A DNA stretch of 64,000 nucleotides from Candidatus Heimdallarchaeota archaeon (GTDB lineage Archaea > Asgardarchaeota > Heimdallarchaeia > Heimdallarchaeales > Heimdallarchaeaceae), in contig JAHLWR010000006.1 in NCBI GenBank assembly GCA_019057815.1, positions 1 through 64,000 of the forward strand, in the 5' to 3' direction. This document shows, piece by piece, positions 1 to 64,000 of the stretch; position 1 is the stretch's first letter; each line of letters starts with the position of its first letter. The notes under the pieces were generated by a model, which worked only from the letters and a program-made list of their open reading frames with translations, was not told where the DNA came from and made no database searches. Made by a program: the position numbers and the translations under genes.

Positions 1-199
1 ACCTGAACCCATTGATGAACCTACACCTGAACCCATTGATGAACCTACACCTGAACCCATTGATGAACCTACACCTGAACCCATTGATGAACCTACACCT
101 GAACCCATTGATGAACCTACACCTGAACCCATTGATGAACCTACACCTGAACCCATTGATGAACCTACACCTGAACCCATTGATGAACCTACACCTGAA
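1..199 (+). repeat. Perfect 24-bp tandem repeat ACCTGAACCCATTGATGAACCTAC, 8 copies plus a partial (truncated by window edge)
   Basis: Identical contiguous units with no spacers. Confidence 0.97.
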
Positions 200-628
200 T
201 CTGAACCCGAGCAACCTTTGATAGTTGAGGAAACTGAAGAAAAAACTCCAGAAACGGTAGCTGAAGAAATTGTAGAAAAAGTTGTTGAGGAAGCTGTTGA
301 ATCTGTTACAGAAACCATAGTTGATGCTGTAGCTGAGGCCATTGAAGAACCTACTGAAGTTGCTGAAGAAGTAATTGAAGAAGTTGCTGAAGAAGTAATT
401 GAAGAAGTTGCTGAAGAAGTAATTGAAACAGCATCAGTAGAACTAAGTGACGAAACAGTAGAGGAAATTGCTGAAAAAGTCGTTGAAGATGTAATAGGTG
501 AATCACTCGAAGGCATTGTAGAGAAAGTGGTTGAAGAAAAAATTGACGACATAACAGAAGCTGTTGAAGAAGCTGTTGAAGAAGCTGTTGAAGAAGTAGT
601 TGGGGAAGAAACTGAATCTGAGGATTAA
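2..628 (+). CDS. 5'-truncated acidic low-complexity repeat protein (PEPIDEPT x8, then E/V-rich)
   Basis: The frame of ORF 218..628 is open back to the window start and reads PEPIDEPT repeats. The stop is followed by a T-tract. Confidence 0.75.
   Translation, partial: PEPIDEPTPEPIDEPTPEPIDEPTPEPIDEPTPEPIDEPTPEPIDEPTPEPIDEPTPEPIDEPTPESEPEQPLIVEETEEKTPETVAEEIVEKVVEEAVESVTETIVDAVAEAIEEPTEVAEEVIEEVAEEVIEEVAEEVIETASVELSDETVEEIAEKVVEDVIGESLEGIVEKVVEEKIDDITEAVEEAVEEAVEEVVGEETESED
356..427 (+). repeat. 24-bp tandem repeat GAAGTTGCTGAAGAAGTAATTGAA x3 (EVAEEVIE)
   Basis: Read directly from sequence. Confidence 0.9.
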
Positions 629-713
629 ATTCTCTCAATCATTTTATTTTTTTTTTCTATTTTTTTATTTGATTAAGGACAAAAGTAATTTATGGAAGCA
701 AATCTAAACTTAA

Positions 714-1739
714 ATGATGAGTGATACAGTCTTAATTATCTTAGCTGGGGGTTTATCCCGTCGTTTCCAAACACAGAGAAACAACTGGGAAGATAAAGCT
801 TTGATTTCTTTTCACGATATACCTATTTTAATTCATCTTTTGAGAAAGGGAAAAGGATTTTTTCCTAAGATTTCAATTTCTGTAAACACACAAGCTAGAA
901 AAAGCCTATATCTCAAAACAATGAAACAATATGAAATATCACCTTCTCCCGGTTTTGTTATTGATAGGAAGAACATAATGTTTAAAGGCGTTCTCCTTGG
1001 AATATTCTCTTCTTTAGTGAAATATGAAGATAAGAATATTCAATTCATCCCCTCTGATCGACCCTTTTTGGAATTAGGAATTTTGAATAATATGAGTGTA
1101 AATAAATGTGGTACAAGTTTTCTATGTCACGAAAATGGAATGATAGAGCCTTTACTTTGTTTATGTGGTTCAAAAATATATATTCCTTCACAGTTCTTGA
1201 AACTTCACTTATCTAGGGCGGATGTAATAATTAGGCTTTCTCCCCATCTGCAGATATATAATGCAACAGAGATTCTTGAAACCAACAATCTATCACCACT
1301 AATCTTTAAGAACATCAATCAACCTAGCGATATTCAGCTTATAGAAAATAAAATAGATACTACCACGAATGTTACTGTATTACCACCTAAAATTATTCAA
1401 CGTTCAAACCTTCTGAAGATTGAAATAGAGGAAGAAAAGGAAAATAAAAGTGAATTCTTACAAACATTAATAGAAACCAAGAATTTTTACGCAGCTTTTC
1501 TTTGGGGAATGTATTTTGAGATGAACTCTAAAATCAGTAGAGCTGAGTATCTAGATTGGGCTTCTGTTGCTTTAAAGCACGAGTACCAATATTGGATAGA
1601 TAACAAATTGCCTTTCCTAGCACTTCACGCTTTACAAGACCTATTACAAACAGTTCCAGAAGAACAAGATGAAAGGAACATTAGAACAATACGTGAGTTA
1701 AAAGAAAGAATGGAAATAAGGCCTCGAAAAATATTATGA
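714..1739 (+). CDS. mobA: MobA-like molybdenum cofactor guanylyltransferase with C-terminal extension
   Basis: ILAGGLSRRF, DKAL, PSDRPF and IEPL motifs; adjacent to FDH. Confidence 0.7.
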   Translation: MMSDTVLIILAGGLSRRFQTQRNNWEDKALISFHDIPILIHLLRKGKGFFPKISISVNTQARKSLYLKTMKQYEISPSPGFVIDRKNIMFKGVLLGIFSSLVKYEDKNIQFIPSDRPFLELGILNNMSVNKCGTSFLCHENGMIEPLLCLCGSKIYIPSQFLKLHLSRADVIIRLSPHLQIYNATEILETNNLSPLIFKNINQPSDIQLIENKIDTTTNVTVLPPKIIQRSNLLKIEIEEEKENKSEFLQTLIETKNFYAAFLWGMYFEMNSKISRAEYLDWASVALKHEYQYWIDNKLPFLALHALQDLLQTVPEEQDERNIRTIRELKERMEIRPRKIL

Positions 1740-1751
1740 TTTTACGAAGAT

Positions 1752-4466
1752 TTATAATTTTGCAACTTTAATTGCACAAACTTTGAATTCAGGTATTTTT
1801 GAAAGTGGATCTAAAGCATCATTAGTCAACAGATTTACAGCTGACTCCTTATAATGGAAGGACATGAATACAACACCTTCCAGTATTTTATCAGTAACTC
1901 TTGCAATAGTTTCTATTTTACCTCTTCTAGATTCGATAGAAATTCTATCACCATCCTTGATATCTAGTTGTTCTGCATCCCGCGTGTTGATTTGACTTCT
2001 TTCAATTGGTCTGCGCGCATGAAGACCAATTGATCTTCGCGACATCTCACCTGTATGGAAATGGTATAGAATACGACCAGTAGTCAAGATAAGTGGATAT
2101 TCTTCATCAGGTAATTCGGTAGGGTCAATGTAAGAAATTGTATGGAACTTACCTTTACCCCTGCTAAATTCTCCATGATGGAGGATTTTTGTTCCTGGAT
2201 GGTTTTTGTCCTTACAAGGCCATTGTAGTCCAATTTCCTCGATTCTCTTGTAATCAATCCCAGCATAAATTGGGGAAATTTCTGCAATTTCATCCATTAT
2301 GTCACTTGGACTTTTGTAATCTACCTCAATTCCAAATCTATTTAGCATAATCTGAAGTATTTCCCAATCATCCTTTCTGTTTCCTATATGACCTACTGCT
2401 TTCCGTACTCGCTGAACTCTTCTTTCAGTATTAGTAAAAGTCCCATCTTTCTCAGCAAATGATCTTCCAGGTAAAATAACATCCGCATATTTAGCAGTTT
2501 CAGTAATGAAAATATCTTGCACGACTAGAAAATCTACTTTCTCTAAGGCTTCACGAACATGATTAAGATTAGGATCACTTAGAGCAGGATTTTCTCCCAT
2601 AATATACATCCCACGAACTTTTCCTTCGTGAGCTGCATACATCATCTCAACAACAGTTAGACCAGGTTTACTATCTAAAGCTTTTACATTCCAAGCTTTC
2701 TCAAATTTAGCTTTGATGTTAGGTTCTGAAACTTGTTGATATCCCGGATATACGTTTGGCAATCCTCCTAAATCACAAGCTCCTTGCACATTATTCTGAC
2801 CTCTAAGAGGATTGACTCCTGTTCCAGGGCGACCGATATTTCCTGTTATCATAGCTAAATTAGCAAGCGACAACACATTATCAGTACCTGTAGTGTGTTG
2901 AGTTATACCCATTGAATAAACAATCGCTGCTGTGGTTGCTTGTGCATATAAAATAGCCGCTTTTTTTACATCTTCAACGCTAACATTAGCTATTTTGCAT
3001 TGCAACTCTAAAGAAATTTTATCTAATGATTCTTTCAGTTCTTTGTAGCCTTCAGTTCTTTCTTCTATGAATTTCTCATCGACTAATCCTTCATCAACGA
3101 TAACCTTAAGCATTGCATTGATTAATGCAACATCAGAACCAGGTTGATGTTGAAGGAAAACTTCTGAATAATCGGCAAGATCTATTCTTCTAGGATCAGC
3201 AACTATTAATTTTGATATTCCTTGTGCAATAGCATGTTTTATTTTTGAACCTATAATAGGGTGAGCTTCCGTTGTATTGCTTCCTATAATGAAAATTACC
3301 TCTGAATCCCTAGTTAAATCAGAAATACTGTTTGTCATTGCTCCAGATCCAAAAGCTTTGGCTAAACCTGTAACAGTAGAAGCATGACAAAGTCTAGCGC
3401 AGTGATCAATATTGTTGGTTCCAAATCCAGCTCGAGCTAGCTTCTGCATGAGATAGTTTTCTTCATTGGTGCACTTCGCAGAAGTTAAGAATGCAAGGGA
3501 ATTAGAACCACTTTCCTTTTTAATTTGCTTAAATTTTTGCTCAATTAAATCAAAAGCTTCTTTCCATGAAGCGTCAGTGAATTTACCATCCTTTTTGATT
3601 AAAGGAATATTCAATCTCTCGGGGTGGTGTACAAAATCCCAACCATATCTACCTTTAACACAAAGAGCTAATCCATTAACAGGGTTACTTCTATTTGAAT
3701 CTATGTACTCGATTTTATTTGTTTGTCGATTGATTAATATATCAAATTGGCACCCTACACCACAGTAAGTACAGATACTTGTGATTCTATCTAATTCAAA
3801 TACCTTATTAGATTTCTTATAATCATGTGCAACGAGGGCACCTGATGGACAAACTGCAACACAGCTACCACATGAAACACACCCAGCTTCTTCAAAGGTT
3901 TTGCCAAAATCAGGACTAGGATATGTATCAAACCCTCTATGAGTCATAGTTAAGACACCACAAACCTGAATCTCATTTGCAGCTCTAACACAAAGACCAC
4001 AACGAACACAAGCAGAATAATTCAATTCAAAAAATTCATTGTTTTCGTGTAGATTTACTCTTGGTCTTGTGCCTCTATACTTTCTAATATCTGTTTCTGG
4101 AACATATTTTGTTGCTAACTGTTGTACTTTACAAGAACCAGTTTTTTCGCAAATTACACAATCTGAACGATGCGATGCAAGAAGTAATTCAATTACAACA
4201 ACTCTAGCCCGTTTAACGCGCTCACTTTCTGTATGAACAATAGCTCCTTTTTTCACAGGAGTATTGCATGACGCTATTAGTGTTTTTTGTCGCTCAACCT
4301 CTATTACGCAAACTCTGCAAGCACCATCTGGATTTAATTCTGGTTCATGACAGAGTATCGGAATTTCTATTCCATATTTTGTAATAGCTTCGTAGTAAGT
4401 TTCATCTTCAAAACACTCAATCTCTTTACCATTAACAGTTATAGTTATTATTTTTCTCTCTAACAT
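1752..4466 (-). CDS. fdhA: Formate dehydrogenase alpha subunit (Cys-type Mo/W-bisPGD) with N-terminal Fe-S domains
   Basis: CTYCGVGC, CVKGRYG, DHCARLCHAS, PLRGQNNVQG and LTTGR motifs. The start at 4466 (MLERK) overlaps the upstream stop. Confidence 0.95.
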   Translation of the reverse strand: MLERKIITITVNGKEIECFEDETYYEAITKYGIEIPILCHEPELNPDGACRVCVIEVERQKTLIASCNTPVKKGAIVHTESERVKRARVVVIELLLASHRSDCVICEKTGSCKVQQLATKYVPETDIRKYRGTRPRVNLHENNEFFELNYSACVRCGLCVRAANEIQVCGVLTMTHRGFDTYPSPDFGKTFEEAGCVSCGSCVAVCPSGALVAHDYKKSNKVFELDRITSICTYCGVGCQFDILINRQTNKIEYIDSNRSNPVNGLALCVKGRYGWDFVHHPERLNIPLIKKDGKFTDASWKEAFDLIEQKFKQIKKESGSNSLAFLTSAKCTNEENYLMQKLARAGFGTNNIDHCARLCHASTVTGLAKAFGSGAMTNSISDLTRDSEVIFIIGSNTTEAHPIIGSKIKHAIAQGISKLIVADPRRIDLADYSEVFLQHQPGSDVALINAMLKVIVDEGLVDEKFIEERTEGYKELKESLDKISLELQCKIANVSVEDVKKAAILYAQATTAAIVYSMGITQHTTGTDNVLSLANLAMITGNIGRPGTGVNPLRGQNNVQGACDLGGLPNVYPGYQQVSEPNIKAKFEKAWNVKALDSKPGLTVVEMMYAAHEGKVRGMYIMGENPALSDPNLNHVREALEKVDFLVVQDIFITETAKYADVILPGRSFAEKDGTFTNTERRVQRVRKAVGHIGNRKDDWEILQIMLNRFGIEVDYKSPSDIMDEIAEISPIYAGIDYKRIEEIGLQWPCKDKNHPGTKILHHGEFSRGKGKFHTISYIDPTELPDEEYPLILTTGRILYHFHTGEMSRRSIGLHARRPIERSQINTRDAEQLDIKDGDRISIESRRGKIETIARVTDKILEGVVFMSFHYKESAVNLLTNDALDPLSKIPEFKVCAIKVAKL

Positions 4467-5431
4467 TTGCCTCTGCTCTTGTATATGGCTCCTTTTGGAC
4501 ATCTCTTGTAGCACATCTGACAGTAGGTACATCGGCTACAGTTGATCTTGAAACCTGTTTCTCTTGATCCTGTAATTGCACCAGCAGGACAAACTCTCTT
4601 ACAAATGCCACATTTTATGCAACTGTCTTGGTTGATAATGAAAGTATACAATTTGGTACAAACTCTTGATCTGCAACTTAGTGTTTTAATATGTTCTTCA
4701 AAATCTACTCTAAAATGTTTTAATGTATAAAGAACAGGTTCTGCACCTTGTTGGCCTACTTCACAAAGAGATGCCTCTTTCATAGTCAAACAGATTCGTT
4801 CAAGATCATCCAAATCCTCTAGTTCTGCTTCTCCGTTCCTAATTTTTTCTACCAAACCTAGTGCAATAAGAGAACCATCGCGACATGGTACGCATTTACC
4901 ACATGATTCATTTAATATGAAAGATAACAGATAATTGGCTGTTAAGTCAACAATACAGATATTTTCCGCAGCAATAAGACCATTTAAGCTTGCAATAAGC
5001 TCCGCTTCTTTTTGTGTTACAGAATCAGCTAGGATGTTTAAAATTGCCTCCTGATTTTTAAAAAACTCAATATCTGTATATTTTTCTATCTTCTCACCTG
5101 ATTTAGGATCTTCATAAAATAACTCTTTTACTGGTTTTTCTTGAACCAAATGTGATTCAACTATTTTTTTCACGTCTTCAGGTTCAACCTTACAATACAA
5201 CGTCCCTTCGGGTTTTATAAAAACCAATGGCCCCTGATCGCAAAAACCTTGACAACTTGTCAAACTAATATCTAAGTTTTCTTGAATACCAGCTCGAACA
5301 ACTTCTCTCCCGAAATTTTTGTGAATTTCGTCGGATTTGGATGATAAGCAATTTTTACCCTCACAAATTAAAACTTGACGTGGCATAGGGGTTGAAGCAT
5401 TGTTTTTTAATACTTTATTGTTTGATGCCAT
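4460..5431 (-). CDS. NuoF/HydB-like Fe-S subunit lacking the FMN/NADH-binding domain
   Basis: Thioredoxin-like 2Fe-2S (CEGKNC...CQGFC), ESCGKCVPCRDG...SLC, and two CxxCxxCxxxCP motifs. No GRGGAGF or CGEETAL. Confidence 0.85.
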   Translation of the reverse strand: MASNNKVLKNNASTPMPRQVLICEGKNCLSSKSDEIHKNFGREVVRAGIQENLDISLTSCQGFCDQGPLVFIKPEGTLYCKVEPEDVKKIVESHLVQEKPVKELFYEDPKSGEKIEKYTDIEFFKNQEAILNILADSVTQKEAELIASLNGLIAAENICIVDLTANYLLSFILNESCGKCVPCRDGSLIALGLVEKIRNGEAELEDLDDLERICLTMKEASLCEVGQQGAEPVLYTLKHFRVDFEEHIKTLSCRSRVCTKLYTFIINQDSCIKCGICKRVCPAGAITGSRETGFKINCSRCTYCQMCYKRCPKGAIYKSRGKC

Positions 5432-5608
5432 CTGACTTCTCCTCTTATTTCTTTCTCAGAACTCTTTTTACATGAGAAGTTCGCACTAAAGGTGAATGAA
5501 GCATAAGCTTCAAAAATCTTTTCCCAACTCATTTCCATTCATTGATTTAACTATTTTAAATTTAATCTGGGAATAAACTTAAAACTAGTAAAAAGAATTA
5601 GTTTCTGA

Positions 5609-6646
5609 ATGATAACATCCCATAAGATTTATTTCAAAAATTCCCAAGATATCAAAGAAATTGAAGATGAAACAGTAAATTTGATGGTTACAAGTTGTCC
5701 TTATCCCATGATTGAAATGTGGGATGAAGTGTTCTCCTTGCAAAATTCAAAGATAAGAAAAGCCTTAGCAAAGCATGCAGGTGATTTAGTTTTTGAATTG
5801 ATGCATCAAGAATTAGATAAAGTCTGGAATGAAACATACAGGGTTTTGAAAAAAAATGGTATAGTTTGTATTAACATAGGTGATGCAACTAGAAGTTTGG
5901 GCGATGATTTTAATTTATATCCGTCTCACACAAGAATTATTTCACATTGCTTAAAAATCGGTTTTAAGTGTTTACCGTTTATTATTTGGACCAAGCTAAC
6001 TAACATTCCAAATAAGTTTTTAGGGTCAGGTATGCTACCCCCTGGAGCTTATGTTACTTTAGAACATGAATATATTCTTATTCTTAGAAAGGGAGGAAAA
6101 AGAGAATTTTCAACAGAACGAGAAAAAAAGAAAAGATCTCTAAGCCCATATTTCTGGGAGGAACGAAACGTTTGGTTTTCAGATATATGGGATCTTAAGG
6201 GAGTTAATCAATCTATAAAAAACACCAAAGTAAGAAAAAGGAGCGCAGCATTTCCTTTTGAGCTAGCTTATCGTTTAATCAATATGTTTTCACTCAAAGG
6301 GGACATAGTTTTGGATCCTTTTCTTGGTACAGGAACCACTACTTTTGCGGCAATGGCTTCTGCAAGAGATAGTATCGGTGTTGAAATTGATGAGAATTTT
6401 TGCGAAATTATTCAAACAGGCATCAATGAAATAGTTGAATATGCAAACGAGTATAACAAAAAAAGAATCCAAAGGCATATTGAGTATATTGAGGAGAGAA
6501 TAAAAAATCAAAGAAAACCAAAATACACAAATGAATTTTATGGCTTTCCTGTAGTCACTAAACAAGAAATAAAATTAAAATTAAATGAATTAACATGCAT
6601 AAAAAAACTTGAGGAAAATTGTTTTCAAGTAGAATATTTTGATTAA
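5609..6646 (+). CDS. Orphan beta-class N4C/N6A DNA methyltransferase
   Basis: VTSCPY (SPPY-type motif IV) precedes VLDPFLGTGTT (motif I). Confidence 0.9.
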   Translation: MITSHKIYFKNSQDIKEIEDETVNLMVTSCPYPMIEMWDEVFSLQNSKIRKALAKHAGDLVFELMHQELDKVWNETYRVLKKNGIVCINIGDATRSLGDDFNLYPSHTRIISHCLKIGFKCLPFIIWTKLTNIPNKFLGSGMLPPGAYVTLEHEYILILRKGGKREFSTEREKKKRSLSPYFWEERNVWFSDIWDLKGVNQSIKNTKVRKRSAAFPFELAYRLINMFSLKGDIVLDPFLGTGTTTFAAMASARDSIGVEIDENFCEIIQTGINEIVEYANEYNKKRIQRHIEYIEERIKNQRKPKYTNEFYGFPVVTKQEIKLKLNELTCIKKLEENCFQVEYFD

Positions 6647-6695
6647 TCTCTAAATATAAAAAAGATTATTATCTTGCGTTCAGTATCATAAAGAT

Positions 6696-7559
6696 GTGGT
6701 TAAATTGTTCATTAAGACAAAAGTAGTGATTGTAATTCCAGAACCTGATATAGCTTCTAACACTATTTGGAAAGGTCTTGAAAATGGTTCATATTTCAAG
6801 GAATCTGATCAAACATTTGATAGTAATATGGTCTTTCAACATGAAAAGTCTCCAGATGACATTAAGGTAGTTTTTTCAAAGAAAGATGGAGTAGAAAGTA
6901 ATCATCTTGAAAAAAAAATACAAGCAGATTTGTTTATCGTCGCCAGTAGACACAGAGCAGCTTCAGGAACCCCTGCTTTATTAATCCATCCTACTGGCAA
7001 TTGGTCAAAGATAACACTTGCTGGAAGAGAGCGTGAACTTTCCTACACCTCGTGTCAAGCATTGAAATTTGGATTATTGCATTTGAAAAACAAAAAGGAA
7101 GAATATAGCTTAGAGAATTACAAAGTTGATTTGGAAGTTACACATCACGGACCAACCAGCATGAAATGTCCACTAATCTTCATGGAGTTAGGAAGTAGTG
7201 AAGACCAGTGGAAAGATGAGAAAGCAGCCAAAGCTGTGGGTGAAGCGATTGTTGAAACAGCCCAACAGTTCATAAATACCCGAAATTTCAAGGGTGAATG
7301 TTTTATTGGTCTTGGTGGAAATCACTATGCTTATAGATTTCACAAGTATTTAATGCAGAATGAAAATGTGTATATCAGCCATATGGCAGCTAAACATACT
7401 CTTGACAATTTAGATAAAGAAAACATATCTCAAGCTTTTACAAAGACTCTTGAGACACCGATTGGAGCTTTAATCGATAAGAAAGGAGCAAGGTCCGAAC
7501 AGAGAAAGAACGCAATTGAATTACTTGAAAGTCTTGGTAAAGAGCATTTTTTGATATAG
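6696..7559 (+). CDS. dtdA: D-aminoacyl-tRNA deacylase (archaeal DTD2)
   Basis: ASRH, HPTGNW, EVTHHGPT, ELGSSE and GGNHYA motifs. Confidence 0.93.
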   Translation: MVKLFIKTKVVIVIPEPDIASNTIWKGLENGSYFKESDQTFDSNMVFQHEKSPDDIKVVFSKKDGVESNHLEKKIQADLFIVASRHRAASGTPALLIHPTGNWSKITLAGRERELSYTSCQALKFGLLHLKNKKEEYSLENYKVDLEVTHHGPTSMKCPLIFMELGSSEDQWKDEKAAKAVGEAIVETAQQFINTRNFKGECFIGLGGNHYAYRFHKYLMQNENVYISHMAAKHTLDNLDKENISQAFTKTLETPIGALIDKKGARSEQRKNAIELLESLGKEHFLI

Positions 7560-7617
7560 TGTGTAGTACAATAAGTGTGGTTTTTTTATATTCTTGTTTA
7601 GATAAAGCTTTGATTCT

Positions 7618-8469
7618 ATGACTTATCAAAATATGACCATTATTATTACTGGGGCTTCTTCAGGAATAGGAAAAGCTGTTTCGCTTGCTCTGATCCCATA
7701 TAAGCCTAAATTAGTAATTGTTGCTAGACGAAGTGACAAATTAAAGGAAACAGCAGAAGAACTAGATAAAGCCAATATCGATTTCTTACCCATAATTGGG
7801 GATGTTAGAAACGCAGAAGATAGAAACAAAATCATTGATTTAACATTGCAAGAGTTCGGACAAATTGATGTTTTGATAAACAATGCTGGTATAGGAAAAG
7901 CAAATTTAATCGTCGAACAACCTGAAGAAGAAATAGATGAGTTGTTAGAAACCAATGTCAAAGCTCTTATCATGCTTACAAGAAAAATCATCCCTATCAT
8001 GAAAAAGGGAGGAGGAGGACACATTATCAATATTTCTTCATTCTTTGCTTTGCTCCCAGTTTACCCTTTTGCTGTATATTCCGCAACAAAAGCAGCAGTG
8101 AAAATCTTTAGTGATTGTATTAGAGAGGAAGTAAAAAACTATGGAATAAACGTTTCAACTGTACTACCAGGACCTTATAATACAGAATTTAACGTTGTTG
8201 CAGGGATAGCAACTGGTCGATGTTTAAAATACGATGTTAATCCTCTATCAAAAAGAATAGTGAAACTAATAAAGAAACCAAAGAAAAACGTAATCCAGCC
8301 ACTGATTTTTGTTTTGTTAATTAAATTGATAAGACTTATCCCTCCACTTAAGGGCGTCATTACGAACAATATAGCTAAAATGATAGCACGAGAAAGAGCA
8401 AGTATGAAAATAACTGAACTAATAAGAAAAAATAAGGAAAAAGAAGAAATAACGACTTTAACCCATTAA
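7618..8469 (+). CDS. Short-chain dehydrogenase/reductase
   Basis: TGASSGIG, NNAG and YSATK motifs. Confidence 0.93.
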   Translation: MTYQNMTIIITGASSGIGKAVSLALIPYKPKLVIVARRSDKLKETAEELDKANIDFLPIIGDVRNAEDRNKIIDLTLQEFGQIDVLINNAGIGKANLIVEQPEEEIDELLETNVKALIMLTRKIIPIMKKGGGGHIINISSFFALLPVYPFAVYSATKAAVKIFSDCIREEVKNYGINVSTVLPGPYNTEFNVVAGIATGRCLKYDVNPLSKRIVKLIKKPKKNVIQPLIFVLLIKLIRLIPPLKGVITNNIAKMIARERASMKITELIRKNKEKEEITTLTH

Positions 8470-9384
8470 AGAGGCTAGAACTGCCATAACTGTGTGGAGA
8501 CGATTTTCAGCTTCATCAAAAACAACAGAATTCTCTGATTCAAAAACTTCTTCTGTAGCTTCTTTGTGCTTAAATGGTAAACAGTGCATGAATATATAAT
8601 TGCTTTTTGCATTTGCCACTAATTCTTTAGTTATAACATATTTTTTGAATAATGCAAGCTTTTTCTCAGCCTCAGCTTCTTCACCCATTGATACAAATGT
8701 ATCAGTTACAACAACATCTGCATTAGTGACAACAGCAATAGGATCATTGCTTATAACGATTTTTACTCCATTGTCTTCAGCAATATCTTTGGCTAATTCT
8801 ACAATTTCTTCAGACGGTTCATAACCTTTAGGAGTGGCAACAGACATATCTATGCCCATTTTTGCACAACCAATAAGAAGGGAGTTACAAACATTGTTGC
8901 CATCGCCAACCCAAGCAAGTTTCAATCCTGCTAGTTTTCCTTTATGTTCTTCAATAGTTAATAAATCTGCCAATATTTGTAATGGATGATATTTGTCAGA
9001 AAGAGCATTAATAACGGGTATTGATGAATTTTTTGAAAGTATATCAACATCTTCATGTGCATATACTCTAGCTAAAACGCCGTCTATCATTCGAGATAAA
9101 ACACGTGCAGTATCTTTAATTGATTCACCTGCGCCTAGTTGGATATCATCTTGTCCAAGGAATAGCGCGTGACCACCTAAAAAGAACATTGCAGTTTCTG
9201 TAGAAACTCTTGTTCTTGTCGATCTTTTCTGAAAAATCATCCCCAATGTAAACCCATCTAAGACTCGATTTCGCTTATATGCTTTAAAATCAGCTTTGAA
9301 TTTTTTAGATTCGTCAAGAAGATAACGAATTTCCTCTGGTGTGTAATCTTTTAGACTTAAAAGATGACGACCGCTTAAGTCCAT
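8458..9384 (-). CDS. argF: Ornithine carbamoyltransferase
   Basis: STRTR, HPLQ, SMG, HCLP and AENRLH motifs. Confidence 0.96.
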   Translation of the reverse strand: MDLSGRHLLSLKDYTPEEIRYLLDESKKFKADFKAYKRNRVLDGFTLGMIFQKRSTRTRVSTETAMFFLGGHALFLGQDDIQLGAGESIKDTARVLSRMIDGVLARVYAHEDVDILSKNSSIPVINALSDKYHPLQILADLLTIEEHKGKLAGLKLAWVGDGNNVCNSLLIGCAKMGIDMSVATPKGYEPSEEIVELAKDIAEDNGVKIVISNDPIAVVTNADVVVTDTFVSMGEEAEAEKKLALFKKYVITKELVANAKSNYIFMHCLPFKHKEATEEVFESENSVVFDEAENRLHTVMAVLASLMG

Positions 9385-9575
9385 ACACTCACCTCAAGAG
9401 GTAGACATTGCGAGACTTTAAAAAATGTTCGATGAGGCTCTATAGCTACACACCTAAAAACCTTGACCAATAAAACAATAATTTCATATAAATTAATTGC
9501 CTTCAAAAATATGTTCAACAATCCATTTTTAGTTATATGAAAGAATTTTTAAGAATGTTTTAAGTCTTAACTACT

Positions 9576-9947
9576 ATGAACTATAAACGATTTGGTATAG
9601 CAACTCTAACAGGAGCACTATTAGGGGTTTTATGTATAATTGGTGCAAGTGGTCGAATTGGTGGTTGGACAGGTAATGAAGTAATACTTGTAGGGTTATG
9701 GTATAACCGCGTTATTATGGGCATGATTATCGGTTTAGCTGGTAATTTAATATTCTTCTCTGGAACCCCTACAAAAAAGTGGTTAAACACAGGAATGCGT
9801 GGTTTAATGTTTGGTATAATTGTTAGCCTTCAATTCTTCTTATCTTCAGATTTACTTGATTGGCCAACCTTCCTAGCAGGTTTCGCTTATGGTATAGTAA
9901 TAGACCTCTTAGCCACGGCTCTTGGTGAAAAAAAATCAAGAGAATAA
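9576..9947 (+). CDS. Small multi-pass membrane protein
   Basis: About 4 hydrophobic Gly-rich helices. Confidence 0.75.
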   Translation: MNYKRFGIATLTGALLGVLCIIGASGRIGGWTGNEVILVGLWYNRVIMGMIIGLAGNLIFFSGTPTKKWLNTGMRGLMFGIIVSLQFFLSSDLLDWPTFLAGFAYGIVIDLLATALGEKKSRE

Positions 9948-9967
9948 ATAAAAAATAAGAATCAACA

Positions 9968-11176
9968 TTAGAAAAAGGTTGGTTCTCCTTCAAATTGTCT
10001 TTTTGGAGGTTCCATTTTAGATGTTTCTTCAGGGGATAGAATCTCAATTATTTCGTAATTTGAAGTACCTATACCCATTTTTTCAACAAATCGTACTACT
10101 TCATAGGGATCTTTGTATGGACCATGAACTCTTGTAAATGGATGAAGATCCTTTTCAGGATCAAGATTTGCATTGTTAAAGAATGGAGGTATATTTTTCT
10201 CAATTAAACCTTCTTTCTTGATAAGGTCTAAAGAAGCAGTTTCAATCGCTACGATGTCAGTTGACCCCACTACACCTATATCATTGACAATAAATGGCTG
10301 CCCCATACCTAGACAATCACAATAAGCAGTAATCTGAAGAAGGAAACTAATGTAAAATACCTTTTCGGGTATAAATGTCTCAAGTACTTTTTGAGTTGCT
10401 ATCGCCATCATTTCCTGAAAGGCTGTGTAGCTTTCTCTAGGAAGCTTTACAGCCCCCATACCTTGATCAACTTCTAAACAAGTCATACATTGTCTACAGT
10501 CGTGATAATTTCTTCTTAATTCGTGTTTCTCTTCATTATAATTTAAAGCATGATAAGGACACATTTCAACAAGTTTCTTAGCTAATTCCGGGGTGCCTTT
10601 CTCTTTGTCCCACATGCTAGTAGAGTAGCTAGCACCATGAATTCGTGCCCATCTACTAGGTCCTGAGTATCCCCCAAGGGCCAAGTTTTTTATTGCTCCC
10701 CCAAATCCACAAGCTCCATGTCCTTTGATGTGGGAAAGATCAACAAGAACATCAGCATCTTTTAGAGCACCCGCTAAATCTAAGGAATCAAAACCTGCAA
10801 AACCACCGATTCCCACGCTAGAGACATAGCCATCTTTTACACCAGCTATGGGTATAATTGGGCATCCACAAGTGTACTCAGTATACCCTCTGTTAACTGC
10901 ATTGTATACTGCGGTGGGATTGTCTGTTACAAATGGAAACGCTCCTGTTTTCTTGATTTTTTCCACAATCCGTCTAATGAAAAAAACAGGTATTGTTTGG
11001 TAACCATCACTGAAACCAAGGTGCATCTTGATAGCTACCTTGTCTTTTGGTTCAATCTTAGTTTGTTCAATCAATATATCTGTGATTTTGTCTACTTTTG
11101 CTGCAAAAGAAGCAAAGGGTAATGCTCTTCCGTGCTGAACAGAACCAAAATAGACTCTCACCTTCTCAGAACTCAT
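9968..11176 (-). CDS. DUF362-family Fe-S protein
   Basis: VAIKMHLG, SHIKGH, GGAIKN, ferredoxin-like Cys and CDC motifs. Confidence 0.85.
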   Translation of the reverse strand: MSSEKVRVYFGSVQHGRALPFASFAAKVDKITDILIEQTKIEPKDKVAIKMHLGFSDGYQTIPVFFIRRIVEKIKKTGAFPFVTDNPTAVYNAVNRGYTEYTCGCPIIPIAGVKDGYVSSVGIGGFAGFDSLDLAGALKDADVLVDLSHIKGHGACGFGGAIKNLALGGYSGPSRWARIHGASYSTSMWDKEKGTPELAKKLVEMCPYHALNYNEEKHELRRNYHDCRQCMTCLEVDQGMGAVKLPRESYTAFQEMMAIATQKVLETFIPEKVFYISFLLQITAYCDCLGMGQPFIVNDIGVVGSTDIVAIETASLDLIKKEGLIEKNIPPFFNNANLDPEKDLHPFTRVHGPYKDPYEVVRFVEKMGIGTSNYEIIEILSPEETSKMEPPKRQFEGEPTFF

Positions 11177-11247
11177 ATAAATAAATTTGAATTCATGTAA
11201 TAAAGTCTTCGATAAAGTTTTTGTTTGAAAGAAAAAGGAAAAAAAGC

Positions 11248-11808
11248 TTAAGGTAATTTTGATCCGCAGTTTTCACAAAATTGTGCTTCAGGAATTGCTT
11301 TATGTCCACAGTATGGACAATATTCCGTTTCACTTGAAGGAAATATTACTTCTAGCTGTTTCTTTGAAGGAGGCTCAACAAATTCTGGGGCTTGGCGATA
11401 TTGTATTGATTCCCCTAGAAGTATTTCACCTGTATTTGAGTCATAACTATATTTAATCAAACCCTTAACTCGAAGGTCAACTAACACTCGTAGAATATCA
11501 TTGGGTTTAATACCCATTTCTTTAGAAAATCGATCTAAGTTTATACGATTACCAGTTGTATTTTGAAGTGACAGTAAGACATGTTTACGTAATCTACCAT
11601 CACTAAAATAATCTTTGAAAGCCCCCAAAGCAATAAAGAAAGCAGGAATAAATAACCAATAACCCCAATCTGCTAGTCCTATGAAATCGATGTCTATATA
11701 TCTAAATATAAGTGATATTACTCCAACTAACGCAAAAACGAAAGCAGTACCAAAAGCAGAGTAGCTTCCGGTGTAGCTTTTACGATAATAATATCTTTGT
11801 TTGGGCAT
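11248..11808 (-). CDS. 2-TM protein with winged-helix-like domain and C-terminal zinc ribbon
   Basis: Two hydrophobic helices, an HTH-like segment and CPYCG...CENCG. Confidence 0.75.
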   Translation of the reverse strand: MPKQRYYYRKSYTGSYSAFGTAFVFALVGVISLIFRYIDIDFIGLADWGYWLFIPAFFIALGAFKDYFSDGRLRKHVLLSLQNTTGNRINLDRFSKEMGIKPNDILRVLVDLRVKGLIKYSYDSNTGEILLGESIQYRQAPEFVEPPSKKQLEVIFPSSETEYCPYCGHKAIPEAQFCENCGSKLP

Positions 11809-11931
11809 GACTTATCCTCAAATTTAAGGCGCATAACTATGATATAAAGCTTAGCAAATCAAAACATAAGCGTAAACTTTTTAATAGAACTCGATTAGAA
11901 CGAAAGTAACATCGAAATTTATCTAAAACGT

Positions 11932-12006
11932 GCCTTGATAGCTTAGCGGGAGAGCGCTGGACTGAAGATCCAGTTGTCGCGTGTTCGAATCACGCTCAGG
12001 GCTCCA
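11932..12006 (+). tRNA. tRNA-Phe(GAA), CCA encoded
   Basis: Cloverleaf with acceptor GCCTTGA/TCAGGGC, anticodon arm CTGGA-CTGAAGA-TCCAG and T-loop TTCGAAT. Confidence 0.96.
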
Positions 12007-12165
12007 TCCTTCCTTTTATATTTTTATGTCCTTCTTTCTTTACAAACACTCTTGGATTTCCATTCACACCTTTTAAAGCATATTATTTTTCTTCTAACAA
12101 TGCTATTATTTCTGAAATAGTAAGTTAAGTGGAGTTTTATAACTTACAATTATTGAAATAAGTTT

Positions 12166-12199
12166 GAAACCGTTTAAATACTATCGTCTAATATAGTAT
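12166..12199 (+). promoter_or_regulatory. BRE/TATA-like promoter (GAAACCGTTTAAATA) overlapped by inverted repeat ATACTAT-N8-ATAGTAT
   Basis: TTTAAATA at 12173-12180, about 40 nt upstream of the micro-ORF start. The palindrome covers the expected melting region. Confidence 0.5.
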
Positions 12200-12219
12200 C
12201 TTAGAAAGGATTGATATTA

Positions 12220-12345
12220 ATGAACCCATCAAATAAAAACCAACATCTAAAAATGATTAACAAGCAAAAAATAACAATAGAAGATAAAAGAAATGAACAG
12301 ATCAGAAGAGTAGTTCCATATGGTGGGCAATTACTAGTTCTCTAA
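12220..12345 (+). CDS. 41-aa micro-protein MNPSNKNQHLKMINKQKITIEDKRNEQIRRVVPYGGQLLVL
   Basis: Upstream GAAAGGA and TATA box, downstream T-tract, and a similar ORF at 14449. Confidence 0.6.
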   Translation: MNPSNKNQHLKMINKQKITIEDKRNEQIRRVVPYGGQLLVL

Positions 12346-12568
12346 TTTCCTTTTTTCTTTTCTTGCTTATAATTTCTTTTATTCCTTTGAATATACTACT
12401 TAATTTGCTTTCAATATTAATGAACCTAGATTAAATAGCTAGGTGCTTAAACAGGTATTATTTTTACGGAACAATTTTCTACTCTAAATCTAATATTATT
12501 AAGTATTTTAGCAGCTAAAGAGTTTAAAAAGGATAATCTTTTTATCTAAAAAGTAGCTGTTCTTATTT

Positions 12569-13549
12569 ATGAAATTCAAAAGATTGGGTTCAACAGGTAT
12601 CAAAATATCCCCAATAATTCTGGGAACAATGCAATTTGGGTGGCGAATAAATGAAGAAGAATCATTTAAAGTAATGGATAAAGCAATCGAACTAGGGATT
12701 AACTGTTTTGATACTGCTGATATTTATAGTCGTAGGGCTAATAGTTATCCCGGCAAATCAGAAGAAATAATTGGAAAATGGTTAAAGGACAGAAAAATAA
12801 GAAACGATCTCATTCTTGCCACCAAACTTCGTGGAGCAATGAGTGATGATATAAATGATAAAGGATTGAGTAGACGCCATGTGCGCCAAGCAATAGTTGG
12901 AAGCTTAAAACGATTACAAACCAACTGGGTAGACCTTTATCAGATTCACAGTTTTGACAATGACACAGAAATCGAAGAGACGCTCCATGCACTCAATATT
13001 CTAGTAGATGAAGGTTTAGTTAACTATTTAGGCGCATCAAACGTTCATCCTTGGCAATTGGTGGAATCTTTTTGGATAAGTGAAAAATATGGTTATGCAC
13101 GATTTGAGACCGTACAACCACCCTATTGTATAATACGAAGAATGCTCGTTGAGCATCAAATGTGCCATGTTATTAAGAAATATAGAATTGGTGTTATTTC
13201 TTATAGTCCTTTGGCAGGCGGTTTTTTAACAGAACGATATTCTAGAGAGCAATCTCTTCCAGATACCCCGAGGGGTGAAGGAGCTCAAAAACGATATTTT
13301 ACGGATAAACGATGGAAAATACATGAGTCTGTAAGAGAAATTGCAGAATCAAAAGATGTGAAAATGACGCAAATAGCTCTAGCGTGGGTACTAACTAAGG
13401 ATATCATTACTGCACCTATTATAGGCGCAAACAGTGTTAAGCAATTAGAAGAAAATATTGGCGCACTGGAAATCAAATTGGAGGAAAACGAAATAAAAAA
13501 ATTAGATGAAATATCCGATTGGATACCTGATTTTGAAGCAATTAGATAA
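12569..13549 (+). CDS. Aldo/keto reductase
   Basis: LGTMQFG, FDTADIY, DLYQIH and YSPLAGG motifs. Confidence 0.95.
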   Translation: MKFKRLGSTGIKISPIILGTMQFGWRINEEESFKVMDKAIELGINCFDTADIYSRRANSYPGKSEEIIGKWLKDRKIRNDLILATKLRGAMSDDINDKGLSRRHVRQAIVGSLKRLQTNWVDLYQIHSFDNDTEIEETLHALNILVDEGLVNYLGASNVHPWQLVESFWISEKYGYARFETVQPPYCIIRRMLVEHQMCHVIKKYRIGVISYSPLAGGFLTERYSREQSLPDTPRGEGAQKRYFTDKRWKIHESVREIAESKDVKMTQIALAWVLTKDIITAPIIGANSVKQLEENIGALEIKLEENEIKKLDEISDWIPDFEAIR

Positions 13550-13561
13550 TTGGAATTAATT

Positions 13562-14239
13562 CTATTTCCAGAATTGCCACCATTTCTTCTTTCTTTCTTC
13601 TTTTTTATCTACTGTTCTCCTTAATTCCATCATTCCGTCTTTTAATGCAATTTTATAAACTAAACTTCTGAAACCTTCTGGCTCCTGTTCTTCTTCAATA
13701 GTATAGATAAGGGGTTTTCTTTTTCTTTCTGTATCTAGTATTCTAGATATTTTTCCCGCTTCATATTTCTCTCTAACTTGGCTGTTTTTACCTATCCACA
13801 CGTATATTTTATCATAAGCGTCGAGAACAAAGGCGTTTTCAGATTCAAAGGCCTTATATTCGATTGGGGCTTCTTTTACATTCAATTTCCCCGTTTCATC
13901 TTGTTCTATTTTTAACAATCGAAAATCTTTTTGGTGTTTTTTCTTGAGGTGTACAAGAAAGCCTGGAGTATCCCCAACCACAACTTCGTAATTGATGAGA
14001 CTGTTGAATTCTTCCGGCTCATCTCCCTCCATAATCGTCTTGATTTTAAGATTTTTATTTTGTTCTTCAACAACTTTCGCTCCCCATGCCCCAACTGCTT
14101 TGTCATCAGCATAAGATTTTGATCCTATCCAAATCCAAAGCGTCTGATCGGTTTCAACAACGTAAACGTCTCCGTTAAGAAATTTGTAAGGTTCTTTTTG
14201 AGGAACTAATTCCCTATACATTACATGATAAACTTTCAT
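13562..14239 (-). CDS. Two-domain gelsolin-like protein (Asgard 2DGel type) with C-terminal extension
   Basis: Two gelsolin repeats (GDVYVV..LWIWIGSKS..EGDEPEEF and AFVLDA..IYVWIGKNS..EK..EEQEPEGF). The tail ends KKKWWQFWK. Confidence 0.88.
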   Translation of the reverse strand: MKVYHVMYRELVPQKEPYKFLNGDVYVVETDQTLWIWIGSKSYADDKAVGAWGAKVVEEQNKNLKIKTIMEGDEPEEFNSLINYEVVVGDTPGFLVHLKKKHQKDFRLLKIEQDETGKLNVKEAPIEYKAFESENAFVLDAYDKIYVWIGKNSQVREKYEAGKISRILDTERKRKPLIYTIEEEQEPEGFRSLVYKIALKDGMMELRRTVDKKEERKKKWWQFWK

Positions 14240-14364
14240 ACATGTAATAGTTTCTTATGAATTAAAAAATTTATGTGCTAAAATTTGTATTTCAAGAGCT
14301 TTTGTGTTCTTCGAATACAAGTATTTTTTGTGGTGTTTATATTGTTTTGTCCTTTACAAAATAT

Positions 14365-14435
14365 GGTGTAACTGGTCATCTAATGGGCACTTGTTCTCAT
14401 TATGTTATTATTAGGTGACCAGTGCATAGTATACC
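14365..14435 (+). promoter_or_regulatory. Long stem-loop in the putative 5' leader of the second micro-ORF
   Basis: ACTGGTCATCTAAT (14371-84) pairs with ATTAGGTGACCAGT (14410-23), and GGTGTA pairs with TATACC. The G-U pairs favour a + strand RNA. Confidence 0.5.
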
Positions 14436-14448
14436 CCGGTGAAAGGAA

Positions 14449-14574
14449 ATGAAAACAACAAGAAATTCTAACCAAACTGAACATGTTGAAAAAGAATGGA
14501 GATATCAGGTATTAGTGAATGAGGAACAGAAGAAAAACATTAGCGTGTTCAATGGACAGCTTGTGATTTATTAA
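14449..14574 (+). CDS. 41-aa micro-protein MKTTRNSNQTEHVEKEWRYQVLVNEEQKKNISVFNGQLVIY
   Basis: Upstream GAAAGGA and downstream TTCCTTTTT. Same length and C-terminal motif as 12220..12345. Confidence 0.6.
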   Translation: MKTTRNSNQTEHVEKEWRYQVLVNEEQKKNISVFNGQLVIY

Positions 14575-14638
14575 TTCCTTTTTCAATCGAAATCTAAGAA
14601 CTTCGAAAATCTTTTGTATCTCATCCCAATTTTTTCTT

Positions 14639-15205
14639 ATGAATTTAAGTGATTTTGAATCAATTGATGCTTCAAATCTCCTTATTGTTATTGTAGATCC
14701 CCAACCACGTATTCTCTCAGCTACAATTTCACATGAAAAAGTCCTTAATAATATTCTTCTTCTGATAAGAAGCGCAAGAGAATTTGAAATACCTATCATA
14801 ATCACTGAACAATATCCAAAAGGGCTTGGAAACATAAGTGAAAAAATAGCGGAATTAGTAGATAAAGCAACCCCCATAGTTGAAAAATTGGAGTTTGATT
14901 GTTTTGAAAATGAAAAGTTTACTGAAACGATTCACTCTTTTTCATCTCGAAAATATGTTGTACTCGTTGGCGTTGAGGCTCATATTTGCCTCTTTCAAAC
15001 AATTTTGGGTGCAATAAAAAACGATTATATTCCAATTATTATCTCTGATGCTGTATCATCTCGAAAAGAATCGGATTATCGAACCGCGTTTAATTGCTAC
15101 AAGTCTTTAAACATCCTTATTCTTTCAACAGAAATGCTAGTTTATTTCCTGTTAAAAAAAGCAGGTACTCAAAAATTCAAAAATTTGCTGAAACATCTTA
15201 AGTAA
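14639..15205 (+). CDS. Isochorismatase-family hydrolase
   Basis: VDPQ, TEQYPKGLG, GVEAHIC and DAVSSR motifs. Confidence 0.92.
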   Translation: MNLSDFESIDASNLLIVIVDPQPRILSATISHEKVLNNILLLIRSAREFEIPIIITEQYPKGLGNISEKIAELVDKATPIVEKLEFDCFENEKFTETIHSFSSRKYVVLVGVEAHICLFQTILGAIKNDYIPIIISDAVSSRKESDYRTAFNCYKSLNILILSTEMLVYFLLKKAGTQKFKNLLKHLK

Positions 15206-15389
15206 GTAGCCCCCAAGTCGAACCTCACGTCACTCTATTGTTCCTCAACATAGTTACATTTAAACAAAAATAAGTCTTTTTACAAAGAACTTAGCTCATA
15301 TTTGTTTACTTTTCTCAATTTTTCTCTAAATTTAAAGTTCTCCTAACATTTAAATTCGCTTTTTTCCATCTCATTATAGAGGAATTAGA

Positions 15390-17462
15390 TTGATGAATCT
15401 CCAACCACCCATTAGGATTGGTATTGATACAGGAGGAACATTTACAGACTTTATTATAGTATCGGGAGGAACAGGTGAAATTCGAGCATGGAAAATTCCT
15501 ACAACACCAAATGATCCCAGTGAATGTATTATTAATGGGTTAAGAGAAGCTATGAATCTATTCCATTTTGAACCACAAGATATTGAGCTTCTTATACATG
15601 GTACAACTATAGGAACTAATGCTTTTTTGGAAGATAAATGCCCAAATATTGCATTTGTAACCACTAAAGGGTTCCATGATATAATTGAAATAGGGCGTCA
15701 ACAGCGTTCGGAATTGTATAACCTAAAGTTCAAGCAAGAATATCCCCTATCTTTCACAAAAGATGCTATTTTTGAAGTGGAAGAAAGGATGGATGAAACT
15801 GGTCAAATCATTAAACCTCTAAAAGAAAAATCTTTAGAAAAACTACTTAATCTTCTTAATTCCAAAAAAATAAAAACTGTAGCACTTTCATTACTTTTTT
15901 CGTTTCTTAATCCAACACATGAAGAAAAAATAAGTTCTTATTTGACTGATAGGGGTTTCAATGTTTTCCCATCTCATGAAATAAGCCCCCAAATAAAAGA
16001 ATATGAAAGATCCGTGACTACTATAGTTAATGCAAAAGTCAGTCCTATAGTAAACAATTATCTGCAAAGACTCCAGTCAAAATTGCTCAGAGAAGAAATC
16101 AACAAGCCTTTGTTAATAATGCAGTCCAATACGGGAATGAGTGATGTTTCAACCATTAGTCGTTCTGGGATACAGACACTTTACAGTGGTTTGGCAGGGG
16201 GAGTAATTGCAGCAGCAGAAAGTTTGAAGCATTTAAATCGAACACATCTTATATCCTTAGATATTGGTGGAACTTCAACAGATGTTTCCGCAGTTATTGA
16301 CCGTCCTATAATCCTCCGTTCAAGAATATTCAGCGGTTTCCCACTTGTGGCAAATATGGCAGATATTGAAACTATTGGCAGCGGAGGAGGATCAATAGCT
16401 ACTTTTAGGGCTGGTTTGTTAACAGTTGGACCAGAATCTCAAGGAGCTAATCCTGGACCTGCTTGCTATTCGTTAGGAGGAAATGAAGTAACTTTAACTG
16501 ATGCAAACATGTATTTGGGTTATGTCCATCAAGATAATTTTGCTGGAAACTTATCAATAGATGCAAAAAAATCTCTTTTCTACTTGAAGAAACTCCTCAA
16601 AGAAATACGTTTATCGCCCTTTCCTTTAGAGCTAGAATCTGTCGATCATTTGGCTCTATCAATCAGGAAAATACTAAATCACAATATTGCTCAAGCTATT
16701 AGGGTAGTAACTATTCAGAAAGGTCTGGATGTAAGAGATTTTGGCCTTTTAGGCTTTGGTGGAGCTGGACCAATGCAAGCTTGGGATATAGCCCAAGAGC
16801 TAGAAATAGAATCGGTTATTATTCCTCCTTTCCCTGGTGCATGGTCAGCTTATGGACTTGTTGCAAGTAAAATAAAACATGAAAAAACTCATTCTTATTT
16901 ACAAGAAATAAATGAAATAAATCTTGATAAAATAAATAATAAATTTGAGTCCATTCAAGAAGAATTAAAAGAAATCTTAGATAAGGAAGGAGTGGAAAGA
17001 AAGGATCAATCGTTCAATTATTCGTTGGACTTAAGATATTTGGGTCAAGCAGAATTTCTAACTATTTCTATATCTTATCCAGTCATTAAAAGTCAATTAT
17101 TCCCAATTGTAGAAGATTTTCATAATTTACATCAAAGAAACTATGCTTGGAAGAGTGATGAGTTGAGCGTAGAAATTGTGAATTTGTCTGTCGAAGCTAT
17201 TGGCGATGTACCAAAAATTGAAATCAAGAAATTGACTTCGGGTTCTACGAACCCTCCGGAGATAGCTTATAAGAGAAATAGAAAAGTTATGTTTGATGAA
17301 AATTGGTTGGAAACAGCTGTTTATGCTAGAATTGAACTAAAAGCAGGTAATATTTTGGAAGGTCCCTGTATAATCGACCAACTAGATAGTACAGCTGTTA
17401 TTCCTCCTAATGTGTATGGAGAAGTAAATAAAATGGGTTATATTTTTATGAAAAAAAGATAA
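15390..17462 (+). CDS. hyuA: Hydantoinase A / 5-oxoprolinase ATP-binding subunit
   Basis: IDTGGTFTD, HGTT, DIGGTSTD, GPESQGANPGPACY and GFGGAG motifs. Confidence 0.93.
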   Translation: MMNLQPPIRIGIDTGGTFTDFIIVSGGTGEIRAWKIPTTPNDPSECIINGLREAMNLFHFEPQDIELLIHGTTIGTNAFLEDKCPNIAFVTTKGFHDIIEIGRQQRSELYNLKFKQEYPLSFTKDAIFEVEERMDETGQIIKPLKEKSLEKLLNLLNSKKIKTVALSLLFSFLNPTHEEKISSYLTDRGFNVFPSHEISPQIKEYERSVTTIVNAKVSPIVNNYLQRLQSKLLREEINKPLLIMQSNTGMSDVSTISRSGIQTLYSGLAGGVIAAAESLKHLNRTHLISLDIGGTSTDVSAVIDRPIILRSRIFSGFPLVANMADIETIGSGGGSIATFRAGLLTVGPESQGANPGPACYSLGGNEVTLTDANMYLGYVHQDNFAGNLSIDAKKSLFYLKKLLKEIRLSPFPLELESVDHLALSIRKILNHNIAQAIRVVTIQKGLDVRDFGLLGFGGAGPMQAWDIAQELEIESVIIPPFPGAWSAYGLVASKIKHEKTHSYLQEINEINLDKINNKFESIQEELKEILDKEGVERKDQSFNYSLDLRYLGQAEFLTISISYPVIKSQLFPIVEDFHNLHQRNYAWKSDELSVEIVNLSVEAIGDVPKIEIKKLTSGSTNPPEIAYKRNRKVMFDENWLETAVYARIELKAGNILEGPCIIDQLDSTAVIPPNVYGEVNKMGYIFMKKR

Positions 17463-17477
17463 TTGTGCTCAAAATTT

Positions 17478-17813
17478 CTATTCAATAAAAGTGAAAATAG
17501 CATATTTATTCTCAGTTTGTTCTAATTTTGCTGTGTAATAGTTTTCCCATTGTTGTTGATCTTCAGGGGTTGTAGTATCTAGTATACCAAAACTCAGCCT
17601 GTCTTTCTTTTTTGTTCTTTTGATGATAATTACATTACCATTACTCTTAATAACTATTCTTCCCCTAGAATCCAGCTCTTCAAACGAAAAAATACCAATA
17701 CTTTTTGTACCATCATCATAAGTATTCAAAAGGTTTAATTCGCCAATATCCCAATTAATTACAAGTTTATATGCGTCATGTAATTTAAGATTTTTCTGAC
17801 TCATTTTTATCAC
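17478..17813 (-). CDS. Hypothetical protein (~108 aa; likely start 17804)
   Basis: Open ORF filling the hyuA-hyuB' gap, with no recognisable motif. Confidence 0.55.
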   Translation of the reverse strand: MIKMSQKNLKLHDAYKLVINWDIGELNLLNTYDDGTKSIGIFSFEELDSRGRIVIKSNGNVIIIKRTKKKDRLSFGILDTTTPEDQQQWENYYTAKLEQTENKYAIFTFIE

Positions 17814-17913
17814 ACAGGTTTTCTAAAATTAATTTAATCACTAATTAATAAAGAAATAGATATTTAAACCTAACAAAGAACCAAGAAATAATAAAAAAAG
17901 TGCTGACATACCA

Positions 17914-18294
17914 ATGACTAAATTCTCTCTCATTGAAGTTCAAGTAATAAATCAAGCACTAAAAAATGTAGCCTTAGAAACTGGGATTGTTCTACAGAAT
18001 TCGGCATTCTCTCCAAATATAAGGGAAAGATTAGATTTTTCTAGTGCAATTCTTGATTCTGAATGTAGACTAGTAGCTCAAGCTGAGCACATACCGGTTC
18101 ATTTAGGGGCAATGCCAGAGTCAGTGAAGTGTATTGTTTCATATATTGGTTTAGATAACCTGCTTGAAGGGGACATCTACATCGGAAATAACCCCTACTA
18201 TGGTGGAACACATCTGCCTGATATAACTGTTGTAAAACCAATCTTTTACCAGCAACAATTAGTAGGTTACATTGCTAATCGTTGCCATCATTAA
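17914..18294 (+). pseudogene. hyuB: Truncated 5' fragment of hydantoinase B/oxoprolinase (126 aa), interrupted by island
   Basis: SPNIRERLDFS, HIPVHLG and GGTHLPD motifs. The ORF stops immediately after the 62-bp repeat. Confidence 0.9.
18229..18290 (+). repeat. 62-bp perfect direct repeat, left copy (attL-like)
   Basis: GTTGTAAAACCAATCTTTTACCAGCAACAATTAGTAGGTTACATTGCTAATCGTTGCCATCA is identical to 31185..31246. Confidence 0.95.
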
Positions 18295-18632
18295 CATGTG
18301 GGGAAAGAAAATATCATCTTAATCTCAGACTGATAAGAGAAAGATATTGGGTTGATTTTTTAAGTGTTTTTTATGAATGATAATCGAGTTACAAGGTAGA
18401 AGATTATACTATAGTTACAGATGAAAAAGAATCTATAGTTACTCAAAATACTACAAATGAAGGCATTAAAAGAGGATATTAGAAGGAAAATTCTTTCCCG
18501 AAATATCTTTAATATTCTTTTTTGTGATTTTCTGAGATTAGAGTCTATTAAAAACGATTGGTTATAAAGAATCATAGTTTACATATACTATAGATTAAAT
18601 AAATTATGGTTAATCTTCACTCTGTTGGCTAT

Positions 18633-20366
18633 CTAGTGTTTGGAACGTTTACGCAGGTAAACCCAAACTGGAACAGTTATGATAGTTACCCATACAGGTA
18701 GAAGGTAGAGACCAAACAATCGTCCTAAAAAGCGTTTTGTTGGTGTGTAACACTTACACCCGTGTTCTTCACCATCGGTTTGACCATTATTATCACTATC
18801 AGGATTGTTGGGATCAGTTCCAAATACATTTATCTCTTCCCAATCACAGAGACAATCTCCATCCGTATCAGGATTAAAGAGAGAAGTGTGGTAAACCATT
18901 GCTTCTTCATAATTAGTCAACCCATCTCCATCCTTATCCTTAGAAGCATCGTCTTTCAAAGGGTTAAGACCAACTTGCACTTCCCAACCATCTAAGAATC
19001 CATCTGAATCAGTGTCAGGGTTTGAACTATCAGTCCCATAAAAACTCTCTGTCAAATCATCCAGATAATCGCCATCGCTATCCATCCAACCTGTACGAAA
19101 CATGGACCCTTGAGCAGTACGCCAAGGAGCAGCATTCCCATATGTATCGTTTAGTAAAGATAAGCAGTAAAGATTATAATTGTGAGAACCAAAAAGTATC
19201 TCTAATCTACCATCCATATCTAGATCTGCAATACATGCAGAAGGGCCTACATAGTCACCCACAGGGAATGACCACTTGGGCGTTCCTTGATGATCAAGAC
19301 AGTAGAAATTATCACCATATGACCCGACAAGAATCTCCAAAAAACCATCACTATCAAGGTCAACGGCACAAGGATCTGAAACCCCTCCACCAAGGTAAAA
19401 AGACCATTTCAACTCCCCTTCCTTATTAAGACAATATATTTTGCCATCAAAACCTCCTGTCCCCACTAATATCTCTAAAGTTCCGTCTCTATCAAGATCA
19501 CTTATTATGGGAGATGTAACTATACTATCCGGAGTTGTATAATTCCATTTCTGTTCACCATTCGAGCTCAAACAATAAAGATGTTCATCCCAGGAACCTA
19601 CAAAGATTTCAAGCAATCCATCTTCATCTATATCTGCAACACATGCAGATCCAGTTATTATTCCGTGAGTGTTATATATCCATTCCATCTCCCCTGTGTG
19701 ACTTACACAGTAGAGTTTTCCATCCCACGAACCAAAAATGACCTCTAAAGTACCATCATTATCTAAATCAGCTACACAAGCAGTAGAAAAAATAGCTTTG
19801 CCAGTTTGATAAGACCACTTTTTCTCACCATCAGCAGAGAAACAATACATTTTACCATTATCAGAACCAATAAGAATCTCCAATTTCTTGTCCCCGTCTA
19901 AGTCTGCAATAGAGGGAGATGAGTCAATATTACTATAGATCGAGTAATTCCATTCCTCTGTTCCTATATGGCTAATACAGTGAAGTTTAGTATCCAAGGA
20001 ACCAACTAGTATTTCTAGAGTACCATCGTTATCTAAATCTGCAACTGCAGGAGAAGTTACGATGTTTGAACCTGTTTCATAGGACCATACAACATTACCT
20101 GAATAATCCAAACAATATAGGTAGCGATCATTAGATGTAATCAGAACCTCTAGTAAACCATTTCCGTCAAGGTCAGCGACAGCTTGACAAGACCTGATAG
20201 TGCTATTTGTTTGAAAAATCCACTCCAGTTTGAAATTGGAATCTTGATCTTCAATTACACTATCTACAATAAAACTTGCTTCATAATTAGGCATATTGTT
20301 AATCATAGATAATCTGGATACGACAATCATAATCAATAAGGTAGTCTTGAAAAGTCTTCTAGTCAT
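18633..20366 (-). CDS. Secreted FG-GAP/PQQ-like beta-propeller with TSP3-like Ca-binding repeats and C-terminal TM anchor
   Basis: Eight repeats of xADLDxDGxLEILxGS..LYC..G..W, DxDxDGLxDxxE repeats, and N- and C-terminal hydrophobic segments. Confidence 0.88.
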   Translation of the reverse strand: MTRRLFKTTLLIMIVVSRLSMINNMPNYEASFIVDSVIEDQDSNFKLEWIFQTNSTIRSCQAVADLDGNGLLEVLITSNDRYLYCLDYSGNVVWSYETGSNIVTSPAVADLDNDGTLEILVGSLDTKLHCISHIGTEEWNYSIYSNIDSSPSIADLDGDKKLEILIGSDNGKMYCFSADGEKKWSYQTGKAIFSTACVADLDNDGTLEVIFGSWDGKLYCVSHTGEMEWIYNTHGIITGSACVADIDEDGLLEIFVGSWDEHLYCLSSNGEQKWNYTTPDSIVTSPIISDLDRDGTLEILVGTGGFDGKIYCLNKEGELKWSFYLGGGVSDPCAVDLDSDGFLEILVGSYGDNFYCLDHQGTPKWSFPVGDYVGPSACIADLDMDGRLEILFGSHNYNLYCLSLLNDTYGNAAPWRTAQGSMFRTGWMDSDGDYLDDLTESFYGTDSSNPDTDSDGFLDGWEVQVGLNPLKDDASKDKDGDGLTNYEEAMVYHTSLFNPDTDGDCLCDWEEINVFGTDPNNPDSDNNGQTDGEEHGCKCYTPTKRFLGRLFGLYLLPVWVTIITVPVWVYLRKRSKH

Positions 20367-20547
20367 CTCAATTAAGAGTCATTAACAAAAGATGCTCATA
20401 AATCTTATGGTTCTAATATTAAAGCTAAGGATACTATGTTTTTTGATGGTTTTAAGACAACATAAAACATCAATCATGTGATAGAAAGAAAAAATAATTC
20501 TCTAATATACGAAAAGTTTATAGATTTAATAAACTTATTCCATTATT

Positions 20548-22590
20548 ATGAAAATTCCAAAAAACTTTATTCTAATATTTCTTTTAGTTTTACAGATATT
20601 GACACAATCGGTTCCTTTATCATCCAACAATTCGACAATTAACTACTCTATTCCCAATTATCTGACAAAAGAGATAATTTTTCAAACAGAATCTTTTTCA
20701 GATACACACCTTTCTAGTCAGTATTTTCTCTGCAGTGAAGGGGATTATTATCTACCTGACATGGAGATTACAGCTATCACTCCAGGTATTGATGAACTTT
20801 CATGGGGAACGGATTGGATAGATGCAGAACTTGTGTGGGGTGGAACAGAAGATGCAACCTCTGTTTCTCTTAATGAACCAGCAGGAGAAGGAATTAAGAT
20901 AGCTATTATTGATTCTGGAATGGACTTCTTGCACCAAGATCTTGATGATAATTTTGTATTAGGTTACAATGCAGTCTATGATACAGATGATATTACAGAG
21001 TCTGGTAGCCATGGAACATATGTTTCGGGTGTTATTGGCGCAGAAGACAATAATATACCTAGTACAATAGGTGTAGCACCACTGGCATCGCTTTATCCTA
21101 TAAAAGTAGTTGATAATAATGGTGCAATATTCAGTTCATACATAATAGATGCAATAGAATGGGCTATAGCGAACGAAATGGATATTATTAATATAAGCTT
21201 GGGGGGTCAATATTATAATCCTAGTGTTCAAAATGCTATTAATGATGCATGGAATGCAGGTATTGTTATTGTAGCAGGAGCAGGGAATATAGACTCACAA
21301 CATCCCAATCCTGATATCTTGTATCCTGCAGCATATGACAATGTTATAGCTGTAGGGAGTTTAATTCCTATATATAATCCTTCAAATGAGGTAATAGCTG
21401 TTGAACACAATCCAAGTAGTTGCCATGGAGCTGGAATCACTTTAACTGCCCCAGGTTCAGCAATCCTAACAACGCAGAATGGAGGAGGATATGTTGAAGT
21501 AGGAGGTACTTCTATCGCCTCACCTATGGTTGCAGGAGTAGTCGCGCTGATGTTTAGTGCAAACTATTTTCTCACTCCTGATGAAGTATATGATATTCTT
21601 ACTGAATTTGCTTTTGATCTAGGTGATTATGGCTATGACCTATTATATGGATATGGACAAGTGCGCGCTGATATAGCAGTTTATGAAGCTGAACGAACTA
21701 ATCCATCTGATTCTGATGGCGATGGATTATATGATAGAGAAGAAATGAGACTAGGAACTAGTTATTCTAGCAGTGACAGTGATGACGATGGGTTAACTGA
21801 TTATGAAGAAGTAAACGGTGTATATGACATGAATGAGGATGGAGATTATCTGGATGCAGGAGAAAACCATGGTTACATAACTGATCCAACTTTGATTGAT
21901 ACTGATGGTGATTTATTAAGCGACTATGAAGAAATAAACGGTAAATACGACTTCAATGATGATGGAGATTATGATGATGCAGGAGAAGACCATGGTTACA
22001 TAACTGATCCTAATGATCGTGATACTGATAATGATCTACTATTAGACTATTTTGAGATAACCTGGTATTTCACTAATCCTCTTAATCCAGATACTGACAA
22101 TGATGGCTTAACTGATGGGGAAGAGGAGTATACTTACGATACAGATTCTCTTGATCCTGATACTGATAATGATTATCTTAAGGATGGTTGGGAAGTGACT
22201 CATTCATATCAAGGTGTGGATTTTGATCCATTGGATGGTAGTGATGGTTGGACAGATCACGATAATGATGGTTTATATACTGGTTTTGAAGTTAAGTTCA
22301 TTTATACTCTCTGGAACGATCCTGATACAGATAATGATGGATGGGATGATGGAGTGGAAGTATACTGTGGTTCTGACCCTCTTGATATTAGTGACACTCC
22401 CCTCTCAGATTATGATGGTGACGGAATTACGAACTACGATGAATGTTATCTTTATGGTACCGACCCCTATGATTCTGATACTGATGGGGATAACTTTAGT
22501 GATTATAGAGAAATCTTTTTGCTGGGCACTGACCCCTTAGATCCAAATGATCCCCCAGGAGGCCCTCCAGGAGGAGGATTTTTCCCTTAG
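20548..22590 (+). CDS. Secreted S8 subtilase with C-terminal TSP3-like Ca-binding repeats
   Basis: Catalytic triad IDSG / HGTYVSG / GTSIASP, oxyanion AGN, signal peptide, and many DTDxDGLxD repeats. Confidence 0.93.
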   Translation: MKIPKNFILIFLLVLQILTQSVPLSSNNSTINYSIPNYLTKEIIFQTESFSDTHLSSQYFLCSEGDYYLPDMEITAITPGIDELSWGTDWIDAELVWGGTEDATSVSLNEPAGEGIKIAIIDSGMDFLHQDLDDNFVLGYNAVYDTDDITESGSHGTYVSGVIGAEDNNIPSTIGVAPLASLYPIKVVDNNGAIFSSYIIDAIEWAIANEMDIINISLGGQYYNPSVQNAINDAWNAGIVIVAGAGNIDSQHPNPDILYPAAYDNVIAVGSLIPIYNPSNEVIAVEHNPSSCHGAGITLTAPGSAILTTQNGGGYVEVGGTSIASPMVAGVVALMFSANYFLTPDEVYDILTEFAFDLGDYGYDLLYGYGQVRADIAVYEAERTNPSDSDGDGLYDREEMRLGTSYSSSDSDDDGLTDYEEVNGVYDMNEDGDYLDAGENHGYITDPTLIDTDGDLLSDYEEINGKYDFNDDGDYDDAGEDHGYITDPNDRDTDNDLLLDYFEITWYFTNPLNPDTDNDGLTDGEEEYTYDTDSLDPDTDNDYLKDGWEVTHSYQGVDFDPLDGSDGWTDHDNDGLYTGFEVKFIYTLWNDPDTDNDGWDDGVEVYCGSDPLDISDTPLSDYDGDGITNYDECYLYGTDPYDSDTDGDNFSDYREIFLLGTDPLDPNDPPGGPPGGGFFP

Positions 22591-22653
22591 TTCACTTTCC
22601 TTCCTTCTTTTTTCCTTCTTTTTGATTGTTCATGTTTTTCACAGTTATTACAA

Positions 22654-22752
22654 TATACTGATAGTGCTGGGTTAACGGATTACAATGAGATAGTAAATAG
22701 AGGTAGTGAAACCACAGATTCTACAAATCCTTTAGGAGATTTGGTACTATAA
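22654..22752 (+). pseudogene. Remnant of a TSP3-like repeat gene (YTDSAGLTDYNEIVNRGSETTDSTNP)
   Basis: Resembles the DTDxDGLTDYEE...TDP repeats of the neighbouring genes. No clear start. Confidence 0.45.
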
Positions 22753-23304
22753 CATGAAATAAGCATACTACTACTTTTTTTTCATCTATAAATATAAGAC
22801 AACAAATATATAAATTGATAAAAACACCACACTTAACCTATCTTCTTCTCAATCCCATCTTTCGAAGTGTAAGGCTAACATAGTAAAAAAAACGTAAAAA
22901 TTAATGGGAAAGGATAAACATGTCTGAAAAAAATCTTGATATTGAAACTATTCTCTATCAGTAATTAAAGAAAAAGAAAAACAAGAACAAAAACCCTCAG
23001 AAAATGCAAAAGACAACTTATTAGAATAGAAATGCTATAGATTCGTGTCTTTATAGAGGTTTTAATGCTAGTGGGAGCATTTAGAAACAGAAATTCTATT
23101 TAATCGGTTTTTCAGTATATGAATATAGAAATTATTATTATGCCAATACTAAGCGAATTTTATTACTATATTACATTTTTTCCTCCTTGCTTATAAATGA
23201 ATTCTAACATAAGAGAGTGATTACAAATGGCTAAAAAGGGTTAAGAATATACATCTATTCTTTCTTGCGGGTTTGGTAAAGATAGGTGAAAGTCACTGAA
23301 AACG

Positions 23305-26300
23305 ATGATTGAGCGATTAAGAGGAGGTTTAAGGAAAAAGAGTGAAGTTTTTTCTTTCTTTATATCAATTCTTAGAAAAAATATATTACAAAAAGAAGCG
23401 AAAAAGAGAAAAACTTCATTTCAGATCAAAATCTTCATATTATTGATACTTGTATCTATAATCTTTCAGAGGGTTAATGCAGAAGAACATTCTAATTCTT
23501 ATCTGGAAAATTCCGCTATAACTCTCCTTCCCCAAGATATTGTTTTTGAGTATAACTCAACCTTTAGCAATCAATCTTTTACTGTTGAACTCTCTCACAT
23601 TGAACTTGATGTTTTTAACTGCTTTAATCTCTTTTTCAAACAAGAAGGGGATAAAACCGATGGATCATTAAAAGTTGTCTTTCTATTCGATGGTGCGGGG
23701 ATTGAATTTATAATCTCACGTTTATATCAAGACCAACAAGAACATAATTTGACGCAAGCATTTGTTTATCCAGTTAAATTCAACGGAACAATGAATCTGA
23801 CAATAACTTGTGAAGGTCAAACATCTTATTTTCATTCAGGTTCATTACAAATATTTTGCACAACAGCGATCAAAGCAGTTGAAATTCCTTTTTTATCAGA
23901 TACAACCATTACTCTTCCTACGCTCCCCAATTCTTTTTCCTTTAGGGGAAGTGTTGCATCACCCGTATCTAGGTGTGTAATGACTGCGTTTTATAACATG
24001 GAAAAATTAGACAAACTTAATGTTTCGCTTTCCTTTACTTCAATTTCCTTTACAGCTTTCTCGCAATATGTTGAAGTAGAACTCAACAATCAAGTTATAG
24101 TAACAGAGGAATTTGATGATGGAATAACGACTACTTTAGTCTTTATTCTTCCAATAGATACTGGCTTAAACTTTCTTTCCTTCTATTTTGTTGTTAGTAA
24201 GAGCGTCGATATTTTTCACTTTACAGACATTCAAATAGATGGATTTATCTTCTCTTTTGAAGATTCTCTTCCAGAGAACATTCTAAGTTATAATCATTGG
24301 GAAGGAGATGAAATAGACCACACTTTTGATATTTCTGTACTAAAACCTATTGCGAATAACAGTCACCAACAGATTTTATATATAAATTTGAATTATGGAT
24401 GTTTAGGTTCAATAATCTCTCCAGCTTATTATGAGCTTTACTCAGGAACAGAAATTTATTCTGGAGAACTGACAGAAAGTGAGCAGAGACAATCTCAAAC
24501 TATAAAAATTAACACTTTTACAACTACTTATGATGTTCCTTTGCTTTTTAGAATTCATGGCTCAGTAGAAGGAGAAGGAATATTTTTCATTCTCAATACC
24601 AGCACAATAGAAATAAAACATGTTCTCGAATTTACAGATGAAGCAACTGAACAGTTTGAGAGTGTGTTTACCAAGGAAGAAATAATTCTTTCTTCTATTT
24701 CTGAAACCGTTACCCGTACTTACTTTGATGTATTTAGTACTTCATCTTATTCAACTAGATGTAATATCTCGTTATCACTTACTTTGTTCACCGAAACATA
24801 TTTTCCTGTTGAAAAGATTGATATTAATCTAAGAGTTGGTAATCAAGAATATTTCTTTGGAAGTATCAAGGATAGAATAGAGATTAATGTCGTTAAAGAA
24901 TTAGCGATTCTTCGAGGATATCACGAGGTAGAGTTAACGCTTGTAATCTATATGAGCGGAACGACGATTACCTTACAAAATGTTCGATATACCCTCATTC
25001 CTTCTACAATTGTTGAGTTACCAACTTATAACAATCCTGTTAATGACGAAACTAGTGAACCAAAGAAGGTTATTAACCCCTCAAAACCTCTTTTCATGGG
25101 TATCGAGTATGGGATTGATGGTTTAATGATTGTAATCTTTATTTGGCACTTTTTCAGTAAGAAAAAGGGGAAAAAAGAGGATTTGGTTGAAGGAGGAGAG
25201 ATAGTTGAGCTACAAATGGAAGGCTACAACTTACATCGAGGACATTATTCTAAGTTTAGAAGAAGTGTCAAGAGTTGGAGGCTTGAAAAGAAAGTATCTA
25301 TATTGAAAACAATATTATTACCCATTAGTATATTTTATCTAACGGGTAAAATAATTATTCTCAATTTTCTAACAGATCAAATGAATATAATAGCAACAAA
25401 TGGAATATTTGAGCTTAAGTCTCCTTCACTCAGTTGGGGGTATCTAAGTTTCGCAGTTTGTGTATATTTATCAACCCTTGAGTTATTCTGTATTTTCGTT
25501 CTTGTTACGCGTTCTACCTTTTATGAAGATTATTTTGGTGCAATAAAACTCTTAGGAAGAATCCTAATATTTCCTTTTATTATTTCATGGATTTTACTCT
25601 TTCTGTATATTTCCCGTAACACACATAGTTTCTCAACCTGGAATACAGGTCTCCTTTTCCTTTGTTTTCTTATTATGCACCTTTTCAGTAAAAGATTAGG
25701 AAAAGCGATTATAAAAAAACATGAGTTTGTCTTCTACAATTTCAAGAAAACGGGAAGAATGAAAGTAAAGTTAATAAAAAATGAGCCCTACCTCCCATCC
25801 CTTAACCCTTCAAATCCACTAGGGAACTCTTCTATTTCTTCTGGTAAATGGAGTGAAAAAGAACTTGAGAAGTACAAAATGCTCTTGTTTACTACCATAG
25901 TCTATAAGATTCGTCCCAATGTTCCTGTAAGTCCTCATCGTCTTGCTGATCTTGCCGATATTCCTATAGAACTCATAGAAAAACTTCTTCTTGAACTTTG
26001 CAACAACAATCCTGCTCTCGGAAAATATTACCATACTGAACAAGTTTTCATACGTCACTTAGATTCAAATAAAAAAGTACTTGATTTGAGAAATACCTCT
26101 CAAAGACAAAACGATGAAAACAATGAAAACAATTACCCCACATCAAAACACGAAATAATACCAAGTAGCAATAATTCGTTTCGTGATCTCAATACTGAAG
26201 CAAGGAATGAGACAAATAAAGTAAATTCACCTATGAAATTGGAAGAACAATCATCCTTATCCAATTCCAAACTGTTAGTTTTTTATTCTAAAATAAAATA

Positions 26301-29300
26301 TCAATTCAAATCATATTTCACAAAAGATGTCCTTGAACATGTAAAAATTTACGGTACACTTCCTTTCGTAACACAAATAGTGCTTAGTTTATTTCTCTTT
26401 CTCCCAATTTTTTTCCTTTCTTGCAAAATTTTCTTCTATAATCCATGGATTAATATTATCTTTACTATTATTGGTGTATTTCTTCTCATTGAGCTGATTA
26501 ACATAACATTGAGACATATCGTAAGATATGACAAAAAAGGGTATTCAATACACCAAACAACAAACAATGTTGAAGCGAGTGAGAACTTAGAAAGAAAAAA
26601 TATGTTATTTAAATGTGAATCTGAAAATGACTTAATAGAAGAAAGAAGAGGTGATATTGTAATCAATGATGCATTTGAGGGAGAAACAGTTATCAAAGAA
26701 ATGGAAGATAATAATCAATTGGAAATTACTAAATTACCATATTTTTCTTGTGATGGTCAAGCTAGAATATTCGATTCAGTAGGAATATCTACAAAGATGA
26801 TTAATAGATATAAATTTGACAATTCTAGAATAAGATACAGTGATCATTTTATCAGAAACCTTTCATCAGTTGATTTTACACTTAATTTCAAAAATTTTAG
26901 TAACTCAGCAAATAAACCTTCAATGATTCCAGATGAATTATTAGTTAAACTTTTTGAAGCTAAATTTATTTCATCCACTGAAATTTGCACTTTTCTTAAA
27001 ATATTTCAGCTTGATACATCTAGAGGATTTAATTCTTTAGAACTGTTAGCTGAGTATCCTGAATTTACAGCAGAATTGGAAGCAATTGCAAATAGAATTA
27101 TTAATGATGGTTGGAGAAATCTTGCTTTTTTACAAATTGCTTGTATATATAGCAAGTTTATCAAGAATGAAGGAATCTCAGAGATCAGAAATTTACAAAC
27201 ATTTAGAGGAGAACTTCCTTACTTTAATGTCTTATATTTATTCTATCGACTAGCTTTTTATGCAAATAGATATATAAAATACAAAATTTCTTCATTACAA
27301 AGTTTTGATGAAAAAAAACTTAAAGCAATAAGTATTTGGGAAAATACAATTATTCCCAAACTGCGCTTTGAATTAGGAAATTTGATTGTATTTGGACTTG
27401 GTAAGAAAAATCAAGAAACAAAACAGATATCTGGTTTTAATAGAATGGTAACAACACAAAATGGGATATATTCTTTCAATATAGATAAATTAGACAATGA
27501 TTGGGGTCCTATAAGCATAATCAAGAGTGAATTAAGTTATACTCATACATCCTACACTGTTTCTATAAAAAACATATATGATTTAAGAAAGTTTTATCGT
27601 CTTAGAAACGGAGTGGATTTACTAACATGGAATGCTTTAATCGAATTCAAAGATTATGATGTAAAAAGTAAAGAGAGTACTTTAAGAAAGGGTTTTAGCC
27701 CAACGTACAATTTAGCAGAGAAGTTAGAACTAGGGGCAATACCATCTTTCTTTGTCGATAAAAAAGGTACAATAATAGACTTAACAAAATTTAATGCAAC
27801 TGAAGTATATAAACTTCTAAAGCTTAGAATGCTTTCTGAAGGATATTGGCAATTCTTTGATCAAGTTTCAATTAACAATTTTAGGTTCACTCCTCAGGGT
27901 AAACAAGTACCACCTGAATTAATGTATAGACTTGCAACAATGATTGATATTTTATGTGCTTCATCTGGATGTTTAAGAATCAAGAAGGTTTTCTTTAATG
28001 TAGATGAAAATAATATTGATAAAATAACAAAAGTTAGACAATTCTCTTTAGGAACACCTTTTGCAAATACTGTACTCAAAGAAATAGACATTCCTGCTGG
28101 GTTCTATATTTCAGTTAATATCTCTATATTAAAAGAATGTATTAATGAAATTGATTCAAATATATTAGAAAATAAGACAATTGAATTTGCATTTACAACC
28201 CGAGTAAGACTTCAATCTAACATCTATAATGTGCAACCTATAATCATCTATGGGCTAAAGGATAGAAATGGTAAAATTGACATTGTTTTTTCTGATTATT
28301 GGGAAATTGCAATTATAAATAGAGATCTTAATAAAAATACAGCTCAAGGAAGTAAAAGATACAATAATTCTCTTTCGTTAGAAGAATGGTATATGTATGG
28401 TACTGATGAAGCAATTGGAAAGGATATATGGATATCTAAAACAACAGATTATCAACAACAAATCAAACAATTGGAATTTGTGGATCCAACAAAACCAAAT
28501 GAAGGAATAATTAAGAAAGCATTCATTAGTATGCTAAGCTTTTATGAAAGACAAAAATACAGTAAAAAAATCAGATTTTCAAATAATGATACTAAAACTA
28601 AAAATATTCCTTATCTGACATTACTCAATACTGATGGGGCACCAATTTTTAGCAAGTTTAAAATAGATATGTCTAGGGGATTAATGGCATGTTTTGATCC
28701 AAAAAGATATAATATATCTAACATTGCTCCTATCATTTTGCATAATGCTAGAGAATTTTTACAACGATTTATAAGAACAAGAAAAGTACCTATAGTTCTA
28801 TCTTATTATGATGAAGTCTCTGAAATCTGGGAAACTACTATAGATTGGAAACATATAAATGATGCAATAAATTGCTTAGAGGATCTAAAGAATTTATTTG
28901 CTGTTGAATATAACAATATTGGTAAAATAGATAGTATGCTCTCTACTCAGAAGGAATCGCGTTATTTATACTATTCAATATTCAAATACCTACGTGATAT
29001 TCAGCTTTCTATACCTCTAAAAACTAAATGGGCTTTAGATAACGATAAAGATTATGGTTTAAAAATATTATATGCTAAAATACTTGATACAATTGACTAT
29101 TATCAAGATCTGTCAAAAACTCCCTATCTCAAAATCTATTCCCAAACAAAGAGAATAGATTCAGATATTAGTACTGCCATTAATATTATACCTGATCCAA
29201 TGGAATATGTTCATCATTGGACTACAGAGGTATCAAATAAAGAAAACAGTGTAAAAAACACAGAAATGTCGGAGTTTATAGAAAGAATATATGGTGCTTT

Positions 29301-30795
29301 TTATCCATTGCATGATGGTCGTCAAGGTCGTGAAGGAGATATTGTAAAACAATTATCAATTCTAGAACCAGATGGTTATTATATCAATAGAATGACTAAA
29401 ATGGTTATAAACAAAGACATTAATCCAATTGATATTATTGGTTCACCGAGTGACTACAGATATTTTTTAGCTGCTACAATAGATTATCAACATATAAAAA
29501 CAAGGTCAAACTCTTCTTTCTCTGCTGAATATATTGACAAAAAAATTGGTGTTGATGCCAATCACTTTTATAAATTAATAACTTCAGAAGACTCTATTCA
29601 AATAAATAGAGCAAAATTCTGTTTAGCTTCCCAGAACATGTTACATGGTGGAATAGTAGCAGGTTTGGATTCTAAAGGTTATTATTTCAATTACTTACTA
29701 AAACAACAATTGAATGAGGTATATAGTAAATTTACATCTAACATAAAATTTTCATCAAGAAGTACAAAAAATAAAGCTATGGATGAGTTTGAAACTAGAC
29801 TTGAAGATTGTTTATTTACCGGACCTTTTAAGGATTTAAAGAAAAAAAATATGATAAACGTATATCGACATAAAGATATTGGTATAATCATCTGGTGGAT
29901 AACTACGCAAACTCTTAAAGATCATCATGTGTGGACTTCTTTACCCATATTTAATTCGAAAGCGGATTTCAATGCCCCAAAAGTCAACATTGCTTTATTA
30001 GGATATTTCAAATATGCATTAAAAAATAGAAAAACTATTCTGTATAAAGTAATTCTAAAAAGATTGGGAGTCGATGTTATTGATGAGATATTAGACTGTA
30101 TTACTAATATAGAAAACTATGTAGAACCATATACCACAAATCCTTTAGAGAAGGATGATGCAATTGATTCAGAAGAAATACGTTCTTACTTTACAATTAA
30201 AGCACATATGCCTAATAAAGAATTCAAAAACGTTGTAAAGATTCTCTCATTAATAGATTATATATTTAAAGGTGAATTAACACTTCCTGAAATAATATCT
30301 GTTGCTTATACTTTTGGTAAAAGACATGATGCAAGAACAGATGGCGCTACTCCATCTTGGATAAAAGGAACTTCACAAAAAACATTCTTAAATTTCACAG
30401 ATTATGTTGCATTTAAGATTCAAAAAACTGATGATACAAGAAAGATTTGGTCAATTGAAAAAATTACTACTAAACCCCTCAAAAAACTATATTTTAGTTT
30501 TCTAAGAAATTCCGACGGTTCTTTTAAAAAATTATCAACCAACCAGAAAATCTTGTTGAATTCTCATGTTTTGCTACCTGGTTTGGTTTTAAAAAAACAC
30601 AAAGATGAAAAATTATCTTCGACTTATCAGCTATTACTAGAAGCGATTATTGACAAAAAATATCGCGATGACAAACAATTATGGAAAAGGAAGAATGAGG
30701 AATTATTTGGTATTAGTCGGACATCTATAATAGACGATGATACATTCTTTAAAAGGTTATATCGATATTGGATTACTGCGTTTTCTGGAGGTTGA
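23305..30795 (+). CDS. Giant 2496-aa membrane protein: ectodomain, multiple TMs, winged-helix-like segment, large C-terminal region
   Basis: Uninterrupted ORF with an N-terminal signal/anchor and hydrophobic clusters at about aa 600-800 and 1020-1070. Confidence 0.85.
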   Translation: MIERLRGGLRKKSEVFSFFISILRKNILQKEAKKRKTSFQIKIFILLILVSIIFQRVNAEEHSNSYLENSAITLLPQDIVFEYNSTFSNQSFTVELSHIELDVFNCFNLFFKQEGDKTDGSLKVVFLFDGAGIEFIISRLYQDQQEHNLTQAFVYPVKFNGTMNLTITCEGQTSYFHSGSLQIFCTTAIKAVEIPFLSDTTITLPTLPNSFSFRGSVASPVSRCVMTAFYNMEKLDKLNVSLSFTSISFTAFSQYVEVELNNQVIVTEEFDDGITTTLVFILPIDTGLNFLSFYFVVSKSVDIFHFTDIQIDGFIFSFEDSLPENILSYNHWEGDEIDHTFDISVLKPIANNSHQQILYINLNYGCLGSIISPAYYELYSGTEIYSGELTESEQRQSQTIKINTFTTTYDVPLLFRIHGSVEGEGIFFILNTSTIEIKHVLEFTDEATEQFESVFTKEEIILSSISETVTRTYFDVFSTSSYSTRCNISLSLTLFTETYFPVEKIDINLRVGNQEYFFGSIKDRIEINVVKELAILRGYHEVELTLVIYMSGTTITLQNVRYTLIPSTIVELPTYNNPVNDETSEPKKVINPSKPLFMGIEYGIDGLMIVIFIWHFFSKKKGKKEDLVEGGEIVELQMEGYNLHRGHYSKFRRSVKSWRLEKKVSILKTILLPISIFYLTGKIIILNFLTDQMNIIATNGIFELKSPSLSWGYLSFAVCVYLSTLELFCIFVLVTRSTFYEDYFGAIKLLGRILIFPFIISWILLFLYISRNTHSFSTWNTGLLFLCFLIMHLFSKRLGKAIIKKHEFVFYNFKKTGRMKVKLIKNEPYLPSLNPSNPLGNSSISSGKWSEKELEKYKMLLFTTIVYKIRPNVPVSPHRLADLADIPIELIEKLLLELCNNNPALGKYYHTEQVFIRHLDSNKKVLDLRNTSQRQNDENNENNYPTSKHEIIPSSNNSFRDLNTEARNETNKVNSPMKLEEQSSLSNSKLLVFYSKIKYQFKSYFTKDVLEHVKIYGTLPFVTQIVLSLFLFLPIFFLSCKIFFYNPWINIIFTIIGVFLLIELINITLRHIVRYDKKGYSIHQTTNNVEASENLERKNMLFKCESENDLIEERRGDIVINDAFEGETVIKEMEDNNQLEITKLPYFSCDGQARIFDSVGISTKMINRYKFDNSRIRYSDHFIRNLSSVDFTLNFKNFSNSANKPSMIPDELLVKLFEAKFISSTEICTFLKIFQLDTSRGFNSLELLAEYPEFTAELEAIANRIINDGWRNLAFLQIACIYSKFIKNEGISEIRNLQTFRGELPYFNVLYLFYRLAFYANRYIKYKISSLQSFDEKKLKAISIWENTIIPKLRFELGNLIVFGLGKKNQETKQISGFNRMVTTQNGIYSFNIDKLDNDWGPISIIKSELSYTHTSYTVSIKNIYDLRKFYRLRNGVDLLTWNALIEFKDYDVKSKESTLRKGFSPTYNLAEKLELGAIPSFFVDKKGTIIDLTKFNATEVYKLLKLRMLSEGYWQFFDQVSINNFRFTPQGKQVPPELMYRLATMIDILCASSGCLRIKKVFFNVDENNIDKITKVRQFSLGTPFANTVLKEIDIPAGFYISVNISILKECINEIDSNILENKTIEFAFTTRVRLQSNIYNVQPIIIYGLKDRNGKIDIVFSDYWEIAIINRDLNKNTAQGSKRYNNSLSLEEWYMYGTDEAIGKDIWISKTTDYQQQIKQLEFVDPTKPNEGIIKKAFISMLSFYERQKYSKKIRFSNNDTKTKNIPYLTLLNTDGAPIFSKFKIDMSRGLMACFDPKRYNISNIAPIILHNAREFLQRFIRTRKVPIVLSYYDEVSEIWETTIDWKHINDAINCLEDLKNLFAVEYNNIGKIDSMLSTQKESRYLYYSIFKYLRDIQLSIPLKTKWALDNDKDYGLKILYAKILDTIDYYQDLSKTPYLKIYSQTKRIDSDISTAINIIPDPMEYVHHWTTEVSNKENSVKNTEMSEFIERIYGAFYPLHDGRQGREGDIVKQLSILEPDGYYINRMTKMVINKDINPIDIIGSPSDYRYFLAATIDYQHIKTRSNSSFSAEYIDKKIGVDANHFYKLITSEDSIQINRAKFCLASQNMLHGGIVAGLDSKGYYFNYLLKQQLNEVYSKFTSNIKFSSRSTKNKAMDEFETRLEDCLFTGPFKDLKKKNMINVYRHKDIGIIIWWITTQTLKDHHVWTSLPIFNSKADFNAPKVNIALLGYFKYALKNRKTILYKVILKRLGVDVIDEILDCITNIENYVEPYTTNPLEKDDAIDSEEIRSYFTIKAHMPNKEFKNVVKILSLIDYIFKGELTLPEIISVAYTFGKRHDARTDGATPSWIKGTSQKTFLNFTDYVAFKIQKTDDTRKIWSIEKITTKPLKKLYFSFLRNSDGSFKKLSTNQKILLNSHVLLPGLVLKKHKDEKLSSTYQLLLEAIIDKKYRDDKQLWKRKNEELFGISRTSIIDDDTFFKRLYRYWITAFSGG

Positions 30796-30869
30796 CCATG
30801 TTTTGAATATAAGCTGTGAAAATATTTATGGTAAAACTAATTATATGTTTTATTCTTTATTTCTTAATA

Positions 30870-32456
30870 ATGTTAAAAATGAATCTTTTGGAAACTCAAA
30901 TCATAAATCAAGCTCTGATAGCTGTAGCTATTGAAACTGGAATTGTACTTCAACGTTCAGCTTTTTCTCTAAACATTAGAGATAGATTGGATTTCTCAAG
31001 TGCAATACTTGATTCTAAATGTAGATTAATTGCGCAAGCAGAACATATACCAGTACATTTAGGGGCAATGCCAGAGTCAGCAAAAGGTATTGTTTCATAC
31101 ATTGGTTTTGATAACATGCTTAAAGGGGACATTTATATTGCAAATAATCCTTATCTTGGGGGAAGTCATTTACCCGACATCACAGTTGTAAAACCAATCT
31201 TTTACCAGCAACAATTAGTAGGTTACATTGCTAATCGTTGCCATCACGCTGATGTTGGTCCCATTCACGGTGTCCCTGGGTCTATGCCGGGTGGTAAATA
31301 TCAATTACATGATGAGGGTTATATCATCAATCCAACTGTCCTTGAAAGAGAAGGGAAGTTAAATCAAGAGTGGTTTGAAAACTTTTTGAGTAATGTTAGA
31401 GTACCAAGAGAAAGAAAAGGAGATATTCAAGCTCAACTGGCATCAACAAAAGTTGGAGAAAAAAAATATCATAGTATTCTCTGTAAATACTCCTTAAAAC
31501 GCGTTCAAAAGATAATTGATTTCTTAAATGTAAGATCAAAACGTGCAGCTGTTGAACTTATAACCAAAATTCCTGAAGGTTGTACTGTAAAATATACAGA
31601 TTATATGGACGATGATGGTGTTACGGATAAACCAATTGCAATAACAGCAGAAGTAACGCGGAAAGGAGAAGAGCTTATTGTAGATTACTCAAAGACCGAT
31701 CCTCAAGTTGAAGGAAATATCAACGCCCCGCGCGCTGTAACTCTCTCTGCAACTTATTATATTCTTAGATGTTTGGTTTCGAGGGAGTATACAACAAATT
31801 ATGGATTATATGAACCACTAAAAATATTAACTAAGAAAGGAACTCTAGTTGATCCAATAGCTCCTGCAGGAGTTGCAGCAGGGAATGTTGAGACAAGTCA
31901 AAGGATAACTGATGTTATGTTAGGGGTGTTTTCACAACTATTTCCAGATGATGTACCAGCAGGAAGTAGTGGTACTATGAACAATATAATAATTGGTGGT
32001 TTAAGTCCCACCGGTGATGAATTCACATATTATGAAACTATTGCTGGTGGAATAGGTGCGGGGAAGAATTACCATCCTCCAAATGCAACACATAGCCACA
32101 TGACAAATACGCGAAACACATCAATAGAGGTACTGGAACGATATTACCCATTACGTGTGTTAGAATACTCTATTTTGCCTGATTCGGGCGGTTCTGGGAA
32201 ATGGTCAGGCAGTAATGGAATACGTAGATCAATTCAATTGTTGACAGAAGAAAGTATCCTCTCTATTCAAAGTGAAAGAAGAAAATATCCCCCATTTGGC
32301 TTATTTGGAGGGAGTCCTGGAACGAAAGGGAAAAACACCCTTAAAACAGCTAATAGACAAGACATACTCCCTTCCAAAGTTACAAGAAAAATAAAGAAAG
32401 GTGATATTGTCATTATCGAAACACCAGGTGGTGGAGGATATGGTGTTAAAAGTTGA
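30870..32456 (+). CDS. hyuB: Hydantoinase B / 5-oxoprolinase subunit (probably chimeric)
   Basis: HIPVHLG, HHADVG, GNVETSQR, YETIAGG and TPGGGGYG motifs. The start MLKMNLLETQ aligns with MTKFSLIEVQ of the fragment. Confidence 0.93.
   Translation: MLKMNLLETQIINQALIAVAIETGIVLQRSAFSLNIRDRLDFSSAILDSKCRLIAQAEHIPVHLGAMPESAKGIVSYIGFDNMLKGDIYIANNPYLGGSHLPDITVVKPIFYQQQLVGYIANRCHHADVGPIHGVPGSMPGGKYQLHDEGYIINPTVLEREGKLNQEWFENFLSNVRVPRERKGDIQAQLASTKVGEKKYHSILCKYSLKRVQKIIDFLNVRSKRAAVELITKIPEGCTVKYTDYMDDDGVTDKPIAITAEVTRKGEELIVDYSKTDPQVEGNINAPRAVTLSATYYILRCLVSREYTTNYGLYEPLKILTKKGTLVDPIAPAGVAAGNVETSQRITDVMLGVFSQLFPDDVPAGSSGTMNNIIIGGLSPTGDEFTYYETIAGGIGAGKNYHPPNATHSHMTNTRNTSIEVLERYYPLRVLEYSILPDSGGSGKWSGSNGIRRSIQLLTEESILSIQSERRKYPPFGLFGGSPGTKGKNTLKTANRQDILPSKVTRKIKKGDIVIIETPGGGGYGVKS
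31185..31246 (+). repeat. 62-bp perfect direct repeat, right copy (attR-like)
   Basis: Identical to 18229..18290. Confidence 0.95.
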
Positions 32457-32464
32457 AACATGTC

Positions 32465-33244
32465 TTAGTATTTTGAAGTTTTGTTAAATTCAATATCAAT
32501 TATTCTCAGTTTAGCATAACTAATGTTCTTGTCAGGCAAATTCCATTCTACTTCACCTTCAGTTGGAATTCTTACGTTGTTTATTTTCTTGTATTTTCTG
32601 CAATAACAAGACCATTTTTCTTTTTTTAATTCACCTTTTTCTTCCATGAATCTGTCTTCAGTTGTTAGTTTTGTTATTTGCCCTTCTGCATTGAAATAGA
32701 AAAGGAATGATAAATTACTACCTCTATAATTGACAATAGCTCGTGCTGTTTCACTATCAATTGGTTCCCAATTCAAGAATTCGTTTGGCAATAAAGCTGT
32801 TGGAAACCACACAGATTCTGCAATATATCTAATAAATTCCGATTGATCGCATTCTTCTCCTTTCAAATTGACCACTGTAATGATAGACAATAATTTGATA
32901 ATTAAATTTCCTTTATTTTGAAAATAACTATCTTTTCCTGTTATCCAGAAAAAAGGCAAAGGCTTTATTTTACAATACCAGAGAAAAGCAGGATTTTGAG
33001 TGGTGAAGTACTGCTCTGCTATAATAGGTATCCATTTCGAGTTCTCATTCATTTTAAATAAGCCGTCTTGTTTTAACCTAACATAACTAATATATTCTTG
33101 TCCCTCCTTTAATGCATACTTAAAGTACCTTTGAACAGGATCTGGAAGACTCTTTATCTGATCATAAGTAAATACTTTGTCTGAAATATTTCCGGAGTTT
33201 GCAAATAGGCTTTCAATTTCTTTGCTTTTATTGTTCCTTAACAT
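32465..33244 (-). CDS. Conserved hypothetical protein (DUF6544-like)
   Basis: LPDPVQRYF, AEQYF and RYIAESVWFPTALLP motifs. Confidence 0.75.
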   Translation of the reverse strand: MLRNNKSKEIESLFANSGNISDKVFTYDQIKSLPDPVQRYFKYALKEGQEYISYVRLKQDGLFKMNENSKWIPIIAEQYFTTQNPAFLWYCKIKPLPFFWITGKDSYFQNKGNLIIKLLSIITVVNLKGEECDQSEFIRYIAESVWFPTALLPNEFLNWEPIDSETARAIVNYRGSNLSFLFYFNAEGQITKLTTEDRFMEEKGELKKEKWSCYCRKYKKINNVRIPTEGEVEWNLPDKNISYAKLRIIDIEFNKTSKY

Positions 33245-33383
33245 ACTACCATCTACACAGTTATACTACTGAAATATGAAAAACAAATAGTAACTTTACT
33301 TACTTTAAGTTTTTTAAATACACTTTCCTTCAATCTAGAAATGTAAAAAAAAAGAAAATGTTTGTAAAGTGAATCAATGCAGT

Positions 33384-33656
33384 TTACTTTCCTTTCCACA
33401 TTTCAACTACTTTTTCCGCTTCAATAACGGGATCAATTCTACATTTGACTTCAGGCGCATAGTGAAGTACATACTTCAATAGTTCATCTGGATTATCTGC
33501 TTCAAAGATTTGAAAGCCAGAGAACTCTCCACCAATCGCATAATTGGGTGAGATAGATTCCAAATTTTCAACTTCGACATCTTTAATCTTTTCCCATTTT
33601 TTAATGACGGCATCCATATCAGCGGGATCAAATTCCCAGAATAGCACATATTTCAT
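33384..33656 (-). CDS. Small DUF3303-like ferredoxin-fold protein
   Basis: KYVLFW..SGFQIFEADNPDEL..IDPVIE pattern. Confidence 0.65.
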   Translation of the reverse strand: MKYVLFWEFDPADMDAVIKKWEKIKDVEVENLESISPNYAIGGEFSGFQIFEADNPDELLKYVLHYAPEVKCRIDPVIEAEKVVEMWKGK

Positions 33657-33733
33657 ATCTTTATAACTCCTCCATCATTGAATAATTATCACTCTTCAAA
33701 ATTTCATTTAAACTTTTTGTATTCTAGACCTAG

Positions 33734-33755
33734 TGTATCATTCCAAAATGATACA
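33734..33755. promoter_or_regulatory. Perfect inverted repeat TGTATCATT-N4-AATGATACA, candidate operator
   Basis: Lies in the divergent intergenic region, about 80 nt upstream of the 33656 start. Confidence 0.45.
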
Positions 33756-34049
33756 TATCTTCTTCTTCATAATCTTTTGATTAAAAAAGGCAGACAAATT
33801 TCAAATTAGTATTGTTTTCATAATTGCCTTTTTGTGTTTTTTTGAACATAAATTTGTTAGCATCTGAAAGTTTTTAATAAACTAAACGTATTTTTATCGT
33901 ATTATTTATGTAATGTACTCGTTCTTAATTCCCTAATTACACTATGTTCTTACATCACAGATTGCAATTGTTGTTAACACAGGAAAAAGGGATTTTACAA
34001 GTGATTATTATTCCCAAAAATTTAGATAAGTGTAATCAACTGTTATTGT

Positions 34050-34844
34050 ATGTCTGAAAATGAGAAGTTAATAATGGTAAAGAAGGTAGGTGTACATAAT
34101 AATATTGCACTCATTATACTCAATCGCCAAAAAGCTCTCAACTCTTTTAATAATTCTATGTTGAAAGAACTAGAACAAGTTTTTCACTCAATGAAAGAAG
34201 ATCCGGAATTGCGTGCAGTTATAATAACCGCTGAAGGTAAATCTTGGTGTGGTGGTGCTGATCTAAAGTGGATGTCAACATTAGATGATAATAGTTATGA
34301 ACAGCTTATCAAGTGCGGTCAAGATGTTTTTGAAATTATAGAAACGTTTCCTTGTCCTACAATTGCTGCGATAAATGGTTTCACATTAGGTGGTGGTATG
34401 GAATTAGCTCTTTGCTGTGATATCCGTATCGCTTCAGAAAATGCTGTGCTAGGACAACCTGAAGTCACTCTTGGGCTTTCTCCTGGTTGGGGAGGTACAT
34501 ACCGCTTGCAAAAAATAGCTGGCGTGGGAGTAGCTAAGGATCTTATTCTTACTGGGCGGAAAGTTTCTGCTAAAGAGGCTTTGCGTATGAATATACTAAG
34601 TGAAATATGCCCTCCAGAAAAGCTGAAAGAAAAAGCAATAGAATGGGCTGAAATAATTGCTAGAAACGCTCCATTAGCTATTACTGAAGCTAAGAAAGCA
34701 ATTAATGATTCAAGAGATGGAACCATTAAAGAAGGTTATATGAATGAGGTTCAAGGAGCAAGAAAATGCTTTGCCAGCCAAGACTTAAAAGAAGGCATCG
34801 CTGCTATATTTGAGAAGAGGAACCCAACGTTCAAAGGAAAATAA
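34050..34844 (+). CDS. Enoyl-CoA hydratase/crotonase
   Basis: GADL, AINGFTLGGGMELALCCDIR and GQPEV..PGWGGT motifs. Confidence 0.95.
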   Translation: MSENEKLIMVKKVGVHNNIALIILNRQKALNSFNNSMLKELEQVFHSMKEDPELRAVIITAEGKSWCGGADLKWMSTLDDNSYEQLIKCGQDVFEIIETFPCPTIAAINGFTLGGGMELALCCDIRIASENAVLGQPEVTLGLSPGWGGTYRLQKIAGVGVAKDLILTGRKVSAKEALRMNILSEICPPEKLKEKAIEWAEIIARNAPLAITEAKKAINDSRDGTIKEGYMNEVQGARKCFASQDLKEGIAAIFEKRNPTFKGK

Positions 34845-34874
34845 CCCTCCTCTTTACAAAGAAGGTGTAGAAAT

Positions 34875-35624
34875 TTGGCATCTGATGATATCTCTCACAC
34901 AGAGGAAGAATATTTGGAGGTCTTTTTTTGGTTTTTAGAGTATGGTAGTAGTCACGTTAAGACAAATCAAATTGCTGAGATGATGAATGTCCACCCAGGT
35001 ACTGTAACATCGATGCTACGAAAGTTATCTAAGAAGAAGCTGATAAAATATACACCCTACTATGGAGCTGAGCTTACTTCTAAGGGGAAAAAAATTGCAC
35101 TCAAAGTTGTAAGAAACCACAGGCTTGCTGAAAGTTTTCTTTACTGGTTAGGTTTACCATGGTCAAGAATACATGAAGAGGCTTGTAAATGGGAGCATGT
35201 ATTAACAGATGAAATTGCGGCAATGATTGAACAAAAAATCAAATTACCAGAAAGAGGTCCTTCTGGAGCATTCACACCTAAACATGATGGAACTGTAGAA
35301 ACTATTCCTACCAAACAACCTCTTGCTCTTTTTGAAGAGGGAAATAAAGTGGAAATCGTAGAAATTCTGGAAAGAGTGATAGTAAGACACATGCCTAAAA
35401 CTCTTGATTTGCAGGATATATTTGAGGAGTTAGAAGAAAAAAACCTTCTACCAGGGCAAAAATTGACAATCATATCAGTAAAGACTAGAACGGATGTGAA
35501 TATCGAAATGTGGTCACATCTCTATGCTACAGATATGGTTTTAGAAGGCAAAAGTACAAAAAAGATTAATGTGCCTTATTACCTTGTAAATATGATATTG
35601 GCAAGAAAGGTGAACTGTGATTAG
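34875..35624 (+). CDS. DtxR/MntR metal-dependent regulator
   Basis: EEYL, VTSML, RNHRLAE and HEEACKWEH motifs; FeoA-like C-terminus. Confidence 0.92.
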   Translation: MASDDISHTEEEYLEVFFWFLEYGSSHVKTNQIAEMMNVHPGTVTSMLRKLSKKKLIKYTPYYGAELTSKGKKIALKVVRNHRLAESFLYWLGLPWSRIHEEACKWEHVLTDEIAAMIEQKIKLPERGPSGAFTPKHDGTVETIPTKQPLALFEEGNKVEIVEILERVIVRHMPKTLDLQDIFEELEEKNLLPGQKLTIISVKTRTDVNIEMWSHLYATDMVLEGKSTKKINVPYYLVNMILARKVNCD

Positions 35625-35632
35625 AAGATTCA

Positions 35633-37072
35633 TTATTTGTTTTGTTCTGTTAATTTCCACAGTACTCTCTTAGGTGTATCCTCTAAAGTAATATCAGCTT
35701 CTTTCAGAACATCCCTAATTTTATCACTCATTACCCAATTTTTATCTTTTCGAAATTCTTGACGGATGTCAATTAATAAATTGACAAGTTTTTCAACAGT
35801 TTCAATAGAGTGATATTGATTAATATCTTCAAATAGTCCTAGAACGGACATGAATTCATCAAAAAGCTTTTCAGATTCTCTCATTAGGGCACCATTTATC
35901 TCTTCAGTATTCCTGATGTAATCGTTAACGTCTCTAGAATAATTAAATACAACAGCAAGACCATTGGGAGTATTAAAATCTTCATTCATGGCTGTAATAA
36001 AATCATGTCTAGCTTTTTCAATTTTGGTAAACAGATTAGCATCAGTGTCATTCAAAACATCCTTGATTAATTCATTTGAACCATCTGCGAAATTCTTTGT
36101 TAGTAGAACAACATCAAACAATCTGTTAGAAGTAGTTTGAGCTTGTTTAATGGCGTCTTCATTGAAGCTAATGGGACTGCGATAATGGGTCTGAAGGATA
36201 AATAAGCGAACAGCATCGGAAGAATAATGTTTTAGTAGATCGAAGATGTTAACGAAATTACCAAGGGACTTACTCATTTTCTCTTGGTCAATATTGATGT
36301 AACCATTATGGAGCCAATATCGAGCAAAAGGTTTACCAAACAAAGATTCAGATTGAGCGATTTCGTTTTCGTGATGAGGGAAGATAAGATCTTGGCCACC
36401 GCTGTGAATATCGATAGATTCACCTAAATAGGTCATTGACATAACAGAGCATTCAAGGTGCCAACCAGGTCTTCCGTCTCCCCATGGTGATGGCCAGCTT
36501 GGTTCCCCTAGTTTTTTTGCTTTCCATAGGGCAAAATCTGCTGGATGGTGTTTATTGGGATTTTCAGCATCTTCAGTGTCTAGTAAAATATTAGCTAATT
36601 TTTGATTAGAGAGTTTACCGTAGTTATCAAATTTCTGGATGTCGAAATAAACATCACCATGACTCTCATAAGCGAAACCCTTCTCAATAAGTTTGATAAC
36701 AAAATCTATCATAGGATTGATATGGAGCATAGCACGGGGGCTGATTGTAGCTGGTTTAATGTTCAAACTTCGCATATCTCTGCGGAAATAGCGCAAATAC
36801 TCCTCAACTAATTCCAAAACTCCACGCTTTTCCTGTTTAGAAACTTCAATAACCCTATCTTCAATATCAGTGAAATTCATAATATACTTAACAGTGTAAC
36901 CTCTGTATTCTAAGTAACGACGAATAGCATCAAAAGCAACAGCAGAGCGAGCATGACCGAGGTGCATAAGCCCATTGACAGTCGGTCCACAATTATAAAA
37001 GCGGACAACATTGGGTTCAAGAGTAGTAAACTCTTCAAGTTGCCGTGTAAGAGTATTGTAAATCTTAATCAT
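35633..37072 (-). CDS. cysS: Cysteinyl-tRNA synthetase
   Basis: CGPTV, HLGH, GRPGWHLECS, FPHHENE and KMSKS motifs. Confidence 0.97.
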   Translation of the reverse strand: MIKIYNTLTRQLEEFTTLEPNVVRFYNCGPTVNGLMHLGHARSAVAFDAIRRYLEYRGYTVKYIMNFTDIEDRVIEVSKQEKRGVLELVEEYLRYFRRDMRSLNIKPATISPRAMLHINPMIDFVIKLIEKGFAYESHGDVYFDIQKFDNYGKLSNQKLANILLDTEDAENPNKHHPADFALWKAKKLGEPSWPSPWGDGRPGWHLECSVMSMTYLGESIDIHSGGQDLIFPHHENEIAQSESLFGKPFARYWLHNGYINIDQEKMSKSLGNFVNIFDLLKHYSSDAVRLFILQTHYRSPISFNEDAIKQAQTTSNRLFDVVLLTKNFADGSNELIKDVLNDTDANLFTKIEKARHDFITAMNEDFNTPNGLAVVFNYSRDVNDYIRNTEEINGALMRESEKLFDEFMSVLGLFEDINQYHSIETVEKLVNLLIDIRQEFRKDKNWVMSDKIRDVLKEADITLEDTPKRVLWKLTEQNK

Positions 37073-37204
37073 AAGTGAACAACAAAAAGGGCTTAAAAAA
37101 GCGTTTCGTTAGGTCAGAAGTTAAAATTTGTTGTCTTCTACCAATAATTCTTTGTTTTACTGATGTAAGTGAGAACTTTTTAAATAACTAGAATTAAAAA
37201 ATAA

Positions 37205-38224
37205 TTGAAAGTTATGACTATTTTAATTACTGGAGCAACAGGACTTGTAGGTTTTCATATTGCTAAATTAATACGAACTCAAAAACCAGATATTTCAATT
37301 AAATGTCTTATTCGCTCTAATAAAGTACACAAGGATTTGTTAGGATTAGATATTGAAACTATAAGGGGTGATTTGTTAAATAAGGAATCTTTGAAATGCG
37401 CTTTATCAGGAGTGGAAACTGTGTATCATGCAGCTGCTGAAGTTAGGGAAAATGCGTCATCTGATGCTTATTACAGGACAAATGTAATTGGCACTCAGAA
37501 TTTAGTTGAATCATTTGTTGAAAATGATGGTAAGAAATTTCTGAATGTTAGTACTGCTGGTGTATATGGTTATCGTCTTCCAAATCTGCCGGTTAAAGAA
37601 GACTATTCAATAGAAATTAAACATCCCTACCATATAAGTAAATTAAAAGCTGAAAATGAGGTCTTCAAGAGTGCGAAGGAGTATGGTTTTTTTACAAGTG
37701 TTATCCGCCCTCCAATGATTGTGGGACCTGGAGACAGGCATGTTGCTCCAGCATTTTTTAAAATGGTAATAAGTCAAAAAACAATCCCCTTAATTAGTGG
37801 TGGTACAAAGTCTGTAATGTCTTTTGCTCACGTAGAAGATGTAGTACAGGCTTTAGTAGCTTGTGGAGAAACAAACAATGCTAGTGGCGAAGCATTTAAT
37901 GTATGTAGTTTCGCCGCAGCTCCAAAAGAGATTTTTGATACAGTTGGTAATGTCTGTGGTGTGATGCCAAAATATCTTAAAATAGGTTACTCAACAGCTT
38001 ATGCTCTTGGTATCCTTAGTGAGTTTTTAAGTAAAATTTCTGGAAAAAAGAATCCTAAGATAACTCGTAGAAGAGTTAAGCAATTAGGAAGCACTAGAAT
38101 GTATGATACTACTAAGATTGAAAAAGTTGTCAAATTCAAACCCAAATTTAACATGAAAAAAAGTCTTGAACATGCCTATCAATGGATGAAAGAGGAACAC
38201 TTAATTGAACAATGGAAGCAATAA
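37205..38224 (+). CDS. NAD-dependent epimerase/dehydratase (extended SDR)
   Basis: TGATGLVG, HAAA, YHISK and RPPMIVGPGD motifs. Confidence 0.9.
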   Translation: MKVMTILITGATGLVGFHIAKLIRTQKPDISIKCLIRSNKVHKDLLGLDIETIRGDLLNKESLKCALSGVETVYHAAAEVRENASSDAYYRTNVIGTQNLVESFVENDGKKFLNVSTAGVYGYRLPNLPVKEDYSIEIKHPYHISKLKAENEVFKSAKEYGFFTSVIRPPMIVGPGDRHVAPAFFKMVISQKTIPLISGGTKSVMSFAHVEDVVQALVACGETNNASGEAFNVCSFAAAPKEIFDTVGNVCGVMPKYLKIGYSTAYALGILSEFLSKISGKKNPKITRRRVKQLGSTRMYDTTKIEKVVKFKPKFNMKKSLEHAYQWMKEEHLIEQWKQ

Positions 38225-39254
38225 AACATCTAAAATCAAGCTAATTCAGAAGATAATTGCGCCAATAATCACCGTGGGATTATTGACGTTTCTTATCTGG
38301 AAGTTTGAACCCAGAAAAATAGCTGGATCTATGAGTCAAGTTAATCTCTGGTATTTGTTAGGTTCATTTGGAATTGTGGTACTTATATTCCTTTTGAAGA
38401 CTCTTCGTTGGCATTATATTCTCAAAAGGCTGGATGTTAAAATAAAGTGGTATAAAACCCTCTGGTTGATTTTTATTGGGATGTTTGGTGCAGCGATTAC
38501 ACCCTCAAAAGTAGGTGATGTAATTAAAGCCCATTATCTCAGTAAATGGACAGGAAGAAGTGAAACTGACACATTTTTTAGTGCGGTTTTGGATAGACTA
38601 ACTGATTTAGCAGCTGTCGCGGTTTACTCATTAATAGCTATACCATTCTTCTTTGATCCCTTAGACAATGTAGTAAAATGGGCTGTTTTTGGTGGGATTC
38701 TAATTATAGCAGCATTAATTATTCTAATGTTTAACGATAAAATTGTAAAACTTATTGTTACTACATTAGCAAAAATGAAAAAACCAAAGAAAAAACAAAA
38801 ATCTGTTAAAGAAAGCGAAGGCGAACAATCACCAAAACCTTCAACAAATAGAGTTATAGACGAATATTACGCGAATCTTGTATTCTTTAGTAAAACTAAT
38901 TATATAATAATTTTTTCAATCTCATTTGTTATTTGGTTATTATTAGGTTTCCAAGCCAGTTTACTTCTCGTTGGTATGAGTTCAACAATAAAAATTGAAA
39001 GTGTTTTGTTAGTGATGACAGGAGTTGTTGCAGTAGCAGCTGTTGTTGCTCTAATTCCAATAAGCATCAGTGGTATAGGAATTAGAGATGCCACAATAGA
39101 ACTTCTAGCTGTTTTCAGTCTAGGAATTTTACCAGAAGTAGCAATAAGTGTTTCATTTATACAAACCATCTTAAATGTCTTCATACCCGCATTAATCGGC
39201 GGAGGCGTGCTTCTTTTCCTGAGACGGAAGAGAAGGAGGGCAAAAAATTCTTAG
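38205..39254 (+). CDS. Flippase-like membrane protein (lysylphosphatidylglycerol synthase TM/UPF0104)
   Basis: LRW, TPSKVGD, DRLTD and PISISGIGIRD motifs. Confidence 0.88.
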   Translation: MNNGSNKTSKIKLIQKIIAPIITVGLLTFLIWKFEPRKIAGSMSQVNLWYLLGSFGIVVLIFLLKTLRWHYILKRLDVKIKWYKTLWLIFIGMFGAAITPSKVGDVIKAHYLSKWTGRSETDTFFSAVLDRLTDLAAVAVYSLIAIPFFFDPLDNVVKWAVFGGILIIAALIILMFNDKIVKLIVTTLAKMKKPKKKQKSVKESEGEQSPKPSTNRVIDEYYANLVFFSKTNYIIIFSISFVIWLLLGFQASLLLVGMSSTIKIESVLLVMTGVVAVAAVVALIPISISGIGIRDATIELLAVFSLGILPEVAISVSFIQTILNVFIPALIGGGVLLFLRRKRRRAKNS

Positions 39255-39259
39255 ATTAT

Positions 39260-40207
39260 TTAATCTTTTTCTATTTCTTCATGTATTTTTTTAATGTTAT
39301 AAACTGAAGATGGTTTGATGTTTTGTCTTGCACTAAGTTCAGCTAAAAACCCTGTCAATATAAACTGAAATCCTGCTATTCCAAGAAGCATGGTTAACAG
39401 TAATAAAGGACGAGTACCTATATCTTGATTATATACAAATTTCTCAATAAGTAAGTATATTCCAAGACCTAGGGCAATAAATAGAAAAAGTGAACCGATT
39501 TTTGAGAATAGTTTGATAGGTCGTTGACTATAATTAAAAAGGAATCTTAAAGTAATTAAATCAGTAAAACCTGCGAATAATCTCTGAAAACCATATTTTG
39601 TTTTTCCTCTAGTACGAGGTCGATGATTGACTTTGACTTCTGTGATTTTAAAACCTTTATGTGAAAGAATTGCAGGAAGATATCTATGTTCACCACTTAC
39701 TAAAACTAAGTTAATTACAGCTTCACTCCTGTAAGCGCGGAAAGTGCAACCACTGTCGTGTATTGATAGTCGGTTAAGGCGTCTATTGAGAAAATTTGAA
39801 ATTTTGGATGGAATTGATTTCAGAATGAAAGAGTCATTCCTCTTAAATCTCCAACCACAAACTACGTCAAAATCGTCTGTAAGCGCGGAAAGCAATATAG
39901 GGATATCATTAGGGTCGTTCTGACCATCTCCGTCTAAAGAAATAATAATGTCTCCCTTTGCAGAATGGAAACCAGCTACAAGTGCAGCTGTTTGACCAAA
40001 ATTTTTTCGTAATTGAACTATTTTAAGATGCGAGTCCCTTCCTGTTAGTAGAGAGCATAACTGTGATAGAGTAGTATCAGTTGAGCCATCATCAACAAAA
40101 ATAATTTCGAAATATTGCTTCTGGGTGGTCATTACATGAACGATTTCGTTGTAGAGAGGAATAATATTCTCCTCTTCGTTATAAACAGGTACAACAACAG
40201 ATAACAT
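39260..40207 (-). CDS. GT2 polyprenol-phosphate glycosyltransferase with two C-terminal TMs
   Basis: SVVVPVYNEE, VDDGSTD, NFGQ and DGDGQNDP motifs. Confidence 0.92.
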   Translation of the reverse strand: MLSVVVPVYNEEENIIPLYNEIVHVMTTQKQYFEIIFVDDGSTDTTLSQLCSLLTGRDSHLKIVQLRKNFGQTAALVAGFHSAKGDIIISLDGDGQNDPNDIPILLSALTDDFDVVCGWRFKRNDSFILKSIPSKISNFLNRRLNRLSIHDSGCTFRAYRSEAVINLVLVSGEHRYLPAILSHKGFKITEVKVNHRPRTRGKTKYGFQRLFAGFTDLITLRFLFNYSQRPIKLFSKIGSLFLFIALGLGIYLLIEKFVYNQDIGTRPLLLLTMLLGIAGFQFILTGFLAELSARQNIKPSSVYNIKKIHEEIEKD

Positions 40208-40260
40208 ATAATCAAAACTAGATTCATTTAAAGGAAAAAAAAGCTTTCTCAAGAAGAGTT

Positions 40261-40364
40261 TGGTGGACCGGTCGGGACTTGAACCCGAGGCCTCTTCGGA
40301 TCTTGAAATAAAGTGTTACTTTATATTTGCAAGCGAAGCGATCTTCCAGCTGATCTACCGGCCC
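40261..40364 (-). tRNA. tRNA-Ala(TGC) with 28-nt intron (40300-40327) at 37/38
   Basis: GGGCCGG/CCGGTCC acceptor with G3-U70, BHB helix CTTG/CAAG, CCA encoded. Confidence 0.95.
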
Positions 40365-40730
40365 TGTAAAACTTACATTATTCAATCGGGAGACCCTTTT
40401 TTTAAGATTTCTATATGCAAGAGTTCGTTTAGAACAGCATTTTACAGAAGTACACAATACATATTAGCGTTTGAATTGTTTTTTGAAAATCTCAAATCTT
40501 TTCCTTAATAAACTCGTTTTTTACTTATTTCATCCTTGCTTTATTGCTTTGAGTTGTTTTACAGCTATTTTGACCTGGTTATTTATTAGATTTAATATCA
40601 CATCGTAAAGATGGCATATCTACGACATTATTATCTTGGTATTACAAAACCCGACAAAAACACGTTCGAAAAACCGTGTTAGGCGCGCCATACTCACATT
40701 CTGAGTACAAAAACGCTTGAAACAGCCCAT

Positions 40731-40750
40731 CCCCATTACTTCCAGTGGAA
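40731..40750 (-). promoter_or_regulatory. ORB-like element TTCCACTGGAAGTAATGGGG (candidate Orc1/Cdc6 site)
   Basis: TTCCA-N-TGGAA dyad, 5 nt, then a G-string, matching the archaeal ORB layout. Confidence 0.5.
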
Positions 40751-40929
40751 AGCGCGGTTTTTGGGGCTTAAAGGCTCTAATACCCGCGTTCTTGAGTTTC
40801 CTTCATTAAATGCTTTATTGCTAAAATTTCTAATGGAAAAGTAAAGCATTAAGTAAATATAATAGCTGAGTATTTAAGTAATGTTATCTTGCTATATATA
40901 GAGAAAACTGGAAGTAGTAAGTGAGGAAA

Positions 40930-41241
40930 ATGGTAACGATAAACGAAGCACAAAGAAAACTGTTGGAACTGATAAATAGTAGAAATAGTGTTAAACAAAT
41001 GGATGTGTTGAGCATTCCAAAAACACCTAGCCGAATACTAGGTGAAAGAATGTTGAATGTGTTTGCAAATCAGATAATGGATGACTGTGTGGGATTAGAA
41101 TGTGATCCTGCAATAGAGGATGAACTGGTTGAAAGTTTGTTAAGCACACTAGCGCTTGCAGGAATAGTAGGAATAGACTTAGAAGGCAAAATTGATGAGA
41201 TACTAGGGTTAATGGAAATAGTCACAGCTGATAGTGCTTAG
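40930..41241 (+). CDS. Small degenerate MazG-like helical protein
   Basis: TINEAQ N-terminus and IEDELVESL..LAGIVGIDLE C-terminus. The acidic motif is incomplete. Confidence 0.55.
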   Translation: MVTINEAQRKLLELINSRNSVKQMDVLSIPKTPSRILGERMLNVFANQIMDDCVGLECDPAIEDELVESLLSTLALAGIVGIDLEGKIDEILGLMEIVTADSA

Positions 41242-41622
41242 ATAAAAATAGTTGTTCCTCTACTATAAGACAGTTTACCACAGGGCGGAGGTATTATTTG
41301 TATTTTTCGAGCGAAATTTATTAGTGATATCAGATATAAAAAATAAGAATAAAGGTGAGAACCATAGGAAGAGCTGTGGATGAGATTATTTTTCCTCCTT
41401 CCTTTCCATAATTTCCTGAAAGAAGATGGGAGAAGATGAAGAGTGAGATAGGGGGGTTTCTTGCTTCCCATCTCCCTTAAGGATAATGTTAATGGGCTTC
41501 TTATGTGAGAAACACTTTTTGTGATTCTCAAAGAATTTACAAAAGTTAAATATATAAAAGCCACAATTTTTCTTTTAAATGTTAGTGATGTATTGAGCTA
41601 AAAATAAATAATGAATAGAGAT

Positions 41623-41814
41623 TCATTGTCTGGGGATTGCATTTCTTATTCTCTGCCTAAATGTTTCCTTATTTTTTATTTCATTTAAAGCCTCTGTTTC
41701 CTTTCTTTGTGTTTTTACACCCTTTTTTCTGATATTGTGTATTCTTGCATAAATGATGAAAAGAAAAATAATAATAACTGATGTAACAATTAAAATGATA
41801 GCTATTGGGTGCAT
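41623..41814 (-). CDS. 63-aa single-TM protein with basic tail
   Basis: N-terminal hydrophobic helix; downstream of and co-oriented with tRNA-Thr. Confidence 0.5.
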   Translation of the reverse strand: MHPIAIILIVTSVIIIFLFIIYARIHNIRKKGVKTQRKETEALNEIKNKETFRQRIRNAIPRQ

Positions 41815-41893
41815 TTTGTTATATATAATACAACTACTAATTATTTAAATATTTATATTTCTTGTATTAAAATGTTTGAATAAAGATATTTTG

Positions 41894-41990
41894 TGGAGCC
41901 CCGGGGGGGAATTGAACCCCCGACCATCTGATGTCTTGATATGAAAAAACACAATACAAGTCAGACGCTCTACCTCTGAGCCACCGAGGC
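41894..41990 (-). tRNA. tRNA-Thr(TGT) with 22-nt intron (41933-41954) at 37/38
   Basis: GCCTCGG/CCGGGGC acceptor, U73, CTTG/CAAG helix, CCA encoded. Confidence 0.95.
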
Positions 41991-42012
41991 TGTATTCTTT
42001 TTAATAAATTTT

Positions 42013-42108
42013 TGGCGCCACCCGCAGGACTTGAACCTGCGACCGTCCGGTTTCTGTGTACTGTTTTTTCTTAACAGCCGAACGCTCTACCGACTAAGCT
42101 AGGGTGGC
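42013..42108 (-). tRNA. tRNA-Asn(GTT) with 20-nt intron (42052-42071) at 37/38
   Basis: GCCACCC/GGGTGGC acceptor, G73, CTGT/ACAG helix, CCA encoded. Confidence 0.95.
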
Positions 42109-42324
42109 TTGTTATTTTATTGCCGTTTCTTCTTTTTCCCTTTAACTTTTAAACCTTTTTTTCTTATGGTTTTACTTTTTCTACTCAGAAGTTACATTTA
42201 GCATTGTATGAATTTGATATTATATATTTAAAGAGCTTTATTCATAATGCAGATACAGTGCTCAGTTTTTGATATCGTGTGAAAGATTTTTGTAAGATAA
42301 GACATAGAAGAAATTTGGATTTGA

Positions 42325-43359
42325 ATGAAGGAAACACACAAAGTTAATGTCTTATGCATTTGGCAACCTAATGAACAACTGTTAAATTATCTGACGGATG
42401 GATTAGCAAAATATCCACAGGTAAATCTGATTATTCCACCTGATAGAGAAGAGGATTCATTTCTTGAACTTATCAAAGAATATAAACCAGAGATTATTAT
42501 GGGTTGGAGACCTACAAAGAGGTTATTAGAGGAAGCAAAGAATTTGAAATTGTTCATCAATCCAGGAGCTGGGGTTCAACATCTTATACCTCTGTTTAGT
42601 GAAGTCACAAAGGAAAGAGAAATAATTCTTGTAAATGGTCATGGTAATTCCTATTTTACGGCTCAACATGCTGTTGCCTTGTTGTTATCATTAACTAATA
42701 AGATAATATTACATCATAATTGGATGAAAGAAGGTTTGTGGAGACGTGGAGACAACTTTGCTGAGTCAACTCCACTATGTGGAAGAACAATAGGTTTACT
42801 TGGTTATGGAGCTGTTAACAAGAAAGTTCATCGTTTTCTCTCTAGTTTTGATGTAGATTTTAACATTTTTCGTAGAGATTGGAATAAGAAAGAAATTACT
42901 CTACCAACACAAGTTAAAACATTTGGTTACAATCAATTACATGAATTTTTGGAAGATGTTGATGTTTTGATTATAGCTGTACCTCTTACTTCAAAAACTG
43001 AAAGAATGATTAGAAGTAAAGAATTGGAGTTATTAGGAAAGAATGGATTGCTTGTCAATGTTGGGCGAGGTGCGGTAATTGATGAAGAGAGTCTGTTTGA
43101 GTCTCTTAAAGACAGAGTTATTGCAGGTGCAGCTATAGATGTATGGTATAATTATCAACCTGAACCTGCAGGAGATGGCAAGAAATATCCTACGAAATAT
43201 CCTTTTCATAAGATGGACAATGTAATTCTCTCACCTCACAGAGGAGCTTCTCCAATGGGTGATCTTAAGCGTTGGGATGAACAAATAGAAAATATTGCTC
43301 GCTTTGTAAGAGGAGAAAAAATATTTTTGAATGAAGTAGATGTAGAAGAAGAATATTAG
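42325..43359 (+). CDS. D-isomer-specific 2-hydroxyacid dehydrogenase
   Basis: LLGYGAV, VPLT, NVGRG, AAIDVW and SPH motifs. Confidence 0.92.
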   Translation: MKETHKVNVLCIWQPNEQLLNYLTDGLAKYPQVNLIIPPDREEDSFLELIKEYKPEIIMGWRPTKRLLEEAKNLKLFINPGAGVQHLIPLFSEVTKEREIILVNGHGNSYFTAQHAVALLLSLTNKIILHHNWMKEGLWRRGDNFAESTPLCGRTIGLLGYGAVNKKVHRFLSSFDVDFNIFRRDWNKKEITLPTQVKTFGYNQLHEFLEDVDVLIIAVPLTSKTERMIRSKELELLGKNGLLVNVGRGAVIDEESLFESLKDRVIAGAAIDVWYNYQPEPAGDGKKYPTKYPFHKMDNVILSPHRGASPMGDLKRWDEQIENIARFVRGEKIFLNEVDVEEEY

Positions 43360-43387
43360 GTAATCTTTAGCAGAAGAAAATCTAGAA

Positions 43388-43993
43388 TCATTGTTCTTCT
43401 TTTTTCTTCTTTGATTTCCTTTTAAACCTTTTAAAGAATGGAAATCCAAGGATGTAAATATAAAATTCGAAGAAAAATGACCCCTTTTCAGGTGGTAAAC
43501 CATGTAACCTGCTCTCAAAAGCATCAAAAGTGTTTCCTAATAGATTGCCAATTGTTATTATCTGAATGAATAGGATGATATCATTCGCTTTTTCCTCTCC
43601 GTAATGGGAAAAAAGTTTTTGGTAAGCTTCTTCAGATGGCAATCCTTCTGTTTCTGCATAACATTGTGCAAATGCAAGACCAACAACTTCATAGGGATCA
43701 CAAGAACTAAAATCATGGACCATAATTTCTTTTATCTCCTCATTAGTGCAACCTTGTTCAAGTGCTACTTTTGTATGAGCCCACTCACAATATACACACT
43801 CATTTACTGCGGTTACAGCTAGCATAATACGCTCTCGAAATTGAGCGCTAATTCTCCCAGAATCCATGGAATCGTGGATTCGTGAAGATTTTCGAAGTAA
43901 CCTTATTACATCTCGTGTAAAACCACGAAAGGTATAGCTGCGTTTTTTAAAATACTGAGTAGCTAGCATCAATTTTAGAAAGATGATACTCAA
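43388..43993 (-). CDS. AhpD/carboxymuconolactone decarboxylase-like protein
   Basis: ERIMLAVTAVNECVYCEWAH motif. Confidence 0.85.
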   Translation of the reverse strand: MSIIFLKLMLATQYFKKRSYTFRGFTRDVIRLLRKSSRIHDSMDSGRISAQFRERIMLAVTAVNECVYCEWAHTKVALEQGCTNEEIKEIMVHDFSSCDPYEVVGLAFAQCYAETEGLPSEEAYQKLFSHYGEEKANDIILFIQIITIGNLLGNTFDAFESRLHGLPPEKGSFFFEFYIYILGFPFFKRFKRKSKKKKEEQ

Positions 43994-44043
43994 TAAATAT
44001 GTTATCCTTAAGCAAAATAAAATAAGAAAAGGAACATAACTGT

Positions 44044-45087
44044 TTAGATTTCAGGGAAGAAACATGCACAATAATGATTAGGACGAATCTCATCTAGAGT
44101 TGGTGATTTTTGAGAACATATTTCTTGAGCTTTCCAGCATCTAGGATTAAATGGACAACCAGGTGGTGGATCTATCGGACTTGGTACATCTCCTTCTAGT
44201 AGTATTCTATCCATTTTAATTCTTGGATCTGGTCTTGGAATTGCTGAGAGAAGTGAAACAGTATAAGGATGAGCTGTTTTTCTAAATAGATCTCCCGTTG
44301 GCGAAAGTTCCATTATTTTACCTAAGTACATTACTGCTACACGATCGGAAACGTGTTTAATAACACTCAAATCATGAGCGATAAACATGAATGTGAGATT
44401 AAGCTCCTTCTGCAAGTCATGTAGTAGATTAAGGATTTGTGCTTGAACTGAAACGTCTAGTGCACTAACTGGTTCATCTAGTAACACTACTTCTGGGTGA
44501 ATAGCCAGTGCTCTAGCAATCCCTATTCTCTGTCTTTGCCCCCCAGAAAACTCATGGGGATATCTAAGTGCGTGATAATCCTCTAATCCTACTTTTGCTA
44601 GTATTTCAAGCACTCTTGATTCTTTTTCCTCATATAGCATGTCTGGGAAGTGTATGTCAAAAGGTTCCTTAATGATGTCAAGAACCATTTTTCTGGGATT
44701 AAGGCTTGAGTAAGGATCTTGAAAAACCATTTGTAATTGTCTCTTAATCACTAGTTCTTCTTCTTTTGTCATTGGTTGAAAGATATCTACACCTTTAAAA
44801 TAAACCGAACCTTCAGTAGGTTCTTCTAGCTTAACTGTTACTCTAGCTGTAGTGCTCTTACCACAGCCTGATTCTCCAACTAGTCCGAGAGTTTCTCCTT
44901 TGTTTATAAAGAGTTGAACACCGTCAACAGCTTTGATATTAGATATAACTTTGGAAAATAAGAGTGATTGTTGACTAACTGGGAACCATTTTTTAAGGTT
45001 GTTCAATTGAATGACTGGTTGCTTTTTAGAGTCCCAAGATGCAAATAAATCGATTGTTTCGTATTCTTCAAATACTGATGACGCCAT
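44044..45087 (-). CDS. dppF: Oligo/dipeptide ABC ATP-binding subunit
   Basis: GESGCGKST, FSGGQRQR, LDEP and C-terminal GCPFNPRC. Confidence 0.93.
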   Translation of the reverse strand: MASSVFEEYETIDLFASWDSKKQPVIQLNNLKKWFPVSQQSLLFSKVISNIKAVDGVQLFINKGETLGLVGESGCGKSTTARVTVKLEEPTEGSVYFKGVDIFQPMTKEEELVIKRQLQMVFQDPYSSLNPRKMVLDIIKEPFDIHFPDMLYEEKESRVLEILAKVGLEDYHALRYPHEFSGGQRQRIGIARALAIHPEVVLLDEPVSALDVSVQAQILNLLHDLQKELNLTFMFIAHDLSVIKHVSDRVAVMYLGKIMELSPTGDLFRKTAHPYTVSLLSAIPRPDPRIKMDRILLEGDVPSPIDPPPGCPFNPRCWKAQEICSQKSPTLDEIRPNHYCACFFPEI

Positions 45088-45089
45088 TT

Positions 45090-46124
45090 TTACACTTCTT
45101 CCTTAATTTTTACTCGTTCTCGCATTGTTTCTTCATCTACATCTAAATCTAGTTCTTCGTAGTGGTGACATGCAACACGTCGTTTAGGGCCTAACCAGAC
45201 ATCTTCAGGTCTTTCTCGAGAGCAGATTTCTGTAGCATACTTGCATCTAGGATGGAAACGACAACCTTTTGGTGGGTTGATTAATCGAGGAACATTTCCT
45301 GGTATTGTTTCTAAACGTGTTTTATCTTTTTCAATAGATGGTATACTATCAAAAAGTGCCCTTGTATATGGATGTTGAGGATTGATGAATACATCCTCTG
45401 TTGGACCTGATTCCACCACTCTTCCACCATAGAAAATATGGACTCTTTTAGTAATTTCTGCTACTACCCCTAAGTTGTGAGTTATGAGCATCATAGCTAA
45501 GCCAAGTTTTTTCTGCATTTCCTTAATAATCTCAAGAACTTGTGCTTGTATTGTTACATCTAGTGCAGTTGTAGGTTCATCCGCAATTAACAAACTTGGT
45601 TGAAGTGCTAAAGCTCTTGCGATTAGTATTCGTTGGCGCATTCCACCAGAAAATTGATGTGGATAATCATGTATTCTTTTTTCAGCGTCAGATAGTCCTA
45701 CTGATTCAAGCATTTCTATTGCTATATCTAAAGCCTCTTTTTTGTTAACTTTTCTGTGTAAACTAATAACTTCTGTCATCTGGTCGTCTACTCTGAAAAT
45801 GGGATTGAGACTTGTCATCGGGTCTTGAAAAATCATAGCAATTTCTTTACCTCTGATGCTCCTCATTTGGTTGTGGGTAAGGTTGAGGAGATTGATTCCT
45901 TTGTAAATTATTTTTCCTTTAATTGTTTTACCGTTCTTTGGCAATATTCTAAGAATGGAATGTCCTGTAACGGTCTTTCCACAACCTGATTCACCGACAA
46001 TACCAACAGGTTCGCCTGCTGTCACATCAAATGATACTCCATCAAGGGCTTCGACTACACCCGATTCTGTGAAGAACTGGGTGTAAATGTCTTGAATTTC
46101 TAGTAAGGGTTTTTTTTCACTCAT
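45090..46124 (-). CDS. dppD: Oligo/dipeptide ABC ATP-binding subunit
   Basis: GESGCGKT, FSGGMRQR and ADEPTTALDV motifs. Confidence 0.93.
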   Translation of the reverse strand: MSEKKPLLEIQDIYTQFFTESGVVEALDGVSFDVTAGEPVGIVGESGCGKTVTGHSILRILPKNGKTIKGKIIYKGINLLNLTHNQMRSIRGKEIAMIFQDPMTSLNPIFRVDDQMTEVISLHRKVNKKEALDIAIEMLESVGLSDAEKRIHDYPHQFSGGMRQRILIARALALQPSLLIADEPTTALDVTIQAQVLEIIKEMQKKLGLAMMLITHNLGVVAEITKRVHIFYGGRVVESGPTEDVFINPQHPYTRALFDSIPSIEKDKTRLETIPGNVPRLINPPKGCRFHPRCKYATEICSRERPEDVWLGPKRRVACHHYEELDLDVDEETMRERVKIKEEV

Positions 46125-46129
46125 CTTTA

Positions 46130-47236
46130 TTACTCCCTTAGTCTTGGATCCAGTGCGTCTCTTAACGCATCTCCTAGTAAGTTAAACGCTAGTACTACAA
46201 AGAATATGGCAAATCCTGGTAACAAAGCTAATTCTGGATTAAGTTTAAGCTCTGTTTGTGCTTCATTTACCATCTGTCCCCATGACACTGTTGTTGGGCT
46301 ACCTAATCCTAGGAAGGTTAACCCAGCTTCTGACAGTATTCCACCTGCAATAGCAAGAGTTCCCAATACTATAATTGGTGCCATAATATTTGGCAATATA
46401 TGAGACATTATTATTCTTTTATTACTCGCTCCAAGTACTCTTGCAGCATTTACGTAATCGAGGTTGTATATTTGTTTTGTATTTGCAGCTACTAGCCTAC
46501 ATAGTCCTGCCCACCCAAAGACTCCTAATACTATGATGATAACTACTGATTGAGGTATTTGTCTTAGGAATTCTAACGTTCCTCTTTGTATGAAAGAAAC
46601 AGCGAGGATTGCGATTACTAAAAATGGTAAAGCTAGGAACATATCCGTTATCCTCATTATAACTTCCTCTGTCCATCCTCTATAATATCCTGCTAACGCT
46701 CCGAGAGTTACTCCGATTAGTAATGAAAGAATGCTTGAAAAGATTCCTACAGTTAAGGATACTTCGCTTCCTGCGAGTAATCTTGAAAATTCATCTCTAC
46801 CTAGAATGTCAGTGCCCGCAGGATATTTCATATTTGGTCTCGTTGTTGAACCTCCACCGTTCCATGCATCAAATAATGGTTCTGTTCCAACAGGACCGAA
46901 TGGCATTAAAATTGGGTAAAATATTGCTAGTAATACTGTTATCGAAACTAAAACCCCTGAAAGTATGGCAACCTTGTTTTTACTGTACCTTTTCCACACT
47001 AATGACCATTGCGAAGGGCTTCTTTCTCTTAATGTTCCATCTTTAGCAATTATGATAGTCTCTTTTGCACCAAACAGCCTTTTAATAGCTGTAAAACCAT
47101 CATTAATGTAATAAGCGCATATTACCAAGAATCCTGCCCAAATCATTGATTTTGGGAGTCTATGCTCATACATGTACTTATCCAATTTCACGGTAAATGT
47201 TACTCTTGTTGTTTCTAATCTTTGCAATTTAATCAC
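46130..47236 (-). CDS. dppC: Oligo/dipeptide ABC permease
   Basis: GTDILGRD, EAA-loop AARVLGAS and GDALRDALDPR motifs. Confidence 0.92.
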   Translation of the reverse strand: MIKLQRLETTRVTFTVKLDKYMYEHRLPKSMIWAGFLVICAYYINDGFTAIKRLFGAKETIIIAKDGTLRERSPSQWSLVWKRYSKNKVAILSGVLVSITVLLAIFYPILMPFGPVGTEPLFDAWNGGGSTTRPNMKYPAGTDILGRDEFSRLLAGSEVSLTVGIFSSILSLLIGVTLGALAGYYRGWTEEVIMRITDMFLALPFLVIAILAVSFIQRGTLEFLRQIPQSVVIIIVLGVFGWAGLCRLVAANTKQIYNLDYVNAARVLGASNKRIIMSHILPNIMAPIIVLGTLAIAGGILSEAGLTFLGLGSPTTVSWGQMVNEAQTELKLNPELALLPGFAIFFVVLAFNLLGDALRDALDPRLRE

Positions 47237-47241
47237 CTTAG

Positions 47242-48978
47242 TTACAATTCTATTCTCGGATCTACTGCAACATATACAATATCTGTTATTAAATTCCCAA
47301 TAAGTATCAATATCGTCAACACCGCTGTTACCCCGAGTATCATCGGGAAGTCAAGATTAAATATCGCTAGTACATACCGGTAACCCAGTCCTGGCCACGT
47401 GAACAGTGTTTCTGTAATTGGAGCACCAGCTAAAGCAAACGCTAAGAAAAGTCCAATATATGTCACTATTGGAATTAATACATTCCTAAATGCGTGTTTC
47501 CAAGTTATTGTTCTTTCTGATAAACCATTAGCTCGAGCAGATAGAATATAATCTTGTCTTAATACTTCTAACATCGTTGATCGGACAAGTCTAGTGTAAA
47601 GCGCGAGAAAAGTGAACGTTAAAGCAATTGTAGGTAGAATCATATGTAGAATTGAATCCAAAAACCGGTCCGTAAACGTCACCCACCATATGTTAAACCC
47701 TTCTCCTGTAATCACCACCGGTGTTGGAACTCGATGAGCTTTTGCAGCAGGTAACCAGCCTAACCCTAATCCGCTGAATATGAAGATTAAAATCAATCCA
47801 AAGACGAAGATTGGCATTGATAGACCTAGTAGAGCTATTGTGCTTGAAAAAGAGTCTATCCATGTATTTTGGTTCTTAGCTGCCCAAATCCCAAGTGGGA
47901 TGGCAATTATCAGCGCAAAGAAGAAGGATGTAAGTTGTAACTTTAGAGTTTCCCAGATCAGTTCTCCAATCATTTCATTAATTGGGCGTTCAGATCTATA
48001 ACTATTCCCCATATTGAAATGGAGAAGTTTGTAAAACCATAGAACAAATCGTGCGTAGACTGGTTGATCTAATCCCAAATCCCGCGTGATATTAATTTTG
48101 TCTTGTTCAGTAGCTCGCGGTTTACCAAGTAATATTAGAGCTACTGGATCCCCCATTCCATTTACCATTACATAGGTCATTACACAAATGGCAATAAATA
48201 GCGGGATTAGTGTTAACAATCGACGAGTAATGTAAACAGATAGTCGCATTGTCAAAATATTCTTGATTTTTTGAAAAACTTTCGTTTCACCTAAACCTCT
48301 GAGCTTGGTGGAGCTAGTTGGTTTTTCCCAGTCTATAGGCAGGAACAAGCTAGTAACAACCATCATAATACCGATAATATAAACATAAAATCCAGGAGCA
48401 AATTTTCCTATAAATGTTAATTCAAAGTAAGCTGGAGTTGCTTCATTAGGGTTGAATGTAATCGGGCCCAAACTAAATGCCTCGTTACCATCAACTCTCA
48501 TTTGATAATCTTCTGAAATGATGTTGAAACCATTATTCATTGCAATAACTGAAACTATCAATGCACCAAGCAGGAGAATAGCTGCTGTAATATCTGAAAA
48601 TATTCCACGCTCTCTAAAACCACCACTTTGGAATACTTGACCTAGAATAGCAAATAAAATTGCAAAAACTATTAGAAACCAGAGTGCTGCAGAAAGAAGT
48701 ACAACCGCACTAGCCATCTCAGTAGGCCTAAATATAGATTGAACCGCATTTATCGTGTTTCCTTCAGTATCAATACCTATAAAAATTAGCTGTTGGACAT
48801 CTAAACGAGCTCCAAACAATTGAAAAATTAAGCCTTCACTTTCTAATAACTCTTCAGATCCAGGTAATCCAAGTATTGGATCAGAATTAAAAGCTACCTC
48901 GTATAAAGGTATAAATGTACCTATTATTATTAAGACGAATCCAAAAATTTTGAGAGCTATTGATACATTTTTGTCCAT
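47242..48978 (-). CDS. dppB: Oligo/dipeptide ABC permease with extra N-terminal ~4-TM domain
   Basis: LGLDQP, ARANGL, HAFRN, ETLFTWPGLG and VDPRI motifs. The core begins near aa 243. Confidence 0.9.
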   Translation of the reverse strand: MDKNVSIALKIFGFVLIIIGTFIPLYEVAFNSDPILGLPGSEELLESEGLIFQLFGARLDVQQLIFIGIDTEGNTINAVQSIFRPTEMASAVVLLSAALWFLIVFAILFAILGQVFQSGGFRERGIFSDITAAILLLGALIVSVIAMNNGFNIISEDYQMRVDGNEAFSLGPITFNPNEATPAYFELTFIGKFAPGFYVYIIGIMMVVTSLFLPIDWEKPTSSTKLRGLGETKVFQKIKNILTMRLSVYITRRLLTLIPLFIAICVMTYVMVNGMGDPVALILLGKPRATEQDKINITRDLGLDQPVYARFVLWFYKLLHFNMGNSYRSERPINEMIGELIWETLKLQLTSFFFALIIAIPLGIWAAKNQNTWIDSFSSTIALLGLSMPIFVFGLILIFIFSGLGLGWLPAAKAHRVPTPVVITGEGFNIWWVTFTDRFLDSILHMILPTIALTFTFLALYTRLVRSTMLEVLRQDYILSARANGLSERTITWKHAFRNVLIPIVTYIGLFLAFALAGAPITETLFTWPGLGYRYVLAIFNLDFPMILGVTAVLTILILIGNLITDIVYVAVDPRIEL

Positions 48979-49063
48979 ACTTTTATCAACTCACTGGTAT
49001 ATTTAAAATATATTATCCTCGAACAACAGACATAGAAGTTTTTATAAATGTTTTCTGTCAATG

Positions 49064-49437
49064 TGTCAACTTAAGGAAGAAAAAAGTCGAAAAGAGAGAA
49101 TATGTAACGAGTAGGATGAAAAAGATAGGCGTTTATACTGAACTATAGCTAAATTTATGAAAGTTAAAGTTTTATGAATGGAATCAATAGATTTGAGATA
49201 TCCTCAAACTTTAGGTACACTCTGTCATCAAGTAAAGAATCTCTATAATAGGGAAAATTTTCTGGTAAAAGAGCAGCTCAAGAAGAAAGGAAAAATATTT
49301 TTCTACAGTAATCTTAACAAACTGTTAAAACAGGAAGGGTGTTACAGGATATTACCTGTACATACTGCCCAACACACTCTCAAACTTCTTACTCGAAACT
49401 AATAAATATACTCGACCCTCCGTTGTCTTAGTTGACA
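49064..49437 (+). mobile_element. Internally deleted tnpB-carrying IS remnant with inverted ends TGTCAACTTAAG / CTTAGTTGACA
   Basis: Imperfect inverted termini enclose a tnpB fragment. Confidence 0.65.
49178..49402 (+). pseudogene. tnpB: TnpB N-terminal fragment
   Basis: LCHQVKNLYN...Y..LPVHTAQHTLKLL.RN is typical of TnpB N-termini. The RuvC domain is absent. Confidence 0.75.
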
Positions 49438-49726
49438 TGGAGACAAAAACTCATCATAAATGTTTTCTAGATAATTTTGGGAATTATTTCGCAGAAAACC
49501 TATCCTTAGAAAGTTCTGTAAATAGATTGTTTTTTTTTATTAGAAACACAACAATGAAGTGATACCACTAATAAAAACAGTATTTCACAAAATATGCTGT
49601 TTCAACAAGAATTAGATTGAACTAGTATTTCTTGTATGATTAAAAGATTAAAACAAAAAATATTTAAGCAAAAGAAGAAAACAACCAATGGAATTAAAAA
49701 CCTCTGTTAGAAAAAACTCTAACTAA

Positions 49727-49804
49727 GGGGTGGTGATCTAGCCTGGCTATGATACCTCCTTGACGTGGAGGATGTCGCAGGTTCAAATCCTGCCCACCCC
49801 ACCA
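49727..49804 (+). tRNA. tRNA-Val(GAC), CCA encoded
   Basis: GGGGTGG/CCACCCC acceptor and anticodon arm CCTCC-TTGACGT-GGAGG. Confidence 0.96.
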
Positions 49805-49864
49805 TACATTTTCTGGGTTTTGAATTACTGATACGTTTTTTAATTAAAGTATCTACTAAAATCA

Positions 49865-51688
49865 ATGATGATTGAAGTATTAATTGAGAAATTAGCTCGT
49901 ATACCCCAGTTCTATATGACCAACCTCAACCATGCAAAGGATAAAATTGCCTTCTATTGGGATATTACGGGTCGTATAGAACTATATGTAATGGACATTG
50001 AAACTAAAAAACATATACAAATAAGTCACGGTGAAGTACCTCGTGCACTTCGTTCTGGTTTTGTTTGGACAAGGGATGATAAATCCATCATTTTTGTAAA
50101 AGATAAAGGTGGTAATGAGCAACATGATCTCTATCGTCTTGATATTGAATCCGCTAAAGTAACTCAGTTAACTAACACACCCAATTTTCAGGAACATGTC
50201 GTTGATACAAGCCCAAACGGCAAATCTCTTCTTTATACCTCTACAAAAAAAGGTCAAGTGAACTTGCATTTTTATGATTTTGAAACTAAAGAGGACAAAG
50301 CACTCACTAATATGCCCACACCTGTGAGAGGTGGTAAATATGATCCAACAGGTTCCTTTATTGTCTTTGGCTATAATGACACACAAGATTTCCGAAATTT
50401 GGATATTTGGATAATGAATTCAGATGGTTCAAATCAGAAGAAACTTCTAAGCTTAAAGGATGGTTCTAGAGAAATTGTATCTGATATTTCAAAAGATGGA
50501 AAGATACTCGCCATTACTTCTGATTTTGAGGGCACATCTCGTGCAGGTGTTTATAATTTGGAATCAAAAGAACTCAAATTGTTTGGTGAAGGTGCACATG
50601 AAGAATATTCTGGTAAATTCACAAGCGATGGCAAATATCTCGTGTGTTTACAAAATTTCAAAGCTACAATTAAACCTATTATATACAACTGCGAAACAGG
50701 AGAAAAGCGTGTATTGGAATTCCCATCAGGTATTGTTGCTGGTACCCAAGTTACATCTGGAGACCGTTACTTAATCCTTTCATTAAATACTTCTACTAAT
50801 CCAAGTTCGTTATTGAAATACGATTTGAAAGAAGACAATTATGAGGACCTTATCCCAGTTCAAATTGGTGATATTGGCACTAATTTCTTCGTTGAAGACG
50901 AATATGTTGAATACGAATCAATAGCTGGTCTTACAATAGGAGCAATTCTTTATAAACCAAAGAACATAGAACCTGGAGTAAAACTCCCTGCTTTAGTTGA
51001 AGTTCATGGAGGACCAACCGGGCAGTATTTCAGAAACTTCGCTATGTTTTCTCAAATAATAGTAAACGAAGGCTTTGTAATAATAAAACCAAACTTCAGA
51101 GGTTCAACTGGCTATGGGCGAGCGTTTACTGATATGAATATAAAGGATATAGGAGGTGGAGATTTAGAAGACGTAGCAGCTGGAGCAGAATATCTGAAAA
51201 CATTAGATTACGTAGACCCTACACGAATAGGGATTTTTGGAGGTTCATATGGAGGTTATATGACTTTCATTGGAACGGTTAAAAAGCCTGATTTTTGGAA
51301 AGCTGGTGCTGCTTCTCAAGGTATAACTAATTGGCTAAAACTCTATGAAGAAAGCATGCCTCATTTCAAGTACTATTTACACATGCTACTGGGAAAACCA
51401 GAAGAAAATGAGGAACTCTGGAAAGATAGAAGCTCGTATTATTTTGCAGAGAATCTAAAATGTCCATTACTTATAATTCACGGTATTAATGATCCAAGAT
51501 GTCCAATATCTCAAGCTAGGATTTTCAGGGATAGACTTCTTGAGTTAGGGTGGAAGGAAGGAAATATAGGAGACAAAACTTTTGAATATCAAGAATTTGG
51601 TGATATAGGTCATGGTGGTTTCACCGATCAAGAGTTTAGAATACGAAGTTTTAAGACTATTTTAGATTTCTTCAAGCGAAGATTATGA
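49865..51688 (+). CDS. S9 prolyl oligopeptidase/acylaminoacyl peptidase
   Basis: Beta-propeller plus VHGGP, RGSTGYG, GGSYGG, HGINDPRC and GHG motifs. Confidence 0.94.
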   Translation: MMIEVLIEKLARIPQFYMTNLNHAKDKIAFYWDITGRIELYVMDIETKKHIQISHGEVPRALRSGFVWTRDDKSIIFVKDKGGNEQHDLYRLDIESAKVTQLTNTPNFQEHVVDTSPNGKSLLYTSTKKGQVNLHFYDFETKEDKALTNMPTPVRGGKYDPTGSFIVFGYNDTQDFRNLDIWIMNSDGSNQKKLLSLKDGSREIVSDISKDGKILAITSDFEGTSRAGVYNLESKELKLFGEGAHEEYSGKFTSDGKYLVCLQNFKATIKPIIYNCETGEKRVLEFPSGIVAGTQVTSGDRYLILSLNTSTNPSSLLKYDLKEDNYEDLIPVQIGDIGTNFFVEDEYVEYESIAGLTIGAILYKPKNIEPGVKLPALVEVHGGPTGQYFRNFAMFSQIIVNEGFVIIKPNFRGSTGYGRAFTDMNIKDIGGGDLEDVAAGAEYLKTLDYVDPTRIGIFGGSYGGYMTFIGTVKKPDFWKAGAASQGITNWLKLYEESMPHFKYYLHMLLGKPEENEELWKDRSSYYFAENLKCPLLIIHGINDPRCPISQARIFRDRLLELGWKEGNIGDKTFEYQEFGDIGHGGFTDQEFRIRSFKTILDFFKRRL

Positions 51689-51752
51689 TTTACCTTCTAC
51701 TTTTTTCTTTAATAAAATTGAAATATGAAAATAGATGATACAGATTCTTAGT

Positions 51753-52520
51753 TTACATTTTCTCGTTTTTCACCGGAAAGTAGAGTGGATAAATAAGTCT
51801 CGCAAAGTTCTGATATGCTTCCACACTATAATCATTTTCATTGAGTAAAACTTCAAGTTTAATAATTTCATATTCGCTGTAGCCACGCATTTCAGGGAAA
51901 AGGTTTGAATCACCGAAGTCGAATATTTTGTAAACTACATCTTTTAACTCACCTAATTCTACATATGCTTCAACAAGTAAGTGAATGTGAGGTGTAAGTT
52001 GTTCTAGTTGGTTATCTTCTTTTACCGATTTTGCAATTCGAATGATTGAATGTATAGCTGCTCTACGTGTGATGTAATCCTTCACGTAAATGACATTTTT
52101 AAGTGAATATAAAACATCCACATCATCAAGAAAACCTATAGATCTAATTGCTGCATACTGTAAATCATAATCACTTTCTTCTAGAATTTTGGCTATAATT
52201 TCTTTTGAAGAATAATCTTGCATTTTACCTAGAACTTCTAATACAACAAGTTTAACTGATAAAGAAGATATATTGATTAAATCGTGAAGGTGGTTAAGAG
52301 TGTTCCCTTTATGTTCAGGATAAACTTCTATCAGTTCTAGCAACGTAGAAGCTGCAGCGTTTCTAACATTCCAATCACTATCATGAAGGAAAGTATAAAC
52401 TAAATTTAAATCAGTTTCTTTTCCTTTTTCTTTCAAATAAAACAAAACTTTGAGCCGATTTAAAGCGTTTTCATTATCTTTTTTACGAAGAATAATTCGG
52501 CGTTTTAGGAAGTTAAACAT
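51753..52520 (-). CDS. HEAT-repeat protein
   Basis: LHDSDWNVRNAAASTL, ESDYDLQYAAIRSIG and DYITRRAAIHSI repeats. Confidence 0.85.
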   Translation of the reverse strand: MFNFLKRRIILRKKDNENALNRLKVLFYLKEKGKETDLNLVYTFLHDSDWNVRNAAASTLLELIEVYPEHKGNTLNHLHDLINISSLSVKLVVLEVLGKMQDYSSKEIIAKILEESDYDLQYAAIRSIGFLDDVDVLYSLKNVIYVKDYITRRAAIHSIIRIAKSVKEDNQLEQLTPHIHLLVEAYVELGELKDVVYKIFDFGDSNLFPEMRGYSEYEIIKLEVLLNENDYSVEAYQNFARLIYPLYFPVKNEKM

Positions 52521-52532
52521 AATTTTCCCTGC

Positions 52533-54083
52533 TTATAAATTATATAACCCTTCTTTGATAAGATAGGCTATTGCTCCTCTTTGTGGTTGCGTTAGTTTCT
52601 TCAAGTATGTGTAATCAATGTTTTCAACAACTGTCTGTTCCTTTTCTTCATCTAAGTCTGATATATATGCATCTTTTCTCTTTGATACTTGAACTGCTCT
52701 TGTCACAACGGGAAGATTGTAAGGACTTAGAGGTTGTTGTTTACCTATTTTATGTACTGCAAAGAGAGTTGCAACATGCATTCCTCCAATTTTCTTAATG
52801 GTAATAATATCAGCAAAAGCCGGTAAAATTGTTCGAAAGTCCTCTCTGTATAAAACCATATGATTATGGAGTATCACAAGCTGATCCAAACCTATACCGT
52901 GATCATTAACCTCAAACACATAGACTTTCTTTTCATCAGCATTAACATAACCTTTCGAAGATATTCTAGGGTTATCATCAAGTAGTTGTCCAAAGGTTCC
53001 ATATTTCTTTCGATAAGTTTTTTTGATGTAATTATCTATTAAATTCCAACCATAAGCGTAAATTGACCAAATGTCAGTATAGTGGCTTTTAGTTGTATGC
53101 CATGAATCAACGACAGTTTCAGAGTGGGAGTTCTTTTGAGTTGATAACCAATCTTTAAACTCATTCCAAGTAAAGTTTTCGAAGAATTCTAAGTCTGTTT
53201 TGAAACTAAATAGCTTTTCAAAAAGTTCTTTTTCATCACGTAGTTTTACAGCCAATTTGTCAACAAGGAATAGACTAAAAACCCCAATGGGTGGGGCCAT
53301 GTACCCTTTCAATTCTTTTAGATGCTCCTTTGGTGAGTATTCTTTACTCTCCTTTAAGTATTCTATGTGCTTTCGTTGAATATAAAAAGCAAAACCTTCT
53401 TCAACAAAATCATGTAAGTGCTTTTTTCTTGCAACATTTGCTCTTTCTTTGAGAACATTTATAGCTTCTATTGAAAAATTATTAAACAATGTATATTTTC
53501 GGGCATCTTCTGGAGGTTGATAAAAATCTTCAATCCCCGCCTCTGTAAATAATCTGATAACCGCAACTAAATCCTGATAGTATTGCCAAGCCCACATATG
53601 TTTTTTTTCAGATAAATCATTGAGTCTAAAAGCATTATTTTGGAATAGTTCCTTCAATATTATGTCAAATTGGTATAACTTAGCCAGTGTTCGAGCACTA
53701 TTCGATGAAGATTTTTCATTCATATATGTGTGTGCAAATGCATGCACTAACATTACCCGCAGAGTGTACTTTTGCTCATTAGAAAGTTCATAATTTGGAA
53801 CAGAAAGATAAATTAAAGTTGGTAAGGAATTGAATGTTGTTTCTTTTCCAATGGGCATGAACTCACTTACTCTCGCAGATCGCAGATGAGTTATCTCTTC
53901 AGCGGAAAGAATTGCTACTGGAGTACCAGAAGATTCTAACACTCTATTAACAGAAATGTGTATCTCAGGATTAAGAAAAACAAGCACTCTATAATTCTCT
54001 GGAGTGTCTTCAACAAGAGTTTTGAAATCTTCTCTCGCTTTCTGATAAACGGTAATTATGTCAGCTAATTCAGTTTTAAGCAT
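52533..54083 (-). CDS. Hypothetical protein with degenerate gluzincin motif
   Basis: LVHAFAH plus downstream EEGFA. Confidence 0.6.
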   Translation of the reverse strand: MLKTELADIITVYQKAREDFKTLVEDTPENYRVLVFLNPEIHISVNRVLESSGTPVAILSAEEITHLRSARVSEFMPIGKETTFNSLPTLIYLSVPNYELSNEQKYTLRVMLVHAFAHTYMNEKSSSNSARTLAKLYQFDIILKELFQNNAFRLNDLSEKKHMWAWQYYQDLVAVIRLFTEAGIEDFYQPPEDARKYTLFNNFSIEAINVLKERANVARKKHLHDFVEEGFAFYIQRKHIEYLKESKEYSPKEHLKELKGYMAPPIGVFSLFLVDKLAVKLRDEKELFEKLFSFKTDLEFFENFTWNEFKDWLSTQKNSHSETVVDSWHTTKSHYTDIWSIYAYGWNLIDNYIKKTYRKKYGTFGQLLDDNPRISSKGYVNADEKKVYVFEVNDHGIGLDQLVILHNHMVLYREDFRTILPAFADIITIKKIGGMHVATLFAVHKIGKQQPLSPYNLPVVTRAVQVSKRKDAYISDLDEEKEQTVVENIDYTYLKKLTQPQRGAIAYLIKEGLYNL

Positions 54084-55461
54084 TTAGAATACTCTCCCTT
54101 AGTATCTGTTCTCCTAGCTGCTTTATTTGCGCTGGGTCAATCAAGATTGGTCTAGTAATACCTTTTAACATTCTTTTTGTGTGGCTGTAGATTTCTCTTT
54201 TCCTTAGTGCTTCGGTTCCCATCAAAAAGTAACTAATGTTCCAGTTTCTAGCGTGATCTCTCTTTAGATTTTGAAAAATACCATTTAATTGCACTAAACA
54301 TTCGATTGTTTCTAGTTTTGTTTTTGTATCTATTTCATTGAAATAACGTTTGAGGTCAGAACTAGTTTTATGTTTAAATGGATATGTTGGGACATTTGGC
54401 ATACCGTCTGTTACTATTGTAAATTGAACATCTATATTTTTCTCATTATACTGCTTCTTAGCGTGTTTAATTGCTTGGAGAACACTTTGAACTGTATATG
54501 TTTTTCCTTTAGCTTTTGCGCTTAATAACAAATTCTCCATCTTGTAGTCATCATCAACAACGAATGGATTGTTTGTGATAGGTACAACTGCTAGCTTAAA
54601 CATGTCGTAACGTTTCCTTTTCCTGCGATTTAATATTTTAAAGTAATAATACAGACTTAAAGATGTTAATAAGGCTCCATCAAGACGCGACATACCGCCT
54701 TCAAAAACTGCTTTTTGCATGGATTGGCTCAAGTCTACAATGAAATAAACAAGACTTTTTCGATCTTTTTTTACTCGTATAATGTCTTCTTGTTTGACAC
54801 TAGTTGGTGGAATGCTTTTTGAACTCAGAATTGCACTTTTATATGTTTCCTTCAATTTTATTGTTCCACGAGGACGCTTTTGAACATCATCGATTGGTGA
54901 AACATTTATTTGCTTCATTAAATAGTTACCAAGAAGTTTTCCTAGAACTTCCATCACGTCTTCTCGGCTAATTCTTTTTTTCCTCCCAAAAGCATCAGTG
55001 ATTTCAAGATCAACTATTTCTCTAAGTTCTTTCAGCTTTTCAGCGAGCATCTGTAAATCTGCAAATCCTTCGTATTTTAAGTCATGAAGGAGTGTATTAA
55101 TGTACTTCATAATATCTTCAACCGTCTGAAGTTCATTTCTATTAACTCTTTCAAGCACATCTGGAAGAATTCTGTCCCCTATAAAACGTAATAATTTGAG
55201 TTCATTAACAAGCCTTTCTTCCTCAGCTTGTGTTAAGTGGGTTGTCATTATTTTTTGAGCTATGTTAGCTATAGCTACAGCATTTTTAGCTCCTAAAGAT
55301 AGTACAGCTCCTTCACGTGAACTACGACCCAGATGTGGGTTCCTCCAAAGTCTCAGGAGCTGTGCAGCACCTTCCCAATCGAGAATAAATTCTGCATCAC
55401 CAAAGTTTTGTAATGGGTCCCGAAACTCCGATTCTGTAAGAAGGAAAATACGGTGAGGCAT
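54076..55461 (-). CDS. vWA (MIDAS) domain protein
   Basis: IVDLSQSM (DxSxS), GKTYT and IVTDGMPN motifs. Confidence 0.88.
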   Translation of the reverse strand: MPHRIFLLTESEFRDPLQNFGDAEFILDWEGAAQLLRLWRNPHLGRSSREGAVLSLGAKNAVAIANIAQKIMTTHLTQAEEERLVNELKLLRFIGDRILPDVLERVNRNELQTVEDIMKYINTLLHDLKYEGFADLQMLAEKLKELREIVDLEITDAFGRKKRISREDVMEVLGKLLGNYLMKQINVSPIDDVQKRPRGTIKLKETYKSAILSSKSIPPTSVKQEDIIRVKKDRKSLVYFIVDLSQSMQKAVFEGGMSRLDGALLTSLSLYYYFKILNRRKRKRYDMFKLAVVPITNNPFVVDDDYKMENLLLSAKAKGKTYTVQSVLQAIKHAKKQYNEKNIDVQFTIVTDGMPNVPTYPFKHKTSSDLKRYFNEIDTKTKLETIECLVQLNGIFQNLKRDHARNWNISYFLMGTEALRKREIYSHTKRMLKGITRPILIDPAQIKQLGEQILRESILNA

Positions 55462-55487
55462 CTTTGTTTGTCACCCTTATGGATTTT

Positions 55488-57032
55488 TTATATATAATCA
55501 ACTTTTAATAACTGCTCATAGCTTGACTTAAGATTTTCAACTATAGCAGGAATCTCTTCAGTTTTGTAATAACGTTCTAGATTTTCATATTTAACAATTA
55601 AACCAGAAAGTTCTTTGTCACTTAAAGCTTTCATTTTTGATATATCTTCACTTATATCCTCTGCTTTGACTGCGATTTCAGACTCTTTGATATTGCTTCT
55701 CAAGTGTATTTTTATCTCTTGTAAAGCATCATTAATCATTGAAACAGGAATGTCATAATCATTAATTATCTGTCTTACATGTTCCAAAGATATTATATTG
55801 AAACCATCATCGTCAACATCTTTTGTTCGATTGAGTAGAACGCTACCAACAATGTTTGAAGTAGTACGAAGGTCTATATGGGGATTACGTTGAGGATCGT
55901 GAATTTCATCAAGACCTGCATAGAAATCAAGTCTTTGAACACGGCTTTCTGATCTTATCCCTCCACGCTTTAATGAAGGGGGGAGCGAATTGTTTCCAAT
56001 AAACGATAGAAAATCAATTGCTAACCGACTAACATAATCTTTTACGCTTCTTTCTCTTTCATATAACTGGAGAAGTGCAGGATTTGCAGTAATTCTCTGT
56101 CTCGAAAGAATTACTTGCTCAACAAACATATCTCTAACAATTTGGTTACGATTTTCAACTGACCTTGCTGGCCAAAGAACTTCGGGAATACGGTTAATAA
56201 TAGGTTGGGATTCTTCTCCAAATACTGTTAATGGGGCATTTGAGGTGAATATAACTGCACCATCTATATACACAGGTTCACCTTGAATATTATATTTAAC
56301 AGAGCTTGTGTCTTCTAAGAAACCCATTAGTGATTCCAACAACGATAGTGGTAATCTTTGAATTTCATTTACTACAATAAAACCTTGGCTGAGTACACCA
56401 ACTTTATGCGAAGTAGCAGTGTACGTTGTACTAGTTTCTTTGCCAAAAAGTTCTTCGAGATTTTCAACACCAGCTAAAAGCATGTAAAGACTCTCTGGAT
56501 CAGTACGAGGATCCAATTGTGCTTTACGAACAATCGTTTTTTCAACTGCTAGTTCCTTTAACCTTTCAACAAACATAGCAGGTTTTATTTGGAGTATACT
56601 ACTAGTATCATCTAATAGTACCCCTTCTCCCAAAACTTTCTCAATATTAGCTCTACAGAATGGGCATAATGATTGTAAAACCCTTATACTACCAAAAGGA
56701 TTAGCTTCGAAATCTTCAATGATATTGATGATATAACCAGCATCTTCAAGAAATGGACATTCAGCAATGTGTTGCTTGGAATTGTTTATTTCTCTGACAA
56801 TGTGATCAAGAAGTATTCGTGCAAACATTGATTTTCCTTCACTTGTTACACCAGTTATCAGTACTTTTCCTCCAACTGCTAATTTATCCATTATGAGATT
56901 CTTAGCATCTATGTTTCCTCTAACACTTGGATCATTTATTACTCTTTTACGAAATTCTTGATCCATTAAAATATGTCTAACTGAATAACCTTTGTAGCCA
57001 TCTTCAATTAATTTAGCAACTGTATGTGTCAT
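55488..57032 (-). CDS. AAA+ ATPase, ChlI/MoxR-related
   Basis: Walker A GVTSEGKS, CPF...CPFC insert, Walker B variant IVVNE, sensor-1 TSN, and NR Arg finger. Confidence 0.85.
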   Translation of the reverse strand: MTHTVAKLIEDGYKGYSVRHILMDQEFRKRVINDPSVRGNIDAKNLIMDKLAVGGKVLITGVTSEGKSMFARILLDHIVREINNSKQHIAECPFLEDAGYIINIIEDFEANPFGSIRVLQSLCPFCRANIEKVLGEGVLLDDTSSILQIKPAMFVERLKELAVEKTIVRKAQLDPRTDPESLYMLLAGVENLEELFGKETSTTYTATSHKVGVLSQGFIVVNEIQRLPLSLLESLMGFLEDTSSVKYNIQGEPVYIDGAVIFTSNAPLTVFGEESQPIINRIPEVLWPARSVENRNQIVRDMFVEQVILSRQRITANPALLQLYERERSVKDYVSRLAIDFLSFIGNNSLPPSLKRGGIRSESRVQRLDFYAGLDEIHDPQRNPHIDLRTTSNIVGSVLLNRTKDVDDDGFNIISLEHVRQIINDYDIPVSMINDALQEIKIHLRSNIKESEIAVKAEDISEDISKMKALSDKELSGLIVKYENLERYYKTEEIPAIVENLKSSYEQLLKVDYI

Positions 57033-57066
57033 GCGCCTATCAACCTTTTTTTTTCAATTGTAAATT

Positions 57067-57675
57067 TTATTTTTGAGAATCTTGTAAATCCTCTTCAATA
57101 ACTATTTCAACGCGTTTTTTTGCGCGTTTTTCTAATAATTTTTCTTTTTTCATCCAATCCTTTTTCCAGCCTAACCTAATTACATCCTTGAGCCAGTTCA
57201 TAGCTTCAAGAAGTTCCGAAACCTCTGGTGTTTCAAATATTTGCCAGTTTCTATCAGTAAGTCGAATAAGCGAGAGGTTTTCTATGAGTTCTCCTCGAGA
57301 TAGTGCACCTTGAAGGTTTGAGTTGTAGGAACATATTGCAATTGGAAGATTCTTAGTGTTTTCAGACCAAAGTAGTTTCTCCCATAAGAAAATTCTTTCA
57401 TATTTAATCATATCTTCTTTTGATGCATCAATGAGATAAAGTATGCCTTCGAATGGTTCAAACAAATTTGGTTTGAACTTAAATCTTTCGTTTATTGGTA
57501 ATTTATTGAGGGAGTCATCGATAATAAAATCAGATGTTGGAGCATGTGTATTTAAAAGGCGAACTCTGTTGCGCGTTGCAGGATTAGAACAACCAATAAT
57601 TAGTATAGAAACCTCTGGTTTACCTAATTTTCTACGTAATTTCTGTTTTAAAGATGATTTGGTCATGCTAGTCAT
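57067..57675 (-). CDS. Arf-family-fold protein with degenerate G motifs (pseudo-GTPase)
   Basis: LGKPEVSILIIG, EGILYLIDAS, LQGALSRGELIENLSL..LTDRNWQIFET and LEAMNWL are colinear with Arf/Arl. Confidence 0.75.
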   Translation of the reverse strand: MTSMTKSSLKQKLRRKLGKPEVSILIIGCSNPATRNRVRLLNTHAPTSDFIIDDSLNKLPINERFKFKPNLFEPFEGILYLIDASKEDMIKYERIFLWEKLLWSENTKNLPIAICSYNSNLQGALSRGELIENLSLIRLTDRNWQIFETPEVSELLEAMNWLKDVIRLGWKKDWMKKEKLLEKRAKKRVEIVIEEDLQDSQK

Positions 57676-57804
57676 TGGGTCTCGCTATTGTGCAAAGACT
57701 ATAAATGTTTAAGAATGTTATGTCACCAAACTCATAAGTGTACAGACTAGTTCAATCAATCTGTAATGGGTTTTACTTCCCATATTTGTAGAGGAGAAAA
57801 AAAC

Positions 57805-58305
57805 ATGCTATATAAACAAAAGATTCTCAATGTTGTTGTTGCTGGTATTAATAATGAAGACAAATGGCTACTAATTAAGCGTAAAAAAGGGGATTACCAA
57901 GATAAGTGGGCACTTGTTGGGGGAAAAATGGAATTTGGTGAAACAATTAAACAAGCTATACTGAGAGAAATTAGAGAAGAGACAGGATTAAACGTCGTTT
58001 GGAATGGAGTAAAGGCTCTAATTAATGAAAGATTACTAGAGAAAGAATCAGGACAACAAACGAAACATTTTCTAATAATATTATGCCACACTGTTACTGA
58101 AACTGGAAAAGTGAAACCTACAGATGAAGGGTTATTACAATGGTTTAGTTTAGATGAGATTAGAACAATAGAAGAACAAATAATTCCTTCTGATTTTTAT
58201 ATGATAACAGAGTTGTTAATTGCACAAAACATGAGTGGAATTATTGAAATTGACTTGGAACAGGAAGAAGGAAATCTAGAATTAAGTAAACTAAGTATTT
58301 ATTAA
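57805..58305 (+). CDS. NUDIX hydrolase
   Basis: [23 protein letters not shown] Nudix box; GAGGAG upstream. Confidence 0.92.
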
Positions 58306-58323
58306 AGAAGGTAAAAGAAGGTA

Positions 58324-59286
58324 ATGAAATTGGATGTCAAAAAAGAAGTTTTAGACGCGGAAATACGCATAAGAGACTATATAAGAGAAACTCCAATCGA
58401 ATATTCCCCTTTTCTAAGTAAAAAGGGGAAAGGAAAAGTTTTTCTTAAACTGGAAAATTTTCAGATAACAAGTTCTTTTAAATTACGTGGCGCGTTAAAT
58501 AAACTTCTATTTTTTAAGGAACAAGGCATTAAAGAAGGTTTTATCACTGCTTCAACAGGTAACCACGGGGCCGCATTTGCTTATTCATTGGAAAAGCTTG
58601 GATTGTCTGGGTCTATCTATTTACCTAAAACCACTTCACCTGCTAAACTCGAAGCTCTACGGGATTATAACGTGGAACTAAAATATTATGGAAATGATTG
58701 TATTGATACTGAAAAATATGCTAAAAAAGTAGCAGAAAACGAAAATAAACATTATATTTCTCCCTACAACGACCCACAAATCATTGGTGGTCAGGGAACA
58801 ATAGGAATAGAACTTGAGAGACAACTTGATGTCTTAGATGCTGTTTTTGTTCCTATAGGTGGAGGAGGGTTGATTTCTGGTGTTGGAGGATATCTCAAAT
58901 CTATTAATAATGGTATTGAAATCGTTGGATGTCAACCACTAAACTCTCCTGTTATGTATGAATCTCTGAGAAAAGGGCAAGTTATTGATATGGAATCAAA
59001 ATCTACTCTCTCTGATGGCACTGCTGGGGGTATAGAAAAAGATTCAGTAACTTTTGATATATGCAAGCAGAGTGTTGATAATTTTGAACTTGTTTCCGAA
59101 GAAGAAATAAAAAGAGCTATACATCTGGTTTTTGAAAAACACTTTATGACTGTTGAAGGAGCTGCAGCTCTTACTGTTGCCTCGTTCATCAAAAGAGAAG
59201 AACAGTATTCAGAACAAAACGTAGTTTTAATAGTTAGTGGAGCTAAAATAAGCTTGGATGTAATGAAAAAAGTTTTTTGTAAATAG
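58324..59286 (+). CDS. Threonine/serine dehydratase (PLP fold II)
   Basis: SFKLRGA, ASTGNHG, GQGTIG and PIGGGGL motifs. Confidence 0.92.
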   Translation: MKLDVKKEVLDAEIRIRDYIRETPIEYSPFLSKKGKGKVFLKLENFQITSSFKLRGALNKLLFFKEQGIKEGFITASTGNHGAAFAYSLEKLGLSGSIYLPKTTSPAKLEALRDYNVELKYYGNDCIDTEKYAKKVAENENKHYISPYNDPQIIGGQGTIGIELERQLDVLDAVFVPIGGGGLISGVGGYLKSINNGIEIVGCQPLNSPVMYESLRKGQVIDMESKSTLSDGTAGGIEKDSVTFDICKQSVDNFELVSEEEIKRAIHLVFEKHFMTVEGAAALTVASFIKREEQYSEQNVVLIVSGAKISLDVMKKVFCK

Positions 59287-59401
59287 ATTTAGATATTTTC
59301 AAATAGTTTGTGAATTAGGTTTATGAACTACACCACCTAAAGGGAGATAATTTATACTGTGTTCAGTAAAACATATTTAATGTAAAGATAATGATAGACA
59401 A

Positions 59402-60316
59402 ATGAAAGCTATAGAAAATATGATAGAATTAATTGGTAACACACCTTTGTTGAGATTACGAAAAGTTTTTCCTGATTCCAAAATTTTTGGAAAGTGTGAA
59501 TTTATGAATCCGTTAAGCTTGAAGGATCGACCAATTTTACAGATTTTCAAAGATGCTGAAGACGCAAGTAAATTGAAACCCGGTGATACCGTAATTGAAT
59601 GTACAAGTGGTAACACAGGAATGGCTGTTGCTTTCATTTCAACCATTAAAGGTTATCATGCTGTTTTAGTGATGTCTGAAATCCAAAGTATTGAAAGACG
59701 TCAGATTCTGAGAGCGTTAGGAGCCGAGTTGATTCTTACTCCTGCTGAACTTGGAACTGAAGGAGCAAGACAAAAATTAAAAGAGATACTCGAAGAACAT
59801 CCCGATTATTTCTATGTTGGACAACATATTAATTCCTCCAACCCAAAGGCTCATTATTTGACTACAGGACCAGAAATATGGACAGATACTGAAGGTAAAA
59901 TAGATATTTTAATTGCTGGATTAGGTACTGGTGGAACAATATGTGGTGCAGGGAAGTATTTAAAAGAAAAAAATCCCAATATTCGTCTTCTAGCCGTTGA
60001 GCCTTTTGAATCACCATATATTTCGAAGGGAATCTTTCATCCCCACATGATTATGGGTACAGCACCTGGTTTTTTCCCAAAAATACTAGATGTAGAGATA
60101 ATTGATGAAATTGTTTTAATAAAACAGGAAGATGCCTTTCAGATGTGTAGAGACATTGCAAGAAGAGAAGGATTATTAGTAGGTATTAGTTCTGGAGCTG
60201 TTTGCAAAGCTGCAGAGAAAATTCTTCAATACACAGAGAATAAAGATAAAATTATCGTTGTTGTATTGGCTGATACTGGACAGCGTTATTTAAGTGTTGA
60301 AGGGTTGTTTGGGTAA
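59402..60316 (+). CDS. cysK: Cysteine synthase (O-acetylserine sulfhydrylase family)
   Basis: IGNTPL, SLKDR, TSGNTG, GTGGT and DTGQRYLS motifs. Confidence 0.9.
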   Translation: MKAIENMIELIGNTPLLRLRKVFPDSKIFGKCEFMNPLSLKDRPILQIFKDAEDASKLKPGDTVIECTSGNTGMAVAFISTIKGYHAVLVMSEIQSIERRQILRALGAELILTPAELGTEGARQKLKEILEEHPDYFYVGQHINSSNPKAHYLTTGPEIWTDTEGKIDILIAGLGTGGTICGAGKYLKEKNPNIRLLAVEPFESPYISKGIFHPHMIMGTAPGFFPKILDVEIIDEIVLIKQEDAFQMCRDIARREGLLVGISSGAVCKAAEKILQYTENKDKIIVVVLADTGQRYLSVEGLFG

Positions 60317-60521
60317 GCTTCTTTATTATAAGTGGTCCACATTACATCTTTGATACTTAGATCAATTTCTTCTTCGAGACCTTCCGGATTATGTTTGATT
60401 TTGTAATTTGATATAAACTGATAAGTGATTTACATTTATTGATATTTCATTTTCAACAATCATTTGGACTGTTCAATTGTATTAACTTTGTAATACACGT
60501 TTTTATTAGATACAAATATTA

Positions 60522-60731
60522 TTGTTGGATGTGGAGTTTCTTAACTACTTTGATGTTCAAAGCGAAGAAATTGAAAACAAAGATGTCAGAAACTACTTAA
60601 AAAAACTCTATCAAGAAATTAGTGCTCCAAAAGGAAAAGTTTCCTCTTGGCAGATACTTTCTCATCCGGACGAAGGCATGAAGCGGATTTCAGTAATTTA
60701 CGATGTAGAAGGAATAAAAAATCTGAAATAA
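60522..60731 (+). CDS. Small hypothetical protein (69 aa)
   Basis: Isolated ORF with plausible composition; TTG start. Confidence 0.5.
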   Translation: MLDVEFLNYFDVQSEEIENKDVRNYLKKLYQEISAPKGKVSSWQILSHPDEGMKRISVIYDVEGIKNLK

Positions 60732-60882
60732 AAGTTGTATTTTCAGCTTTAACATTATGTTTAACAACATTTTTTTGTAAATCATTAAAATAACCTTAAA
60801 TTGAAGATAAAACTTCACTTCTTTTTAAGGTGAAATCATTCTGTTGAATAAGCAGACTTTTCAATCTGAAAGAGAGGTGAAA

Positions 60883-62862
60883 ATGAGGATGCCACTAAAA
60901 ATAGAAACATCAATGAAACCCAAAGGAGACCAACCTAAAGCAATAAATCAGTTAGTGGAGGGTGTGAAGAAAGGTGCGAAATTTCAAACACTGATGGGAG
61001 TGACAGGATCAGGAAAAACAGCTACAATGTCATGGGTTATTGAACGCCTTAATCTTCCTACTCTTGTTGTTGCTCCAAATAAGACTCTTGTGGCTCAGCT
61101 TTATGGTGAATTTAAAACTTTCTTCCCTTCTGCTCGCGTGGAATATTTCGTTTCATTTTACGATTATTATCAACCTGAAGCTTATCTTCCCTCTAAAGAT
61201 CTCTATATTGAGAAAGATGCCGATATCAATAAAGAGATTGAACGCTTACGTCACTCAACACTTGAAGCTTTAGCCACCAGAGAAGATGTAATAATTTGTG
61301 CTACCGTTTCTTGTATTTATGGCACGGGTAATCCTGAACTTTATCGGCTTAAAAAAATCTCTTTGGCTGTTGGGGCTCCTTTTGATCGTAAGGATTTAAT
61401 GATGCAACTTGTATTGAATCAATATCAAAGGAATGATATTAACCTGGTTAGAAAGAGTTTTCGCGTGCGTGGAGATTCGATTGATATCTTTCCAATGTAT
61501 GGTGATCATGTATATCGTATAGAGTTCTTTGGAGATGAAGTTGAACGCCTAACATCTCGTGATCCCATAACTAATGAGAAAGTTAGAGATTTAAGGTATC
61601 TAGATCTCTACCCAGGTACGCACTATTTAACAAGTGAAGTGTGGTTTGATGATGCTTTAGAAGCTATCAAAATTGAACTGGATATGCGCTTAGCTGAACT
61701 AGAGAAAGAAGGAAAAATTGTCGAAGCCCATAGATTAAGACAACGAACACTTCATGACTTAGAACTACTAAAGGAAACACATGGGTGTCCAGGAATCGAG
61801 AACTACTCTCGACATTTTGATATGCGGAAGAAAGGCGAAAACCCCTTTACTCTCCTAAATCACTTTCCTGAAGACTTTCTTCTAGTTATTGATGAATCGC
61901 ATCTTACAATTCCCCAAATAAGGGGGATGTTTAAGGGAGATTATGCTAGAAAGAAGAATCTCATAGAGCATGGTTTTAGACTCCCTTCAGCTTTTGATAA
62001 TCGTCCTCTTAAATTTGAAGAATTTGAGAAATATATCAATAAGACTATTTTTACCAGTGCAACACCTGGTCCATATGAAGAGAAAAACTCGTCCCAAATT
62101 GTTGAACAAATCATACGTCCAACAGGATTAATTGATCCTAGTATTGAAGTTAGAGCAACTGAAGGGCAGATTGTGGATCTTATTTCAGAGATAAAACAAA
62201 GAATATCCAATAAAGAGCGTGTTTTAGTTACAACCTTATCAAAGAGTATGGCTGAAGAATTATCAGGATATCTTATAGATATGGGAATAAAATCTGTTTA
62301 TTTACACCATGAAGTTAACACATTAGAGCGAATAAACATACTTAAAGATTTGAGAACGGGTAAATATGATGTTGTAGTAGGAATAAATCTTCTTAGAGAG
62401 GGATTAGATTTACCTGAAGTAAGTTTGGTTGCTATCCTTGATGCAGATAAAGAAGGTTTCTTGCGCTCTAAAACATCACTTATTCAATTAATGGGACGAG
62501 CTAGTCGTAATATTCATGGTCATGTGTTACTTTATGCGGATAAAGTGACCGACTCAATGAAATATGCTATTGTTGAAAATAATAGAAGAAGACAGATACA
62601 ACTTGATTTCAACCGAAAATACAATATTAAACCAAAAACTGTCACAAGCGAGATCAAATCAATAGTTGACGCCTTAATGCAAGTTTCACAGGATGATGAA
62701 ACAATAAAACTTCCTAGAGAAATGTCAAGCTCTGATATACCTTTTATTATAGACGATTTGAAACACAAGATGGCGGAAGCAGCTGCTGAACTGAATTTTG
62801 AACAAGCAGCTTCTTATCGCGATAAAATAATAGAACTTGAAAAGATGAGGTCTAATTTATGA
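60883..62862 (+). CDS. uvrB: Excinuclease ABC subunit B
   Basis: GVTGSGKT, YDYYQPEAY, DESH, INLLREGLD and UVR domain; GAGGTGA upstream. Confidence 0.97.
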   Translation: MRMPLKIETSMKPKGDQPKAINQLVEGVKKGAKFQTLMGVTGSGKTATMSWVIERLNLPTLVVAPNKTLVAQLYGEFKTFFPSARVEYFVSFYDYYQPEAYLPSKDLYIEKDADINKEIERLRHSTLEALATREDVIICATVSCIYGTGNPELYRLKKISLAVGAPFDRKDLMMQLVLNQYQRNDINLVRKSFRVRGDSIDIFPMYGDHVYRIEFFGDEVERLTSRDPITNEKVRDLRYLDLYPGTHYLTSEVWFDDALEAIKIELDMRLAELEKEGKIVEAHRLRQRTLHDLELLKETHGCPGIENYSRHFDMRKKGENPFTLLNHFPEDFLLVIDESHLTIPQIRGMFKGDYARKKNLIEHGFRLPSAFDNRPLKFEEFEKYINKTIFTSATPGPYEEKNSSQIVEQIIRPTGLIDPSIEVRATEGQIVDLISEIKQRISNKERVLVTTLSKSMAEELSGYLIDMGIKSVYLHHEVNTLERINILKDLRTGKYDVVVGINLLREGLDLPEVSLVAILDADKEGFLRSKTSLIQLMGRASRNIHGHVLLYADKVTDSMKYAIVENNRRRQIQLDFNRKYNIKPKTVTSEIKSIVDALMQVSQDDETIKLPREMSSSDIPFIIDDLKHKMAEAAAELNFEQAASYRDKIIELEKMRSNL

Positions 62863-64000
62863 GCCTTTTCTCCGATTTAGAATCTTTACCTGATGTTCCT
62901 GGGATTTATTTAATGAAGGATGAAAATGAAACAGTTATCTACGTTGGCAAGGCTAAAAGTTTGAAACAAAGGGCAAAACAGCATTTTGCAATCACTGAAG
63001 ATTCAAAAGAACTTCAACTTCAAACATTAACAAAAAGAGTCGATTGGTTTGTAACAAGAACAGAAGCAGAGGCTATATTATTAGAAAAAAGGATGATACA
63101 GCAATTATCACCCAAATTGAATGTTAAGCTTAAAGATGACAAATCGTCTCTTCTAATCCGAATAACAATGGAAGAGAGATATCCACAACTTTTGATAGTT
63201 CGGGATACTGACTTAAAAATGAGAAAAAGCCTATATTTCGGTCCATATCCAAGCGCGACTGCACTTCGTGAAACTGTTAAGCTGATTTTGAGACTTTTTC
63301 CTATTTGTAATTGTGGAAAAAAAGTTGAAAGGATGAGAGAAAGGAAAACTACTGTTAGGTGTATGCGTGCCAGAATTGGACGATGTTTAGCTCCCTGTAT
63401 GAACGATGTTTCAGTAAGGCAATACAAAAAACACGTTCGTAATGCCATATCTTTTCTTCAAGGGGAGGTTGCAGATCTTTTTGATAGCCTTGAAAAAGAA
63501 ATGTGGGAAGCAGCAGAACAAGAAAATTTTGAGAAATCTTCAGAAGTTAGAAATCTTATTGCAACTATTCAATCGTCTCTGTTTTTCCAGAAAGATACAA
63601 GATCAGAAGTGCGTGATGTTGATATATTAGCATTTGAAGAAGATGAAAATATTATTGTTTTTTGTAAACTGGAATTTCGTGCTCACCGTATTAATCATTT
63701 ACAAATTTATACACACATGAAAGAAGAAATATCTCCAACTACCATGAGAGAAATATTCTCTCTCGTATATGGTATTGAGCGTCCAAAAGCTAAATTACTA
63801 ATAAGTAAAAAAATGGTAGAGCGGTTTGTGAATGATGAAAAAATAGATTTCTCTACTCCAACCGATGAAAAATCAGAAGATTTAGTTGAAATTGCAAGGA
63901 AAAATGCAAAAACTGAGCTCCTAAAATATATGAGAGACGAAAAATATAAGGAAGATTTAGTCAAAACTCTGATGGAAATGCAAAAACTCCTACGTTTACC
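62859..64000 (+). CDS. uvrC: Excinuclease ABC subunit C, 3'-truncated by window
   Basis: ATGA overlap with uvrB. Reads MSLFSDLESLPDVPGIYLMKD..IYVGKAKSL (GIY-YIG), then KDDKS, YFGPY and C..PC. Confidence 0.93.
   Translation, partial: MSLFSDLESLPDVPGIYLMKDENETVIYVGKAKSLKQRAKQHFAITEDSKELQLQTLTKRVDWFVTRTEAEAILLEKRMIQQLSPKLNVKLKDDKSSLLIRITMEERYPQLLIVRDTDLKMRKSLYFGPYPSATALRETVKLILRLFPICNCGKKVERMRERKTTVRCMRARIGRCLAPCMNDVSVRQYKKHVRNAISFLQGEVADLFDSLEKEMWEAAEQENFEKSSEVRNLIATIQSSLFFQKDTRSEVRDVDILAFEEDENIIVFCKLEFRAHRINHLQIYTHMKEEISPTTMREIFSLVYGIERPKAKLLISKKMVERFVNDEKIDFSTPTDEKSEDLVEIARKNAKTELLKYMRDEKYKEDLVKTLMEMQKLLRL

Follow-up and report, generated by a model that had tools for sequence, protein, structure and literature searches.

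The PrkA-YeaH-SpoVR module (also PrkA/YeaG, YeaH/YhbH and SpoVR/YcgB) is found in bacteria and some archaea, and AAA+ motors are likewise encoded beside a MIDAS-bearing vWA adaptor, as in the locus described here, in the NorQ/NorD, CbbQ/CbbO, RavA/ViaA and CobS/CobT systems. The pairing of an Arf fold with an alpha-solenoid underlies eukaryotic coats and adaptors. No known organisms are closer to eukaryotes than the Heimdall-group archaea, whose numerous Arf-type GTPases are studied as potential precursors of membrane trafficking. The bacterial PrkA-YeaH-SpoVR trio behaves as one functional unit by cofitness (bioRxiv 10.1101/072470), and the pseudo-GTPase domain (psGD) of AAGAB uses an unconventional interface to bind its partner in the course of an assembly pathway (PMC12490416). 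No description of a five-gene system combining an AAA+ ATPase, a vWA protein, a zincin-like pseudo-enzyme, a HEAT-repeat protein and an Arf-fold pseudo-GTPase (pseudo-Arf) was found in the literature searched.

A five-gene operon in a Heimdallarchaeaceae genome

The source genome is a Heimdallarchaeaceae MAG, and the window is the whole stretch of 64,000 nt that was analysed. The ORF listing of the window contains five minus-strand ORFs at 51753-57675, spaced by 34 (genes 1-2), 26 (genes 2-3), -8 (genes 3-4) and 12 nt (genes 4-5), which reproduces the five co-oriented genes and gaps of a preliminary description made from the sequence alone. The motifs quoted there are also present (GVTSEGKS, IVVNE and CPF...CPFC in the AAA+ protein; DLSQS...GKT...TDG in the vWA protein), and all five of its domain calls were upheld, namely an Arf-fold pseudo-GTPase, an intact AAA+ protein, a vWA protein with a complete MIDAS, a zincin-like pseudo-enzyme and a HEAT protein. 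In the direction of transcription, the features are:

57699..57706, minus strand: putative operon promoter, a TATA-like element (ATTTATAG) read from the sequence, ~25 nt 5' of the ATG start codon of the pseudo-Arf
57067..57675, minus strand: gene 1, Arf-fold pseudo-GTPase, 202 aa (P0001), from Pfam, PDB matches, motif loss and phyletic pattern
55488..57032, minus strand: gene 2, AAA+ ATPase, 514 aa (P0002), from Walker A/B, sensor 1 and Arg finger
54076..55461, minus strand: gene 3, vWA protein, 461 aa (P0003), from MIDAS invariance and PDB and Pfam matches
52533..54083, minus strand: gene 4, protein of 516 aa (P0004) with an apparently dead zincin-like fold, overlapping gene 3 by 8 nt
51753..52520, minus strand: gene 5, HEAT-repeat protein, 255 aa (P0005), predicted pseudo-Arf partner, from Pfam, synteny and complex prediction
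51711..51734, minus strand: putative archaeal terminator, a T-rich tract 3' of the HEAT stop codon, likewise read from the sequence

Such a promoter would imply a leaderless or short-leader mRNA. The operon is flanked by housekeeping genes (NUDIX, two PALP enzymes, uvrB, S9 peptidase and ABC permease).

The AAA+ motor and its family

In P0002, Walker A (61-68) is followed by a ~150-residue insert bearing Cys motifs, a Walker B of the form hhhhNE (218-223), sensor 1 (N265), an Arg finger (R281) and a lid (~284-435), and the ATPase residues, including the Asn-Glu Walker B, are invariant across the orthologues. Pfam returned a weak AAA+ signal for P0002 (Sigma54_activat, 24.9 bits), and AF2 did not model its core reliably. 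The preliminary description had likened this protein to the ChlI/MoxR type; by profile comparison it appears instead closer to bacterial PrkA/YeaG. The hhalign comparison of the AAA+ profile with PrkA gave 92.4% (E 5e-7) over 186 columns that span Walker A, the insert, Walker B and sensor 1, as against 76.9% over 41 columns around Walker A only for MoxR, with profiles that are shallow (Neff about 2-3) and with MoxR, represented by the genome's own MoxR family and 12 MoxR proteins of related genomes, as the sole control family. PrkA compared with MoxR gave 0.9%. The lid of P0002 resembles Lon lids, Lon being the only other PDB neighbour of PrkA. The Pfam models recognise neither relationship: AAA_PrkA (PF08298) did not match any of 16 AAA+ orthologues at E up to 10, its search of the whole genome matching a gene other than P0002, and AAA_3 (MoxR, PF07726) matched neither P0002 nor the 16 orthologues. 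P0002 is ~125 residues shorter than PrkA (514 aa vs about 640) and lacks the C-terminal kinase-like domain of PrkA (PF06798), its last 230 residues giving 0.2% against the PrkA C-terminus.

The vWA and zincin-like proteins

P0003 consists of a conserved helical N-terminal region of ~230 residues followed by a C-terminal vWA domain, where the MIDAS residues D243, S245, S247, T321 and D352 show no variation across 16 orthologues. A PDB search with the P0003 profile retrieved the TRAP vWA domain (E 0.005); Pfam retrieved no match for P0003 itself, and several orthologues carry precomputed VWA_2 or VWA_CoxE assignments. The hhalign comparison with YeaH (DUF444, PF04285) gave 38% (E 3e-4) in the vWA part only, which may reflect the shared fold, while the N-terminal parts are unrelated (0.7%) and the DUF444 Pfam model does not match P0003.

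P0004 comprises a zincin-like domain (~1-337) and a beta-rich C-terminal domain (~370-516), and had no match in Pfam. It carries the motifs HAFAH and EEGFA, with no HExxH bearing a catalytic Glu and a third ligand, and the metal ligands are not conserved across orthologues, in which the HExxH position reads YALAK, QLLAM or HSLSR and EEGFA varies to VGFG, HGFG or EAFA. Gene 4 looks, from these unconserved ligands, like a catalytically dead zincin fold, for which TAF2 of TFIID, an inactive zincin-fold scaffold, is a close comparison. Similarity to SpoVR was not detected: SpoVR/YcgB (PF04293) matched none of 16 gene 4 orthologues, hhalign of P0004 against SpoVR gave no significant similarity (0.7-0.9%), and a P0004 profile search of 1.84 billion proteins returned no SpoVR. 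No SpoVR structure was found for a fold comparison with P0004, and none of 151 Asgard genomes contains a canonical SpoVR above the Pfam cut-off.

The pseudo-Arf and its predicted HEAT partner

P0001 matches Arf (PF00025) at 34.6 bits (cut-off 22.3, E 1.7e-8) over residues 71-165, that is, in its C-terminal half only, in a genome with 41 matches to the Arf model. Its best PDB matches are Arl3 (E 6.8e-8 over residues 21-168), Arl1 and Arf1; it also matches 8ouk and 8oul, two Asgard Arf structures. The nucleotide-binding motifs are lost in all pseudo-Arf orthologues: none has the GK[ST] of the G1 P-loop GxxxxGK[ST] (the Arl3 P-loop GLDNAGKT aligns with GCSNPATR in P0001), G3 DxxG(Q) is absent and the interswitch region shortened, and G4 NKxD reads YNSN, YNAE or PNTS. 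P0001 begins with a basic N-terminal helix and ends in a charged, Lys-rich C-terminal tail.

P0005 was assigned by Pfam to HEAT_2 (PF13646; 51 bits, cut-off 27.7, E 1.8e-13) and HEAT (PF02985; 30.7 bits, cut-off 23.5). Of the ten pairs that five subunits can form, binding prediction covered HEAT with pseudo-Arf and gave a complex prediction score of 0.76 (best control 0.00). Among solved complexes 58 of 80 reach this mark, and among mismatched pairs 2 of 110 do. The prediction runs shared at least 94% of contacts, with a partner pLDDT of at least 77. The pseudo-Arf side of the predicted interface is formed by helix 3, the alpha4-beta6 loop and the C-terminal helix, and of the 21 pseudo-Arf columns with a conservation of 90% or more, 8 lie among its 19 interface residues (hypergeometric p 1.3e-4). 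HEAT and pseudo-Arf are accordingly predicted to bind through the most conserved, non-switch face of the latter, and the dedicated multi-subunit assembly proposed in the preliminary description is supported by this predicted contact.

Conservation and distribution

Gene set and order are identical in all 21 related loci examined, which come from five families of the class (f1, f2, f3, f4 and f6), so that the arrangement is not due to chance; synteny in relatives had been set beforehand as one test on which the proposal could fail, and it held. Outside f1 the flanking genes vary between loci, whereas the five-gene order is constant. In distant, rearranged loci the vWA, zincin-like (again with the 8-nt overlap) and HEAT genes stay together, and the AAA+ gene either lies beside them in a divergent form (L055, L089) or is found on the same contig at a distance of 35 kb (L056/L088). 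The HEAT-type gene follows gene 4 in every locus, these distant ones included, often with overlapping stop and start codons.

The AAA+ protein was detected in 40 of 41 relatives and in f6, and none was found in the Asgard families sampled outside these groups; among the sequences searched, the operon was found only in Heimdall-group Asgard archaea. Its genes are single-copy, which, together with near-universal presence in their own clades and absence elsewhere, points to vertical inheritance. Within f1, identity is 69% for the AAA+ protein and 76% for the vWA protein, compared with 71% for the neighbouring uvrB, so the operon diverges about as slowly. The family-level pattern of the pseudo-Arf equals that of the AAA+ protein except in f4, where it was not found, and it is retained even where unlinked from the operon (genomes G025 and G026); it is also missing at the loci of Hod-labelled relatives examined. 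The earlier idea of a complex built around a GTPase fold was not borne out, the pseudo-Arf being the least constant member.

A proposed machine and alternative explanations

We marginally favour the view that the operon encodes an undescribed housekeeping AAA+ remodelling or assembly machine, composed of a PrkA-like motor, a vWA protein, a dead zincin and a HEAT:pseudo-Arf pair. The AAA+ protein, presumably a ring, would be the ATP-driven motor, the vWA protein with its intact MIDAS would serve as adaptor, and the zincin-fold protein, with its metal ligands unconserved, would be a non-catalytic binding scaffold. HEAT (always present) and pseudo-Arf (usually present) would pair by the non-switch face, as modelled, in a heterodimer that needs no nucleotide, and this pair would probably direct the machine to its site or anchor it, perhaps at a membrane. 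What the analysis establishes is the gene set with its conservation, motifs, folds and distribution; we infer the five-subunit complex, its remodelling activity and its membrane link, the last of which is possible on the basis of the basic termini and a membrane-protein neighbour in distant relatives, and only these.

The pairing of an AAA+ protein with a MIDAS-vWA protein is a hallmark of MoxR/chelatase-type systems, and the operon could instead encode a maturation chaperone of the NorQ/NorD, CbbQ/CbbO, CobS/CobT or RavA/ViaA kind, which inserts metal into or reactivates one enzyme encoded elsewhere, with the remaining three operon proteins as client-specific accessories. Weak Pfam matches in the AAA+ orthologues (AAA_5 in 15/16, Mg_chelatase in 10/16 and Sigma54_activat in 15/16) agree with this, as do source annotations that label one AAA+ orthologue a 'MoxR-like ATPase' and one vWA orthologue Mg-chelatase-related. 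Against it stand the short MoxR alignment (76.9% over 41 columns vs 186 for PrkA) with no AAA_3 match, the five ordinary MoxR genes elsewhere in the genome, and the lack of a conserved neighbouring gene for a candidate client enzyme, and we regard it as rather unlikely. Somewhat less likely still is that the AAA+, vWA and zincin-like proteins cooperate alone while HEAT and pseudo-Arf are a separate pair that shares the transcription unit. The unlinked pseudo-Arf of G025/G026, the failure to find it in f4, its absence from the Hod-labelled loci examined, and the fact that HEAT with pseudo-Arf is the only contact put to prediction would all fit such a division; the constant position of the HEAT-type gene after the zincin-like gene, often with overlapping stop and start codons, and the agreement of the pseudo-Arf and AAA+ family-level distributions except in f4 speak against it.

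The preliminary description also raised a conflict complex, and AAA+/vWA cores are known from described NTP-dependent conflict systems (PMC7159879). The operon would then belong to the vWA/AAA+ ternary systems of conflict or anti-virus defence, its pseudo-enzymes acting as sensors or decoys, and pseudo-enzymes and solenoids are indeed common in conflict systems. PADLOC gave two weak HEAT-type matches (E about 1e-3), but PADLOC-DB gave nothing for the other four proteins. The genes are moreover single-copy and vertically inherited, near-universal in their own clades and found nowhere else in the sequences searched, lie between housekeeping genes and diverge as slowly as uvrB, and their content and order are fixed, whereas defence islands are typically patchy and variable. 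A conflict role is very improbable.

If a housekeeping remodelling machine is encoded here, it may be that HEAT:pseudo-Arf is an Arf fold locked nucleotide-independently onto an alpha-solenoid, which recruits the PrkA-like AAA+/vWA/dead-zincin machine to the Heimdall membrane, where it would assemble or remodel a membrane-associated complex; this is a speculative extension to which we give a low probability. If true, HEAT:pseudo-Arf would be a prokaryotic instance of Arf-solenoid pairing. The operon gives one Arf-derived protein a fixed set of partners (a HEAT solenoid, an AAA+ motor, a vWA adaptor and a dead zincin), and with five small proteins in a fixed set such pairing is directly testable in an archaeon. 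The value of the operon is that of a well-defined target rather than an answer on function.

Comparison with known systems

By order and size, the AAA+, vWA and zincin-like genes look like a remote relative of the PrkA-YeaH-SpoVR module that lacks the kinase part. Common to both is the order of an AAA+ gene, a vWA gene and then a gene for a ~450-540 aa protein, with the second and third genes of the module similar in size to Heimdall genes 3 and 4; these two bacterial genes overlap by 8 nt in Thermomicrobium and Pontibacillus, as the Heimdall vWA and zincin-like genes do. In the PrkA AAA+ core, as in P0002, a long insert separates Walker A from Walker B, and the latter lacks Asp. In contrast, the Heimdall operon has no kinase-like domain and no Pfam match to any of the three families, its zincin-like protein, third in the trio, is not detectably SpoVR, and HEAT and pseudo-Arf subunits are added. 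As a second, very divergent version of this type of module, it could reveal by comparison which parts are essential.

A remodelling or maturation logic, as in MoxR-type pairs, is likewise expected for the Heimdall operon. It differs from those pairs in the Asn-Glu Walker B and ~150-residue insert of its AAA+ protein, in a profile match limited to the Walker A region, and in having three extra dedicated partners with no client gene nearby. The pseudo-Arf shares with eukaryotic and Asgard Arf/Arl GTPases the Arf-family sequence, the predicted fold and an N-terminal helix before the G domain; unlike them it lacks G1, G3 and G4, and its predicted partner contact avoids the switch regions. AAGAB psGD, which binds AP1/AP2 sigma subunits, is likewise a GTPase fold without nucleotide use, although homology between the two is limited to the G fold, and the partner here is a HEAT solenoid in a prokaryotic operon with an AAA+ motor.

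Organization and genomic context of the operon

Per the ORF listing, the operon consists of five minus-strand genes, and both the ORFs and the spacings between them (34, 26, -8 and 12 nt) match the preliminary description exactly:

57675-57067, minus strand, gene 1, pseudo-Arf
57032-55488, minus strand, gene 2, AAA+
55461-54076, minus strand, gene 3, vWA protein
54083-52533, minus strand, gene 4, zincin-like protein
52520-51753, minus strand, gene 5, HEAT protein

On inspection of the sequence, a TATA-like ATTTATAG lies approximately 25 nt 5' of the first ATG of the operon, and a T-rich tract lies 3' of its last stop codon. One flank carries an S9 peptidase and an ABC permease and the other a NUDIX gene, two PLP-dependent enzymes, and uvrB, all of which are ordinary, housekeeping genes. 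In other Heimdallarchaeaceae (loci L022-L026) uvrB is directly downstream of the HEAT gene, whereas in the window's genus the S9 peptidase and ABC permease are found there (49865-51688) and uvrB is on the opposite side of the operon, a sign that the genes around the intact operon have been locally rearranged.

The overlap between the vWA and zincin-like genes is exactly 8 nt (window 54076-54083), and the same overlap is found in distant Heimdall-type versions of the operon (e.g., 5753-5760 in locus L055). Bacterial yhbH-spoVR pairs from Thermomicrobium and Pontibacillus also overlap by exactly 8 nt (L049:4920-4927 and L053:4477-4484), and this common feature may be a coincidence or retained translational coupling.

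Distribution and inheritance

The nearest public records come from a Candidatus Heimdallarchaeota MAG (97% identity) and from Ca. Heimdallarchaeum aukensis (78%). The AAA+ gene occurs as a single copy, and searches of 41 relatives from the window's order recovered it in 40. When 301 genomes sampled from the phylum were searched, it was found only in that order (families f1 to f4) and in f6, a family of the same class, and not in f5 (0/21) or any other family. Database searches with the operon proteins retrieved exclusively Asgard matches, nearly all labelled hypothetical: 108 clusters for the AAA+ and 93 for the vWA protein. For the fourth protein, a search of 1.84 billion proteins yielded no more than 20 representatives.

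Synteny in related genomes, put forward in the preliminary description as a test of the operon, is retained: across 21 loci from f1, f2, f3, f4, and f6, the order AAA+, vWA, fourth gene, and then a gene of 250-270 aa is identical in every locus, with short spacers or overlapping genes. Flanking genes are kept only inside f1, where the identities of the AAA+ (69%), vWA (76%), and fourth (67%) proteins are comparable to that of uvrB (71%). Distant versions, from MAGs labelled Hodarchaeota or Promethearchaeota, are rearranged: the vWA and fourth genes still sit with a HEAT-type gene, here a longer one; the AAA+ gene is either adjacent in divergent orientation, next to a small polytopic membrane protein, or 35 kb off on the same contig; and no pseudo-Arf gene was found within these loci. 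A conflict complex was among the options raised in the preliminary description; the operon's presence in one copy, its vertical inheritance and slow divergence, and its housekeeping neighbors argue against this, as does the absence of PADLOC matches.

A degenerate Arf and its predicted HEAT partner

The reading of the first protein as an Arf-fold pseudo-GTPase is upheld by both its relatives and its motifs. The Pfam Arf match is confined to the C-terminal half, the best solved relatives are Arl3, Arl1, and Arf1, and the sequence GCSNPATR is aligned at the position of Arl3's GLDNAGKT. The P-loop, DxxG, and NKxD motifs are absent from all pseudo-Arf orthologues, in whose alignment W98, E99, W103, S135, L136, R138, and D141 are invariant. 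A literature search retrieved descriptions of Asgard Arf GTPases and none of a degenerate pseudo-Arf subfamily or of this operon.

An Arf-like gene lies directly upstream of the operon in f1, part of f3, and f6; the pseudo-Arf is 2 kb away or on a different contig in genus g7, and on a different contig in f2. By family, it was found in f1 (23/24), f2 (1/1), f3 (7/7), and f6 (11/12), and not in f5 (0/22) or f7 (0/2), with f4 (0/2) as the exception to its following the operon at family level. One f4 locus (L085, G029:C199:22249-22632), approximately 5 kb downstream of the operon, yields a weak pseudo-Arf profile match (E 1e-11) with one in-frame TAA, and may represent a pseudo-Arf that has decayed or diverged strongly. 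The window's genome yields 41 Arf-model matches, as expected for an Asgard archaeon. On its contig C36, at least six Arf-type genes are packed closely together at approximately 111-119 kb (L017, L019, and L020); several lie in open frames of 300-340 aa, suggesting fusions of Arf domains with other domains.

Clear Pfam matches bear out the HEAT-repeat call for the fifth protein. Complex prediction for the HEAT protein and the pseudo-Arf was run three times and scored 0.76; the best of three controls scored 0.00. Among solved complexes 58 of 80 attained the pair's mark, and among mismatched pairs 2 of 110. The runs agreed in at least 94% of their contacts, and partner pLDDT was at least 77. The predicted interface on the pseudo-Arf (residues 94-103, 135-145, and 164-169) corresponds to helix 3, the alpha4-beta6 loop, and the C-terminal helix of Arf, with the switch regions outside. 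Of the 21 columns conserved at 90% or more, 8 fall in this interface (p 1.3e-4); this check is not fully independent, in that the same alignment was fed to the model and the conserved Trp could also be core residues. As a prediction, the modelling supports HEAT binding to the pseudo-Arf, and such a nucleotide-independent contact would fit a pseudo-GTPase serving as a binding module, by analogy with AAGAB (PMC12490416).

The AAA+, vWA, and zincin-like proteins

The AAA+ and the vWA protein had both been judged intact, and their orthologues agree: those of the AAA+ share Walker A, hhhhNE, the sensor-1 Asn, the NR Arg-finger motif, and many other features without variation, and those of the vWA protein all five MIDAS residues. 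The N-terminal ~230 residues of the vWA protein are conserved without any match, and Pfam, NCBIfam, and PADLOC searches retrieved no match for this protein or for the zincin-like protein. Three Cys of the AAA+ insert (C92, C123, and C126) were considered as a zinc site; they are Ser or Ala in g7 (L029:9367-10908 and L030:9210-10751), where the surrounding motif is still kept, and thus do not form an obligatory metal site.

Single-sequence and profile searches of the PDB yielded nothing usable for either the AAA+ or the zincin-like protein. The AF2 model of the AAA+ is poor (pLDDT 65, core below 50), and Foldseek matches of the whole model (SOS1 and others) are meaningless; AAA+ matches were obtained with the lid alone. 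The AF2 model of the fourth protein is confident (pLDDT 80, pTM 0.82); Foldseek retrieved nothing below E 0.37, and the putative zincin fold is visible only by an all-against-all structure aligner. HAFAH and EEGFA occupy the zincin HExxH and third-ligand positions, respectively. Neither their His residues nor the Glu are kept among orthologues, and the invariant residues lie elsewhere, in a stretch of ~110 residues between the two helices; on this sequence evidence we read the protein as a dead scaffold in every member of its family, consistent with its earlier description as a pseudo-metallopeptidase.

Proposed mechanism

In the arrangement we propose, the AAA+ ring would hydrolyze ATP, the MIDAS-bearing vWA protein would link the ring with either a client or the dead zincin scaffold, and the HEAT:pseudo-Arf pair would target or tether the whole assembly. 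A membrane link is only hinted at, by the pseudo-Arf's basic N-terminal helix and Lys-rich tail, and by the membrane-protein neighbor of the AAA+ in lineages without pseudo-Arf.

In the Hod-labelled relatives, a conserved polytopic membrane protein of 171-178 aa is paired with the AAA+ gene (L055:1693-2229, minus strand; L089:9593-10108, plus strand), and its gene takes the place beside the AAA+ that the pseudo-Arf gene has in Heimdallarchaeaceae. This is a hint of membrane tethering of the machine in both groups.

Comparison with PrkA-YeaH-SpoVR and MoxR

PrkA/YeaG, YeaH, and SpoVR/YcgB are usually encoded in one three-gene operon with strong cofitness among its genes (bioRxiv 10.1101/072470). 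Canonical SpoVR and DUF444 were not found in the window's genome, and a survey of 151 Asgard genomes yielded just three matches to SpoVR, all of them sub-threshold and inside large unrelated ORFs. Pfam models of the three bacterial families detect none of the operon proteins, hhalign against the single E. coli sequences YeaG, YeaH, and YcgB was uninformative, and PrkA (9xip) is absent among the Foldseek matches listed for the AAA+ lid.

Using PrkA, YeaH, and SpoVR profiles built from seven bacterial operons, hhalign aligned the AAA+ profile to PrkA with 92.4% probability (E 5e-7, 186 columns), an alignment that spans Walker A, the long insert, Walker B, and sensor 1. The control against 12 MoxR proteins from related genomes reached 76.9% over 41 columns, and PrkA against MoxR 0.9%; by profile comparison the AAA+ is nearer to PrkA than to the ChlI/MoxR type named in the preliminary description. 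The vWA protein matched YeaH modestly (38%), in the vWA domain only. The PrkA C-terminal domain was not found in the AAA+, and the vWA N-terminus, the AAA+ C-terminus, and both halves of the zincin-like protein all scored below 1% against PrkA, YeaH, SpoVR, and MoxR. The fourth protein was considered as SpoVR-like and showed no significant similarity (hhalign below 1%). Taken together, the comparisons leave kinship of the third member with SpoVR unproven, make kinship of the trio with the bacterial module plausible on gene order and sizes, and, at the level of profile alignment, support kinship of the AAA+ motor with PrkA.
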